Positions 1-64,000 of a stretch of DNA of 64,000 nucleotides are shown here, one piece after another. Position 1 is the first letter of the stretch, and each line of letters begins with the position of its first letter. This stretch comes from Octopus sinensis. Taxonomy: Eukaryota. The position numbers were made by a program, and so were the translations under genes. The notes below the pieces were generated by a model that saw only the letters and a program-made list of their open reading frames with translations, was not told the origin of the DNA and ran no database searches. The stretch covers positions 23,560,001-23,624,000 of the forward strand of contig NC_043009.1 of assembly GCF_006345805.1 (NCBI RefSeq). The letters run 5' to 3'.

Positions 1-109
1 CATTGCAGCTGTAACCTTTCCGCCTTTCTTTGGACATCTATGATAATATACAAAGTGTCCCATACTTTTTGAAGATGGAATGACGTCTTTTTCCATAATC
101 TCAGGTTAA
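1..109 (-). CDS. Candidate internal coding exon of an unidentified host gene (runs off the window)
   Basis: Minus-strand acceptor tttttctcaaccaaatctcactcacaaag|TT. The phase-1 frame is open to position 1 (NLRLWKKTSFHLQKVWDTLYIIIDVQRKAERLQLQ) and is phase-compatible with the candidate exon at 6553-6697. No homology recognised. Confidence 0.2.
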
Positions 110-390
110 CTTTGTGAGTGAGATTTGGTTGAGAAAAACTATGTGAAAGCTTGTGTGTGTGTGTGTGTGAGTGCATGTGTGTATGTATGTATATATACAT
201 ACATGTATATATTAATTATATTTCAGGATGGCAAATTTTTTTTTGGTAATAAAAACATGCATTATATATTGATTCTTCACTCGTTTATCTGGAAATCTAC
301 CATCACACATGTGTGACCTCTTCAGCGACACTTTCCATCCTCCTATACGCTCCTTCTCTGTTTAGTCCATTCTGTCCTTATATATATATA

Positions 391-764
391 TCATCATCAT
401 CATCATCATTTAACGTCCATTGTCCATGCTGAGATGAGTTGGAAAATGGTTTAACTGGACTGGCATGCTAGAAGGCTGTGCCAGGATCTAGTCTGATTTG
501 GCATGGTTTTCTATGGATGTATGCCCTTCCTAATGCCAACCATTCCGAGAAGGTAATGGATGCTTTTATGTGCCACCAGCATGTGTGTCATTTGCATGAT
601 AATGATATCTGCCATGACTGCGATTTTGCTTGGCTTGATGGGTCTTCTCAAGCATGACATAATGCCAAAGGTCTTGGTCATTGCCTCCGTGAGGCCCAAT
701 GCTTGAAAGTTATTCAGTAACTTTGCCTTCATCAGGCCCAATGCTCGAAAGGAACTCAGCCACT
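391..764 (-). mobile_element. 5'-truncated RTE LINE 3' end with (GAT)n tail
   Basis: Ends ggacgttaaatgatgatgatg on minus and encodes the degenerate C-terminal peptide LQALGLTEAMTK. Same 3' UTR as the RTE at 22587-24138. Confidence 0.75.
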
Positions 765-780
765 ATATATATATATATAT

Positions 781-1105
781 GGCTCAGTGGTTAGAGCATC
801 GAGCTTATGATCGGGAGGTTATCAGTTCGATTCCCGGACCAGGCTGCAAGTTGTGTTCTTGAGCAAGACACTTTATTTCATGTTGCGCCAGTTCACTCAG
901 CTGTAGAAAAGAGTTGTGACATCACTGGTGCCAAACTGTATCAGCCTTTGCCTTTTCCTTGGATAACATTGGTGGCGTAGCATGGAGAGGGGAGGCTGGT
1001 ATGCATGGCAGACTGCTGGTCTTCCCAAACAACCTTGCTCGGACTTGTGCCTCGGAGGGTAACTTTCTAGGTGCAATCCCATGGTCATTCATGACCAAAG
1101 GGAAT
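781..1105 (+). mobile_element. tRNA-headed SINE, family C
   Basis: A box ggctcagtggttagagc and B box agttcgattccc, then a CORE-like ttgtgttcttgagcaagacactttatttc. Second copy at 5624-5905. Confidence 0.8.
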
Positions 1106-1134
1106 CTCCCTCCTCCTCCTCCTACACATATATA

Positions 1135-1275
1135 TATTGGTTTCAAATTATGGTACAAGGCTAGTAATTTGGAGGGAAGGGAGTAAGTTGATTACACTGA
1201 AAGGAAAAGTTGATCCCAGTAGCATTTGAACTCAGAATGTGAAGTTGGAAGAATGCCACTAAGCATTTTGTCTGA
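1135..1275 (-). mobile_element. SINE family B fragment, interrupted by the CR1-like LINE
   Basis: Carries the B tail (ctagccttgtaccataatttgaaacc on minus) and the B-box region gagttcaaat. The sequence breaks off where the LINE starts. Confidence 0.65.
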
Positions 1276-3245
1276 CGAAGAAAGTTAAACGAGAACGTTG
1301 ACTCAGAGATATTGCTTGGGCTGAATTCAAAAATCTGGATTCGACTGCAGCTTTTGAGGTGTACAAAACTCAACGAGACCGAGCCGTGAAAATTGAAACG
1401 AAAGAACGCTTCAGTTATGAATACAAAATCGCGGCAAATGCCAGTAACAATCCAAAAACCTTCTTTGCCCATGTCCAGCGGAATTCCCGCTTGAACAACC
1501 AGATTGCAACGTTGGTAGACTCAACAGGCGTATCGATTGAGGACCCTTATCAACAGAGTCAATTATTTGCCGAGGCTTTTTCAACTATTTTCAAACAAGA
1601 TGATGGTCGTGAACCCCCTCCATTTGATAGATCAGTACCTCCAATGCTTCGATTGATCATCATGCGGGACCAAGTCAAACGTGATATTCAAGGCCTCGAT
1701 GTCAACAAGGGTCACGGCCCTGACGGCATACACCCACGGGTTATCAAAGCGTTGGCTCTGGTCATCTGCGAGCCCTTAACACGACTATTCAATATGTCAT
1801 TGGCGACGGGTGTTATACCTGCAGACTGGAGAACAGCGATAATCTGCCCAATTTTCAAGAAAGGGAGCCGCGAAGACCCGCTTAACTACCGACCGGTTTC
1901 CCTTACATCAATAATCAGCAAGATGTTCGAAACCATCCTTAAGAAAAGTATGATGCTCCACCTCCTAAACACAGCCTCGATCACTGATTCCCAACACGGC
2001 TTCGTGCCGAAGAGATCATGCTTGACCAACTTACTAGTAATGGAAGAATTGGTGACGCGCATCCTCGATGATAGTGATGCTGTTGACATCGTTTTATTGG
2101 ACTTTGCCAAAGCTTTTGACTCGGTAAACCACCGCTTACTACTTGTCAAGCTTCAAGCATATAGTTTCCATCCAGATATTGTACGATGGGTTGGTGCCTT
2201 CCTCTCAGATCGCTCCTTCCAAGTTCAAGTTAATGGTTCGCGGTCCGACGTCTCCAGTGCGAGCAGTGGCGTGCCTCAAGGTTCAGTGCTTGGGCCCTTG
2301 TTGTTCTTAGTCTTCATAAATGACTTGCCCGACGACCTCATGCAACACACCCTTCTATTTGCCGACGATATCAAACTGGTCGCTCCTCGCGGTAGTATAG
2401 AGGATCTTCGTCGATGCCTCCACCAAATTTGGAAGTGGTCTAACGATTGGGACCTGTGTCTGAACGTGTCAAAGTGCTGTCATCTGCCTGTCGGCTCTAC
2501 TCCTGCAACTCAACTTGATTTCGAGCCGGGTCGTCTGCTGCTGGAGAGGACCGATCAGGTAAAGGACCTGGGTATCTTGGTGGATTCCTCCTTTTCGCCT
2601 TCGGCCCAGTGCGTCCATGCTGCCAACAAAGCGCGCGGAATTCTGTTTTTGATTCGACGGTCATTCGGAATGCTCACAGCAGCCATATTCCTGCCACTCT
2701 ATGTCACGCTGGTGAGACCCATATTGGAGTATGGGATTCAAGCCTCTTCTCCTTATCTCCTCAAAGACATACAGCACCTCAAAAGAGTCCAGAGGCTGGC
2801 TACCCGCATGGTTCATGATCTCAAAAATTTGTCCTACGAAGAAAGGCTGAGGACGCTCGACCTTTGTTCTCTTGAAAAACGCCGCCGCCGTGGTGATCTC
2901 ATTCTCGCCCACAACATCATAAGCGGGAAGTGTAACCTCTCGAAAGAGCTGTTCTTCACTCCTGCTCCGGAGCGTCGGCTGCGGGGTCATTCCGAAAAGC
3001 TCTACCTGTGACGATTTCATCTCAATCGAAGGAGAGGAGCTTTCTCCGTCCGGGTTGCGGATCCGTGGAACAAGCTGCCAGACGAGATGGTGAAGATGCC
3101 GACGACCGCTTTGTTCAAAGCCTCCCTGGACCTCAAGTGGCCTGAACTCTTTACATGAACATCACCCTGTACTTAACTCCATGTCCCCCTACATGGCCTT
3201 GCTATTTGCTTTTGAGCCAAATTAACTAACTAACTAACTAACTAA
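1276..3245 (+). mobile_element. 5'-truncated CR1/L2-like LINE (RT region plus 3' UTR), (TAAC)n tail
   Basis: Continuous RT frame from about 1276 to 3158, short 3' UTR, tail taactaactaactaactaactaa at about 3227-3245. Confidence 0.92.
1359..3158 (+). pseudogene. LINE ORF2 reverse transcriptase, with one internal premature TGA at 3009-3011
   Basis: Motifs GPDGIHP, NYRPVSLTS, DFAKAFDSV, GVPQGSVLGPLLF and FADD. The frame continues past the TGA as RFHLNRRRGAFSVRVADPWNKLPDEMVKMPTTALFKASLDLKWPELFT*, the usual CR1/L2 C-terminus. Confidence 0.92.
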
Positions 3246-3268
3246 TTTCAAGTAGCTGCCTTCATATA

Positions 3269-3506
3269 CAGGGGTTGCACAAAATAATTGAAACACCTTA
3301 AAATTTCAAACAAATTTATTTTAATAAGGGGTAGGGCCGCCTTTAGCAGTAATTACAACTTGAATTCTATGAGGTATGGACTTGTACAAAGTTTGAATTG
3401 TTTCCAAAGGAATTTTTGTCCATTCTTCAGCTAAAACAGTCTCCAGTTCTTGTAGTGATGATGGTGGACGATTTTAAGGTGTTTCCATTATTTTGTCCAA
3501 CCCCTG
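3269..3506. mobile_element. Tc1/mariner-type MITE (238 bp)
   Basis: 36-bp TIRs caggggttg(c/g)acaaaataat(t/g)gaaacaccttaaaat with 2 mismatches, flanked by TA on both sides (3267-3268 and 3507-3508). Confidence 0.9.
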
Positions 3507-3595
3507 TACATATATGTGTAAGCTTGTCTTGACATCGGGTAATACTGGGGTGCCACAAACTTGCAGGGATACACACACACATTTATTATACTTTT

Positions 3596-3712
3596 ATTAA
3601 AAAAGTGTTGACAATGACTCCTAAGTTTCAGCTTGCTAGCCTTCATCGAACTGTCTGATGAAGGCCAGCAGGGTGGAACTTCGAAATCACTGTCACCACA
3701 GTTTTATAGTAA
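3596..3712. repeat. Imperfect palindrome, Penelope-like remnant with hammerhead-like cores
   Basis: Arms of about 50 bp centred near 3651. The plus arm reads ctgatgaaggccagcagggtggaac; the minus arm reads cgatgaaggctagcaagctgaaac. Confidence 0.55.
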
Positions 3713-3814
3713 ATATGTATCTATAATAGTATTGAACAACCAACCTTTTAGTTTAATGTAAATTAGCTTTTATTATAATTCAACCAAAAACAAACAATAC
3801 ACACACACACATGC

Positions 3815-3860
<46 letters not shown>

Positions 3861-3916
3861 AGTACAAACAGCTTCCAGCTAATATAAACATAAATACAAA
3901 CATATATAGTCATTCA

Positions 3917-3950
<34 letters not shown>

Positions 3951-4199
3951 GAGAGAGAGATTGATCGATAGATAAGTAGATATAAATATGTGTGTGAAGT
4001 TACATTTTTTATCTTACACTCCAGATCTTTCCATATTTCTCTTTCTCTCTCCCTCTCTCTCTCAGCATCTGTCTTTCTCCCTCCTTCCTCCTCTGAACTG
4101 TTCCTCTACCTACCATATTGATCCAGTGTTAAGTCAAAACTAATTCAGCAGACTCCAATCCAATCTTCATAGCAAGCCATTAAGGCTTTCCCTTCAACC

Positions 4200-4238
<39 letters not shown>

Positions 4239-4574
4239 GATATTCCTTTGTAGAAGAGAATCTTTCCATTTAAATGCATCAATCCAACCAACATTTATCA
4301 TCCACCTATTTGTCTGTATCTTATTGATCTACCTTATGAGATGCTAATGTGTGTGTCTATACACACACATACTTATGTCATTCATATCACAGATGTGTCT
4401 GCCTGTTAATAAGTATCTCTCTCTCTCTCTCTCTCTCTTTCTTTATCTCTCTCTCTCTCACTCTCTCTCTTCTAGCTCATCAACACAGAAAAAATATTTG
4501 CGTGTATAAGAATTGGAAGAAATGTGTGTGCGTGTATACACACAAACATACATATAGATGTATACACACACATA

Positions 4575-4925
4575 GGTGCAGGCATGGTTGTGTGGTAAAA
4601 AGTTTGCTTCCTAACCACATAACTCTGTGTTCATTTCCACTGCAAGTGTTTCTACTATAACCCCAGGCTTGGAAGATGGAAACTAAAAGAAGCTCATATG
4701 TGTGTGTGTGTGTTGCTATTGTCTTATCTTGACTACATGTGACTTCATGCAAGCAGTCTCCTTCATTTCCAATCTTCCATGAAGACATGTCTGGTCATAG
4801 GAAAAATATTACCTTAGTTGGTTGGCAACGGGAAGGGCATCTGGCTAGCCACAGCAAAGCCGCCTCAACAAATCCTGTGCGATCCATGCAAACATGGAAA
4901 TGAAAACATTAAGACAATGATAATA
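4575..4925 (+). mobile_element. SINE with a family-A head and an RTE-type 3' tail
   Basis: Head ggtgcaggcatggttgtgtggt. Tail ggaagggcatctggct...ccatgcaaacatggaa...aacattaagacaatgataat resembles the RTE 3' end. Confidence 0.65.
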
Positions 4926-4934
4926 TCTATATAA

Positions 4935-5213
<279 letters not shown>

Positions 5214-5232
5214 CACACACACACACATATAT

Positions 5233-5612
5233 GTGTGGCTGTGTGGTAAGTAGCTTACTTACCAACCACATGGTTCCAGGTTCAGTTCCACTGTGTGACA
5301 CCTTGGGTAAATGTCTTCTACTATAGCCTCAAGCTGACCAAAGCCTTGTGAGTGAATTTGGTAGATGGAAACTGAAAGAAGACTGTAGTGTGTGTGTGTG
5401 TATATATATATGCATGCATGTGTGTCTGTTTGTTCCCCCACCTCACCATCACTTGACAACTGATGCTGGTGTGTTTACGTCCCTGTAACTTAGTGGTTCG
5501 GCAAAAGAGACCGATAGAATAAGTAGTAGGCTTACAAAGAATAAATCCTGGGGTCGATTTGCTCGACTAAAGGCAGTGCTCCAACATGGCCACAGACTGA
5601 AATGAATAAAAG
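5233..5612 (+). mobile_element. tRNA-headed SINE, family A
   Basis: tggctgtgtggtaagtagc head, ggttcagttcc B box, ccttgggtaaatgtcttc CORE-like block, internal (TG)/(TA) microsatellite, and tail ggcagtgctccaacatggccacagactgaaa. Confidence 0.85.
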
Positions 5613-5623
5613 AATATATATAT

Positions 5624-5905
5624 GTGGAGGCACATGGCCCAGTGGTTACGGTGTTGTACTTATGATTGTGAGTTCAATTCCTGGACCTTCAGATGCATTG
5701 TGTTCTTGAACCAAGATACTTCATTTCATGTTGTTCCAGTTTACTCAGCTGCATCAGCCCCTTTGCCTTTCCTTTGGATAACATTGATAGCATGGAGGTG
5801 GGAAGCTGGTATGCATGAACGACTGCTGGTCTTCCATAAACAACCTTGCCTGGACTTGTGCCTTGGAGGGTAACTTTCTAGGTGCAATCCTATGGTCAGT
5901 CATGA
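5624..5905 (+). mobile_element. SINE family C
   Basis: Colinear with 781-1105. Confidence 0.8.
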
Positions 5906-6073
5906 GTGAAGAGTGTCTTTATACTATATGTGTGTGTGGTGGTGGTGGTGGGGTAATTTATGACATCAAACGAATGTCAGTTTATTATGATTATCCCAGT
6001 CATAGAATAGCTATGCCACATTTCTCAGAAATTTGGCATAAAACAATGGACAAAGATGACCATCGTCACCACC

Positions 6074-6107
<34 letters not shown>

Positions 6108-6552
6108 CCAATCCTTCTTCCTGCTCCTTATTACCATAACATGAATGAGGATGTATAGAGAGAAACAAACAAGCTTTCAGTTGGTTTAATTGTAACACAC
6201 ACACACACACACCAAATCAGAGCAGCTTGTTCAAATTCCGTATCACGTAGGCAACCACCACCACCACCACTATCAAAACCATTAACATATCATTTTCGAT
6301 TCATCCTGTGTTATGTGTGGTGTGTTACTCTGGATGTTTAGTTTTTCAATTCTTTACATCAACAACATCAACTGATTAGATACATGTCTGAGATGTGAAT
6401 AAGATTATTATTTTTCCGAGCTATTAACCTCCTCTTTGGAGATAAAAGTTCATTTACTTATTTATACCTTTTTAAAAAAAATTTTTCTTTATTTTTTGAT
6501 AATAGTAACATCTTCACTCAAGGCTTTAATGGGATTTACATCTGATTATTAC

Positions 6553-6697
6553 CAGGTATTATATTTCTCAATACCATTCTAGGTGTGATGGTGGTGAAGC
6601 CCAGGTCAAAAGACTCATGAATAACCCTTTTGATACCAATCCACTTGAGACCACCTCTACCTGGTTCTATGATACAATCTTCCAATTTTATAGTGAT
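6553..6697 (-). CDS. Candidate 145-bp internal coding exon (unidentified host gene)
   Basis: Acceptor gtttttatttag|ATC and donor CCTG|gtaata. The only open frame gives ITIKLEDCIIEPGRGGLKWIGIKRVIHESFDLGFTTITPRMVLRNIIP. It lies in non-repetitive sequence. Confidence 0.3.
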
Positions 6698-6746
6698 CTA
6701 AATAAAAACACTCCATCAATATTTCAGAGTAATTTATGTTCCAAAT

Positions 6747-7165
6747 ATCATCATCATTTAACGTCTGCTTTCGATGCTGGTATGGGTTGGATGGAACTCG
6801 CCAGCTGTAAAGCTGTCTGAAGTTCCTGTCTGTTTTGGCCTGCTTTCTATGGCTGGATACCCTTCTTAATGCCAACCATTTTGCTGAGTGTATTAGGTGC
6901 TCTTACATAGTACCAGTATGGGTGCTTTGATGTGGCACCAGCACCCACGAACCCATAAGATTAGGATTGCTCCGCTGACAAGGGATCACACCTGTATGCA
7001 AGGACAACCATGATTTCACTTAGCCTGACATGTCTTCTCAAGCACAGCAAATCATCAGAAGTCTCAGCCCCTTGTCATCTCCTCTGTGGGGCCTAACATC
7101 TGAAGATCCTTTCTCACCATGTTATCCCATGACTTCCTGGGTCCGCCTCTTCCACATGTTCCCTA
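6747..7165 (-). mobile_element. 5'-truncated RTE LINE 3' end
   Basis: Minus peptide GTCGRGGPRKSWDNMVRKDLQMLG, RTE 3' UTR and (GAT)n tail. Confidence 0.8.
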
Positions 7166-7390
7166 ACATAATAATCCTTTCTACTATAAGCACAAGGCCA
7201 GAAACATTAGGGAAAGGGTCTAGTCAATTACATCAACCCCAGTACTCAATGGGTATTTATTTTAATGTCCCTGAAGACATGAAAGGCAAAGTCGACCTTG
7301 GCAGAATTTGAACTCAGAATGTAAAGATGTATAAAATGCTGCTGAGCATTTTTGCCTGATGTGCTAAAAATTCTGCCAGCTCACCACCTT
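7166..7390 (-). mobile_element. SINE family B
   Basis: Head ggtggtgagctggcagaatttttagcac and B box gagttcaaattc on minus. Confidence 0.8.
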
Positions 7391-7406
7391 AATAATAATA
7401 ATAATA

Positions 7407-7831
7407 AAGGCCAACAGGCCAGATATAGTTATCAGAGATCATGAAGACAAAAAATGCCTTCTAAATGATGTGTCAATACCAACAGATGACAACGTTTCTC
7501 TAAAAGAAATGGAGAAACTTTCAAAATACAAAGACCTGGAAATAGAGGTAACTCGAAAGTGGAGTCTTAAAAACAGAGACAATTCCTATCACAGTGGGCG
7601 CATTAGGTATGATAAAAAAATATTCAGACAAATATATAACAAAAACACCAGGACTTACAAAAATATATAACATACAGAAAATAGCACTACCAGGCACCGC
7701 ACACATCCTATGTAAAACACTTTCAATACAGTATCAATAAGAGCATCACAACAAACCACAGCACATATCCAAGGCAGACAGGGCTGTGCTCGGTAGTACA
7801 GTGAAAGCATGTTATAAAAACAAGACTACTG
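7407..7831 (+). mobile_element. 5'-truncated R4/Dong-like non-LTR element (REL domain) between (AAT)n tracts
   Basis: Frameshifted peptide ANRPDIVIRD...DVSIPTDDNVSLKEMEKLSKYKDL...TIPITVGALG...IQKIALPGTAHILCKTL. (AAT)n lies immediately 5' (7390-7406) and 3' (from 7832). Confidence 0.88.
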
Positions 7832-7874
7832 AATAATAATAATAATAATAATTATTATTATTATTATTATTATT

Positions 7875-7905
<31 letters not shown>

Positions 7906-7990
7906 TAATAATAATAATTATATTATTATTATTATTAATAATAATAATAATATAATAATAATAATAATAATGATAATAATAATAATAATA

Positions 7991-8021
<31 letters not shown>

Positions 8022-8095
8022 AATAATAATAATAAATAGTAATAATAATAATAATAATAATGATGATGATGATGATGATGATGCTAATAATAGCT
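7832..8095. repeat. (AAT)n/(ATT)n/(GAT)n microsatellite
   Basis: Long compound trinucleotide run. Confidence 0.95.
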
Positions 8096-8924
8096 TAATA
8101 ATGACAAAATTATTTTATTAAAGTCATTTTAATTTTTATACCAATTGAATCAAAGGCAGGGTATTTCAACATAAAATGGTTTACTAAAAGGTTAAAGATG
8201 TTCCAGCCATGACCATCTCATATTTTATTGAGGCATAATCAATCCAGAACAGCACATGTTTGTGTGTGTGTGTCTGTGTTTGTTCCTTATCATCGCTTGA
8301 CAACCAGTGTTGGTATGTTTACATCCATGTAACTTAGTTGTTCAGCAAAAAAAAAAAAAAATTAAGAAAAGAAATACTGGGATCGAGTCACTTGACTAAA
8401 AATTATTTAAGGCGGTGCCCCTGCTTGGCTGCAGTCTAGAAACAAGTAAGATAAAAGATACACATCCGTCCATACATATATAAATATATAATATGCACAC
8501 ACAAACACACACACACACACACATAATGCTCCTTGAGGAGAAAAGGAGGTGGGCAAAGAATTGCATTAAAATTTGCCAAAAATTTTATCTATTAATTCAT
8601 TTAAAATGGGAATTTTTTTTTTGTAGATCCTTCTCAACAGGTGCTTCAACCTGGAGATAAAATTGTTGAAATACTGCCAATATTAAAAAAATTTAATCAT
8701 ATCTGAAAAAGAAAAAAGAATGTTTTGACTGGAGAAGAGGTAGGGAAGCATTCATTGAGTTTACCCATGCGTTCACTATTCCCCAAAACTCTGGGATCAT
8801 ATCTTGAACCCCCTCAAACATGCACACACAGCAGTCAAATAGCTCTATAGAGAAAGAACGAAAAAGAAAGAAAGATAGATAGATACATAAAGAGACAGAT
8901 AGATAAATAGATATATAAAGAGAC

Positions 8925-8962
<38 letters not shown>

Positions 8963-8977
8963 TCTCTATATTATAAT

Positions 8978-11259
8978 TCTGAAATGCAAAAACTTTGTTT
9001 GTCTGATTTTGGCATTGAGAACGGGTTAAAGGCCACTAGATCCCGTCGGATTGACTCCAAAATTTACAGGGAAATGTAAAATGTGAGGATACCAGTGGGC
9101 TAGGTTAGAAATCCCCATCTCAAAAGGTATCGTTGCTAGGGCCAAAAACGCACACTTTGACAAGTCTACTCTCATTCTTTTATGTGTCTGTCTTTCTCCA
9201 TCTCTCACTCTCTTTCCTCCCTTCCTTTCACCTTCCCTCTATAACGGCGTTTCACAGTGTCTACCTCCCTTCCCTTCACATTCTCTTTATAATGTCGTTT
9301 CACAGCGGCTACCTCCCTTCCCTTCAGTTTCTCTCTATAACGTTATAGAGAGAAAGTGAAAGGAAGGGAGAAAGTAATAATTAGTGAATGAGAATAACGA
9401 CGAAGGGTTTAAAAAGCGTAAAAATATTTTCTTTCTCAACTTACGATCTTTTGTTGTTTATAAATGGGAGAGAGATAGAGAAAGATAGAGAGTAAGAGAA
9501 AGCGAGGGAAAGTCTACTATCTTCCCCCGCCACCTTCGACAGCGCTGTCACACTCTCTCTCTATGTCTGTCTGCATTCATAGAGAGAATTATCATCGCAA
9601 CCACCACCACACAATCATGAGAACAAATATTATGAATCAGATATTTATTGGGTTAATTTATATGTGTGTGTGTGTGTGTGCGTGTGTGTTCTATATATAT
9701 ATAATGTATATATATATACAAAGTGTATATATCTGTATTTATATATATATATACATATATATATATATAATTTGTATACATTTATATATATAATGCGTAC
9801 ACACACGCACACACACACACACATAAACATATATATATATAATGTGTGCATTATGTGGTCGGTTGAGCTGAAAATATGCACACCTATGTTAAAAGTGCTG
9901 GCGAGTTTGCATGGTAACTATTTTTTTCCTCAAATGAAAGGCGTGACCTCTAGGACAAAATTCCTCACCTTATAAAATGTGGCCCGAGTAGACCCGAATG
10001 AAATCGGGTTATATTAACCAAAATGTAAAAAGGAGTCTAAATGGGGCTGGAAGGGGATTAAAATTTACAGGAGTGGGTGTTTAGGAATTCTGTTACATCA
10101 AGCTAAAAAATTTGTGCCAGCCTTTTAATCGTCAATGTGTTGCTGTCCATGATGAAGAAGTTTTGAATGCTTGCCATGGTGAGTCTACTGCCGTGAGAAG
10201 AATCACTTCAAAACTTGGTGTTTAGGAATTTTCTTTTACATCAAGTTCAAAATTTTACGCCAGCCGTTAAACTGTCAATACGTTGCTGTGCGTCGTTAAG
10301 AAATGCCAGCCATGGTGACTCTACTATCCTCAGATTCTATCCCTTCAAACTTTGGTTTCCAATATTTTATTATTTTTATTCAGCTCACAAGTTCATCTGT
10401 CCCTTAATGGTTTGCTGTCTGCCTTGAAGCAGACCTTTCCGTTGTCACTGCCTGATATTTATGATTGATCTTTCAAAATATTTTCTTTCTCAACTTACTC
10501 AAGATCTTTTGTTGTTTATAAATGGGAGAGAGATAGATAGATAGAGAAAGATAGAGAGTAAGAGAAAGCGAGGGAGAGTCCAAGAAAAAGGAAGAATAAG
10601 AGAGAAAGGAAAGAAAAACAAAGAAGGAGAATGTAGCGATAAAAAACAGAAAGGAAGCAACAGAGAGTAACAACCACACTCTTAAGCTACTCAATATCTA
10701 TAGATCTGAAATGCAAAAAGTTTGTCTGGTTTTGGCATTGGAACGGGTTAAAGGCCACTAGATCCCGTCGGATTGACTCCAAAATTTACAGGGACATGTA
10801 AAATGAGGTGAGGATGCAAGTGGGCTAGAAATCCTTTTCTTAAAAGGTTTGGTTACTAAAGCGAAAAACGCACACTTTGACAAGTCTTCTTTCATTCTCT
10901 TATCTGCCTGTCTTCCTCCGTCTCTCTCTCTTTCCTCCCTTCCTTTCACGTTCTCTCTCTAACGTCGTTTCACAGCGTCTACTATATTTCCCCCGCTGCT
11001 TTCACTCTTTCTCCCACATCCTCTCTCTCTCTCTACGTCTGTCTGCATTCATAGAGACAATTATTATAGCCACCACCACCACTCAATCATGAGAAAAAAT
11101 ATTATGAATCAGATATTTATTGGGTTAATTTATATATGTGTGTGTGTTCTATATATAAATATGTATATATAATGTATATATACAAAGTGTATATATCTGT
11201 ATTTATATATATATATAATTTGTATACATTTGTATATATAATGTGTACACACACACACT

Positions 11260-11300
<41 letters not shown>

Positions 11301-11830
11301 TGCGCATATATATATATGCATGGCAACTATTTTTTTCTTCAAATGAAAGGCGTGACCTCTAGGACAAAATTCCTCATCTTATAAAATGTGGCCCCAGTAG
11401 ACCCAAATGAAATTGGGTTATATTAACCAAAATGTGAAAAGGGGTCTAAATGGGGCTGGAAGAGTGTTTAAATGGGGTGTTTAGGATTTCTCTGTTACAT
11501 CAAGCTAAAAAATTTGCACCAGCCTTTAAATCTTCAATGTATTGCCATCCATGATGAAGTTTTGAATGCTTGCCATGGTGAGTCTACTGCCTGATATTTA
11601 TGACTGATCTTCCAAAATATTTTCTTTTTCAACTTACTCAAGATCTTTTGTTGTTTATAAATGGGAGAGAGAGAGATAAAGATAGAAAGTAAGAGAAAGC
11701 GAGGGAGAGCCAGAGAGAAAGGAAGAGTAAGAGAGTGGGAAAGTGAGAGAGAAAGGAGAGAGAAAGAAAGAAGGAGAATGCGGTGATAAAAATAGACAGG
11801 AAGCAACAGAAAGTAACAACCACACTCTTA
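8978..11830. repeat. Degenerate tandem duplication of a 1.1-1.7 kb composite unit with internal subrepeats
   Basis: Block pairs: 8978-9200 with 10705-10910; 9560-9680 with 11030-11145; 9908-10190 with 11318-11590; 10449-10690 with 11587-11830. An approximately 140-bp subrepeat lies at 10075/10216. Confidence 0.85.
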
Positions 11831-11860
11831 CCCACGCGTAGATTGGGTCACCTTAAGCTA

Positions 11861-12030
<170 letters not shown>

Positions 12031-12549
12031 ATAGATCAGTATGTTTAGTGATGCAAACAACAGAACTCAAAATATGAGTATATATGCATATGTACAAACA
12101 AATATTCAACTCAAAATTCTTCAAGGCAGTGCCCCAGCATGACCAGTCTAATGACTGGAATAAGTAAAAGATAAAAAGATAAACAGTAAGAAAAAGGAGG
12201 GGAGAGGAAGGAGGATGAAGGGAGTTGGTCATGACTGCGATCATGCAGTCAAATGACTAAAACAATGTGTGTGTATATGTTTGTCCCCTCAACATCGCTT
12301 GACAACTGATGCTGGTGTGTTTATGCCCCCGTAACTTAGTGGTTCGGCAAAAGAGACCAATAGAATAAATACTAGGCTTACAAAGAATATGTCCTGGGGT
12401 TGATTTGCTCAACTAAAGGCGCTGCTCTAGCATGGCCACAGTCAAATGACTGAAACAAGTAAAAGAGTAAGAAATCATTATTTTAACATAGCGCACACTT
12501 TTCCCCTCAACCTATTATATGGGCTGTGTATTTGTTTCTCTTATTTGTT

Positions 12550-12810
12550 TTTCATCTGTGATTTTATCATCGATCTTCCATGTAAACGAAGGTATTCATC
12601 CGTCTAGCTGCTTTTCTTTCTACCAAAAGAGAGGCTACATTGTGGAACTGTTATTTTCATAAGTTGTGGCTATATATCACCTGACGAGATACACGTGCAT
12701 CGCCGGATGCTCCTGAACCAGTTGTCGAGTGTCCCACCCATGAGGGATTTATACTAGATATGTCGAAACAATTGTCGTGATCAATAAATTCTCGTATATT
12801 CTATCTTCCA
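12550..12810 (+). mobile_element. Dispersed repeat, possibly Penelope-like; the first 110 bp recur at 14785-14900
   Basis: tttcatctgtgattttatcatcgat...gttattttcata occurs twice. ctgacgag (12681), cgaaac and aataaa follow. Confidence 0.4.
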
Positions 12811-12819
12811 TTTGCCATA

Positions 12820-12854
<35 letters not shown>

Positions 12855-12961
12855 TACATCCACCAATGCAGTGTTGAGCACTCATTTCCATCGTTCGTCA
12901 TTTAGATATATAAACATATATGTGCATGTGTGTGTATGTATGTGTATACATATATATATAA

Positions 12962-13010
<49 letters not shown>

Positions 13011-13106
13011 CTACATGTGTGTGTATATATCTATATATATGTATGTATGTATGTATACTATATGTGTGTGTATATATGTATATATGTGTGTGTGTGTGTG
13101 TGTATT

Positions 13107-13139
<33 letters not shown>

Positions 13140-13644
13140 TTGTGAATGTATATCTGAAGGAACTTCAAAGAAGAGACACAGGTAGACAGACAGAAAGCCA
13201 ACATATGAACCAAGTAAGTAGTTGTATGTTTCGAAATTGAAGTAGTTGTATGTTTTGGTAAGTCGATGAAGATGTTATAGAGCCGATCAACCGATCAACA
13301 TAAGAAGGAAGATCAATACAGCTTTATTAACTATAAAAAATAATAAATCACTACTAACATCTATAAACATGTCATCAATGAAGATTGGTCAAACTATTAA
13401 ATTTATCTTCTCTGCAGCGAGGTGTAGGGGGTGGAATGAAAAACGGAGGTGGTGATCTTTATATTTATGCAATGTATCAATAATGTTTTTTTTTTGTTTT
13501 TGTTTTTTTTTTCAATACTCTTTAGAGTGAGGTGTCTTGTTTATAGGTACATAACTGTTTGTTGTTGCTGTTGTTGCTTAGCCCCAGGTCAGACCAGACT
13601 TACGATCAGGTGTTTTCCAACCATAATAAAGCAGTTTTACTCTC

Positions 13645-13883
13645 TATTCTGTTCTTTTACTTGTTTCAGTCATTTGACTGTGGCCATGCTGGAGCACTGC
13701 CTCTAGTCGAGCAAATCAACCCCCAGGACTTATTCTTTGTACTTATTCTATTGGTCTCTTTTGCTGAACCACTAAGTTACGGGTACATAAACACACCAGC
13801 ATCGGTTGTCAAGCGATGTTGGAGGGACAAACCCACACATACACACACACATATATATATATATATATATGTGTGTATGTGTG

Positions 13884-13914
<31 letters not shown>

Positions 13915-14128
13915 ATATATATATGTATATATATATGTGTATATATACATATATATACACACATATGATGGGCTTCTTTGAGTTTCTGTCTATCAAATCT
14001 ACTTACAAGGCTTTGGTTAGCCTAAGGCTATAATAGAAGACACTAGCCCAAGGTGCCACACAGCAGGACTGAACCCGGAACCATGTGGTTGGTAAGCAAG
14101 CTTCTTACCACACAGCCATTCCTGCACC
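13645..14128 (-). mobile_element. Full-length SINE family A
   Basis: Complete head-to-tail copy with an expanded internal (TA/TG) array. Confidence 0.88.
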
Positions 14129-14375
14129 TTTTTTTTTTGTTTTGTTTTATAAGTTTGCTTCTCAACTGCATGGTTTAAGGTTCAGTCCCACTGCATAGCA
14201 CCTTGGGTAACTGTCCTCTACTCATCTGTTTCCAAGTGCGGTAAAATTTCTGCAAGGCTAACGTTAGCCAGGTTTTCATTGAAGACTGAGTGAAGGACAT
14301 TGCTTGCACTATGGTGATGCTTGTTTGTAACTGTTGCTGATACAAACACACACACATAAATATACATATATACAA

Positions 14376-14762
14376 CTAGCAGTATCGCCCGGCGTTGCTC
14401 AGGTTTGTAAGGGAAATAACTATAAAGCATTTTTAGAGAGTTATAGCCAAAAAATAGCAAAAAAATGGAAAAAAAATTATGGTAAATTTTTTTTTGAGAG
14501 TAATAAAAGGTTGAGTTGCGTCCCCTAGACAGTCTGTGGTTTGTTTTTTTTTATTCTCGACCCCATGTCGAATTTATCGATCTTTTTCAGAACTGGGGGA
14601 ACTTTTCAAAATTTTCGCTGCGTTAGTTTTGAATTATGACATTGGGCTATGTGTGTGTCAAGTTTCATCAGAATCGGTTGAAAGCCGTGGTCAGGGTGAG
14701 GGTACGAGAAAACAGAAACACAGAAACACGCACAGACAAACTGCCGTTTATATAGAGAGAGA
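14376..14762 (-). mobile_element. Non-autonomous Helitron
   Basis: On minus: host A|TC 5' end, GC-rich 3' hairpin, CTAG|T 3' end and no TSD. Shares about 75 bp of 3' terminus with 18180-18692. Confidence 0.8.
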
Positions 14763-14900
14763 TTTAATATATATCTCTTTCTTTTTTTTTTCATCTGTGA
14801 TTTTATCATCGATTTTCTATGTAAACGAAGATATTTACCCGTCTGGCTGCTTTTCTTTCTACCAAAAGAGAGGTTACATTGTGGAACTGTTATTTTCATA

Positions 14901-15346
14901 CGACACCGCTACGGAAAATGGGATTTTTTTCTAGCGGTGTCAAATGAAATTGTCACCCATAATTATAACCCTAGTATCTATCTATTGCATTTCAATCTAT
15001 TTTAGGGTTAGGTTTAGAGTTATGGTTAGGGTTAGGGGTGGGAGAAGGGTATCTTTTTTTCTTCGCAAATGTAAATAAACCCAATCTGTTTCTTAAACGA
15101 GGGACATATTCATACAGCACGGAATGTTTTCACCCCAAATGGAGGTCAGGAATTGGTTAAAATTGCCGAAATGCTCAAAATTAAAGTCGAAATATGTTAC
15201 AACATATAGAATTTTCTCAATAAAGCCAAGAAAAAATGATGTTTTATAAACACATTCTACCAGTATACAAAGTTTAAAAGTGTTTAGTTAACTACTGCCG
15301 CTCAAAAGGAAAAGATCCAAAACTGCTGTTCAAACCGAAAAGATCC
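14901..15346. mobile_element. Rearranged copy of the TTAGGG-bearing MULE MITE
   Basis: Inverted homologue of 32414-32842. The right TIR is doubled and the left TIR is replaced by a gacaccgcta...tagcggtgtc inverted repeat. Confidence 0.8.
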
Positions 15347-15610
15347 TATAAATTTAATGACTTCACAGTTACAAATATCAGTAGAACAGGGTTTTGGAAT
15401 GATTTGGCTGTTATTTCTAGCAGTAGAGTGTGGTGTGGGAGGAGATTTGGCTGTTGTTTCTACCAAGTTCAGCAACAGTGAGCAGTTCCCATGTTAGCCC
15501 ATAGAGACAAAAAATTCCTAAGGAGATGGTCATGGTTAGATCCTTGACAGAAGTCTGTGTTTTCTCATGACACACATAGGTGTCATTGCTTTCTTTGCTT
15601 GTATTTCATT

Positions 15611-15613
<3 letters not shown>

Positions 15614-15661
<48 letters not shown>

Positions 15662-15950
15662 ATAATGCACGAGAGAGGGGGAGAGAGTGGCTATGTGTGT
15701 GTGAGAAAGCATGTATGTGAGAGAAGAGAAACAGCATATGAGAGAGAGAGAGAGAGAGAGAGAAGGGAGAGAAAGAGACAGTAAGAGAAGGTGACAGACA
15801 GACAGCAAAAGAGGGAGAAAGAGAGAGATCCAGTGAAAGAGAGGGACAGCATGTATGTAAAAGGGAGATTGAAAAGTACAAACAGAGAGAGATACACAAC
15901 TTAGACTGGGTGAGAGATAAAGACAGAGTGCAAGAGAGTGAGATGTAGTG
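15614..15950. repeat. (GA)n-rich low-complexity tract
   Basis: Direct inspection. Confidence 0.9.
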
Positions 15951-17189
15951 GGGGGGGGGGTAGAGTGAGTGTGCAAGTGACTAATGCCAAGAGTCAACCA
16001 CAAAGTTGAAAGGTCAGCTAGCCAACACTTGTCTCACTTTGGCCTTGACCTTCATAATTACAAACCAGCCACAAGTCTGACCACATCACCAAATTCTAAG
16101 GTCAACTGCTGGTTCTTTTAACACACACACACACGCACATACACCTATGGCTGTGTGGTTAAGCTCAATTTGCAAAAGTATAGTTACAAGTTCAGTCCTA
16201 CTGCACAGCACTTTGGGGCAAGTCCCTTTTCCTTTGCCCCCCACTCAGACCAACTCAATGCCTTTTGAGTGAATGCAGCAGATGAAAACTATGAGGAAGC
16301 CTGCCGCATCCGTGTGTGTGTGTGTGTCTTTGTGTTAGTGTTTGTGCCTCCCACCACTTCAACACATGACAACCGGTGTTGGTTTGTTTATGTCCCTGTA
16401 AATTAGTGGCCTGGAAAAAGTGACTGATAGAATAAGTATGTATTTGAGTGAAGTCTGTTAGTACATATGTGTGTGTGTGTGTTCATGCATGTGAATGTGT
16501 GTATGTATGTATGCATGTGAATGTATGTGTGTATGTGTATGTATGTACCTGTGTGTGTGTGTTTGTATTTATGTGTGTACAAGGAGTTGAGGCCTATGTG
16601 TATGTGTGTGTGTGTTTCTATATATATGTGCACAAGGAAGTGAGACCTGCCTGTGAGTATAAGGAGGTGTGACCTGTGTATGTGTGTGTATGTGTTTGTG
16701 TGTTAGCTATGTGTTACAGAGTGGAAAGGAAAACACTAAATTAAGGATGAGTTAATTTGTATAAGTAGAATGATGATGATGGTGCTGAAGGGGAGAAGGA
16801 AAAGGAGGGAGTAAGATAGCAGCAACAAAATGTGAGGTAGGAATCTTCCTGTTTGTCTGTCTGTTAGTCTGACCATTCAGGATGTTTGCAAATCAAAACA
16901 AAGGTGGAGTGGTGGTGATGGTAGTTATGGCGGTGGTGGTAGTGTTAGTGGTAATGATGATGGTGTTTGTGGTAGTGGTGGTGGTGGGTTTGTCCTGGTA
17001 AATTTGAGCTGGTCAGAAAGAAAAAAACAAAAAAACAACAGAACTGGAATTCAAAATGTTGTTAACAACAGTGGGTTCCATAAACAGCAAATGGAAAGAC
17101 TTGTGAGTGTATTTCACCCTTTAGCGCTCAAATATACTGCTTATTTATTCAAATTGCTTTGAATTAATCACACATTATATCGTATTCTT

Positions 17190-17527
17190 TTACTTGTTTC
17201 AGTCATTTGACTGCGGCCATGCTGGAGCACCACACTTTAGCCGAGCAAATCGACCCCAGGACTTATTCTTTCTAAGCCTACTACTTATTCTATCAGTCTC
17301 TTTGGCCGAACCACTAGGTTACGGGGATGTAAACACACCAGCATGATGTGGGACACACACACACGACGGGCTTCTTTCAGTTTCCGTCTACCAAATCCAC
17401 TCACAAGGCTTTGGTCGGCCCGAGGCTATAGTAGAAGACACTTGCCCAAGGTGTCACACAGTGGGAATGAACCCGGAACCATGTGGTTGGTAAGCAGGCC
17501 ACTTACCACACAGCCACTCCTGTGCCT
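17190..17527 (-). mobile_element. SINE family A
   Basis: Colinear with other A copies; short internal (CA)n. Confidence 0.85.
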
Positions 17528-17901
17528 AGGTATCTTCAAGATTTTAATGGTGTGTTTGTATATTTATAGAATGATATTTTGGGGTAGGTGTGAGGGGTTG
17601 CATCTGGTCAGTTTTAACACAAAACAAGAAGAATATTTGGGCCTGATAAATGCTAAAAGGTTAATAGGAGTGTGAAGAGAAACAATGGAAGGTTGGAAAG
17701 ATCACAAATGGAAAAAGAGTGGGTGGTAGCGAAGGAATGAAGGTAGAATGGTGAATCTTTTGAATTTGTGAGATTAAGCTATAGGGTTGGGTATGTTCTG
17801 ATGTCCCTAATTTTGGAAACTGTGTTGTGGCACACAAGTTTAGAATCAACATTACTATATACACACACATGTACTCAAGTTAATGGTGTATATATATATA
17901 A

Positions 17902-18818
17902 CAGGGACGTGCCCCTAGGTCAGCAGTGCTTACCTTGAATAAAATAGATTGATAGCAACATTTTCCTTTAATGTAAAATATGCACCTAATTCAATAAAAT
18001 TATGAAGGTTACTCTGATTACTATGCATAAAATACAAAATATTTTGGGCTTTTTTTTTATAGATTAGGTAGGCATAATTTGCCCCTGCCTTTCAATCTCA
18101 GTATTAAAGCCACATATAGTACCGCTGTGGTACACGTGCTGCGCACATTCCTACAACAACGTTTTCTTTTTATGTGTTACTAGCAGTATCGCCCGGCGTT
18201 GCTCGGGTTTGTAAGGGAAATAACTATATAAGCATTTTTAGAGAGTTACTTCCTTTATAGATGCCAATTCGGGCTTTCTTAGCCATTTCTGTTTTGGTGT
18301 CTTCAAGCCATGAAGTCGTTGTTCTAAAAGAACGCTGGTCTCCTTGACAACGCATTACGACGTTGATTTCTTTACACTCCCTTCCCCACAGCTTCACGAA
18401 GGAGGGAAGAAGGGGGAGAAGCAAACAGGTGCAGGTGTGACCATGGACGCCAACTCCGCCGCCATCGACACACGAAAAATTATGCATTAAAATGGAATAA
18501 AAAATGATGTTAAATTATTTTTAAAATCGTAGACTCATCGTAGACGCGCGCTAATAGCCAGACGGGCTCGAAATTAATCACGACTATAAGATATCCGAAT
18601 TTGGTTAAACTGCACCGCAAAATGTGGGAGGAGTTAGGAATCTAAATCGAAGGGGACAGACACTCACACAACTACAGTTTTATATATATAGATAAAGGCA
18701 GAAGTAAATCTGCCTCCAACTCAGTTGCATGCCTATGTTTTACTTATATTTTTGTGTGTTTTACTGCATAGAGGTCACCAACTGCCTACCCTGGCTAATT
18801 ACTGATGGCATGTGCCTG
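17902..18818. mobile_element. hAT-like MITE carrying a nested Helitron
   Basis: Short imperfect TIRs cagggacgtgcc / ggcatgtgcctg, inserted in (TA)n. The TSD is not resolvable. Confidence 0.5.
18180..18692 (-). mobile_element. Non-autonomous Helitron
   Basis: A|TC...cccgagcaacgccgggcg hairpin...CTAG|T. Inserted exactly between A and T relative to the empty site at about 4968 (gtgcta|taaaggcagaag). Confidence 0.88.
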
Positions 18819-19376
18819 ACATATATATATATATATAAGCATCTTTCTCTCATATGTATGTTTGTGTGTGAATGAGTGTGGATAGACACACACACACACA
18901 CACACAATGACAAGCTTCCACTAGTTTTCATTCCAAAGACATTGGTCAGCTTGAGGCTATACCTATAGTGAGAGAAGGTACGCAGCTTAGTGGTTAGGGT
19001 GTTCAACTCATAATAATAAGATCAGGAGTTTAATTCCTGGAGTCACAATGTGTCCTTGAGCAAGACACTTTATTTCTCATTGCTTCAGTCCACTCAACTG
19101 GCAAAAATGAGAAGTACTTGTAAATTTCAAATGGCCACAGTCCAACGACTGAAACAAGTAAAAGATAAAAGATATATATTTATATCATATCATGTATGTG
19201 TGTGTGTGTGTGTGTGTGTGTATTATATCATGTATGTGTATTGGTGTTAGGAAGGGCATCCAGCCATAGAAACCAAAGCATATCAGACTGGAACCTGATG
19301 CAGCTCTCCTGACCAACCCATACCAGCACGGAAAATGGACATTGAATGATGATGATGATTATGATGATTGTTATCT

Positions 19377-19607
19377 TATTTCTTTACTGCCCAGAAAGGG
19401 CTACACACAGAGGGGGCAAACAAGGACAGACAAACGGATTAAGTCGACTATATCGACCCCAGTGCGAAACTGGTACTTATTTAATCGACCCCGATAGGAT
19501 GAAAGGCAAAGTCGACCTTGGCGGAATTTGAACTCAGAACGTAACAGCAGACAAAATGCTGCTAAGCATTTCGCCCAGCGCGCTAACGTTTCTGCCAGCT
19601 CGCTGCC
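19377..19607 (-). mobile_element. Full-length SINE subfamily B2 (Tx1-like tail)
   Basis: B head and body plus tail aatccgtttgtctgtccttgtttg...gggcagtaaagaaata. Confidence 0.85.
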
Positions 19608-20391
19608 TTATGATGATTGTTGTGAGTGTGTAGTATATGGTATGTGGAGGATAAACAAGATTACATAATTACCTAAGTAACAGGTTGGCTCAATCGGATT
19701 GTGTTTATATAATCCTGTTAACAGGCATATCAATATACAATGCACAATTCATACACACAGAGAACAATTAGCAATGTAAATCAACTACATGTAGATTTTT
19801 CACCTGGGATGTACTTTTTACGCTTTGCTTATTTGCTTTTTTTCTTTTTTCTTCACTATTTCTTTTCCTTCCCTCTTTCCATGGGACATACTATTCTCTA
19901 TAAGAAGGCTGATGTCTGGATTTTACGATTAAGTTTCTCTCTGTCTGAGGTAGCCATGTTTCTCCTCTAACGTAAGACACCTTCTTTTGTCCCTCACTAC
20001 TCTAACCTCACCTCAGTTGAGCGGGGTCTTGCCTTGCAAGCTATTTGGTGACCTCACTGTTGCTGGTGCCATGCAAAAGAAAAGCATGGAGTACACTCTG
20101 TAAAGTGGCTGGCATTAGAAAGGGCATTCAGCCATAGAAAGCATGTCAAAACATACAACTGGAACCTGGGCAAGATCTCTGGTTGGTCAGCTCCTGTCAA
20201 ACCATCCAACCCATGCCAGCAGGGAAAATGCACATTAAATGATCAGGAGATGATGATGATGTTGATGGCGTGTGTGTCTTTGTGTCAGTCTCCCACCACT
20301 GCTTTACAACTGGTAGTGGTGTGTTTACGTCCTCATAACTTAGTGGTTTCACAAAAGAGCCTTATATAAGTACCAGGCTTAATAAGTTCTG

Positions 20392-20589
20392 GGCGGTGAG
20401 CTGGCAGAAACATTAGCAGGCTGGGTGAAATGTTTACCGGTATTTCGTCTGTGTTAAAATTCCGAGGTCGACTTTGCCTTTCATCCTGTCAGGGTCGATA
20501 AATTAAGTACCAGTTACACACTGGGGTTGATCTCATCGACTGCCCCCCCGCCACCCATTCCAAGCCTTGTGCCTAGATTAGAAAAGAAT
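20392..20589 (+). mobile_element. SINE family B with a 12-bp TSD, inserted in an A-type tail
   Basis: aataagttctgg at 20381-20392 and 20590-20601. Confidence 0.85.
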
Positions 20590-20807
20590 AATAAGTTCTG
20601 GAGTTGATTCATTTGACTAAAAATTCTTCCAGGCAGTGCTCCAGCATGGCCACAGTCTAATGACTGAAACCAGAAACAGATAGAAGATATATATGCATGT
20701 GTGTGCATGTGTGTGAGTGTGTCATAAAGGCTCAATCACCACCATTTTGCCAATAAGCTTTAAAAAAATATACACTGCAGACTCTCTAATGCTGTTCTGG
20801 GGAGCTA

Positions 20808-21555
20808 TGAGGGGGTGATGGAAAGTTCCTGGATTTGGGTAAAAGAAAATACTGACGGATCAGTGTCAATCATGATTTTATTGCACATATTCCCCTCTCA
20901 GATTCAAACACTTATTGCAGTGGGTTCTTCATTTTCCTAAACCCCGTGAAACAACTTGAAAATTAGGCCTCCACCCAGGCCTTTTGTCTTGATTACTGCA
21001 TAGAATTTTGTTTGCTGACTCTCCCTGCGCGACTTATGTGTCAAAGAAATGATCACCCTGCAACATTTAACTCTAAATTGAAGTAAATCCCATACTAGTA
21101 GATGCAGATTAAATTCTAATTTCTTTTCAACCCAGAATTACTAGATTGATTTCTTACCAAATTTGACGCATATTGAAAAATTTAGCACAATTTTTAATCG
21201 ATGGCGTGTGTCTGTCTGTATTTGTCTCCCACCACTGCTTGGCAACTGGTACTGGTGTGTTTACGTCCCCGTAACTTAGTGGTTTCACAAAAGAGCCTTA
21301 TACCATAAGTACCAGGCTTAAAATAATAAGTACTGGGGTCACTTCATTTGACTAAAAATTCTTCCAGGCAGTGCCCCAGCATAGCCACAGTCTAATGACT
21401 GATGATTTTATTGCACATATTCCCCTCTCAGATTCAAACACTTATTGCAGTGGGTCCTTCATTTTTTTAAGCCCTGTGAAACAACTTGAAAGTTAGGCCT
21501 CCACCCAGGCCTTTCATGATACCCTTAAAGTTAGGAACTTTTCAACATCCTGTCT
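20808..21555. mobile_element. Mariner-like MITE, internally duplicated
   Basis: Degenerate TIRs (ta|tgagggggtgatggaaagttcct ... ggaacttttcaacatcctgtct|ta). Internal block 20872-20985 is repeated at 21401-21512. Confidence 0.55.
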
Positions 21556-22354
21556 TATTACTGAAAAATACACACACTACAACATTAAACTCGTTAAAAG
21601 GTTTAATAAGCTTTACAGCCATACATTTATCTCAATACATACATACACACACATACATTTAAACAGTCAATGTTTCTTTCATGGACATGTAAAACATGTC
21701 CTTAGACATAATACAAAAATTACTTGACTTTTTAATTAGGCAAGAAGTATCCAGTTACAGAGGAGTGTCTTGATGATAGTGGTGGTGGATGTGAAGATTG
21801 TAGGTCTTAATGGTGCCAAAGGATGAACGAGGGAAATATGAGATGGTTGTAACTTGAAACTAAAAGGAATCTGGGCTGAGCTATGGAATTTCTTTAACTG
21901 ACATAAGTTTCTGCTATTAAAAGCATCGTTGATCAAGGACATTTCACTAGCAAAATAAACAATACATATACCTACATACATATCATGGTATCAACAAGAC
22001 TATCAGATGTCGTTATACATCACTAGTCACAATGTGCTTTGTATTGTTTTAGCTTTTGGATGATTCTACCCTGCTGGTTAGGCAATTAAGCCAACTTGAC
22101 CCCTGGTCAGAAGACTATTCTATCACAGTGTGACCCATTTGCAACTGAGTGAATTGGAATAATGTGAGATGAAATGTTTGACTCAAGAACACAATGTGGT
22201 GTCTGGTTTGGAAATTAAACTCATGACCTAGTGATCATGAGTGGAGTACCTTAACCATGAAGTCATGCACCTGTATGTATGTATGTATGTATGTATGCAT
22301 GCATGCATGTATGTATGTATAGGGTGTTTGAAGTGGTGTACAGATATTGTAAAT

Positions 22355-22578
22355 TAAGAAAAAAAGAGGCAGTCAGAATTTTGGATAATTCTTTACGCTT
22401 GTTTTGTTCATTAAACTGAACTCTTAAAAAAAAATTGAACCAATATAATGTATGTCTGTATATATTCATGTATGTGTACATGTAGGTATTTAGATAAATT
22501 GTTTTGGTTCAATTTTTCTTGAACGGAAGTGCTAATAAAGAATTATCCAAAATTCTGACTGCCTTCTTTTTCTTTTTA
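22355..22578. repeat. Foldback element or MITE with long inverted arms
   Basis: ggcagtcagaattttggataattcttta (22368-22395) is perfectly inverted at 22536-22563. aaaaattgaacca is also mirrored. Confidence 0.75.
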
Positions 22579-22586
22579 TATATATA

Positions 22587-24138
22587 TCATCATCATCATC
22601 ATCGTTTAACGTCCGTTCTCCATGCTAGCATGGGTTGGACGGTTTGACCGGGGATCTGGGAAGCCAGAAGGCTGCACCAGGCTCCAGTCTTATCTGGCAA
22701 TGTTTCTACAGCTGGATGTCCTTCCTAACGTCAACCACTCTGAGAGTGTAGTGGGTGCGTTTTACGTGCCACCCGCACAGGTGCCAGGCGAGGCTGGCAA
22801 TGGCCACGGTCAGATTGGTGCAATTTACGTGCCACCGGCACGGAAGCCAGTCGAGGCGGCACTGGCATCGGCCACGATTCGGATAGTGCTTTTTACGTAC
22901 CACCAGTCCAGGGGTCCTGGCATCTGCCGGGTGCCAGTCATAGGATTGGTTCAATTTCGATTTCGATTTCACTTGCCCCAACAGGTCTTCGCAAGCAAAG
23001 GGGGTTGGCATGGGTGCCTGTCGTCGGATGAGGTTCGATATCGACTTCGCTTGCCTCAACAGGTCTTGGTGTCCAAGGGAGGAAAGGCATGCATAAGTGG
23101 GCTGGCTCACTTGTCCTGCCTGGTCTTCTCACGTACAGCATATTTCCAAAGGTCTCGGTCGCTGGTCATTTCCTCAGTGAGGCCTAAAGTTCGAAGGTCG
23201 TGCTTCACCACCTCGTCCCAGGTTTTCCTGGGTTCACCTCTTCCAGGGTTCCCTCAACTGCTAGGGATTGGCACTTTTTCACACACCTATCTTCATCCAT
23301 TCTCGCCACATGACCATACCAGCGCAATCGTCTCTCTTGCACACCACAACTGATGCTTCTTAGGTACAAACATTCCTCTAAAGGTAACTAACGCTCTGTC
23401 GAGTATGTACACTGACATTTACACATCCATCGAGCATACTGGCTTCATTCCTCACGAGCTTATGCATGTCCTCAGCAGTCACGGCCAATGTTTCACTGCC
23501 ATGTAGCATGGCTGTTCGTACACATGCATCATACAGTCTGCCTTTACTCTGAGCGAGAGGCCTTTAGTCACAGCAGAGGTAAGAGCTCCCTAAACTTGCC
23601 AGGCTATTTCTTATTAAGCAGTTACACTTTCAGCGCACCCACCCCACTACTGACTTGGTCACCTAGATAACGGAAGCTATCAACTACTTCTAGTTTTTTC
23701 CCCTGGAAAGTGACGGAAGTTGTTTTCTGCAGATTTTCGGAGGTTAATGCTCCCGAGCATCTGCCACATACAAAAACTATCTTCCCAGTTAGCCTACCTT
23801 TGACATTGCTGCACCTCTTATGGTCCATAGCTTACACTGGGTACATCTTATAGAGTTTCTACCTACACCTTTTCTACAGATCGAGCAGGGCCATCTTCTG
23901 AAGACATTTGTGGATTGTCACTTCCTACTTATTAATACTTTGGTTTTAGCTAGGTTGACTCTAAGGCCCCTCGATTCTAAACCCTCCTTCCACACCTGGA
24001 ACTTCTCCTCCAGTTCTGATAGTGGACTCAGCAATTAGAGCAAGGTCGTCAGCATAGAGGAGCTCCCAGGGGCAACCTGTCTTGAATTCCTCCGTAATTG
24101 CCTGGAGGACTATGATAAATAGGAGGGGGCTGAGTACT
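22587..24138 (-). mobile_element. RTE-clade LINE, decayed RT C-terminal half and 3' UTR; upstream part lost in the gap
   Basis: VLSPLLFIIVLQAITEEFKTGCPWELLYADDLAL, then frameshifted KFQVWKEGLESRGLRVNLAKTK and ERRLRWYGHVARMDE. (GAT)n tail. Confidence 0.92.
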
Positions 24139-24238
24139 NNNNNNNNNNNNNNNNNNNNNNNNNNNNNNNNNNNNNNNNNNNNNNNNNNNNNNNNNNNNNN
24201 NNNNNNNNNNNNNNNNNNNNNNNNNNNNNNNNNNNNNN
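24139..24238. other. Assembly gap (100 N)
   Basis: Run of N. Confidence 1.
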
Positions 24239-24479
24239 TTCGACTAAAGGCGGTGCTCCAGCATGGCCGCAGTCAAATGACTGAAACTTATAAAAGAATA
24301 AAATCTGCCGGAGAACCTCTTTGGTTCTATGATACAAACATCTTATCATAAAGTGATCTAAATTTAAACCTTCCATCAAAAAATCTCCAGTTAATTAATA
24401 TTCCACACATCAGCTTAATAACAACCAATTTGATTAAATTTTCAAAATTATTTGAAACAAAGGTCATATATTAGTTTCA

Positions 24480-24870
24480 AATGTTGGCACAATGCCAGCA
24501 ATTTTAGGGGAGGGGATAAATCGATCGAATCCACCCAAGTGCTCAACTGGTATTTATTTTATCGACTCCGAAAGAATGAACGGAAAAGTCAGCCTTGGTG
24601 GAATTTGAACTCAGAACGCAGAGACGGATGAAATGCCGTTAAGCTAACGAAAATGACAGTTCGCGGCCTTAACAATTTATCTAATATTGATTTAAAATTT
24701 TGGCACAAGGCCAGCAATTTCGGCAGAGGTGGGTAAGTTGATTACAGTGCTCCGGAAAGACAAGGCAAAGTCGATCTCGGCAGTATTTGAACTCAGAACG
24801 TAAAGACGGTTGAAATGCCGTGAGGTATTTTGTTCGGAGCGTTAACGATCCTGCCAGCTCGTCTGCTTAA
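24480..24870 (-). mobile_element. Two tandem SINE family B copies (standard tail)
   Basis: Two gaactcagaacg B-box segments, each with a ttggcacaa(t/g)gccagcaattt tail. Confidence 0.75.
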
Positions 24871-25154
24871 CAAAGTTAATGTATTGTTATTGAAATATGG
24901 TAATAAAAGGATTAATGTAATAGAAATCTTTTTTTCCTGAATGTGCACTGTTGAAATCAGGGTGCGTTTAATATACCCGTGTGTCCTATATGCCATTACA
25001 TACGGTACGTACTGATACGATTGAAAACTTAACTGATGTCAAGTCTTACAATACCATTTTCAAATTTCTCGCAAGAACTCATTGGTGAGTAACATATAAG
25101 AGTAGATCTTCAGTGGGTCTTTTTTTTTCTCAACGACAACCGTACTGGTAGTGA

Positions 25155-25550
25155 TCATTATCCCTGCCGTAAGGCTTTATTTCCACACATGCCAGCTTAA
25201 TTTAATTCGTCCTTAGTCGAAAGACACCTGCTGTTATGTCCTGTTATTTGTATTTGTGTAACATTCTCCGTTTTTTTCCGTCATTGTTTTCGTATACATT
25301 CATTGCTTTCTTCCAATGAATCTAATGCTCTTAGCTTAGTTTTTCCTTGGGGCTTGCCAGATTGGAGCAATCTCGAGTATAACCAGCCGAAATTGCAAAG
25401 ATAATCTGGAACTCGGCTGAGGAAAGAAAACTCCGAATGATCCGTCCTTGTTTTCTTTGTATCGTCTATATGGATGTATTGCTGTCACTTTTTTTGTATC
25501 ACCTAACTGTCTGGATGTTTTGCGTTCTTGTCCCATTTTGTATTTATATA
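25155..25550 (+). mobile_element. Dispersed non-coding repeat, probably non-autonomous Penelope-like
   Basis: Homologous in the opposite orientation to 37560-37850 and more distantly to 39105-39350. Contains ctgaggaaagaaaactccgaa. Confidence 0.5.
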
Positions 25551-25972
25551 TATATATATATATGAAAATTTAGAAAATGGAGATAAAGCATTAATATAAT
25601 TTATTATCTGCAAAAACTCAATATATTCTCTTACAGCTGTTTCAGTTTAGCCTAAAAGATTAAATACACATCTTAGAAGAACAGAATGGAATAAGTGGAG
25701 CAAGAACACACACGAAAACGAAAAGTGTTACTGAAGAGGTCACAGATGTTTGACGAAAGATTTCCGGACGATGGACGTGAGTTAAAATAATAAAATGAGA
25801 ACAGTAATAAATGAGTGAAGAAAAAATATATAGTGTGTGTGTTTATTCGGGAAAAAAAATGACCGTCCCGAAATATAACAATTCAATCATTATATTAGGA
25901 AATCTCATCAGAAAGGTAGAAAAGATATACTGTTAGGTTATTAGATGTCTTTTCGAATCATCTCAGCAGACT

Positions 25973-26015
<43 letters not shown>

Positions 26016-26637
26016 TATATATATATAAACCCAAGGAAGTTAGAGGTTGTGAATCCAACCCACTAAGGTATAATATCTATCAATATACTGCTAGTAGAAT
26101 ACCAATTATTAATACACAAGTGTTTTTATTGCATTACAATTACATTACCGAGTGTACTAAATGGGTGAAGGTAAAGAGATATTTTACCGTTAATTTATAG
26201 GGCAATAAGAAAATGGTGGTTCATCAACTTTTAGACATATATTATGTCAATTTATTCATTCATTTACTAAAATGACAATTACAAGAATATAGATACATAT
26301 ATAACATATTATGCTTTACATATAAAATATATACAGATACCAGTAATTATTAAAATATAACATACATGAATATAAACTGTGAATATATATATATTATATA
26401 TATATATATATTTAGGGAGTGAGAGAGAGAGGCGGGGTAAGACGGAAGTAGAGATTCAAAGTGATGGAGAATGTTATTTTTTACGGTTGTTTCTCTTACC
26501 GTTGAGATATTGGGAGTGAATACGCTAACACGATAAGGGAAGGGTCTGAAGGGAACATATATATGTACATACATACATATATATATACATACAAACATAC
26601 ATACATACATACATACATACATACATACATACATACA

Positions 26638-27020
26638 GGATTGCCCCGACGTATACATCAAAGGCATGTCAGAACCAGCAGGTATTCACACCTTTAAAAA
26701 CAGGGAATATCGGTGGAACACCCCAATAAAAGCATCAATTCGGTGCAAACATAACTGACCTGATATTGTTCTGTGGGACAAGGAACTAAAGTCATACACT
26801 ATTGTAGAAGTCAGTTGTCCCGCGGGTGTGAATGTACAACCAAAGGTCCAGGGGAAAAAAACATTTATGGTGAGTTCATGCAAACTAACAGCTCTTGTAC
26901 CCTAACCATAAATTTTCATTTGTACATATCATCATTGGTGCATTAGGCTAAGTGCTCACAAATTTACACAAAAACCTAGAAAAACTGTTCTTCTAAGAAA
27001 GAACAAAAAGAAGCTGTCAC
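26638..27020 (+). mobile_element. R4/NeSL-like REL domain fragment directly after (TACA)n
   Basis: Peptide YRWNTPIKASIRCKHN*PDIVLWDKELKSYTIVEVSCP and, after a frameshift, IIIGALG*V...NLEKL. Confidence 0.82.
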
Positions 27021-27029
27021 TGAGGAGAT

Positions 27030-27259
27030 TTATTCGTTTATTCTCTTATTTGTTTCAGTCATTTGACTGCGGCCATGATGGACCACCGCCTTTAGATGAA
27101 CAAATCGCCCCCCCCCCAGACTTATTCTTTGTAAGCCTAGTACTTATTCTATCGGTCTCTTTTGCCGAACCACTAAGTTACGGGGACGTAAACACACCAA
27201 CATCGGTTGTCAAGCAGTGATGGGGGGACAAATGCAGACGCACAAACATACACACACAC

Positions 27260-27301
<42 letters not shown>

Positions 27302-27462
27302 CCGGGCTTCTTTCAGTTTCCGTCTACCAAATCCACTCAAAAGGCTTTGGTCGGCCCGAGGTTATAGTAGAAGACAGTTGCTCAAGGTGCCGCGCAGTGG
27401 GGCTGAACCCAGAACCATGTGGTTGGTAAGCAAGCTACTTACCACACAGCCACTCTTGCGCC
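27030..27462 (-). mobile_element. Full-length SINE family A
   Basis: Head to tail, with an internal (TA)n. Confidence 0.88.
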
Positions 27463-27726
27463 TAAAACATTCCAAAGATTCTCCATCTGAGATTCTTTAC
27501 GTGCATAGACACACACGCTTAAGTGTGTGCATCTAAAACACCATCTCAACCACATATTTACTAACACCGGGAATTCAAAATGTCGCTTTGTTGGCGATCG
27601 GTTTGAATTCTCTTAAGAACTTGAATAGAACTCGAGGAAATATCATACATACATACATATATACACACACACATACATACATACATACATACATACATAC
27701 ATACATACATACATACATACATACAT

Positions 27727-28120
27727 GGTGGCTGCCCCTCGTTATCGAGTATGGCCATTGCACGAAGCTTAATCAATGTCGTTACCGTGCAATGCCTGTG
27801 CAAGAAGATTTTTTTTAAGTGGGGAAAGGCTGTGCACTGAGTCAATCCCACTCACTAAGCAACAGCAGCCATAATCCGAAAAGAAGAACAAATCAACATC
27901 ATCGGTAACCACTGAGCCGCAGGTTTTAATGTCGGAGTTATCCCAGTTACCTGAGTTGCCTTCTCCTAGAAGGATGCTCTAACAAAGGCTAGGAGTCCTT
28001 CATTACCAATGGTTTAACTGCGCGATCGGGTATTCAGTCCGATTATTTCTATGTCCCCGCGCATGATACAACCTTAAGACATTTATTGGATGGCCGTTGA
28101 CTCTCAAGAGTTCCTCCGCC
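27727..28120 (-). mobile_element. 5'-truncated non-autonomous RTE-derived element with (ATGT)n tail
   Basis: Nearly identical to 30382-30775; tail merges into (TACA)n at 27644-27726. Confidence 0.85.
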
Positions 28121-28448
28121 ATACGTATATATATACATAATGTTTGTCTCATCTTGTCAGGTGTTTGTCTCATCTTGTCAGATGATAACCGTCTCATATT
28201 CAGCCGGATCGTTTTGATTCACTCTCATCCTTGATATGCGAGGATATGATGTTTTTCACTAACCATCTATCGCCATTGGACTTTATTAATTACAAGCGGA
28301 TCAGGAAATGAAATAGTAACGAAACATCTGTAAGTCATTGGATTTAAATAACAAAAGCTGATACAGCACTTTTGCTTCTCTCTTGGTCGCTATAATAGGT
28401 TCCAGTGATAAGCATTGCAAGATGACAGGCTCTGTTTTGACATCAATA

Positions 28449-28670
28449 GGATGGCAAGCTGGCAAAATCGTGAGCGCGCCGGGCAAATTGCTTAGTGAGC
28501 ATTTCGACTGTAGTTACATTCTCAGTTCAAATTCCACCGTGGTCGACTTCGCCTTTCATCCTTTTGGAGTCGATAAAATAAGTACCAGTTGAACACTGGG
28601 GTCAATGTAATAGACTTAACTCTGTCCACAAAATTTCTGGCCTTGTGCCAAGGTTTGAAACCACTATTTT
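28449..28670 (+). mobile_element. SINE family B
   Basis: ggatggcaagctggcaaaatcg head and ctggccttgtgccaaggtttgaaacc tail. Confidence 0.8.
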
Positions 28671-28833
28671 GGCAGCAAATTTTATGTCAGAGTACCTTTC
28701 TCCGAGACGAGCTACCTCCCACACGACTTTGTCAAAAATAACGTGAGCCTCTCTACTCCTGACATACATACATACATACATACATACATACATACATACA
28801 TACATACATACATACATACATACATACATACAT

Positions 28834-29288
28834 TTATTGCTGCCCCCTCGTTATCGAGTATGGCCATTGCACGAAGCTTAACTGTTATTGGTGCTGTGAT
28901 CGAATGTGACTTTTTAGCCCAGCTAAAGATCTACAATGTCTTGTAAAAATTGGCAACTAAAACCTTTACTGGTAATAGCCGGGCTGTAGTTGTAACTGGG
29001 CTTCATGTACCTTTGCATGTCGTTTAAGTCCTCCTGCCGAATTACACTCTCTTCCACATGCCCGACAGATATGATTAGTATGGTGTGTTACACCACCACC
29101 AATGGCCAGGTTGTCCCTCATCTGTCTCGTTTTATGACTACGAAGATGACTCTTGAGTCCAGCTTTACTGAGGCAGGGTCTTGCACAGAGATTGCAAGTC
29201 AGCATCAAAGGAAGACCCTTCCCTTCTGGAAGTGTAACAGCGATGCCCTTCCTGACATCCCTCCTTACTTTCTTATGTGCAACTCGAG
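28834..29288 (-). mobile_element. 3' end of an RTE-type LINE with C-terminal C2H2 zinc fingers, flanked by (TACA)n
   Basis: RRDVRKG...CNLCARPCLSKAGLKSHLRSH...CRACGRECNSAGGLKRHAKVH, plus a frameshifted third finger ([17 protein letters not shown]). Shares about 42 terminal nt with 27727 and 30382. Confidence 0.8.
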
Positions 29289-29406
29289 ATACATACATAC
29301 ATACATACATACATACATACATACATACATACATACACACACACACATACATACATACATACATACATACATACATACAACATACATACATACATACATA
29401 CACACA

Positions 29407-29478
29407 CTACAGATTCAAGCGATCACAGGAACTGTACAAATCTGTACAACTTTCCAGAAGTTTATCATTTAAGTATAA
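29407..29478 (+). mobile_element. Extreme 3' tip of a REL element after (TACA)n
   Basis: LQIQAITGTVQICTTFQKFII*, matching 30043-30225. Confidence 0.75.
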
Positions 29479-29747
29479 TTTAAGTTAGTTAGATAGATAG
29501 ATTGATAGATAGACACACAGGCATGCAGGCAGACAGACAAACAGGAATACAGACAGGGAAATAGATAGACAGACAGACAGATAGATAGAAAGCAGTACAT
29601 ACATAGATTTTCTGGCACCCAGTCGGTAGCGACAATGAGTGTTCCAGTTGATCCGATCAACTGAACATCCTGCTCGTGAAATTAACGTGCAAGTGGCTGA
29701 GACACACCTACTCTGAATAGAGTTCTCAAGGAAGTTCAGCGTGACAG

Positions 29748-30019
29748 AGAATTACAAATTTACATTTATAACTATAATAATTGGAGCGCTTGGTTTTGTA
29801 AGTAAATGTTTAATTGTCACCCTGGATAAGCTTGGATTCTCAGGAAAAGAAATCAGCCAACTGATTCGCACATTACAAATAGAATCTGTAAGCGGAACCG
29901 TAAAAGTATGCAAGACTTTTATCATGTTTAAAATGTGACATCGTTTTCGTTATTTACATTCCAAGAAACCAGACCCTTCTTCAAAGGAAGAATTAAAATA
30001 GTTAAAAACAGAAAAGAAC
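29748..30019 (+). mobile_element. REL element 3' fragment with 3' UTR ending in (CATA)n
   Basis: YKFTFITIIIGALGFVSKCLIVTLDKLGFSGKEISQLIRTLQIESVSGTVKVCKTF. Confidence 0.8.
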
Positions 30020-30042
30020 ATACGTACATACATACATACATA

Positions 30043-30235
30043 CAGTTCAGGTTTATACTTGTAATTATTGGGGCACTGGGATACGTAACACACTGCCTAA
30101 ATACCAGTCTTGAGAAATTAGGCTTCATAAAATCAGAAAGTAGAAAGCTGATTCGAAGACTAAATATCCAAGCCATCATTGGAACTGTAAAAATCTGTAA
30201 AACTTTCCAGAAGTTTATCATTTAAGTATATATAT
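30043..30235 (+). mobile_element. REL element 3' fragment between (CATA)n tracts
   Basis: QFRFILVIIGALGYVTHCLNTSLEKLGFIKSESRKLIRRLNIQAIIGTVKICKTFQKFII*. Confidence 0.82.
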
Positions 30236-30381
30236 GCATGTCTAGATATGCAACTATATGCATGAGAATACATACATAAAACAAAGCATACAAATCTACA
30301 TACTTACATAAATACATACATACATACATACATACATACATACATACATACATACATACATACATACATACATACATACAT

Positions 30382-30931
30382 GGTGGCTGCCCCTCGTTAT
30401 CGAATATGGCCATTGCACGAAGCTTAATCAATGTTGTTATCGTGCAATACCTGTGCAAGAAGATTTTTTTTAAAGTGAGGAAAGGCTGTGCACTGAGTCA
30501 ATCCCACTCACTAAGCAACAGCAGCCATAATCCGAAAAGAAGAACAAGTCAACATCATCGGTAAACACTGAGCCGCAGGTTTTATATCGGAGTTATCCCA
30601 GTTACCTGAGTTACCTTCTCCTAGAAGGATGCTCTAACAAAGGCTAGGAGTCCTTCATTACCAATGGTTTAACTGCGCGATCGGGTATTCAGTCCGATTA
30701 TTTCTATGTCCCCGCGCATGATACAACCTTAAGACATTTATTGGATGGCCGTTGCCTCTCAAGAGTTCCTCCGCCCTTTGACGGGTTTTATTTTTCATAC
30801 CGCGGGGTGTCCAATAAACACCCTCCTCACCAAGCAAGCTTGGTGGCTTTGCGGTTTAGTCGCCGACGATCCGACCATGCAACAGGTTGTACTGGGTTAC
30901 ATGTTACCAGTAGCACTCGAAAGTGACCTGA
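30382..30931 (-). mobile_element. Apparently full-length (about 550 bp) bipartite non-autonomous RTE element in (TACA)n
   Basis: RTE-like 5' UTR motifs (gttgcatggtcgg, ctaggagaaggtaactc) joined to the 3' tail of the zinc-finger RTE. (TACA)n lies on both sides. No pol III boxes. Confidence 0.75.
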
Positions 30932-31213
30932 CATAACATACATACATACATACAAGATGCAATTGAAAACGTCGATTATGTCACATTTCTGTGAAAAAAA
31001 ATCAGACACGTGATAAATATATACATACATATGTGTATATATATATATTTATATACGACGGGCTTCTTCCAGTTTCCGTTTACCAAATCAACTCATAAGG
31101 CTTTGTTTGGCTTGAAGCTATAGCAGAAGACCAAGGTACCACGCAGTAAGACTGGACCCAGAAACATGTGTTTGGGAAGCGAACTTCTCACTACACACGC
31201 ACACACACACACA

Positions 31214-31244
<31 letters not shown>

Positions 31245-32413
31245 ACTGCAGCGATGCTGGAGCACCGCCTTAAAGGGCTTTTAGTCGAACAAATCGACTC
31301 CAGGATTTATTTCTTTAGTCTAATACTTATTCTATCGGCTCTTTTTCCGAACCGCTAAGTTATCGGGGCGTAAACACTCAACACACACACACATACACAC
31401 ACATGTGACGGGCCTCTTCAGTTTCCGTCTAACAAATTCACTCACAGTCTGTAGTAGAAGATAGTTGCCCAAGCTGTCACACAGTGGGACTGAACCCAGA
31501 ACCACGCGGTTGGGAGGCAAACTTCTTAGTTTCTGTTTATCAAAATCTTCTCACAAGGTTTAAGTTGGCCTGAGGCTATAGTAGAAAAGAAAATCCCGTA
31601 TCACTAAGGTGCCTCGCAGCAGGACAGAACTTGAAACCACGTAGCAAAGAAGCGAACATCTTAACCACCTAACCATGCAAGTACCTAAAGTCGCAGAAAA
31701 AAAATTATCAGAGTGTGACTGATTACGTTCTTAGAGGGAAATCATTTACTAACACTAAGCTTAAGTTTCCGTCCGGTTGTACGCTGTCAGTCTTATAACT
31801 TCTACAGACGAATTTACGACTGAATATTGAAGCAGCTGTTCAACCAATCAAATTCTTTTATATTCAAATGTATCTGTGCTATTAAATTACTTGTGTGTTA
31901 ACAACGTTTCGTTTCGTTGCTGTGATGTACTGTAGACCATGTCTGTAGGGCTTTTGCAGATAACGCTATGTGTTACAGCGGCAGCGATTGTAAACAATTA
32001 GACAATACTCTATGTGTGAGGATAGAAAAAGAAAGACAATTTGTATTGTATATACGGCTCTAAAAAGAGCAGAAAAGTATGTATAACTGTTCTTTCTTCT
32101 GTCCGAGCACATATTGTACAGACAAAATTGTTTACTATCGTCATAACATACAATGCTAGCTTTAAAAAAGTCGCAAGAGCAAAAACTGTAATACACGTTC
32201 GACATCTTCTATCTGTTATCGTTTACTTGTTTGTCATTCGACTGCGGTCATATTGGGAGACATTGCATTGAAGGGTAACAGTCAAATAAATTGATCTCAG
32301 TACTCGTTTTTTTTATGTTGTTGTTGTTTTTTTTCTTTTTAAAGCTTGGTATTTATTTCGTCGGTCTCTTTTGCCAAACTGAAATGTTACGGAGACATAA
32401 ACAAACCAGCACC

Positions 32414-32842
32414 GGATCTTTTCGGTTTGAACGGCAGTTTTTAACATAATTTCTAGGTAACTAAAAAAATTTTAAACTTCGTGTACTGATAGAATGTGTT
32501 TATAAAACATTTTTCTCTTGGCTTTATTGAGAAAATTCTATGGTTTGTAAGATATTTGTTGTTTTTTCTTCAATTTCTGCAATTTCAACCAATCACTGAC
32601 GTCCATTGAGGTAAAAAACATTCTGTGCCGTATGAATATGCCCTCGTTTAAGAATTATTTACATTTGTGAAGAAAAAAGATACCCTTCCCCCCATCCTTA
32701 ACCCTAACCCTAACCCTAACCCTAACTAACCCTAACCCTAAAACAGATTGAAATGCAATAGATCGATACTAGGGTCATAATTATGGGTGACAATTTCATA
32801 TGACACCGCTAGAAAAAACAGCCGTTCAAACCGAAAAGATCC
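32414..32842. mobile_element. Mutator-like (MULE) MITE, 429 bp, with internal (CCCTAA)n, inserted in a SINE A
   Basis: 29-bp TIRs ggatcttttcggtttgaacggc(a/t)gttttt and a perfect 9-bp TSD ACCAGCACC (32405-32413 and 32843-32851). Confidence 0.92.
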
Positions 32843-33709
32843 ACCAGCACCAGTTGTCAAACAGTGGGGGTCGGTTGACAAAAACAAACATAAAGATACA
32901 TGGATACAGACACAGGCGGGCTTCCACACGGTTTCCGTTTCACTAAATTCACTCGCAAGGTAATGGTAAGTCCGAGCGCTGCAATAAGAAGACACTTACT
33001 CAAAGATCTGTGAAGCGTGTGATTCCAGAGCGAGCTACTTAGCAATACAGCCAAACCTATTTACACGCGAGTAATTCAAAGTTCAATCACGAAACTGGGT
33101 CACCACATTAAGGAGTTCAAGTCACAACATCGCACAGCCTTGTTTACGTGAACGGTCGAGTTATTAGCCACTCGGCGGCGGGTTTTCACGTGATAAATAA
33201 TTCTAGATCCTTCTAGAATATCATCAAACTGTGGCCTGCTTCACACATTCCCTTGCTATTACAGAGTCGTTTTAACGACTCCATGGTCAACCTGGATATG
33301 TGTTATATCAGGCAGATATGAATCGATGTGTACAGCCTGTAATGTTCAATGAGGCTCTCGTACCAAGCCTTTGTAGTCAGCTTAACACGCATGTTACAGC
33401 TGTGTTGACTTGATGTGCTATAATTCTTGATCAACTGGAAATATGACTTATGCGGTGTAAATGAAATCCTGATTAATCGTTCGTATTATGTTATTACATC
33501 ATTACACGCATTGTCCCACACCTCATCATTAGCAGCAGCAACATGTATACAATGGAACCAAGTAATAACTACCACCACACAACATTGCCAAGAAAGTGCT
33601 AAATATGTAAACTGAGCTGTCTAATTTATTTTAACCGCTGATAACCAGAGAGAACAAAGAGTCGTCATTCTCAGTGACTGGCGTAGCAGCATCATTTATT
33701 ATTATCAAC

Positions 33710-33790
33710 TGTTACAAGAACGAAGGAAGAGCTCTAGAAAAGAACGACTACAGAGACATCAAACTAATAGAGAGGATTACGAAAGTAATT
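33710..33790 (+). mobile_element. Tiny decayed RTE RT fragment
   Basis: CYKNEGRALEKNDYRDIKLIERITKV resembles the RT motif YKGKGD.....NYRGIKLL. Confidence 0.55.
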
Positions 33791-34608
33791 ACTCTTTTAC
33801 TCGTTTCAGCCACGCGGCTGCAGTCATGCTGGAGCACCATAATAAGTTAGCATTCTAATTATAAAGAAAAAAAGAATGATATCTATATAGACACAAGCAT
33901 GGCTGTGTGGTTAAGAAGCTCGCTTTGCGGCCATGTCGTTTCAGTTTCAGTCCCACTGCGCGGCACCTTGGACAAGTGTGTTCTGCTATAACCCCAGTCA
34001 ACCAGTGCCTTAAGAGTGAATCGGATAGACGGAAACAGTGTAGAATCGCGCCATAGGCGCAGCGTGGGTGTGGGGTAAGAAGTTTGCTTCCTAACCTCAT
34101 GGTTCCAGGTTCAGTCTAATAGTGACACCCTGGGCAAGTGTCTCATACAATAGCCTCGGACCGACCAAAACCTTGTGAGTAAATTTAGTAGACGGAAACT
34201 GAAAGAATGCTGTCGTATATATATCTATGTGCGTTTGTCTTTGGGTATGTGATTGTCCCTCACTAGCGTTTGACAACAGGTGCTGGTGTGTTTACCCCCA
34301 TGTAACTTGACGGTTCGGTAAAAACGACCGACTGAAGTTAAGAACCAGGTTTCAAAAAAATAAAAATTCGTTCGACTTAAATCCTCCAAGGCTGTAGTCA
34401 AATGACTGAAACAAGTTAAAGGTAAAAGATATGTGTGTGTGTGTGTATAGATGTATATATATGTATATAGGCGCAGGAGTGGCTGTGTGGTAAGTAGTTC
34501 CGGGTTCAATCCCACTGTGTGGCACCTTGGGCAAGCGTCTTCTATAACCTTGGGCTGGCCAAAGACTTGTGAGTGAATTTGGTAGACGGAAACTGAAAGA
34601 AGCCCGTC

Positions 34609-34670
<62 letters not shown>

Positions 34671-35209
34671 GTGTGGTGTGTGTGTGTGTGTGTGTTGTGT
34701 GATAGCGTTTTAGGAAAGTTCCTGGCAGCTTCTCTCAACACACCCAATGTTTCGTATGATGAAGCACGTGTTGTATTGAGAAGCAGCCGAAACAACATCT
34801 TTCACATAATGAATACCAAGAAGATATATGCTCTGAGTTACTTTTATTTCTAGTTCCATTTTAAAGTATCGTAAAGTACCTAGAAACGGAATACTTTACA
34901 TCAGTCACAACACTTTAATCATTTGATCTCCAATTTCAATTGCTGTGTTTTGAATAATAGTATGAAGTGATCTTTTATTCTTTTACACTTTTACACTTTT
35001 AAACTTTTATTCCATTATTTGTTCAAGTCATCAGACTGCGGCCATACTGGGGTGCCGCCTTGAAGAATTTCAGTCGAACGAATCGATTCTAGTATTTTTT
35101 TTTTTAACCTGGTACTAGTCTATCGGTCTCTTTATTGCTGAACCGCTAAGTTACGTGGACGTAAACACCGCTTGATTGCTTGTCAAGCGGTGGTGGTGGT
35201 GGGACAAAT

Positions 35210-35283
<74 letters not shown>

Positions 35284-35529
35284 ACACACCACATACACAC
35301 TCACAAACACGCATGCACGCACGCACGCACACAAACAAGTTTCTTTCAGTTGTCGTCTACGAAATCCACTCTGAAGGCTTCGATCAGCCCGTGTCTTATA
35401 GTTGAAGACACTTGCTGAAGGTGGGGATTGAACCCGGGAACTATGTAGTTGGGAAGCAACCCTTTTGTTTTTGTCTTCTGTTGTTTTCTCTTTCTCTTTT
35501 TCAGAGTATATAAAAAAGCTGATTGTTTT

Positions 35530-35680
35530 GACACCGTCGAGCAAATCGACCCCAGGCCTTATTCTTTGTAAGCCTAGTACTTACTCTATCGGATTTCTTT
35601 TGCCGAACTGCTAAGTTACGGGGACGTAAACACACCACCATCCGTTGTCAAGCGATGTTGGGGGGATAAACACAGACACA

Positions 35681-35762
<82 letters not shown>

Positions 35763-35934
35763 CATATATACGACGGGCTTCTTTCAGTTTCCGTCTACCA
35801 AATCTACTCACAAGCCTTTGGTCGGCCCGAGGCTATAGTAGAAGACATTTGCCCAAGGTTCCACGCAGTGGGACTGAACCCGGAACCATGTGGCTCGTAA
35901 GCAAGCTACTTACCACACAGCCACTCCTACGCCT
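35530..35934 (-). mobile_element. Full-length SINE family A
   Basis: Internal (CA)n expansion. An adjacent diverged copy lies at 35010-35460. Confidence 0.88.
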
Positions 35935-37348
35935 ACCCTGCTCATTTTTTTAAACATCATAACAGTTTAGCGGGAACCGATCCATTGAAACTAAAAATTG
36001 TATTATTCAACAACTAATGTAAAGATATTATTGTATTAGTTCAAGAGCAGTTTTAGACACTAATGTTGATTCCTGAAGATCAAAAGAACTGCAAATGTCA
36101 TATTCTCTTCACATAGACATCACTACAGTATAATTCAAATCTGTTTCTTGCTGTAGGAAAAGTTTGTTTGATGGATCTTTTTCATGTTTCCAATCATGAT
36201 AACTTGGCGCGGGCGTGGCTGTGTGGTAAGAGTCTTGCTTTCCAATCAATTCGTGACACCGTGGGCAAGTACCTTCTACTATAGCCTCGGCCAATCAAAG
36301 CCTTGTGAGTGGATTTGGCACTGATAAACTAATTCAAAGATTATGAAGTAGCTTGTTCCTTTTTGAAAATAAAAATAAATTAACCTCCAGAAATATAATA
36401 CCTCATTGTATAATAATCATAGAGGTCGCTGTGTGTGTGTGTGTGGGGGGGGATACTGAGTAAAGGTTGAAAATGCATAAACATTTTGATTTGCATTCAT
36501 ATATATTTTCTGTGCAATTAAAACAAATTAAATTTTTAAATATAAGTAGAGAATAGTTGTATTCTATGCGTTTATATGTATGAAAAATAAAAATATTCAG
36601 AAACGTTTTCGTATTATAGTTCAACTGAAAATGTATTGGTATACGTATTTTTAAGGTGAGTTTGACATATATAATATATATAAACATACATAACGTGAGA
36701 AGGATGGAAGGAAGAAATGAAGGAAGGGAAAATGGGGGTGTCACATGTTGCGTCGAGTCTTTTGTATAGAAAAAATGTTTTAGCGTATACATTTTTGTAT
36801 ATGTTTTACGGCTAAAAGGTTTTCTTTTGGGAATAGGTAAAAAAATCATATGTAACTGACCTGGATCCGGTTTCCAGGGTATCAGCTTTGCAATGTTTTG
36901 TGGTATCTTTCCCTATTTAAAACCACACACACACAACACACACACACACAAATGTGTGTGTTTATATCTGTATATAAGTGTAAATATGTGTGTCTATCGG
37001 TCTGTCGGCTGATACTTGCAGACGCCATATTGTCTGAAAATATCAGCCAATAGAATCAATTGTCTGCAAGTATCAGCCAATCAATTCTACACCCACCGAT
37101 TGTGACACTCTACTTCCACAACGGTTGCATATGTCAACCCCCCCACCGCTTCCAAAAAAAAAGCGCTTGATCGCGTACCACGAGACATGCTGTAAAGCGT
37201 TCTGTAGGATTTTGTGAATAATGGGCAACTTCTGGCTACCGTGAAATCCTCTACAAATACCCAAATGTTTGAGCTCGGATAAATGGTGCTTAATGGAAAT
37301 CTTTCAAATTGGGTAAGGAGTACGCATTGTCCACTTTTAGTGGAAACA

Positions 37349-37387
<39 letters not shown>

Positions 37388-37389
<2 letters not shown>

Positions 37390-37455
37390 AATGGCGGTGC
37401 CCAGCATGGCCACAGCTCATTAGCTGAAACTGGAAAAATAAAAAAAAAAAAATCA
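37388..37455 (+). mobile_element. Approximately 60-bp 3' tip of the 59.7-62.0 kb CR1-like LINE family, inserted in (TA)n
   Basis: caaatggcggtgcccagcatggccacagctcattagctgaaactgg matches 61952-61998. Confidence 0.75.
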
Positions 37456-37501
37456 AAATATATATATAGAAGAGAGAGAACAAGAGTACGTACGCCGCTA
37501 T

Positions 37502-37559
<58 letters not shown>

Positions 37560-37560
<1 letters not shown>

Positions 37561-37850
37561 ATACAAAATGGGACAAGAACGCAAATCATCCGGACAGCTA
37601 GGTTATACAAAAAGGGACAACAAGACATCCAGATAGACGATACAAAGAAAACAAAGAAGTTTTCTTTCTTCAGTCAAGCACCAGGTTATCCTCGCAATTT
37701 CGGCTGATTATTCTTGAGATTGCTCCAATCTGACCAGCCCCAAGGAAAAACTAAGCTAAGAGCATTAGATTCCTTGGAAGAAAAGCAGCGAATGTATACA
37801 AAAATAAGGACGGAAAAAACGGACAATATTACACAAATGCTAGGGGTTTT
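37560..37850 (-). mobile_element. Penelope-like non-coding repeat (same family as 25155-25550)
   Basis: Direct homology in reverse orientation. Confidence 0.55.
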
Positions 37851-38894
37851 CCGTCATGGCCGAAGAACCCTCAAATCCCTTTCCTGTTTATACAATCGAA
37901 TGCTTTACCGAAATCATTAGGGCTGAGAAAGAAAGGAGGCATCCATTTACAAAGACACACCTCATAGTCAGTCAAAATTTAAGATATTTAAAAATTGTGA
38001 ACCTCGCAGCAGGTCGTGAGTTTGATCTTCCCCAGAACCTGTCATTATTCAATGGAGGTGCCCCAGTAAGGCCACAATCTTTGGGCTGGAATACATAAAA
38101 GAATAAACGAATAGAGGCCTTTGGAGCAAATCCAAGTAGGAAAGGATTGACCAGCAAGAGAAGACAAGATATACATTAAAGAGATCGAGAGAATGTCTGG
38201 CAGAGCGAGACTTTGATTAGAAACCAGAGTTGAAGAAAATACATTGTTAGCTCCAGAATGATTCTGTTGAGCATGAAACACTTAGCAATGACTGACTGAA
38301 TGACCGGTTCCTTACATACAAACACGCACAGTCACAAATATATCGTTAATGAATGGATACATGACCTCGTATGCTATATTTTGATATGTCTAACTGATCG
38401 GAAATTAATAAGAGCCGTGATCAAGTTTAGTGTTAATTTAAATAAATTGAAAGAATGAGGCACTAAAAAGACAGTCTCTTAAAATATATAGCATTATTGC
38501 TATCTTTCTGATAGACTGTAATGAGTCATCATCATTCGGTGTGTGCGTGGTGTGTGTATGTATCCATCATTTTCTGTTAAAATGTCTTATTGACGAGTTT
38601 CATTTCTTCATTTCCTTGTAGAGAAGATTACATTGTTTTACACCATTTTATTCCTTTGGAATAATACCATTGATATTTTCGAAACATGTGTCGGAAGTAA
38701 AGAATTTGAATAATACCTGCGTTTAACTCCATTTATTTATTTATATATATTATACAAAATATTTCATGTAAACCCGAAGTTTCTACCTTTAAAAACAAGA
38801 AGTTACAACTTTTTTACTTGTGTGACTTTTTGCTACCCTGGTAAATATTTATATATATTTTCCGTGTTAATTGTTAAGAAGGGAAAATACACAC

Positions 38895-39040
<146 letters not shown>

Positions 39041-39457
39041 TTGTAATTGTGTACCATGTTATCCGTATTTTGTCTTTGTTATCTTTGTTGTTGTACGCAT
39101 TCGCTAGCTTTCTTACAAAAAATCTAATGATCTTAGCTTAGACTTTTTGTGGGGCAACCAAATCGAACTGCCTCAAGTGTAACTGTCCGAAACTGTAAGG
39201 GCATCTGGTAACTTGACTGAGGAAAGAAGGCCACGAATAACCCGTCTTCTTTTCGCTGTGCCTCTAATTTTTGTTTCTCCTGTCCGCCTTTGTATCGTCT
39301 ATCTGTCCGAATGCATTATTGTCTTCTATTGCATTTTTGTTCCATTTTTTAATATTAATATATACCTATAGTGGCGCACGTACACACATGTACTCACCCT
39401 ATATATACATATACATACATACATACATACATACATACATACATACATACATACATA

Positions 39458-39507
<50 letters not shown>

Positions 39508-39993
39508 ACATACATAATACATACATACATACATACATACATACATACATACATACATACATACATACATACATACATACATACGGCTCAGTGGTTTAGG
39601 TGTTCAGTTTATGACTATCAGATTGTAGGTTCATTTCCCTGGTCGATGGTATGTTTTTATCCCTGACGAAAGCATTACATTTCACGTTGCTCCAGTCTAC
39701 TCAACTGCAAAAGGCCACCACCCTGGTACTCAGGCTGTTAGCACACCCCAATATATCTCTGGGTGAAAGGTGATGGAAGGATGGGGGGCGGAGGGAGGGA
39801 GGGTAAGGGAGGGAGTCTGTATGTGTTTGTGTGTGCACGGGTACCTAACAGGACTAACTGAAAGGATTGATACGTGTCACTGGGCCATACTTTCTCGTAA
39901 GTGATTGTAGGCCGAACTTTACTTTTAATATATGCCTTGATGAAAAGATAAGCATGTGTGTATATATATGTCAAACACACACATACACATCCG

Positions 39994-40064
<71 letters not shown>

Positions 40065-40385
40065 CATGCACATTTATTTATATCCGTATATATGGGTATG
40101 TTAATATATCTATGTATACTTACATGTATGTGTGTGCGTCTCTTTCTATATGTATGTATGTATACACGTATACATACATACATTTATGTGTGTGTGAATA
40201 TATATATATATATAGACACACACACTTATATACATACATATGAACCCCTACATATAATATATATATACACACGCTCACCTACAAACGTACACTCACACAA
40301 TCATTAAGAATTATTGACAAACGTATTAATGCATAATAACGGTTATATAATTGGATCAATGACTAGCCCTAACATCCATCAGTCC

Positions 40386-40475
<90 letters not shown>

Positions 40476-40477
40476 GA

Positions 40478-40521
<44 letters not shown>

Positions 40522-40649
40522 GTAGTGACATACAACCATGTTTGTTCGGTCGTACTTTCTTTAAACGTATACCTACATAAAACTTGTGCACGCACACACA
40601 CACAGCAGCTGCCGCAACAGGCAGATGTACAATCATCCGTAGCAACCAC

Positions 40650-40990
40650 AACTATAACAACAACAACAACAATCGTTGTCAACTTGATGATGATGATGAT
40701 CATCATCATCATCATCATCATCATTATCATCAGCAAAATACTCATCATCATAGTCATAACCACCACCACCACCACCACCACCACCACCACCACCACCACC
40801 ACCACTGCCGCCGCCTCCATCACCCTCCCAGCGTCACCGCCGCCGTCGCCACCACCACCATCACCACCCGCACCTTATTGCTTATAGTTTAATTGTCGTT
40901 AATGATAGCGGTAATCTCTTCCTCAGCTGACGCGCACGCACATCACCATCATCATCTTCGGCAATAACATCAGCAGCAACAACAGCAACA
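40650..40990. repeat. Compound trinucleotide tract (AAC/GAT/CAT/CAC/CGC)
   Basis: Direct inspection. Confidence 0.9.
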
Positions 40991-41229
40991 CACGTTAACC
41001 TCAACGCTGTCGCTGGACCTGCTAGAAAGAGCAGCTTAATTCCTCTCATGTTGCTTCCTGATTGTGTTAAATAATTTTTTCCAATATAACCACAAGTCCA
41101 GAAATGTTGTGAGGAGGAGTTTAGCCGATTAAATCAATCACAATATGTAACCGATACTTTAGTTATCTCGGAGGGATGAAAAAGCAAGATTGGAATCAGC
41201 GCGATTTGAACTCTGTACGTAATATTAGG

Positions 41230-41600
41230 TCAGATATGGGGGTGCCTGCACCATTGCAGCGCTTCTGTATTTACCGTTTGTCAGTATCTTCCCAGGTCCT
41301 TCTGGCCAGTCCCAGTCATTACCCATTTCCGCGAGTTATCTCCTCATCTGCCGTGACCACGTGGTATGTGGTCAACCAACACGAGCCATCAACCCAAACG
41401 CATCTTTAGATAAGCAGAGTCTAACTTGAAAAACCGAGCAACATGGTCAGACTGTCAGAGCTGGTGCTCTCAAATCATGCAAGTAACAGGACGCATCTCA
41501 GTTTCTGTGCAGAGTGCTCATTTGGATACGAAATCCGACCAATGGCAACCCGTCATTCTGAGAATTGTCCTGGTTCCAAAGGAGTTCAGACGACCCCTAA
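41230..41600 (-). mobile_element. Old RTE (Rex3-like) LINE 3' coding fragment
   Basis: RMTGCHWSDFVSK*ALCTETEMRPVTCMI*EHQL*QSDHVARF resembles the RTE ORF2 C-terminus. Confidence 0.6.
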
Positions 41601-41639
41601 GGGCCCCAGACAGTAATATGAAAGTAATAAAATATATAA

Positions 41640-41880
41640 ATGCGCCCTTTTAAAGCCTAGTCAGGCCCATGGGCCTGGTTTCCATGGCGTATGTGTTTCC
41701 ATGCTGGATGGGACGCCAGTCCATCGCAGTGTTACTCATTTTTACCAGCTGAGTGGTCTGGAGCAACGTGAAATGAAGCGTTTTGCACAAGAACACAGCG
41801 CGTTGCCCGGTCCAGGAATCGAAACCACAATCTTGCGATCATGATGCTGACATCCTAACCACTAAGCCACGCGCCTCCAC
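41640..41880 (-). mobile_element. SINE family C variant
   Basis: tggaggcgcgtggcttagtggttagg head and CORE-like block. A related copy lies at 42560-42820. Confidence 0.8.
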
Positions 41881-43224
41881 AAATGTGAGCGTAATGTGCT
41901 GTAATTAAAAACCGCAGGGAATTTTTGTACCGATGCTATGACGGTTGTACGAATCTTTTAACTTGAATGATCCAATAGATAATGTAGTCTAACCAGAATC
42001 TCTTAAGAGGGCGAGATAGATGCCTTTAGTCGAAGGTCTACTCATTGAGAGTGAACCTAGGGTTAAACATTGACAACAACCATACCATAACAACAACAAT
42101 AACAACAGCAGACACAGCAATTTAGCGAGGATTTGCGAAATCGGCCTTGGGCCTAGGGCATGTCACGCCCGGGGCAGCCCTTAAGTTTTTTGCCTCACCG
42201 AACCCGCCGGTCTATACAGGCATATACAGCAGACCCAAAAGTGACACCCCCGGAAAAGCGTTGTCGGAGGTAGACCACTCCTTCTCCTACAATTCAGCTA
42301 CGCAACTGGCCTTGGGCGGTTACGTTCAGGGTTCGAAGCTTGCCGAGGTGGATTTTACACTTCATGTTTTTGGAGTTAATTAAGATAAATTACAGGTCAA
42401 GTACTGGGGTGGGGAGGAGAGGGTAGAGTGGGGACAGTGGTGTGATGTTATTGACTAACTCCTCCTCCCCTTATCACCGAATTTCTGGCCTTGTGCCTAT
42501 GTTAAATGCAATTATTAAGGGTGGTGGGCTGGCGGAATCATAAGCGCGTCGGACAAAATATAGTCTATAACCCCTTCTCAAGTCATATACGAGACTCATA
42601 GGGCTGGTTTCCCGGTTTTTATGATGTATATAATTCCCACCTGGACGGAACTCCGGTCCGTCGTTGGATTACTTATTTTTGCCGGCTGAGAGGACTGGTG
42701 CAACGTGAAATGAAGGGTTTTGCTCAAAACCGGTGTTTGCATTGACTAGTCCAGGAATCGAAACTAAAATCTCGCGACCACGAGTGTAACACCCTAACCA
42801 CTAAGTCACACACCTCCATTCTTTAGACAAAAATGCCTTGCAATATTTTTTCTGGCAAAGGTGGCGAGCTGGCAGAATTATTAGCACGCCGACCAAATGC
42901 TTGGCGGCATTTCGTCCGTCTGAGTTCTTATTCCGTCGAGGTCGACTTTGCCTTGCATCCTTTCGTGGTTGATAAAATAAGTACCAGTTAAATATTGGAG
43001 TCGACCTAATCGACTGCTCCCCCCTAAAATTGCTGGCCTTGAGCCAAAATTTGAAATCCATATTTCTTCTGGCTCTTTATGTTTTAAGTTCAAATCTCGC
43101 CGATGTCAAATTTGCGTTTTATCCCTCCAGGGTCTGTGAAGTAATGTACCTAGATTAGTGTCTAAACAACGAGAGCAACAACAATAAATAAGAATACTGA
43201 CAACAGCAAAAACAACAACAATAC

Positions 43225-43414
43225 TCTTTTACTTGTTTCAGTCATTTGACTGCAGCCATGCTGGAGCACCGCCTTTAGTCGAGCAAATCGACCCCAGGAC
43301 TTATTCTTTGTAAGCTTAGTACTTATTCTATCGGTTTCTTTTGCTGAACCGCTAAGTTACGGGAGCGTAAACACACCAGCATCGGTTGTCAAGCGATGTT
43401 GGAGGGACAAACAG

Positions 43415-43475
<61 letters not shown>

Positions 43476-43638
43476 TATACGACGGGCTTTTTTCAATTTC
43501 CGTCTACAAAATCCACTCACAAGGCTTTGGTCGGCCCGAGGCTATAGTAGAAGACACTTGCCCAAGGTGCCACACAATAGGACTGAACCTGGAACTATGT
43601 GGTTCGTAAGCAAGCTACTTACCACACAGCCACTCCTG
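43225..43638 (-). mobile_element. Full-length SINE family A
   Basis: Colinear with other A copies. Confidence 0.88.
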
Positions 43639-43689
43639 CAAAACGTCAACAACAACGATGTCTGCAGAATAATCCTTTCTACTGGAAGG

Positions 43690-44066
43690 AAACACAAGGC
43701 CTCAGATTTTGGGGAAAGGATTAAGTCGATTCCATCGACCCCAGTATGTAACTGGTACTTATTTGCGACCCCGAAAAGATGAAAAGCAAAGTCGATCTCA
43801 GCGGAATTTGAACTCAGAACGTAACGGCAGACGAAATACCTATTTCTTTACTACCCACAAGGGGCTAAACACAGAAGGGACAAACAAGGACAGACAAACG
43901 GATTAAGTCGATTACATCGACACCAGTGCGTAACTGGTACTTAATTTATCGACCCGAAAGGATGAAAGGCAAAGTCGACCTCGGCGGAATTTGAACTCAG
44001 AACGTAACGGCAGACGAAATGCCGCTAAGCATTTCGCCCGGCGTGCTAACGGTTCTACCAGCTCGC
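43690..44066 (-). mobile_element. Nested SINE B dimer: a B2 copy whose tail abuts gtatttcgtctgccg of a second B copy
   Basis: Junction at 43839/43840: gtaaagaaatag|gtatttcgtctgccg in the sense orientation. Confidence 0.85.
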
Positions 44067-44149
44067 AATCTTTGTCTGCAGAATAATAATAACAAAAACT
44101 GTAAGTGATGACAGCGATCCTAACAACAACCGCTGACATTTGTATACAC

Positions 44150-44158
44150 GACATCATT

Positions 44159-44216
<58 letters not shown>

Positions 44217-44490
44217 CCACCACCATCACCATCATCATCATGAGCAGCAGCAGCAGCAGCGGAGCACCATCGTCATCGCCGTCCACTTCATCTTCCTTCT
44301 CATCGTCTGCTTCATCATCATCATATTCACCATCATCGTCGTCGTCGCGGTCAGCATCTTCATCAGCATCATCGTCATCGTGATCGTGGTCGTTGTCATC
44401 ATTATCATCGTCATCATCGCCATCACGCCATCATCAACGTCGTCATCTTCATCATCAATGGCACCAGTATCGTCGTCATCACCATCATAT
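44150..44490. repeat. (CAT)n/(CAG)n/(CGT)n low-complexity tract
   Basis: Direct inspection. Confidence 0.9.
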
Positions 44491-44612
44491 GAGCCAAAGT
44501 GGTGCCACTAACAGGCAGACGCTCTATGTGCTAGAAGCAGTAGCCAAATCTCCTTCGGATTGCATCGTACCACTTAAGACAAAAAAATAAATGCGACAAA
44601 GAAATCAAAGGA

Positions 44613-44771
44613 ACAGGAGTGGCTGTGTGGTAAGTAGCTTGCTTACCAACCACATTGTTCCGGGTTCAGTCCCACTGTGTGGCACCTTGGGCAAGTGTCT
44701 TCTACTATAGCCTCGGGCCGACCAAAGCCTTGTGAGTAGATTTGGTAGACGGAAACTGAAAGAAGCCCATC

Positions 44772-44850
<79 letters not shown>

Positions 44851-45060
44851 ATATATGTTTGTGTGTCTGTGTTTGTTCCCCCAACATCGCTTGACAACCG
44901 ATGCTGGTGTGTTTACGTCCCCGTAACTTAGCGGTTCGGCAAAAGACACCGATAGAATAAGTACTAGGCTTACAAAGAATAAGTCCTGGGGGTCGATTTG
45001 CTCGACTAAAAGGCGGTGCTCCAGCATGGCCGCAATAAAATGACTGAAACAAGTGAAAGA
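44613..45060 (+). mobile_element. Full-length SINE family A
   Basis: Head, internal (TA)n(TG)n and tail. Confidence 0.88.
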
Positions 45061-45189
45061 GAGAAGGAGAGATAAAGAGAGGAACGGAAAGGGCAAAGAT
45101 AATGCAGCCTGGCAACACTTAAAACAAACTGTCGAGATGGTCATGACTGGAATAAGCCATGTCCGTTTAGGATTGCTACGGAGCTAAAG

Positions 45190-45560
45190 AACAACAACAA
45201 CGGCAACAACAACAACAACTGGGAAAACCACAGCGACCGCCGTAACGACGTAAAGAATTACATATGCATCATCATCATCGACAACAGAAGCAGACACATC
45301 AGTAGTAGTAGTAGTAGTATTGGTGCGGGTGCTAGCATTAGCACTATCATCATCATCATCATCATCATCGTCATCAATAATAATACCAAGAATCACAATA
45401 ATAACGGCGGCAGCAGCAGCAGCAGCAGCAGCAGCAGAGCTAATATCGATAGCGGCAGTAGTAACAAATATGAGCAGCAGCAGCAACAGCAGCAGTAACA
45501 ACAACATTGATAGCAGAAGTAGTAGCAACAACAATAGCGGCTGCAGCATTGGTAGTAGTC

Positions 45561-45615
<55 letters not shown>

Positions 45616-46560
45616 CAGCAGCAGCAGCAGCAGCAGCAGCTGTAGCACGAAGACGACGACGACGACGACGACGACCACCACCACCACAACTAACAGGAGA
45701 ATGAGTTGTAAGGTCAACAACCGCAAAACCTGAAATATTAGCGAAAAGGAAGGAAGAACAGCTACAGCAGCAGAAGCTGCAATAACAGATGCAGCAGCAG
45801 CAGATGTAATCGTGGCGGTATTTGCAGCATCTGCAGCAAGGGAAAACAACGGCAGCAACAACAGCAACAGCAGCATTAATGAAAGCGAAGACACAGTAGT
45901 AATGACGTAACTAATCTGACAATTAATAGCAGAGGACAAAAGTTGCAGCAACGGTGAATAAACAGCTGCAGTTATACGAGAAACCAATTGCAACAACAGT
46001 GCATAACTACAGCATCAGTTGCACAAGGAGCTGCAGCACAAGGAGCTTCAGCAGCAACACCCAACTGTTGCAGCAGCTCACACCAGTTGCACCGTCATCA
46101 GCAGCGCACACCAGTCGCATTATCTTCAGCAGCAGCACCCAGCCGTTGCATCATCGTCACCAGCAGCACGTAACTGTTGCATTATCTTCATCAGCAGCAC
46201 CCATCAGTTGCATCATCGTCACCAGCAGCATCCAGATATTGCAACAACAGTAGCACGAACTTTTGCAGCTGTACCCTATGTCGTATGTGGTTCATAACTG
46301 CGCGCAACAGCTGCATACGACTGCAACAGTCTTATACATACAACTGTTGCAACATCAGCGGCAGCACACTGCAGTAACGGCAGCGGTGGTGTAAAACAAT
46401 TTCGACAACGTCGGACTGGATAACAATTGCAGCAATTGCACACAAGAGTTGCGTTGCAGTAACTGCAATAAAATAAACGATAACTGAAACAGCAACATGA
46501 ATGAATGTAATGTTAACGGCCATTCATCTACAGCAGCAGCAGCAGCAACAGCAACTGCAG
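45190..46560. repeat. Long mosaic trinucleotide region with approximately 30-bp minisatellite units
   Basis: (CAG/AGT/AAC/GAC/CAT)n blocks. Units like gttgcat(c/t)atc(g/t)tca(c/g)cagcagcac at 46080-46240. Confidence 0.85.
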
Positions 46561-46684
46561 CAGTAGTAATATCTGCTGCAACATGAAAGTAGATTTTCCT
46601 GATATGACCAGTTTTGGACAGCAAATGAATAAAATAGGAAAAAAAACAAAAGAAAATTTTAACGTAATCTTTTTGGAAATAATA

Positions 46685-46846
46685 GGCGTAGGAGTGGCTG
46701 TGTGGTAAGTAGCTTGCTTACCAACCACATGGTTCCGGGTTCAGTCCCACTGCGTAGCAACTTGGGCAAATGTATTCTACTATAGCATCGGGCCAACCAA
46801 AGCCTCGTGAGTGGATTGGTAGACGGAAACTGAAAGAAGCCCGTCG

Positions 46847-46919
<73 letters not shown>

Positions 46920-47160
46920 ACACACACACACACACATATATATATATGTATGTGTGTGTATAAGTTTGTATGTCTATGTTTGTCCCCCCAACATCGCTTG
47001 ACAACCGATGCTGGTATGTTTACGTCCCCGTTCGGCAAAAGAGACCGATAGAATAAGTACTAGGCTTACAAAGAATAAGTCCTGGAGTCGATTTGCTCGA
47101 CCAAAGGCGGTGTTCCGGCATGGCCACAGTCAAAATGACTGAAACGAGTAAAAGAATAAA
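46685..47160 (+). mobile_element. SINE family A
   Basis: Starts ta|ggcgtaggagtggctgtgtgg. Confidence 0.87.
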
Positions 47161-47899
47161 AAAAGTATAATAATCAAATAAATCGATCGAAGACTTATTC
47201 TTAAGCCTGGTATCTTGGTACCTACTTTATCGTTTTTCTTTTGCTGAACCGCTATGTTACGAGGACGTAAGCGTGTCAACATTGGTTGTTAAGTTGTAAT
47301 GGGAACAAACATATACTCTCTCTCTCTCTCTCAAATATACACACACACACAAACACAATTGACTTCTATACAGTTTCCGTCTACCACATTTATTCCTAAG
47401 GCAATGGTCGACCTGGGGCCATACTAGAAGACACTCGCCCAAGGTGCCGCGGAGTGGGACCGAACTCAAAGCCACTTAGTTGCAAAGCGAGTTTCTTAAC
47501 CACACAGCCATGCCTGCGCCTGCTTTTGTATGGATTTAATACATCTGTTCCGGTCGAATGTTGAAATTCGCTTTGTAATCCCTAGACCACTGCATAGTGC
47601 AACGAGGGTAAGTCACATTTTCGAGTCGATTTAACTCTTAGGAATGGAATTGGGGTGACGGAAACTGTGTGGAATCCCGCCAGATTGGTTGAACTTGCAA
47701 TGCAAAAGTTACAGCAATGATGCACACCACTGCATCATAATAATTCCGCCAGAGAATTACAATAAGAAAACATGTGTCTTAGGAATACTCAGCCACTTGA
47801 CATGGTAATTCAATGAGAGAGTAGTTCATTTGATCGAGCAACGCGGCCTTCATCGTCGAAAATGGTGAAGATCCATTTATTTTCTTGTCATCACCACGT

Positions 47900-48340
47900 A
47901 ACCTAGTTGACACCATCCCTACCATGCTCCTGTTCCTCCTGTTCCGCCTTCTCTGCTTCACCTCCCCTTCTCCCCCACACACCCTCATCCTCCCTCACAC
48001 CCTCCTCCCCCACATCCCCCTTCCCCACATCCCCTCCTCATCGTTATCATCGTCGTTGTCATCACCGTTATCATCAACGTCGTCGTCATTGTCATCGTCA
48101 TAACCATCATCATGATTGTAGTCGTCGTCGTCATCATCATCATCAGTAGCAGCAGTAGTAGAAGCAGCCATAGTAGTAGTAGAAGCGGTTGCAGCAGCAG
48201 CAGCAGCAGCACAGTATCGTCGTCGTCATCGTTGTCTTCGTATTCCTCCTCCTCCTCCTCCTCCCCATCATCCCCATCATCATCATCATCATCATCATCA
48301 TCACTACCACCATTACCCTGAATACCACTATTAACACCAC
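47900..48340. repeat. C-rich and trinucleotide low-complexity tract
   Basis: Direct inspection. Confidence 0.85.
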
Positions 48341-48853
48341 CAATGCTCTAATATCGAACCTTACAACATTGAACACCTCCATATATATACCCTTTCTACC
48401 ACCACTCGCTGACGATAGAACTGGGAAGCTTCTGAATGGTTGCACCACCTGCTAAAAATAGCAGTCAAATCCCCCGTCACGTCAACCCCATACGACTTTA
48501 AATAAAGATATAATTCATAATTCAGCGTTTTTTGCATTCCCATCAGCAGTGCCCTCTGGTGGTTTCCTCTCATTCACCCATCTCGTCAGTTCACCTGCTG
48601 CACTTCTTTAATAATCAATATTTTCTACAGGATGAGAGACGAGTAATTGGTCGGATCCATTGAACTATCGTCTACTTCTAACAGCCTAAGATTCATGGAA
48701 ATGTAGGCGGCCTCTATCTCGGTTGAAACCCGACTTCTTTCTTTGCACGACTACGTAGTTAAGAAGCACGCTTTGCGACCACATTGTTTCGAGTTTTGTT
48801 CCACCATGCAGCACCTTGAGCAAATGTCTTCTATCACAGCCGTTGAAAATCCA

Positions 48854-48891
<38 letters not shown>

Positions 48892-49660
48892 TTGTATATG
48901 TATGCCCCTTTCCTCCTCACCAACTGACAACTACCGTTGGTTTGTTCATGTCCCCGTAACTTAGTAGTTCGGCAAAGCAAACCGACAGAATAAGTGAAAG
49001 ACTTAAAAAAAACAAAATAAAACATAAGTACTGGGATCGATTTATTCAACTAAAACGCTTCGTGGTGGTGCCCTAGCATGGCCGTAGTTCAATGACTGAA
49101 ACTAGCAGAAGACAACAAACGCTCGTAAACAAACAGGATCTTTGAAATTGAGTAGTGACATCAGCAAAAATCCGTCCAATCAAATTACAAGAAACACATC
49201 ACAGATTTTCGAGTAATGACGTCATCCCAGGTTTGATGCGTGTCTTCTGAACGTAAATCTCCTCACACAACTCGACGCAGTGTGTGACAAATCTGTACCG
49301 TTTGAATTACACGTGCAATCCACCCAAATGGATTCTATACAACTTGTTCATCCATTTTTATACTCAAGGTTTTGGTCAGCCAGCCGCCATAGAAACTGAC
49401 ATATGCCCAAGATTCCACAGAGAGGGATCGAACCCGAGACCTTATGGCTGCGAAATGAACTGCTTAATGATTTGTCCCTATTGCGATCATCAGATGATGA
49501 TGGCGACGGAGATGATGATAGTGATGATGATGATGAGGGCACCTCTTCGACGGCGTACATTCAACACTGGCCAATCCAGATTTGCCATTCCCATCTGTTG
49601 TGGTCAACACTTTATGGAGACAGAGTGGTTTCCGACCAAATCAGATATGTCTCCACCCTG

Positions 49661-49702
<42 letters not shown>

Positions 49703-50085
49703 TCTCTCTCTCCTTCCCTCCAATCAGATGTTCAGATTGGCTGGGTATTAACTATATCAGTCTCACTACTCTGCAGATGGGAGATAGTGAGAGAAAGAGA
49801 TAGGTAAATATCAAATAGCGAGACGAGGAGAGGGGGAGATACAGGTATTGCCCTCCCTCCTCTCCTCATTATATATCTCCTACATTTATAGATTCGACTG
49901 AAATTACTGGCATTAGTAAAGCCACCGATAGGATACTACGTAATGGTGGTGGTGTGGGTAGTGTTGGTTGGTGGGGGCGTACATTGCTTCTGATGTAGCA
50001 TGGTGTAGTGTAGAGTGATTTATACCGTTGTGCATAGTGTGGTGTAGTTTGAATATATATTAATGTGCGTACAGCCATATACATA

Positions 50086-50122
<37 letters not shown>

Positions 50123-50426
50123 TGTATGTATGTGTGTTATTATTCAATTTATTTTAAGATTTCTTACCAATAGAGAAACAGCCGGTTTTTAAACCTAGAT
50201 CCAAGGTTCCTCCATTGGAATTTCAACATCAACAACAGAGCATTTTTGTATGTATGTACGTACGTATGCATGCAAACATGTATGTATGTATGTATGTATG
50301 TATGTATACATGCATGTATGTATGTATGTATGTACATATGTATAATATATATAATTATGCATATATATATATATATATATCTCCATTGTCTCCCGAGACT
50401 GAAAGGATGCCAATACAATACAATAT

Positions 50427-50528
<102 letters not shown>

Positions 50529-50542
50529 CATGTATATACATA

Positions 50543-50945
50543 GGCGCAAGCGTGGTTGTGTGGTGAGAAGCTTGCTTCCCAGTCACGTGGTTCCGGGTTC
50601 AGTCCCACTGCGTGACATCCTGGTTATTTTCTACTATAGCCTCAGGCCGACTTGTGAAGGGATTTGGCAGAGGGAAACTGAAAGAAGCCTGTCATATTGT
50701 GTGTGTGTGTTTGTGTACATGCGTGCGTGTGTCTGTGTTTGTGTTTGTACCCCCATCACCGCTTGACAACCAGTGTTGCTATGTTTACGTCCCCGTAACT
50801 TTGCGGTTCGGCGAAAGAGACCGATAGCATAAGTGCTAGGCTTAAAAAAAGAAACGAGTCCTGGGGCCGATTTGTTCGACAAAAACTTTCAAGGCAGTGC
50901 TCCTGCATGACCACAGTCAAAGGACAGAAACAAGTGAAAGAATAG
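50543..50945 (+). mobile_element. SINE family A
   Basis: Starts ta|ggcgcaagcgtggttgtgtgg right after (TA)n. Confidence 0.85.
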
Positions 50946-50949
50946 TATA

Positions 50950-51043
<94 letters not shown>

Positions 51044-51717
51044 ACATATAATCATGTAACGACACACGTACTTTTCACCGCCCTATCTGCTTCTTTCGCC
51101 TTTTCCTCTTCTCTTCTCTGCACTTTTTCCTCTTTCCGACCAAGAGCCAAGCTCGAAACGTCATTTCAAATCCTATTTTCGCATCTAAAACTTTCACTGA
51201 GCGTCCATCTAATATTTTCATTGTGTACGTCTAATTGACTTTTGTTGCTGTTTCCTCTTTGACAACCGGCGTTGGTTTGTTTACAAGCGCGTAACTTAGC
51301 GGTTCCGTAGAAAGATTTCAATATTATATGAAACAGACTAAAAATAAGTACCAGTGGCGATTTTGTCGACTTCATCTCACTTAGCGGTTCGCCAGCATGG
51401 TCACAGTACAATGATTGAAACAAGTCAACACGCACGCACGCACACACACACGTACGCGCACACACACATCCATACGATGTTCTTTCAGTTTTCACCTACC
51501 AAATCCACAAGGCTTTACTCGTCCCGGTGCTATAGCAGAAGACATTTGCCCAAGGCACTACATAGTAAAATTGAACCTGGAATCATGTGATTGTAAAGTA
51601 AGCTTCTTACAACCCAAGCCGCACCTGAACCTCTGTAATATATATATCATTGGTTAGTTGTCTATTACTCAGAATAAAAACATATTCTAAAGATAAATTG
51701 AGCGGTTACATTTTAAT

Positions 51718-51897
51718 ATTGTCCACTAATGTATTCCTTATTATGGCGTATAACCTGCCAAAGTGTTATCCATGGTTTACCGACTATTGGCCCTTGGCAA
51801 TGATGACAATTATTGCCAAGAGCAATAGAAAGCGCGAAACCTTCGGTAGCAGTCTGATAGGTTACCTGCCGTAATCAGGAACACACTGCTAGACAAT
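51718..51897. repeat. Degenerate foldback (arms about 85 bp)
   Basis: Central cttggcaat/attgccaag stem. The outer arms align along their whole length (attgtc...gacaat). Confidence 0.6.
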
Positions 51898-51903
51898 ATA
51901 GCA

Positions 51904-51980
<77 letters not shown>

Positions 51981-52579
51981 GTCTGTATGTCTGTCTGTCT
52001 GTCTGTCTATCTATCTGTGTGTGTGAGCGCGCGCGTGTGTGTATGAGCGTGTGTGTGTGTGTGAGTGTGTAATTATGCATCATAGACAACGAGACAAAGT
52101 GTACATGCAATATATGTAAGCTCAAGCAGTGAGCTGGTAGAATCGTTAGCATGCCGGCTAAAATGCTTAGCGGCATTTCGTCCGTCTTTACGTTCTGAGT
52201 TCAAATTCCGTCGAGGTTGACGTTGCCTTTCATAATTTCGGAGTCAATAAAATAAGTACCAATTGAGAACTGCAGTCGATGTAGTCGATTAAGCATCCTC
52301 CCCTGAAATTGCTGGCCTTGTGCCAAAATTTGAAACCAACACATATAAGCTTATGTCGTTTGTGGGGTTCGTGGTGCGGGGTATGGAGGCAGAAAGTCAG
52401 TTACGTCAGCAGGTGCAACGTGTTATGTATGCTTGTGTATAAAATTGTGTATGGATCAGTGTATATATGCGTTTGCTTATATAAGTGCATGTGCGTGAAT
52501 GTATGTGTGTGTGTGTGCGCGCGTGTGTGTGTGCTTGTATATGTGTGTGTGTGCGTATGTGCATGTGAATATATATACT

Positions 52580-53100
52580 TGCTCGTATGGGTGCGGGCGT
52601 ATATATATGTCTACTTGCAAAAGTGTGTGTATATGTGCATATGTACGTATGTGTTCGTTTGTGTGTGTATGTGTGTGCGCGCGTGCATGTATCTATGTGT
52701 GTGTATCTATATGTGTGTGTGCGTATGTGTATGTGTGTGAATATATATGATTTGCGTATGCGTGTGGGCGTATATATGTCTACTTGCTTAAGTGTGTGTA
52801 TATGTGTATGTGTGTGTGTGTGTGCGCCTGCATGTGTGCATGTATATATGTGCATGCGTGTGTGTGCCTGTATGCGTGTGAAGATATATATAATTATGCG
52901 TATGCGTGTGGCGTATATATGTCTACTTGCTTAAGTGTGTGTATATGTGTATGTGTGTGTGTGTGTGCGCCTGCATGTGTGCATGTATATATGTGCATGC
53001 GTGTGTGTGCCTGTATGCGTGTGAAGATATATATAATTATGCGTATGCGTGTGGGCGTATGTCTACTTGCATAAGTGCGTATATATGTGCATGTATACGT
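52580..53100. repeat. Higher-order minisatellite, approximately 143-bp units built from GT/AT dinucleotides
   Basis: tgcgtatgcgtgtgg(g)cgtat...gtctacttgc recurs at 52753, 52897 and 53040, with a diverged copy near 52582. Confidence 0.85.
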
Positions 53101-53389
53101 GTGTGCACAGGTGTGTATGCATGTATGTGTGTGTGTGTATGTATGTATGTGTGTGTGTGTGTGTGAGCATAAATATATGTACAGTATCTATTTGTATTAA
53201 TGTGCTTATGTTTACGTGCGCACGTGCGCGCGTGTGAGCGTGCTAAACTCTCCTATCGACTAATAGATTGGTTGTTATAGCTGACTCTGACGTCAAATGT
53301 CATGTGACTATCACCCATCGATACCTCTAAACACCCTACTTCCACAAACCTACTGTTTCTCCACTGCCGGATGCAGCGGCATCCTTATC

Positions 53390-53553
53390 TATTTCTTTAC
53401 TACCCACAAGGGGCTAAACACAGAGAGGACAAACAAGGACAGACAAACGGATTAAGTGCGTAACTGGTACTTAATTTATCGAACCCGAAAGGATGAAAGG
53501 CAAAGTCGACCTCAGCGGAATTTGAACTCGGAACGTAACGACAGACGAAATAC
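53390..53553 (-). mobile_element. 3' half of the host SINE B2 split by the Tx1 LINE
   Basis: The 5' half of the same SINE lies at 58820-58882. Confidence 0.9.
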
Positions 53554-54002
53554 GAATTTCTTTATTGCCAAACATAGATATGGACAGTACAACTGATGGG
53601 ATCAGTGAATCGATATGATTTTACCGAATGGAATACACAATACAAAAACAATACAAATGAAGCGATGATCAGGTTACGCTCCGACCCCACAAGCCCCGAT
53701 CTACCGCTGATACCTTTTTCCCCCCTTTTTTTCGTCTATTCACACGGTTCCTTGCACGCACAACACTCGTGCAACATGCTTCCATCTCTTTTGGAACGTA
53801 CACTCCGACAGACACCTCTTCTCCAGTCACAGTTTCCTTTTCAAATGAAAAGAAAAAAAAGATCGTAAATTGTGGCCAGAGATAAAGTTGCCTGTCTTAA
53901 TTCCTTTTATCCTAGTCTTCCATACTGCCTCTTTTGCTATTGCTACAACCGTGAGAAAACAATTCTTACCTTCGTTCGTTAGAACTCCTGGTGGGTCAAT
54001 TT

Positions 54003-57000
54003 TTATAATTGACTCAGTCGACAGCTGTACTCTTCCTTCATTTCAGTTATCTCCGGACACTGAACAATAGCGTGAAGGACGGTTTCCCTGTCCCCCACGC
54101 AACTTGGACAGGTCGGCGACTGACGTTTACCATGTCTTGCGAGCTTATCCCAAACGGGCAAGGCACCTCTGTAGCATTGCCAGGTTAAGGACTTTTGGAA
54201 GTTGTCCAACGTTCTCAACCCGAATGTACGATGGAACAGGCTGTCCAGTTGAATAAATCCGAGACCTAGAGTCGACCCCAGGCCATCGTCGCATTCAGAC
54301 TCTACCAACCCACTATATAAAATCCGTGTGGAACCCCCACCGGTGGCGTTGCCCGAGCGCCGGAACAGCAAGAGGGCCTTACGGCACTCTTTATAACACT
54401 CACTCGACCTCGGTCTATGAGAAAACCAGGCTTCCTGTTCGCAAAAACTCTTGAACACAGGGAACATTTGTCTGGCTAGCGGAGACCACACCCGTTCACT
54501 ATCCAGGAAAATCCAGAGGTGCCTCAACCTCAACGCATGTCTGCGCATCATTAACCAAGGCATCCCTAAACCTCCCTTTAAAGGCTTTTGACAGCAGACA
54601 GAGCGTTTCACAAGTGGCGACCTGCCCTTCCACAAAAAGCGAAAAAGCTGTCTCTCCAACCTGATCAACCACGAATCCGGACAGGGCACGACGGTCAGGC
54701 GGTAGGTAATAACCGATGCGATAAACACATTGGCCACCTCCGCTCTCCATTTCAGGGATAGCCACCGCCAAGACCAGGTCTTGACTACTGCAGCCACCCT
54801 GCTCAATACCTCCGTCCAGTTCTTCTCTATCTGGAGGCCTGGTCCAAACCAGACTCCCAGCAACTTAACCGGTCCCTCCGTCCAGCGCTCAACAACGCTG
54901 TCGGAAGGCATCGACTTGCCAACCCAGGTGCCGAGCTGCAAGCCGACCGACTTTTCCCGGTTAATCTTTGCTCCTGCTACCTCCTCGTAAGCCTCAATAA
55001 TCTTACCTACTTCACGTAGGCGTGCTACTCTGGTTACACTGATAGTGATATCATCCGCGAAAGCCGTAATAAACTCCTCTAGTCCTGGTTCTCTCGGGAT
55101 GCCACTCAACCTTCGCAGTAATGGCTCGAGAGCCATCACATACAAAAGTGGTGAAAGCGGACATCCTTGACGAACCGAGCGTTTGATGCAGAACGGCTTC
55201 GAAAGGAAACCGTTCACCCGAACTATTGAGTCAATGTTGTGGTACAAAGCGATAAACCACCTGAGGAAGCCAAGACCCAGGCCAAACCGCGCAAGTACAG
55301 TCGCTAGGTATCGATGGTCAACCCTATCAAAAGCTTTAGACTGGTCCAAATGCACCAATGCCCCACCTTTGCCAGATTTATTACCAACCTTCTCTATGGT
55401 ATAGCGAATAAGATGGAGGGTATCCTGAATGGTTCTGCCTGGGTTGGCACATGTCTGTGCCTCCCCGACTATACCATTCGCGACACGCGCCAACCTTTTT
55501 GCTAGAACCTTGGTCAAAATCTTCACTTCTGCGTTTAACAGAGTGATGGGCCTGAAATTCTCTAGAACGTCCCCCTTATCCGGGTCCTTTCTGACCAACG
55601 TCACTACTCCCCGGCGCACAAATCTGGGGATAAACCCATTCTGTTCCCAGTTCGCGTACACGTCAGTCAGTAGTTGCCCGAACAAGTCTGGCATATATTT
55701 ATACAGCTCGTACGGAAGACCATCAAGTCCCGGCGACTTACCCGCTTTACAATCGGCCAAAGCCTCCATCACCTGCTCAGGCGTGATTGGCCCTTCGCAA
55801 GACTCCGCATCCGACCCCGAGAGGCACGGCAGCCCGACAAGAAAGTCCTCGAGGGCTCTCCCACCACCAGGACCGCCGTCACCTCCGAACAGCTGGACGA
55901 AGTACTCCCGAAAGACCTCACACATTTTCTCGGGTTCGTTTACCAAGACACCATTTTGATTCGTCAAAGACCAAATAGAGGAACTATTTCCTTGCCGAGC
56001 TTCCACCACTCGGGCCCATCCAGCAGCCTTGATTCCTTCACTTCCCATTGCACGTAACTTAGCTCTGGCAATACTTCCCATATGGTGGGCTTCAAGATGC
56101 TGGTTTAACTCCGGTCTTTTCACCCTCGCTTGGTCTGCATTACCAGTCCTCCAGGCTTCTTCTAGTTCCTTAACTAGACCATCTCCTATTTTACGTCCCT
56201 TCTTAGCTAAACTTATGCAAAACCCAATAGACTCATATTTGATGGCTCTTTTTAGGGCCTACCACCACTTGTTATTAATGATGGTACTTGTTAATGCCCT
56301 CTGTATTAACATCTTGACCCGCTTTCTGTACTCCCCAATCGCCAAAAGGGACGTATTGAGTTTCCAGTAGCCAGATCCCTGTCTATGCAACTTATCTACC
56401 GTCAGTTTACAGGTAACCATCTTGTGGTCACTGTAGCTGACTAGAAAAAACTGTGGACACTCAACTATGGACTTATCTTTTTCTCTAATTAAAATCCTAT
56501 CTAGATATGTTCTGGTAGACCCGTCACTATTTGACCACGTCCTCTGTGAAGTGTTCGGGTGCTCCAACCTATATGAATCTGCTAGCTGAAATTGACTTAG
56601 CATATCACGAAAGCCTGGGTTACATTTTCTGTTCATGTTCGAGCTCGAGCCAACACAATCTGTGTGCTGCACATATTGTATTAAAGTCTCCTAACAGTAC
56701 TAGTGAATGCGACGTGGCTAGGAACTTTCCCAGGTCACGAAAATATTCAGTTTGCGGGACAAAGATGTTTGGTGCGTAAATAGCGACTAGCCTGATTGTC
56801 TTGCCACAACTGAATGCCAGGTCAAGAACGACCAACTTGCTTTCTGGGTAAAAAAAACCCAACTTTTTCTCGGCTACCCGGTTTCTTTTTAGTAGGACCA
56901 ACACCCCACCCCCACCTCCTGCCCGACTGGGAGAAACGTATTTCTCGTAGCCGTTCAGGAGGGGGAGCAGATCTCTTGGCCCCTTCACCCGGGTTTCCGT

Positions 57001-57108
57001 TGCAACAATTACATCCAAATTTCTCGACCTGATGTCATTTAGAAAGCGTCCTTGCTTCCAGCTTGACATCAGAACACGAACATTTATACAACCAATGTGA
57101 ATAGACAT
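54003..57108 (-). pseudogene. Tx1 ORF2: APE endonuclease, reverse transcriptase and C-terminal CCHC, with frameshifts and stops
   Basis: IHIGCINVR, ATETRV, LLGDFN, YLDRILI, SDHKMV, GSGYWKLNTSLL; GKSPGLDGLPYE, FRPITLLN, DQSKAFDRV, RQGCPLSPLL, AFADDIT; CPSCVGDRETVLHAIVQC. Confidence 0.95.
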
Positions 57109-57119
57109 GACTTATCTGT

Positions 57120-58641
57120 TTAATCAGGATTGTCCGGAGGAGGGGGACCCTCCACCTTTTTTTGATCCAGGGTCGGAGGTGGACGGTCTTGGGAAATAGA
57201 TTTGTCAAAATCCCGTCTCACCACCGACACAGAATTATCAGGTGGAGGGGGAGTCTCCACCTTTTCCTTTTCTCGCGGGATCGGGGCTGGTAATCCATGA
57301 AATATCGACTTGTTAAAATTTAATTTCATTGAAGATACTGTCTTTCTGTATTTGTTTTGTAAAATTCTATGAATCTTATTTGAGACTTCATATACGTCGT
57401 AATTGATAAATTCCTCTGAAAGGTAATCTTTTTTTTACAGTCTTTATCAGTTGAATGTCTCTCATTAGCTCAGTATCTTTAGTGTATACGGCTAGTATGC
57501 CTTTTCCTCTTCTGGCAGTCTTTTTTGGTCGTTGTTCTGTAGTAGTCGCCGCTCTCGGTTGAGTTGCTGGTTGTATTTTCCTTTTGTTTGTTGTTTTTTC
57601 TCATCTTTTTCTTCTTTTTCTTCTTCCTCTTTGTCTTTTTTCTCCTCTTCCTCCTCTTCTTCATTTTCCTTGCAGTTCCTTCGAATGTGGCCTAATTGAC
57701 CACATTAAAAAACATAGAGGTTTTCGACCTTCAACAAACACCACGAGGTTCTCCCCCCCTACCTCAATTGTCTCGGGAATTGCTTGAATTATTTTAGGGT
57801 CCGCTTGAATGAGGAGATTAATTGTTTGACCATCCCAGTGTGCGTTTTCGGTAGCGGTAGCCTGGAGGAGAGTAATTTTTTCTTCCTCTTTGATTAGGAC
57901 TGCCGCCAACAACAACATAGGGTCCACTTCCGGTGGGACCCTTGTAATTTTTATTCTGGACGTTCTCATTCCCATATAGGTGGGAATGATCTCCCCGTCG
58001 TTCGTTTTCAGTGTTTCTACTGAGTTCTTTTGTGCTATTTCTTTATTGGTGAACCTTACTTCCACCGTTCTGAATTTCTTGCCTCTTCTCAGATAAACTA
58101 CGTCGCCCCATATTGGCTTTAAGCACTTTTCTATTTTCTCTTCTGACATTCTTTCAATTTTTCTTTTTTGTAAACAATATGTTTTGAAAATTAATGTTTT
58201 TTGTTTTTCTTCTTGTAGTAACTTTTCCGGAGGTTCAATTTTCACAACGTTGTCAGTTATTTTCATCATTTGGCTATATTTCATAAAGTCTCTCTTATTC
58301 GTCGAAAGCATCCGGGTTCCACCCCCAGCTGCTAACGCAAAAATTTTTTTTCCCATTTTTTGGTTCTGTCTGGATGCTAGGTACATCAATCATTCTTTTC
58401 GACACAATGCCCTTGTTCTCTGGCAAAGTCGGAAACTCTTCTGGTGAAACTCTTCTGACGAGCTTTCAGACACATCTCCAAAAAAATCAAATATATTATC
58501 CATTCTGCTATTCCTTCTTGTAGCGGGAGAAACCCTTATTTCCCTGTCTGTAGTTGACTCCTCGCCGGACACGCATTTCCTCCTCTGAACAGGAGAAACA
58601 AATATTTCTGCTCCAACGGTAGGTTCCTTGCTAGACGACAT
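57120..58641 (-). pseudogene. Tx1 ORF1 (RRM-like region plus CCHC zinc knuckle), disrupted
   Basis: ATG at 58641, in-frame TGA at 58390-58392. A +1 frameshift near 57710 breaks the knuckle C-F-x-C-GQLG-H-IRRN-C. Acidic and Pro-rich C-terminus. Confidence 0.85.
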
Positions 58642-58819
58642 TCTTCCCCCCAAAGGGGGAATGAACAACGCGTGCTACTACAAGCACTAAGTGTTTTCAA
58701 ATGAAAACTCCAACAGTTAAGTTATTCAACAATTTAACAAGAAACAACAGTTATTAGAAACAGCAGTTATTAACAATATTAACACCAAGAAACGGCAATT
58801 TTTACCACGAACACATGTG

Positions 58820-58882
58820 CGGCAGACGAAATACAGCTACGCATTTCGTCTGGCGTGCTAACGTTTCTGCCAGCTCGCCGCC
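58820..58882 (-). mobile_element. 5' half (tRNA-like head) of the host SINE B2
   Basis: ggcggcgagctggcagaaacgttagcacgcc...gtatttcgtctgccg on minus. Confidence 0.9.
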
Positions 58883-59660
58883 TTATCACCAACAGTCTGT
58901 TCTACTGGGATTTCACACGTAAAAAAGTCAAGTGGACGAGCTCTCTGGTGTTAGATCAATCAAACTGAGTGTACTCGCTTATCCGGTACACTTCCACTTA
59001 TCTGGTACTTAAATAATCACAACTCTCAAGCAACCGGCACCTAGGAAAAGTGGGTGGAGGAGATAAAAGAACGAATACGTGTTGTTTATTAATCAAGAGA
59101 ACTTATGCTAATTTATGCTAATTTATGTTAATTGACATTAACAGAAACTTTTAGCTCGGTGCAGCATTTTCTTTTACAGTATTTACTAGACCTGTATGTT
59201 ATCTTTTTTATGTTTTATTTTTTACTTGTTAGACTGCGACCATGCTGGGGCACCACCTTGAAAGGCATAGTCGAACAAATCAACATTAGTACATGTTTTA
59301 TTTTTGAAGTTTGGTACTAATTTTATCGGTCCCTTTTACCGAACCGCCAGTTTACAGGGACGTAAACAAACAAACATCGGTTGTCAAGTGGTGCTACGGA
59401 AACAAACAGAATGGTACGCACACATGTATGTATTATGTTGTGTGTGTATATCTTTCAGCTTTTTTTTAGTCATTTGACCACAGCCATGCTGGGGCACTAC
59501 CTTGAAGATTTTTAGTCGAATGAATCGACCCCAGTATGTATTTTCCCTAAAGCTTGATACTCATCGGTCTCTCTACCGAACTGCTAAGTTATGGGGAAGT
59601 AAACATACCAACACTGCTTGAACACAGATACAAAGATATATATATCTGTTATATATATAT

Positions 59661-62014
59661 AAAGAGAGCACGGACATGCAGCCTACAAGAAACCCTCAGA
59701 ATCTTTCCAGCTTGAACTACCATAAGGCAAACTGGAAACAAATTGAGAAAGAGATCCTCAAACAAAACTGGCCTAAATGTCTCTCCTCGCCAGACATCGA
59801 CGTGTAACTTCAACAATTCATGTCTGTAATGCAAGCCATATGCTACAAATGTGTCCCAGAGAGAAAGGCCACTGTACACAAGAACAAAATCCCCAGAGAG
59901 AGGAAAATTTTAATGAGACGGCGTACAAAAATTTCAAATCGCCTAAACAAACAGATTGAAAGCAGTGAAAAGTCCCGCCTAAAAATAAAACTGTTGGAAA
60001 TTGAAAAATGTCTGCAACTCTCCCATGAAAAGGAAAGAGCAGACAAAGAAGCCTGGGCTATAGACAACATAAAATCTAACCCCAGAGCTTTCTACAGGTA
60101 TGCGAAAGAAACAGCTACGGTGCACTGTAGAATAGGGCCACTCCTTGAAAAGGATGGCACACTTACAGGAAAACCAATGAGGGTAAGTGAAATACTGAAT
60201 GAGCAATTCAAGAGTGATTTCACTCCACCCCTTGGGCATCTCCAAATCACCAATCCAACTGACTTCTTTACCACTGCAGATACAAAATCAGAGGCGGCGA
60301 CGATAGATTACATCGATATAAAGGAAGACGATGTAATAAAGGCTATAGATGAAATGAAAACAGACTCAGCTACTGGCCCCGATGGATTCTCGGCAATCCT
60401 CCTAAAAGCATGTAAGAGAGTCCTAGCAAGACCACTGCAGTTCCTCTTTCAGAGCTTCCTTGCAGCTGGCAAACTTCCAAGAAAACTGAAGGAAGGTAAA
60501 ATATGCCCCATTCATAAAGGAGGTAGCAGAGCGGAGGCCAAGAACTACAGACCTATCTCTCTGACCTCACACATCAGCAAGGTCATGGAACGAATAGTCA
60601 GAAGGAAACTGATCACCTTCCTTGAAGAAAATGACTTGCTGCCCGACACCCAACATGGTTTCCGACCAGGGAGAAGCTGTTTAACTCAGCTCCTACAACA
60701 CTATGACTGGGTGCTGAAACGGCTGCTCAACCACTCAAATGTGGAAGTGATATATCTCGACTTTGCAAAGGCCTTTGATAAAGTCGATCATGGAATGATA
60801 TGTCACAAACTGCGTGATCTCAACATAGTTGGAAAACTGGGAGAATGGCTCCATGACTTTCTGAAAGATAGAAGTCAGGTGGTAGTAGCCAATGGGGCCA
60901 CTTCCATTAACACGCAAATAGTGAGCGGTGTCCCGCAGGGCACTGTTCTGGGACCACTACTGTTCATAATGGCCCTCTCAGACATGCCCTCAGCCACGCA
61001 GAGAGCCACGATCACAAGTTATGCAGATGATACAAAAGTTTCACAGGCAATACAGAACCCTGAGGACACTAAACGCCTGCAATGTGAGCTAGACAAAATA
61101 TACAAGTGGGCTGAAAAGAATAGCATGCAGTTCAATGCTGAAAAGTTTCAAGCTTTATACTATCAGCATGCAAAACTAAATGCAATACCCAATGAATACA
61201 CTGGACCCGAAGGAACAGCAATCCCAGAGGCACAATCAGTGCGTGACCTAGGTATTTACATGAGTGATGACGCAACCTTTCGTGTTCATGTTGCTAAATT
61301 GGCAATGAAATGTAGACGACTGGCCGGATGGATTCTCAGAACCTTTAGAACAAGAGAACAAGAAACCATGATGGTCCTCTGGAGGACACTTGTCGTAAGC
61401 CACTTTGACTATTGCTCTCAGTTATGGTCACCATCCAGTGTCAAGTTGATCACAGAGCTCGAGGCGATCCAGCGTAGCTACACGAAGAAGATAGCCTCTA
61501 TGCAGAATGTAAGCTACTGGGAAAGACTCAAGAGATTAAACTATATTCCTTGGAGCGTAGGCGGGAAAGATATGCCATAATATACATCTGGAAGATCCTG
61601 GAGGGACGTGTCCCAAACTTTGGCATCGAGAGTTACACAAATGCCAGAACTGGGCGCCACTGCGTGGTGCCTAGGACTCCAAATTTGCCATCAAGATGTA
61701 GGACAAGATACTGTGATAGCCTGGGCTTCCGAGGCCCACAGCTCTTCAATATCCTCCCGAAGAACCTGAGAGACCTGCATGGAGTGGATGCAGATGTCTT
61801 TGAAATGAAACTGGATCTCTTCCTGTCAGGTGTCCCAGATGAACCAACTTCACGGCAGGAGGTGCAGATGAGGGCAGCTGCATCGAACTCCCTCATGCAC
61901 CAAATGGCAGTTGCTAGAAAGCGTTCGTGAAGTAAAACCAAGTAGCAACACCAAATGGCGGTGCCCCAGCATGGCCGCAGCTCATGAGCTGAAACTAGAA
62001 TCAATCAATCAATC
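59661..62014 (+). mobile_element. 5'-truncated CR1/L2-like LINE with (AATC)n tail
   Basis: The RT frame starts near 59665. 3' end ggcggtgccccagcatggccgcagctcatgagctgaaactag(aatc)n. Flanked by (TA)n. Confidence 0.93.
59820..61930 (+). pseudogene. LINE ORF2 reverse transcriptase (frameshift near 61536, upstream TAA near 59806)
   Basis: GPDGFSAILLK, NYRPISLTS, DFAKAFDKV, GVPQGTVLGPLLF and YADD. The C-terminus continues in the 61550-61930 frame (LERRRERY...LFNILP...VDADVFEMKLD). Confidence 0.93.
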
Positions 62015-62041
62015 ATATATATATATATATATATATATATA

Positions 62042-62390
62042 GGCGCAGGAGTGGTTGTGTGGTAAGTAGCTTGCTAACCAACCACATGGTTCCGGGTTCA
62101 GTCCCACTGCGTGGCATCTTGGGCATATGCCTTCTGCTATAGCCCCGGGCCGACCAATGCCTTGTGAGTGGATTTGGTAGACGGAAACTGAAAGAAGCCT
62201 GTCGTATATATGTATATATATATATGTATGTGTGTGTTGCGGTTCGGCAAAAGAGACCGATAGAATAAGTATTGGGCTTACAAAGAATAAGTCCCGGGGT
62301 TGATTTGCTCGACTAAAGGCGGTGCTCCAGCATGGCCGCAGTCAAATAGCTGAAACAAGTAAAAGAGTAAAAGAGTAAAGAGATATACGC
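62042..62390 (+). mobile_element. SINE family A with an internal deletion
   Basis: Starts ta|ggcgcaggag after (TA)n; (AAAGAGT)n tail. Confidence 0.88.
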
Positions 62391-62889
62391 ATACTCATAC
62401 ATAGGCACACCTCCATACGCACACATACACATACAAACACTCGCTCACACATACGTACTCACAAACTCACCCCCATTCACATGCATGCGCACACACACAC
62501 CATTCTCACATACATATACTCGCTTGCGCACCTTAGTTCGTTGGGTCACCGTTATCGTTATTTTTATTATTATCTTCCTTTCATTCAGCCTCTTTTTTTC
62601 CGGTCATCTCGTCATACTGGACCGTTGAACTTATCACATTTTTCTCTTTCTCCGTTTTTTTCATTCTCTCTCCGTTTTTGATTTTTTTTACCTCTTAATC
62701 CTTTCTTTCGAAGGTCCTAGGCTCGAAACGTAAAATACTTTTTCCATTCTTCCCGAAGGTTAAACTAATACACCTGCTTGTTGTTCGTACACCGCTATTC
62801 GTCTTTTGTCCTGTGTTGCATTATTCCTTACCTAACCTAGTTTTACCTGTTGTTGTCGTCTACCGAATTAAAGTAACCTTCCTTTGGTT

Positions 62890-63170
62890 TCCTTTATTCT
62901 TTTATATGTTTCAGTCCAATGACTGTGGCCATGTTGAAGTACAACCATTATGATCATCTTTCCACTTTCCACCTTTGTCGGAGCGGTTTTTGGTGAAGGA
63001 TGGAGTTCGATGTTACTGCCCTCTTTTGAGATTCTTGCTTAGATATTGGTTCATCCGAGATCTCGGTGAGCCAGAGGTCAAGTTCACGTTTGAAAACGTC
63101 TACATCCACTCCATAGAGGCACCTCAGATGCTTCGGCAGACAGCTAAACAGTGAATAATTTGAGACAAAT
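62890..63170 (-). mobile_element. Older 3' fragment related to the 59.7-62.0 kb LINE
   Basis: LFSCLPKHLRCLYGVDVDVFKRELDLWLTEISDEP...RAVTSNSI. Tail caacatggccacagtcattggactgaaacatataaaagaataaa. Confidence 0.75.
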
Positions 63171-63360
63171 TCGGTTGTTATTTCTTGTACATCGGACGAC
63201 CATGTGTAAGCTTCGATGTTGACACAGACTCTTCCAATGGTTCTTCAGTTGTAATTGTTGTTGTTTTTATCTTCGTCGTAGGAGTGGCTGTGTGATAAGT
63301 AGTTTGCTTACCAACCACATTGCTCCGGGTTCAGTCCCACTGCGTGGCACCTTGAGCTAA

Positions 63361-63760
63361 ATATTTTGTCTGCCGCTACGTTCTGAGTTCAAATTCCGCC
63401 GAGGTCGACTTTGCCTTTCATCCTTTCGGGGCCGATTAAATAAGAACCAGTTATGCACTGGAGTCGATATAATCAACTTAATCCGTTTGTCTGTCCTTGT
63501 TTGTCCCTTCTGTGTGTAGCCCCTTGTGGGCAGTAAAGAAATAAGAAACGTTAGCACACAGGGCGAAATGCTTAGCGGTATTTCGTCTGCCGTTACGTTC
63601 TGAGTTCAAATTCCACCGAGGTCGACTTTGCCTTTCATCCTTTCGGGGTCGATAAATTAAGTAGCAATTGCGCACTGGTGTCGATGTAATCGACTTAATC
63701 CATTTGTCTGTCCTTGTTTGCCCCCTCTATGTTTAGTTCCCTGTGGGCAATAAAGAAATT
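63361..63760 (+). mobile_element. Tandem/nested dimer of SINE B2
   Basis: The copy 1 tail gcagtaaagaaata joins agaaacgttagcac of copy 2. Copy 2 ends gggcaataaagaaatt. Confidence 0.85.
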
Positions 63761-64000
63761 TATATTGTCAAACGCATTCCAGTCACCATCTCACCATGTG
63801 TTTTTTTTTTTCTCTCCTCTTTTTGGATACTGTGGACTATATATATAATCGGGCGTGGCTGCTATTTCTAGTTCGTCGATTGACAATTCATAGTTCTCTA
63901 GCAGCAGCTGCAGTAGTAGTAGTAGTAGTAGTGGTGGTGGTGGTGGTGGTGGTAGTAGTAGTAACAGAAGCAGTAGCAGCAACAGTAGTAGAAGTAGTAA

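What the first reader, a model, noticed from the sequence alone, without database searches (positions are those of the whole stretch)
43690..44066. A B2 SINE inserted into another B SINE at the same position as the Tx1 LINE
Seen, in sense: the SINE junction is AAAGAAAT-ag-GTATTTCGTCTGCCG (43839/43840); the Tx1 3' junction is AAAGAAAT-tc-GTATTTCGTCTGTCG (53553/53554). Two different elements 10 kb apart share the same site to within 1-2 nt in a roughly 230-bp host SINE. Inference: B2 uses the Tx1 endonuclease and therefore targets its own family, building self-nested arrays. Caveat: insert and target are homologous, so a TSD cannot be separated from simple duplication.
Basis: partly seen in the sequence, partly recalled or inferred. 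Interest (0 to 1): 0.75.

Follow-up and report, generated by a model that had tools for sequence, protein, structure and literature searches.

The report
Retrotransposon landing site inside a SINE
In this octopus-like DNA, one 15-base spot in the head of an abundant short repeat (SINE) has been hit at the same nucleotide and in the same orientation by an L1/Tx1-like LINE and by two related SINEs, which is target preference of a kind already known for Tx1 elements but aimed here at their own SINE partners.

Summary
Both junctions read as quoted, and the motif GAAATNNRTATTTC occurs 3 times in the window against 0.06 expected.

- **The LINE.** The LINE at 58819-53554 (minus strand) sits inside a B SINE and is flanked by a 15-bp target-site duplication, GTATTTCGTCTG[C/T]CG (SINE positions 51-65).
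A full-length related SINE (42857-43059) is inserted in an old SINE at positions 52-65. It has a 14-bp duplication, ATATTT[T/C]TTCTGGC.
- **The flagged locus.** It is a 399-bp composite (44072-43674) flanked by one duplication, ATTATTCTGCAGACA. It consists of a complete-looking B unit followed by a SINE that starts at position 51 and has a different tail. The most likely history is that a B copy entered an older SINE at the hot site, and its 5' end was joined through homology, which hides its own duplication.
- **Shared machinery.** All three SINE tail types align with one another and with the 3' ends of Argonauta Tx1-like LINEs.
- **How strong the preference is.** It is a preference, not strict specificity. 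Three of about 12 mapped events hit this site. The basic target motif is TATT, and only heads with T at position 52 are occupied.

The closest precedent is Tx1-Mar with SINEU in crocodilians. No same-species DNA could be fetched, so the genome-wide test is still open.

The parts
44073..44087 (-). Upstream copy of the target-site duplication ATTATTCTGCAGACA that flanks the whole composite of the finding
   Evidence: 15/15 match with 43673-43659
43840..44072 (-). Complete-looking B SINE unit of 233 nt with tail ...GCCCCTTGTGGGTAGTAAAGAAATAG. Under the preferred model, positions 1-65 (44072-44008) come from the host and positions 66-233 (44007-43840) from the inserted B copy
   Evidence: nhmmer profile positions 2-215, E 1.4e-67; sequence
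44008..44022 (-). GCATTTCGTCTGCCG, SINE positions 51-65 of the upstream unit. This is the presumed hidden upstream copy of the insertion-site duplication; it differs from the downstream copy at position 52 (C against T)
43674..43839 (-). 3' part of the host SINE. It starts at position 51 (GTATTTCGTCTGCCG) and has a different (A1) tail, ...CCTTCCAGTAGAAAGG
   Evidence: nhmmer profile positions 50-215, E 9.1e-45; alignment
43659..43673 (-). Downstream copy of the duplication ATTATTCTGCAGACA
58820..58883 (-). 5' part (positions 2-65) of the B SINE that hosts the LINE. Its last 15 nt (58834-58820), GTATTTCGTCTGCCG, are the upstream copy of the LINE's duplication
53554..58819 (-). L1/Tx1-like LINE of 5266 bp. 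ORF1 lies at 57661-58389, the APE endonuclease at 56620-57108 and, in another frame, 56259-56672, and RT plus zf-RVT at 54003-56123. The reading frames are broken. The 3' end is ...TGTTTGGCAATAAAGAAATTC with no poly(A)
   Evidence: nearest solved relative is human LINE-1 ORF2p, E 1e-45
53390..53553 (-). 3' part (positions 51-233) of the same B host. Its first 15 nt (53553-53539), GTATTTCGTCTGTCG, are the downstream copy of the duplication. The host's own duplication, GATAAGG, lies at 58887-58881 and 53389-53383
   Evidence: the empty-site join gives one SINE, profile positions 2-215, E 2e-57
42520..42560 (+). Head (positions 3-43) of an old, decayed host SINE
   Evidence: nhmmer E 5.9e-4; contiguous with the other host pieces after the empty-site join
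42835..42856 (+). Host positions about 44-65. The last 14 nt (42843-42856), ATATTTTTTCTGGC, are the upstream copy of the duplication made by the A2 SINE insertion
42857..43059 (+). Full-length A2-tail SINE (tail ...GGCCTTGAGCCAAAATTTGAAATCC) inserted at the same site and in the same orientation as its host
   Evidence: nhmmer profile positions 2-215, E 7.5e-56
43060..43150 (+). 3' part of the host from position 52. The first 14 nt (43060-43073), ATATTTCTTCTGGC, are the downstream copy of the duplication
   Evidence: the join of the host pieces aligns as one SINE, profile positions 2-138, E 4e-22

Best explanation
**What it is.** The tRNA-like head of the window's main SINE superfamily contains a preferred landing site for a lineage of L1/Tx1-like LINEs and for the SINEs that carry their 3' tail.

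**Proposed steps.**
1. The LINE endonuclease nicks the bottom strand between SINE positions 50 and 51, just 5' of (G/A)TATTTC on the top strand.
2. Reverse transcription of an RNA ending ...GAAAT plus 2 nt starts at that nick.
3. The top strand is cut 14-15 nt downstream, after position 65. This gives a duplication of positions 51/52-65.

**How the flagged locus arose.** An older SINE with a B-like body and an A1 tail had inserted at ATTATTCTGCAGACA. Later a B RNA was copied into its head at the hot site. Insert and host are near-identical there, so the free top-strand end (...GTATTTCGTCTGCCG) annealed to the homologous stretch of the new cDNA and primed second-strand synthesis from that point. 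The result is a seamless 'positions 1-233 plus 51-end' structure with no visible duplication.

**Shown:** the two duplication-flanked insertions at this site, the shared tails, the outer duplication, and the enrichment over chance.

**Inferred:** which enzyme nicks, how the 5' end was joined, and the order of events at 43840.
For: 1. The LINE 58819-53554 lies inside a B SINE with a 15-bp duplication at positions 51-65. Joining the flanks restores one SINE.
2. The A2-tail SINE 42857-43059 lies inside an old SINE with a 14-bp duplication at positions 52-65, in the same orientation. Joining the flanks restores one SINE.
3. The B junction of the finding is at the same nucleotide. The three junctions read GAAATTC|GTATTTC, GAAATAG|GTATTTC and GAAATCC|ATATTTC, so the motif occurs 3 times against 0.06 expected.
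4. About 15 independent SINE heads lie in the window and 3 are occupied. P is about 4e-10 for random positions. TATTT occurs 301 times in the window and about 5 of those sites are in SINE heads; 3 of the 4 insertions that used a TATTT site are in heads, which gives P about 2e-5.
5. The B, A1 and A2 tails align with one another and with the 3' ends of Argonauta hians Tx1-like LINEs. The last 14 nt of the window LINE equal those of B copy 63759.
6. The LINE has an APE endonuclease, RT and zf-RVT. Its RT is nearest to human L1 ORF2p among solved structures.
7. The outer duplication ATTATTCTGCAGACA pairs the 5' end of the B unit with the 3' end of the A1-tail unit. This excludes a truncated SINE that merely landed next to a B copy.
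8. The host 3' part carries about 10% private changes in positions 66-172, against about 2% for the B unit. This fits an older host.
9. There is precedent. In crocodilians, SINEU and Tx1-Mar share one target and form tandem insertions that sandwich a duplication (PMC4494074).
Against: - There are only three events, all in one 64-kb window, and the window was chosen because of this coincidence.
- The B event has no duplication of its own. The presumed copies differ at position 52 (C upstream, T downstream).
- A test for a chimeric age structure within the B unit was inconclusive: 2 private changes in positions 10-65 against 2 in positions 66-172.
- At least 8 other SINEs with these tails lie in non-SINE, AT-rich DNA. 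Two heads with T at position 52 are unoccupied (20440 and 63578).
- The window LINE shares only its last 14-17 nt with the B tail.
- The composite at 63281-63759 has a breakpoint at the same position but does not fit a simple nested insertion.
- The host subfamily consensus is unknown, so its 'private' changes may be subfamily markers.
Confidence: 0.65

Rival explanations
1. One-step chimera or dimeric master. While an A1-tail SINE RNA was being copied at ATTATTCTGCAGACA, the reverse transcriptase switched at position 51 to the 3' end of a B RNA. Alternatively, a dimeric SINE transcript was retrotransposed whole.
For: A single duplication flanks the whole composite and no inner duplication is visible. 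The composite at 63281-63759 joins a CORE-type SINE head to B at position 51/52, and B to B at position 17. This looks like template switching or recombination. Chimeric retrocopies made by template switching are known for L1 (Buzdin et al., cited in PMC4494074).
Against: The switch point would have to coincide, to the nucleotide, with the 3' junction of two duplication-proven insertions. That is a coincidence of roughly 1 in 170. The two units appear to differ in age. No second copy of this dimer is present in the window.
Confidence: 0.13
2. There is no extended specificity. The endonuclease only prefers a short AT-rich motif (TATT), and the SINE head is hit repeatedly because it carries that motif and the SINE is very abundant.
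For: Duplications elsewhere begin ATTATT, TAATAAG, CTATTTTG, ATATAAG and GATAAGG. In Argonauta they begin TATTATC, ATTAGTG and CTATTTC. Only heads with T at position 52, which creates TATTT, are occupied, while 10 heads with C at that position are not. The T variant weakens the local hairpin, so sequence rather than structure seems to matter.
Against: TATTT occurs 301 times in the window and only about 5 of those sites are in SINE heads, yet 3 of the 4 TATTT-type insertions are in heads (P about 2e-5). All three have the same orientation and a duplication of 14-15 bp that ends at the same position.
Confidence: 0.15
3. DNA-level rearrangement (unequal crossing-over, replication slippage or tandem duplication between neighbouring SINEs) or an assembly artefact produced the dimer.
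For: The insert and the host are homologous, so recombination is possible. The window is an assembled scaffold with a 100-N gap at 24139-24238.
Against: The two units have different tails and different divergence. The breakpoint sits exactly where a complete B 3' end meets the site used by two duplication-flanked insertions. An overlap collapse during assembly would merge two SINEs rather than create a dimer.
Confidence: 0.05

Closest known systems
Tx1-Mar LINEs and SINEU SINEs of crocodilians (Kojima 2015, PMC4494074)
   Same: A Tx1-type LINE group and its dependent SINEs insert at one defined place in an abundant repeat, with duplications of about 16 bp and tandem insertions that sandwich a duplication. 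In that work the shared target was used to infer the LINE-SINE partnership.
   Different: There the target is a third-party DNA transposon (Mariner-N4_AMi) and the SINE heads come from snRNA genes. Here the target lies inside the tRNA-like head of the dependent SINE superfamily itself, so the elements nest within their own kind. The preference seen here (about 25% of events, n about 12) is closer to SINEU-1 (23%) than to SINEU-3 (90%).
Tx1L of Xenopus and other target-specific Tx1-group LINEs (Keno in U2 snRNA genes, Kibi and Koshi in microsatellites, Dewa), as summarised in PMC4494074
   Same: An APE-type endonuclease LINE of the L1/Tx1 group with a defined target sequence and a defined 3' end that is not poly(A).
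   Different: A SINE as target is not among the targets named in the parts of that paper read here. Clade placement of the window's LINE was not tested.
Alu-into-Alu insertions driven by the L1 endonuclease preference for TTTT/AA (own knowledge)
   Same: A SINE carries a short motif that its partner's endonuclease likes, so SINEs accumulate inside SINEs.
   Different: In Alu the sites are A-rich linkers and tails, and the effect is explained by a 6-nt motif. Here the enrichment exceeds what the 5-nt motif predicts, and the cuts are at fixed positions in the head.
Octopus tRNA-derived SINEs OK, OR1 and OR2 (Ohshima and Okada 1994, cited in PMC4758252 and PMC4824008) and the 'tRNA-Deu / tRNA-Core' SINEs of Octopus annotations (PMC8967140)
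   Same: Abundant tRNA-derived SINEs of octopods. The window's second SINE type carries a CORE-like GGCACCTTGGGCAAGT segment.
   Different: No reference sequences were available, so the equivalence of the window's B/A1/A2 superfamily to any named family is untested.

Membership tests
L1/Tx1-group non-LTR retrotransposon | N-terminal APE-type endonuclease followed by a reverse transcriptase in ORF2, with an ORF1 upstream | tested here: met
   PF03372 at 56620-57108 (E 1.2e-8), PF00078 (E 5.4e-30) and PF13966 zf-RVT (E 3.3e-6) at 54003-56123, and an ORF1 at 57661-58389. The frames are broken, so this copy is not intact.
L1/Tx1-group non-LTR retrotransposon | RT closer to L1-type than to other LINE groups | tested here: met
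   Among solved structures the best match is human LINE-1 ORF2p (E about 1e-45), against R2 at 1e-20 or weaker.
L1/Tx1-group non-LTR retrotransposon | Phylogenetic placement of the RT inside the Tx1 clade rather than L1 proper | not testable with these tools
   No named Tx1 reference sequences could be fetched. The only support is indirect: L1-Tx1 is the L1-type group reported in Octopus annotations (PMC13282606, PMC8967140).
Target-specific Tx1 family (criterion of Kojima 2015: one kind of sequence in more than 20% of flanks) | Recurrent insertion at one sequence, in one orientation, with target-site duplication | tested here: inconclusive
   The only LINE copy in the window is in the site. 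Counting the tail-sharing SINEs, 3 of about 12 mapped events (25%) are in it. The sample is too small and the window was pre-selected.
tRNA-derived SINE (SINE2) mobilised through a LINE-derived 3' tail | tRNA-related head with A and B boxes | tested here: inconclusive
   By eye the head has TTAGCACGCCGG (A-box-like) and GAGTTCAAATTCC (B-box-like). ARAGORN calls no tRNA in the window.
tRNA-derived SINE (SINE2) mobilised through a LINE-derived 3' tail | 3' tail shared with a LINE | tested here: met
   The B, A1 and A2 tails align with the 3' ends of Argonauta Tx1-like LINEs and with the end of the window LINE.
tRNA-derived SINE (SINE2) mobilised through a LINE-derived 3' tail | Copies flanked by target-site duplications | tested here: met
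   Duplications of 7-16 bp were found for 10 copies.
SINE sharing its partner LINE's target (SINEU / Tx1-Mar type) | LINE and SINE found at the same position of the same target repeat | tested here: met
   The LINE, the A2 SINE and the B SINE all lie at SINE positions 50/51-65. The evidence comes from within the window only.

The most novel reading that the evidence does not exclude
The head of this octopod SINE superfamily is a dedicated landing pad. The endonuclease of a Tx1 lineage reads about 15 bp of it (TATTTCGTCTGCC-like). LINEs and their SINE parasites therefore pile into existing SINE copies, a 'safe haven' that spares genes. The C/T polymorphism at SINE position 52 switches a copy between resistant and susceptible. 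Nesting of this kind would also generate many of the hundreds of 'unclassified SINE families' reported for Octopus.
Probability: 0.3. Interest if true: 0.65.

Novelty: new member of a known kind. Interest (0 to 1): 0.45.

Why it matters
If it holds genome-wide, this would be a clear invertebrate example of a LINE-SINE pair that shares a target.

- The target would be the SINE itself. That gives a mechanism for self-nested SINE arrays, and for composite 'families' that inflate repeat libraries of octopus genomes. In those genomes SINEs make up about 8-12% of the DNA, and most SINE families are unclassified (PMC13282606).
- It would identify the LINE partner of a major octopod SINE superfamily.
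- It would offer a natural substrate for studying how an APE-type endonuclease reads a long target: T or C at position 52, occupied or empty.

Tried and rejected
**Attempts to reach more DNA of the same species, all without success**
- A search with the LINE RT found nothing above 59% identity. The best long contig was Argonauta hians.
- A second LINE of the window gave the same picture.
- A 52-residue peptide translated from the SINE found no protein at all.
- An exact-pattern scan of metagenome contigs with the B tail gave only chance hits, and none contained the SINE.
- Scans of viral and prokaryotic genome contigs with the SINE core gave nothing.
- A search of paper texts for the SINE sequence gave nothing.

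**Ideas considered and rejected**
- A 5'-truncated SINE that merely landed next to a B copy. The outer duplication pairs the far ends of the composite.
- Priming by annealing of the nicked target to the RNA 3' end. The primer end ...GAAATAC is not complementary to ...GAAAUAG.
- The hairpin CGAAATGC/GCATTTCG as the recognised feature. It is strong in one host (z -5.8), but weaker in the preferred T variant and absent in the decayed host.
- Apparent breakpoints at positions 62-65 in copies 41223 and 42316. By eye these are old full-length copies whose heads have decayed.

**Inconclusive or negative tests**
- The test for a chimeric age structure inside the B unit was inconclusive.
- Rfam and ARAGORN gave nothing relevant to the finding.

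Full report
**Source of the window.** The origin was not given. The window is 60% A+T, full of microsatellites and packed with tRNA-derived SINEs. Its LINE proteins have their best long-contig relatives in the octopod Argonauta hians, at 57-59% identity. It is therefore octopod-like DNA, but the genus was not determined. No host gene was seen among ORFs of 100 aa or more.

**Observation.** Sense is the minus strand.
- The sequence across 43840/43839 is ...GGGTAGTAAAGAAATAG|GTATTTCGTCTGCCG.
- The sequence across 53554/53553 is ...GGCAATAAAGAAATTC|GTATTTCGTCTGTCG.
- I built a profile from 12 SINE copies of the window. It puts 44071-43841 at profile positions 2-215, the adjoining 43840-43674 at 50-215, and 53553-53390 at 51-215.

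**Anatomy of the flagged locus.** The structure is wider than the quoted coordinates.
- From 44072 to 43840 there is a complete-looking 233-nt 'B' unit.
- From 43839 to 43674 there is a SINE that begins at position 51. It has a B-like body but a different tail, ...CCAGTAGAAAGG, which I call A1.
- The 399-bp composite is flanked by a perfect 15-bp direct repeat, ATTATTCTGCAGACA, at 44087-44073 and 43673-43659.

This repeat pairs the 5' end of the B unit with the 3' end of the A1-tail unit. The composite is therefore not a truncated SINE that happened to land beside a B copy. Either an older A1-tail SINE was later entered by B, or the composite was made in a single event.

**The LINE.**
- The element at 58819-53554 is 5266 bp long. 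It has an ORF1, an APE-type endonuclease, an RT and a zf-RVT domain.
- Its RT is closest to human LINE-1 ORF2p among solved structures.
- ORF2 is split over at least three frames, so this copy is dead, or the assembly has errors there.
- It lies inside a B SINE whose 5' part is 58883-58820 (positions 2-65) and whose 3' part is 53553-53390 (positions 51-233).
- The 15 nt GTATTTCGTCTG[C/T]CG are present on both sides.
- Joining the flanks with one copy of the repeat restores a single SINE (profile positions 2-215, E 2e-57). That SINE has its own duplication, GATAAGG.

This is a textbook target-primed insertion with a 15-bp duplication at SINE positions 51-65.

**A third case.** On the plus strand, an old decayed SINE is broken twice.
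- Its head (42520-42560) is followed by an antisense tRNA-type SINE (42561-42825; duplication GACAAAAT / GACAAAAAT).
- Next come host positions about 44-65 (42835-42856).
- Next comes a full-length SINE with an 'A2' tail (42857-43059; profile positions 2-215, E 7.5e-56).
- Last comes the host from position 52 (43060-43150).
- The A2 insert is flanked by ATATTTTTTCTGGC and ATATTTCTTCTGGC, a 14-bp duplication of positions 52-65.
- Joining the host pieces gives one SINE (profile positions 2-138, E 4e-22).

The same site has therefore been used, in the same orientation, by a third element, and this time both ends are visible.

**More than chance?** The junction motif GAAATNNRTATTTC occurs three times against 0.06 expected, and none of 100 shuffles reached 3.
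- The profile finds about 15 independent SINE heads, and the family covers 5.1% of the window.
- Three of those heads are occupied at this site.
- For about 12 mapped insertion events, the probability of three or more hits on those 15 positions at random is about 4e-10.

A fairer null model allows for the endonuclease's short motif.
- Duplications elsewhere start ATTATT, TAATAAG, CTATTTTG, ATATAAG, GATAAGG and A[C/T]AACAA.
- In Argonauta they start TATTATC, ATTAGTG, CTATTTC and TATTAAT. The basic preference is therefore TATT-like.
- TATTT occurs 301 times in the window, with about 5 of those sites in SINE heads.
- Of the four events that used a TATTT site, three are in heads (P about 2e-5).

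The head site is therefore favoured beyond the short motif. One caveat is that the window was selected for this coincidence. The third case, however, was found afterwards by looking where the hypothesis predicted.

**Which heads are hit.** Position 52 is C in 10 heads and T in 5. All three occupied sites have T (or ATAT), which creates TATTT. Two T-52 heads are still empty, at 20440 and 63578. The site is the 3' arm of a hairpin, CGAAATGC-loop-GCATTTCG.
- The hairpin is strong in the LINE's host (z -5.8).
- It is weaker in the T variant.
- It is absent in the decayed host.

Sequence rather than structure therefore seems to be what is read.

**Who supplies the machinery.** The B, A1 and A2 tails are versions of one module...CTG..GCC(C)TTGTG(G/C)...(A/T)(A/T)GAAA... 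They align with the 3' ends of two Argonauta Tx1-like LINE copies and of Argonauta SINEs (...GGCCCTTGTGGCTAATAGAGAAATC).
- The window's LINE shares only its last 14-17 nt (GGCAATAAAGAAAT) with B.
- B's true partner is therefore probably a sister LINE subfamily that is not present in the window.
- The LINE and SINEs with two different tail variants use the same site. This suggests that the preference belongs to the whole LINE lineage.

This step is inference. No enzyme was tested.

**Why the B event shows no duplication.** With a 15-bp staggered cut, the free top-strand end is ...GTATTTCGTCTGCCG. In a B cDNA the same 15 nt exist at positions 51-65.
- Annealing there, followed by second-strand priming, would yield host 1-65, insert 66-233, host 51-end. 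That is the seamless structure observed.
- In the A2 case the host site had diverged (ATATTTTTTCTGGC against GCATTTCGTCCGTC in the insert). A full-length insert with both copies of the duplication resulted.

This is a mechanistic inference from what is known of microhomology-guided 5' joining in L1-type elements.
- Weak support: in positions 66-172 the host 3' part has about 10 private changes, mostly transitions, against 2-4 in the B unit. This suggests an older host.
- The matching test inside the B unit was inconclusive.
- The two presumed copies of the duplication differ at position 52.

**Rivals.**
- **One-step chimera by template switching, or a dimeric master.** This fits the single outer duplication. 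It is hinted at by the odd composite at 63281-63759, which joins 80 nt of a CORE-type SINE head to B from position 51/52 (ATATTTTGTCTGCC), followed by B from position 17. But the switch would have to fall on exactly the nucleotide used by two duplication-proven insertions.
- **A motif-only explanation.** This is disfavoured by the counts above, but it could still account for part of the effect.
- **Recombination or misassembly.** This does not explain the different tails, or the complete 3' end at the junction.

**Comparison with what is known.** Many Tx1-group LINEs are target-specific.
- Tx1L inserts in the Tx1D transposon, Keno in U2 genes, and Kibi and Koshi in microsatellites.
- In crocodilians the SINEU families share the Mariner-N4_AMi target of Tx1-Mar LINEs. 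They show 16-bp duplications and tandem insertions that sandwich a duplication (PMC4494074).

The present case works the same way. What differs is the target, which is the tRNA-like head of the dependent SINE superfamily itself, so the elements nest in their own kind.
- I found no report of this for cephalopods in the papers searched.
- Octopus annotations do list active L1-Tx1 LINEs and hundreds of unclassified SINE families (PMC13282606).
- Membership of the LINE in the Tx1 clade proper was not tested.

**Limits.** No DNA of this species or of a close relative carrying this SINE could be fetched. Argonauta (44 kb) has related tails and the same TATT-type targets. It also shows tandem and tail-to-tail SINE pairs. 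Its SINE head is different, so the specific site could not be tested there.

**Verdict.** The B-into-SINE event itself, and the identity of the enzyme, are inferred. This is a new member of a known kind, target-preferring Tx1-type LINEs with SINE partners that share the target. Interest is moderate.

Noticed in passing
window 63281-63759 (+): A composite of 80 nt of a CORE-type SINE head, then a B SINE starting at position 51/52 (ATATTTTGTCTGCC), then a second B starting at position 17 directly after the first B tail. A possible degenerate duplication flanks the whole (TTATCTTCGTC upstream, TTATATTGTC downstream). It does not fit a simple nested insertion and may reflect template switching at the same breakpoint.
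   Followed up: partly
window 42561-42825 (-): A different tRNA-derived SINE is inserted antisense in the other arm of the same head hairpin of the old host SINE, with duplication GACAAAAT / GACAAAAAT. Read on its own strand, the target is ATTTTTGTCCG, a mirror image of the main site. A diverged relative lies at 41879-41674.
   Followed up: partly
window 24867-24474 (-): Two A2-tail SINEs lie in tandem. The duplication of the upstream copy (TTGTTAAG) overlaps the first bases of the downstream copy, so the insertion was at the 5' boundary of an existing SINE.
   Followed up: partly
L002 14819-15313; L123 5319-5785 and 15640-15835 (Argonauta hians): Argonauta SINEs with the related tail ...GGCTAATAGAGAAATCTAT occur in tandem, tail-to-tail, and as successive insertions followed by the same flank (CTATTAATTTCAGGT). 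This is similar to the 'tandem insertions sandwiching a duplication' described for SINEU-3.
   Followed up: partly
window 1359-3011 (+) and 59820-61580 (+): Two further LINE reverse-transcriptase ORFs (RVT_1, E about 1e-31). Relatives of the second ORF also carry endonuclease domains (PF14529, PF03372). Its nearest named relative is from Argonauta hians at 57% identity.
   Followed up: partly
window 13136-13245 (+): A borderline Rfam match to a group II intron D1-D4 model (32.2 bits against a gathering score of 32; E 0.009), next to TA/TG microsatellite sequence. It is probably spurious.
   Followed up: no
window 24139-24238: A run of 100 N, so the window is a scaffold with a gap.
   Followed up: no
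window 28966-29403 (-): An ORF with two C2H2 zinc-finger-like motifs (CNLCARPC...HLRSH and CRACGREC...HAKVH) embedded in microsatellite-rich sequence. It is possibly a remnant of another retroelement.
   Followed up: no
window 44152-44457 and 45184-45996: Long, imperfect trinucleotide arrays (CAT/CAG/GAT-type) lie immediately upstream of the flagged composite. They create long spurious ORFs.
   Followed up: no

What the first reader, a model, noticed from the sequence alone, without database searches (positions are those of the whole stretch)
53554..53625. The Tx1 3' end matches the B2 SINE tail: the target family also hitchhikes on the LINE
Seen: the LINE ends ...ctgtccata-tctatgttt-ggcaataaagaaatt(c). 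The B2 copy at 63700-63760 ends ...ctgtcc...tctatgttt...ggcaataaagaaatt, with the last 15 nt identical. Other B2 copies end g(c/t)agtaaagaaata. Ordinary B copies have an unrelated tail (ctggccttgtgccaaaatttgaaacc). The LINE has a 6-bp hairpin actgat-ccc-atcagt just upstream. Inference: a closed loop in which the LINE targets SINE B, a B subfamily acquired the LINE's 3' recognition end, and its spread multiplies the LINE's target sites.
Basis: partly seen in the sequence, partly recalled or inferred. Interest (0 to 1): 0.8.

Follow-up and report, generated by a model that had tools for sequence, protein, structure and literature searches.

The report
LINE and SINE share a tail
A dead L1/Tx1-type jumping gene sits inside a copy of a short parasitic repeat (SINE) whose 3' tail was borrowed from that same LINE lineage. 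This is a classic LINE-SINE partnership, found here in an octopus-like genome, and the claimed self-feeding loop is only weakly shown.

Summary
A 5,265-nt L1/Tx1-type LINE (minus strand, 58819->53555) ends in ggcaataaagaaatt, identical to the end of the B2 SINE copy at 63746-63760.

Within the window the match is only modestly significant. LINE relatives from Argonauta hians and a JGI contig (59-61% aa identity) settle it: their ends match the whole B2-specific tail over about 55 nt (0 of 4,902 random windows score as high).

The shared module contains a 4-bp hairpin with loop CUUGU. Its stem covaries across SINE subfamilies and LINE relatives.

The LINE is a true insertion into a B2 SINE. It has a 15-bp target-site duplication, and joining the flanks rebuilds the SINE. 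A second B2 copy is nested in another SINE at the same nucleotide (head position 52/53).

- The "unrelated" ordinary B tail carries the same hairpin and matches the 3' UTRs of cuttlefish LINE relatives.
- This LINE copy is dead and lacks the hairpin, so it may not be B2's driver.
- B2 also inserts outside SINEs.
- Tx1 placement was not tested by phylogeny.
- The closed loop rests on two events.

Verdict: a new member of a known kind, a stringent-type LINE/SINE pair with shared target preference.

The parts
53555..58819 (-). L1/Tx1-type LINE, apparently full-length, 5,265 nt, a dead copy
   Evidence: Single copy in the window. Pfam finds Exo_endo_phos, RVT_1 and zf-RVT. Best solved relative is human L1 ORF2p, E 1e-45, against R2 at 1e-21. 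ORF2 needs two frameshifts and has one in-frame stop.
57661..58389 (-). ORF1 (242 aa as listed). A CCHC knuckle-like motif follows after a frameshift; this was read by eye.
56620..57108 (-). ORF2 N-terminal piece: apurinic-type endonuclease domain
   Evidence: Pfam PF03372, E 1.2e-8
54003..56123 (-). ORF2 reverse transcriptase plus zf-RVT piece (706 aa). The true C-terminus continues in another frame to about 53745.
53555..53587 (-). LINE terminal tail ctgtcc-ata-tctatgttt-ggcaataaagaaatt, homologous to the B2 tail but missing the 11-nt hairpin segment
53592..53606 (-).
   Evidence: Present in the MFE fold, but the 80-nt fold has z -0.29 and the hairpin is not conserved in relatives.
58820..58834 (-). 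Target-site duplication, copy 1: gtatttcgtctgccg
53539..53553 (-). Target-site duplication, copy 2: gtatttcgtctgtcg (14/15 identical to copy 1)
58820..58884 (-). 5' part of the host B2 SINE (head positions 1-67)
53390..53554 (-). 3' part of the host B2 SINE (from head position 53 to the tail gggtagtaaagaaata). It has a 19-nt internal deletion.
63544..63760 (+). B2 copy whose tail is closest to the LINE tail (30/30 identical in three blocks). It starts at head position 17, directly after the previous B2 tail.
63362..63543 (+). B2 copy starting at head position 53, preceded by an 85-nt fragment of SINE A. This junction is unexplained.
43841..44066 (-). B2 copy nested in a B' SINE. Its tail aaagaaata abuts ggtatttcgtctgccg, the same nucleotide as the LINE junction.
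43674..43840 (-). B' SINE remainder (from head position 53 to the tail). The composite is flanked by the 15-bp TSD attattctgcagaca (44073-44087 and 43659-43673).
19377..19609 (-). Full-length B2 copy inserted outside any SINE, in ATC-rich DNA. TSD aacaatcatcat(aa): 19610-19621 and 19361-19372.

Best explanation
The B-family SINEs of this octopod-like genome are non-autonomous partners of an L1/Tx1-type LINE clade.

Shown:
- The 62-nt B2-specific tail is homologous to the terminal module of the octopod LINE lineage, from ctgtccttg through a GC-rich 4-bp hairpin with loop CUUGU to AAUAAAGAAAU. The window LINE carries a shortened version of that module.
- The window LINE is a real insertion into a B2 SINE with a 15-bp TSD.
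- A B2 copy sits in another family member at the same nucleotide, the loop/3'-arm boundary of the head palindrome cgaaatgc-ttagcg-gYatttcg.

Inferred:
- The LINE reverse transcriptase recognises the tail (hairpin plus terminal A-rich run) and copies SINE RNA in trans by target-primed reverse transcription.
- The LINE endonuclease prefers, but does not require, the SINE-head site. Passengers therefore inherit that preference.
- Insertion at position 52/53 splits the A and B boxes of the target copy, so the site is a harmless landing pad.
- The tail passed from LINE to SINE.

Open: whether this exact LINE lineage, which lacks the hairpin, drives B2, or whether a hairpin-bearing sister lineage does.
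For: Tail homology:
- Argonauta L001b scores 35 and JGI L003 scores 32 against the B2-specific tail; 0/4,902 random windows reach this; the alignments span about 55 nt.
- the Argonauta-type pattern hits three B2 copies, with 0 expected.
- the window LINE's upstream blocks match copy 63545 at p about 0.002.

Hairpin covariation:
- 91% of cells pair, against 62-64% in shuffles (0/500).
- Covariation score is 0.66-0.71, against 0.16-0.19 in shuffles.
- Slid controls give 23-46% paired.
- Three of four pairs show double changes: GGC/GCC, GGCC/GGCC, GCCC/GGGC.

Insertion: one search shows the TSD is 14/15 identical and the joined flanks align end to end with B2 copy 44066-43841.

Same-site B2 nesting and TSDs of 12-15 bp. 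My estimate of two of six junctions coinciding by chance is of order 1e-4. It follows from SINE B covering about 4% of the window.

Age: one search gives B2 copies 2.7-7.5% from consensus and B/B' copies 10.7-20.6%.

LINE type.

Precedent: Tx1-Mar and SINEU share a target (PMC4494074).
Against: - The window LINE itself lacks the conserved hairpin, has a short 3' UTR (about 190 nt) and is non-functional.
- Against the B2 consensus only the terminal 14-mer aligns.
- No second copy of this LINE family could be obtained, so its consensus tail and target spectrum are unknown.
- Only two junctions support the site preference. Other B2 copies lie elsewhere.
- The third position-53 boundary (63362) has no insertion explanation.
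- RNA folds of the tails are not more stable than shuffles.
- Trans-mobilisation is not demonstrated.
Confidence: 0.68

Rival explanations
1. Right clade, wrong copy. B2 is mobilised by a hairpin-bearing sister LINE lineage, like the Argonauta and JGI relatives. The window LINE belongs to a derived or decayed lineage that merely shares ancestry of the tail and the habit of landing in SINE heads.
For: The hairpin is conserved in all SINE subfamilies and in all eight LINE-relative 3' ends aligned in A2, but is missing exactly in the window LINE. B2 consensus tails are closer to the Argonauta and JGI tails than to the window LINE.
Against: Copy 63545 shares three derived bases with the window LINE tail, giving 30/30 identity in blocks. 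That suggests recent exchange with this very lineage. No hairpin-bearing LINE 3' end is present in the 64 kb.
Confidence: 0.35
2. Reverse direction. This LINE lineage acquired its last 35 nt or so from a B2 RNA or copy, for example by template switching at the start of reverse transcription or by read-through from a SINE it had landed in. The tail would then be SINE-to-LINE here.
For: There is block identity to one B2 variant only. The window LINE has an unusually short 3' UTR and lacks the C-run and hairpin architecture of its relatives.
Against: LINE relatives at 59-61% aa identity from other taxa end in the same module, so the module is ancestral to the LINE lineage. The 15-bp TSD encloses LINE plus tail with no internal TSD copy.
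Confidence: 0.12
3. The position-53 junctions are not a DNA target preference. They are an RNA-level hot spot where reverse transcriptase switches templates or stops at the head hairpin, producing chimeric cDNAs.
For: Three SINE copies start at position 53, one of them (63362) after an unrelated SINE A fragment with no TSD logic. The B2/B' composite is flanked by a single outer 15-bp TSD.
Against: The LINE has the SINE head plus a 15-bp duplicated segment upstream, which template switching does not produce. The B2/B' composite also contains the 15-nt segment twice, as expected for a nested insertion.
Confidence: 0.12
4. Chance resemblance. An A-rich end containing a poly(A) signal (AATAAA) matches by accident.
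For: Within the window the only strong match is a 15-mer rich in A (E 0.006). The alignment to the B2 consensus has p about 0.009.
Against: Independent LINE relatives match about 55 nt of the B2 tail. The pattern test gives 3 hits against 0 expected. The hairpin covaries.
Confidence: 0.02

Closest known systems
Stringent-type LINE/SINE pairs with a common 3' tail (Ohshima and Okada model; eel UnaL2/UnaSINE1; reviewed in PMC3747384)
   Same: The SINE tail is homologous to the partner LINE's extreme 3' end. There is a small conserved stem-loop with compensatory changes just upstream of the terminus. SINE subfamilies carry different tail variants.
   Different: The partner is an L1-like (L1/Tx1) LINE, a group where most members use relaxed poly(A) recognition. 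There is no terminal repeat or poly(A). The tail ends in AAUAAAGAAAU.
Tx1-Mar LINEs and SINEU SINEs of crocodilians (Kojima 2015, PMC4494074)
   Same: An L1/Tx1-type LINE and a SINE are found at the same position of the same repeated target. Nested and tandem insertions sandwich a TSD. The shared target preference is used to infer trans-mobilisation.
   Different: There the target is a Mariner DNA transposon and the SINE heads come from U1/U2 snRNA. Here the target is the head of the SINE family itself, and the link is a shared 3' tail. The evidence here is 2 junctions, against hundreds there.
Target-specific Tx1-group LINEs (Xenopus Tx1L in Tx1D; Keno, Kibi, Koshi, Mutsu; as summarised in PMC4494074 and PMC3747384)
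   Same: APE-type L1-like LINE landing at a defined site in a multicopy sequence. One relative (L003) abuts an (ATT)n microsatellite, as Kibi and Koshi do with other microsatellites.
   Different: Specificity here is unproven (one LINE copy), and passengers also insert elsewhere. RT phylogeny with reference Tx1 sequences was not run.
Stringent L1-clade lineages with a conserved 3' hairpin (maize/sorghum L1 and their SINEs; Chlamydomonas L1-1_CR/SINEX-3_CR; PMC3472496, PMC3747384)
   Same: L1-clade LINEs with a conserved 3'-end hairpin, compensatory stem changes and SINE partners sharing it.
   Different: Those end in poly(A) and are from plants and algae. This one is from a cephalopod and has no poly(A).

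Membership tests
LINE/SINE partnership through a common 3' tail (stringent type) | SINE 3' tail homologous to the 3' end of the LINE, running to the terminus in both | tested here: met
   about 55-nt alignments of the B2 tail to LINE relatives (0/4,902 nulls). The window LINE shares a 15-mer plus two upstream blocks.
LINE/SINE partnership through a common 3' tail (stringent type) | Conserved stem-loop in the shared tail, supported by compensatory changes | tested here: met
   91% paired against 62-64% shuffled; 3 of 4 pairs with double changes. Caveat: the changes fall into about three lineages, so few independent events, and the window LINE copy itself lacks the hairpin.
LINE/SINE partnership through a common 3' tail (stringent type) | Same integration signature (TSD length) for LINE and SINE | tested here: met
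   LINE 15 bp; B2/B' composite 15 bp; B2 at 19377-19609 12-14 bp. Small sample.
LINE/SINE partnership through a common 3' tail (stringent type) | Overlapping periods of activity | tested here: inconclusive
   B2 copies are 2.7-7.5% from consensus. The LINE landed in a B2, so it was active after B2 arose. With one LINE copy (TSD 1/15 mismatch, broken ORFs) no age distribution is possible.
LINE/SINE partnership through a common 3' tail (stringent type) | SINE mobilised in trans by the LINE proteins, dependent on the tail | not testable with these tools
   Needs a retrotransposition assay.
Tx1 group of L1-clade LINEs | ORF1 plus ORF2 with APE endonuclease, RT and C-terminal zinc-binding domain; L1-like RT | tested here: met
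   PF03372, PF00078, PF13966; human L1 ORF2p E 1e-45, R2 1e-21.
Tx1 group of L1-clade LINEs | RT groups with reference Tx1 elements in a phylogeny | not tested
   No named Tx1 reference could be retrieved (searches gave no names). Indirect support: L1-Tx1 is the only L1-like superfamily listed for octopus genomes (PMC13282606; PMC8967140).
Tx1 group of L1-clade LINEs | Sequence-specific insertion into a repeated target | tested here: inconclusive
   One LINE copy lies in the SINE head with a TSD, and one B2 at the same nucleotide. Relative L003 abuts (ATT)n. Other B2 copies are elsewhere.
Tx1-Mar/SINEU-type association (LINE and SINE sharing a target) | LINE and SINE insertions at the same position and orientation of the same repeat family | tested here: met
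   Junctions aaagaaatt|c-gtatttcgtctg (LINE) and aaagaaata|g-gtatttcgtctg (B2), both in the orientation of the target SINE. n = 1 + 1.
tRNA-derived SINE | tRNA-like head with A and B boxes | tested here: inconclusive
   ARAGORN finds no tRNA in the window, and Rfam finds none at gathering score. A B-box-like gagttcaaattcc and an A-box-like ttagcacgccggg are visible by eye only.

The most novel reading that the evidence does not exclude
The SINE family is both passenger and landing pad of its LINE, and this self-targeting pays. A B2 cDNA that lands at head position 52/53 of a resident family member is joined to that member's intact head. Even a 5'-truncated, promoter-less cDNA is then rebuilt into a full-length SINE with both promoter boxes, as the seamless composite 44066-43841 looks. 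The LINE meanwhile gains an ever-growing set of harmless target sites. That would be a self-reinforcing LINE/SINE/target loop with promoter rescue, which I did not find described in the papers searched.
Probability: 0.25. Interest if true: 0.65.

Novelty: new member of a known kind. Interest (0 to 1): 0.42.

Why it matters
SINEs make up a very large share of octopus genomes: 11.6% of O. vulgaris (PMC13282606) and about 40% of the repeat content (PMC8967140). In the papers I could search, no driver LINE is named for them.

If the result holds genome-wide, it does three things:
- It ties one abundant octopod-like SINE family, with all three of its tail variants, to an L1/Tx1-type LINE clade.
- It adds a rare animal example of stringent, hairpin-dependent tail recognition in the L1 group.
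- It gives a concrete RNA motif (GC stem, CUUGU loop, AAUAAAGAAAU end) and a concrete DNA target (SINE head position 52/53) that can be tested.

The self-targeting twist would extend the Tx1-Mar/SINEU precedent.

Tried and rejected
- More copies from the same genome: the LINE is single-copy in the window. The closest public proteins are only 57-69% identical.
- A metagenome scan with the tail pattern returned only chance hits, none with SINE sequence.
- A viral-contig scan with the SINE core found nothing.
- The P0104 look-up found no record. The L002 and L004 contigs stop before the LINE 3' end.
- No Argonauta paralogs of P0002 were found, so target specificity could not be tested in a sister genome.
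- ARAGORN and Rfam did not recognise the SINE head.
- Thermodynamic folding of the tails is no better than shuffles. The hairpin claim therefore rests on covariation only.
- I first took 'ggggcttgtgggg' near 53690 for an internal copy of the hairpin box. It is the end of ORF2 (compare the stop-codon contexts in L002 and L003).
- No complementarity exists between the LINE RNA 3' end and the nicked target strand, so target choice by RNA-DNA annealing was rejected. This was read directly from the sequence.

Full report
**What is there.** The window is AT-rich, repeat-dense DNA. Its closest protein matches are from the octopod Argonauta hians at 57-59% identity, so it is octopod-like; the species was not determined.

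On the minus strand, 58819->53555 is a 5,265-nt LINE. It has an ORF1 (57661-58389), an apurinic-type endonuclease piece (56620-57108) and a reverse transcriptase plus zf-RVT piece (54003-56123). The closest solved structure is human L1 ORF2p (E 1e-45, against 1e-21 for R2).

Against full-length relatives, ORF2 needs two frameshifts and contains one stop, and the real C-terminus ends near 53745. The copy is therefore dead, with a 3' UTR of about 190 nt. It is the only copy in the window.

**The SINE family.** The window holds about 14 copies of one SINE family with a shared 170-nt head and body and three tail variants.
- B: ...ctggccttgtgccaaaatttgaaacc.
- B': ...ggccttgtgcYtaNagtagaaaggattat.
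- B2: ...cttaatccgtttgtctgtccttgtttgtcccttctgtgtttagccccttgtgggYagtaaagaaata.

There are five B2 copies: 19377-19609(-), 43841-44066(-), the LINE's host (58820-58884 plus 53390-53554, -), 63362-63543(+) and 63544-63760(+). B2 copies differ from their consensus by 2.7-7.5%, and B/B' copies by 10.7-20.6%. B2 is the younger subfamily.

Taken alone the match is modest. The 15-mer has E=0.006 within the window. Against the B2 consensus only a 14-mer aligns (p about 0.009). The 45 nt upstream of the 15-mer resemble copy 63545 at p about 0.002 and the other copies at p 0.02-0.065.

**Independent evidence for homology.** I fetched the 3' ends of LINE relatives.
- The Argonauta element (P0002, locus L001) and a 5'-truncated copy next to it end ...ttctgtgtcggcccttgtggctaataaagaaatc.
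- A JGI metagenome contig (P0003, L003) ends ...ctgtccttgccttttgtatcgtccttaatgtttccgggcccttgtggccaataaaagaaatc and abuts (ATT)n.

These align with the whole B2-specific tail over about 55 nt, with scores of 35 and 32. None of 4,902 random windows reaches that (z 8.6 and 7.6). The Argonauta-type 23-mer pattern hits three B2 copies at 3 mismatches or fewer, with zero expected.

Because LINE lineages only about 60% identical in protein share the module, it is most simply ancestral to the LINE and was copied into the SINE.

**A conserved hairpin, and a correction.** All SINE tails and the eight LINE-relative 3' ends included in alignment A2 contain a 4-bp GC-rich stem around a loop that is CUUGU in most sequences; CAUGU, CUCGU and UAUAU also occur.

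The stem differs between groups while keeping its pairing.
- UGGC/GCCA in B and in the more distant LINE relatives. These are L125 and L128 from the cuttlefish Acanthosepion pharaonis, and L126, L127, L129 and L131 from ENA contigs.
- GGCC/GGCC in the octopod LINE lineage.
- GCCC/GGGC in B2.

On the 17- and 20-sequence alignments, 91% of cells pair, against 62-64% after shuffling (0/500). The covariation score is 0.66-0.71 against 0.16-0.19. Slid controls give 23-46% paired. Three of the four pairs show changes on both sides. The changes fall into about three lineages, so the number of independent events is small.

The ordinary B tail also matches the cuttlefish and ENA LINE 3' UTR ends directly: ggccttgtgccaaaatttg against ggccttgtgccaaatttt, scores 25-31, null maximum 23 (0/5,876). 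All three subfamilies carry tail variants from this LINE clade.

**The awkward point.** The window LINE itself lacks the hairpin. Relative to B2 its tail has gaps of 9 and 11 nt, and the second gap removes exactly the hairpin. Two such deletions within 35 nt are more than the decay seen elsewhere in the element. The shortened tail may therefore be a lineage feature.

Either this lineage recognises less, perhaps only the terminal 15 nt or so, or B2's real driver is a hairpin-bearing sister lineage. Copy 63545 shares three derived bases with the LINE tail (30/30 identity in blocks), which argues for recent exchange with this lineage in one direction or the other.

**Insertion into the SINE.** Upstream of the LINE lies a SINE head ending ...gcgtagct-gtatttcgtctgccg (58884->58820). 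Downstream the SINE resumes with c-gtatttcgtctgtcg... (53554->53390). The 15-bp duplication is 14/15 identical. Joining the flanks gives a B2 that aligns end to end with copy 44066-43841, apart from a 19-nt internal deletion. This is a genuine target-primed insertion.

A second, independent event uses the same nucleotide. The tail of B2 copy 44066-43841 (...aaagaaata) abuts ggtatttcgtctgccg of a B' copy (43840->43674). The 15-nt segment is present twice, as a nested insertion predicts. The whole composite is flanked by its own 15-bp TSD, attattctgcagaca.

The site is the boundary between the loop and the 3' arm of a head palindrome, cgaaatgc-ttagcg-gYatttcg. It lies between the A-box-like and B-box-like segments, which were read by eye.

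SINE B DNA covers about 4% of the window. By my estimate, two of six junctions coinciding to the nucleotide has a chance of order 1e-4.

It is a preference, not a rule. B2 19377-19609 sits in ATC-rich DNA with a 12-14-bp TSD, and copy 63544 follows another B2 tail at head position 17. A third copy starts at position 53 (63362) after a fragment of an unrelated SINE. I cannot explain that junction.

**Mechanism.** The shown steps are the tail homology, the covarying hairpin, the TSD-flanked LINE insertion in the SINE, the same-site B2 nesting and the similar TSD lengths.

The inferred steps are these.
- The LINE ORF2 protein binds the tail and primes reverse transcription at a nick in the SINE head or at other A/T-rich sites.
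- SINE RNAs with the tail are copied in trans.
- The tail passed from LINE to SINE when the subfamilies arose.
- The SINE head serves as a safe landing site.

I found no complementarity between the LINE RNA end and the nicked strand, so target choice is likely made by the protein.

**Comparison with what is known.** LINE/SINE tail sharing with a small 3' hairpin is the textbook stringent type (PMC3747384). Stringent lineages within the L1 clade are few (PMC3472496).

The nearest precedent is Tx1-Mar and SINEU in crocodilians. There an L1/Tx1 LINE and a SINE share a preferred site in a Mariner transposon, and nested insertions sandwich TSDs (PMC4494074).

What differs here is that the target is the partner SINE family itself and that the link is a shared 3' tail. 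My literature searches found no description of an octopus LINE-SINE tail pair of this type. Repbase and Dfam could not be consulted.

Tx1 membership rests on domain content, L1-like RT and behaviour. It also fits the fact that L1-Tx1 is the only L1-like superfamily annotated in octopus genomes. No phylogeny was possible.

**Verdict.** This is a new member of a known kind, with a plausible but thinly evidenced self-targeting twist.

Noticed in passing
window 59820-62005 (+) and 62045-62365 (+): A second LINE/SINE tail pair. The 3' end of a CR1/jockey-like LINE (RT ORF 59820-61580; ...ggcggtgccccagcatggccgcagctcatgagctgaaactag, 61950-61995) matches the tail of the abundant SINE A (...ggcggtgctccagcatggccgcagtcaaatagctgaaacaag) at 45 of 51 aligned positions. 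SINE A has at least 15 copies in the window and an internal TA/TG microsatellite.
   Followed up: partly
window 63270-63375 (+): An 85-nt 5' fragment of SINE A ends at ...ggcaccttgagctaaa and is joined directly to a B2 copy that starts at head position 53. That is the same nucleotide as the LINE and B2 insertion junctions, but there is no SINE head or TSD upstream. It could be a chimeric cDNA, a rearrangement or a composite SINE. Unexplained.
   Followed up: partly
window 63520-63570 (+): Two B2 copies lie head to tail. The tail aaagaaata of the first is followed at once by the second copy, which starts at head position 17 (agaaacgttagc). This is a different junction from position 53.
   Followed up: no
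window 7150-7232 (-), 20530-20610 (+), 43660-43730 (-): A third tail variant of the SINE (B'): ggccttgtgcYtaNagtagaaaggattat. It keeps the CUUGU hairpin partly through G-U pairs.
   Followed up: partly
L003 2019-2105; window 19340-19376: The JGI LINE relative ends directly at an (ATT)n microsatellite. B2 copy 19377-19609 has its TSD in ATC-rich repeat DNA. A/T-rich trinucleotide repeats may be an older or alternative target of this LINE clade.
   Followed up: no
L129/L130 (ENA contig ctg14421c): Two copies of a related LINE encoding the identical 1,143-aa ORF2 lie head to tail about 6.5 kb apart on one 15.9-kb contig. This is as expected for tandem insertion at a repeated target, or for an assembly of a circular or tandem form.
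   Followed up: no
L001 8014-8285 and 8420-8652: In Argonauta, a full LINE 3' end and a separate 5'-truncated copy of the same 3' UTR lie about 130 nt apart. Between them is a tRNA-like B-box sequence (ggttcaatc). This is possibly local target preference there too.
   Followed up: no
window 1359-3250 (+): A third, unrelated LINE (RT 24% identical to the L1/Tx1-type one) ends in (TAAC)n.
   Followed up: partly
window 13136-13245 (+): Rfam group-II-D1D4-3 match just at the gathering score (32.2 against 32.0 bits, E 0.009), in a microsatellite-rich stretch. It is probably spurious in this eukaryotic-looking DNA.
   Followed up: no
window 24139-24238: A run of 100 N (assembly gap) lies next to SINE fragments.
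   Followed up: no
window 53455-53465 (-): The host B2 of the LINE has a 19-nt internal deletion. It removes the body hairpin gtcgat-gta-atcgac that all other copies keep.
   Followed up: no
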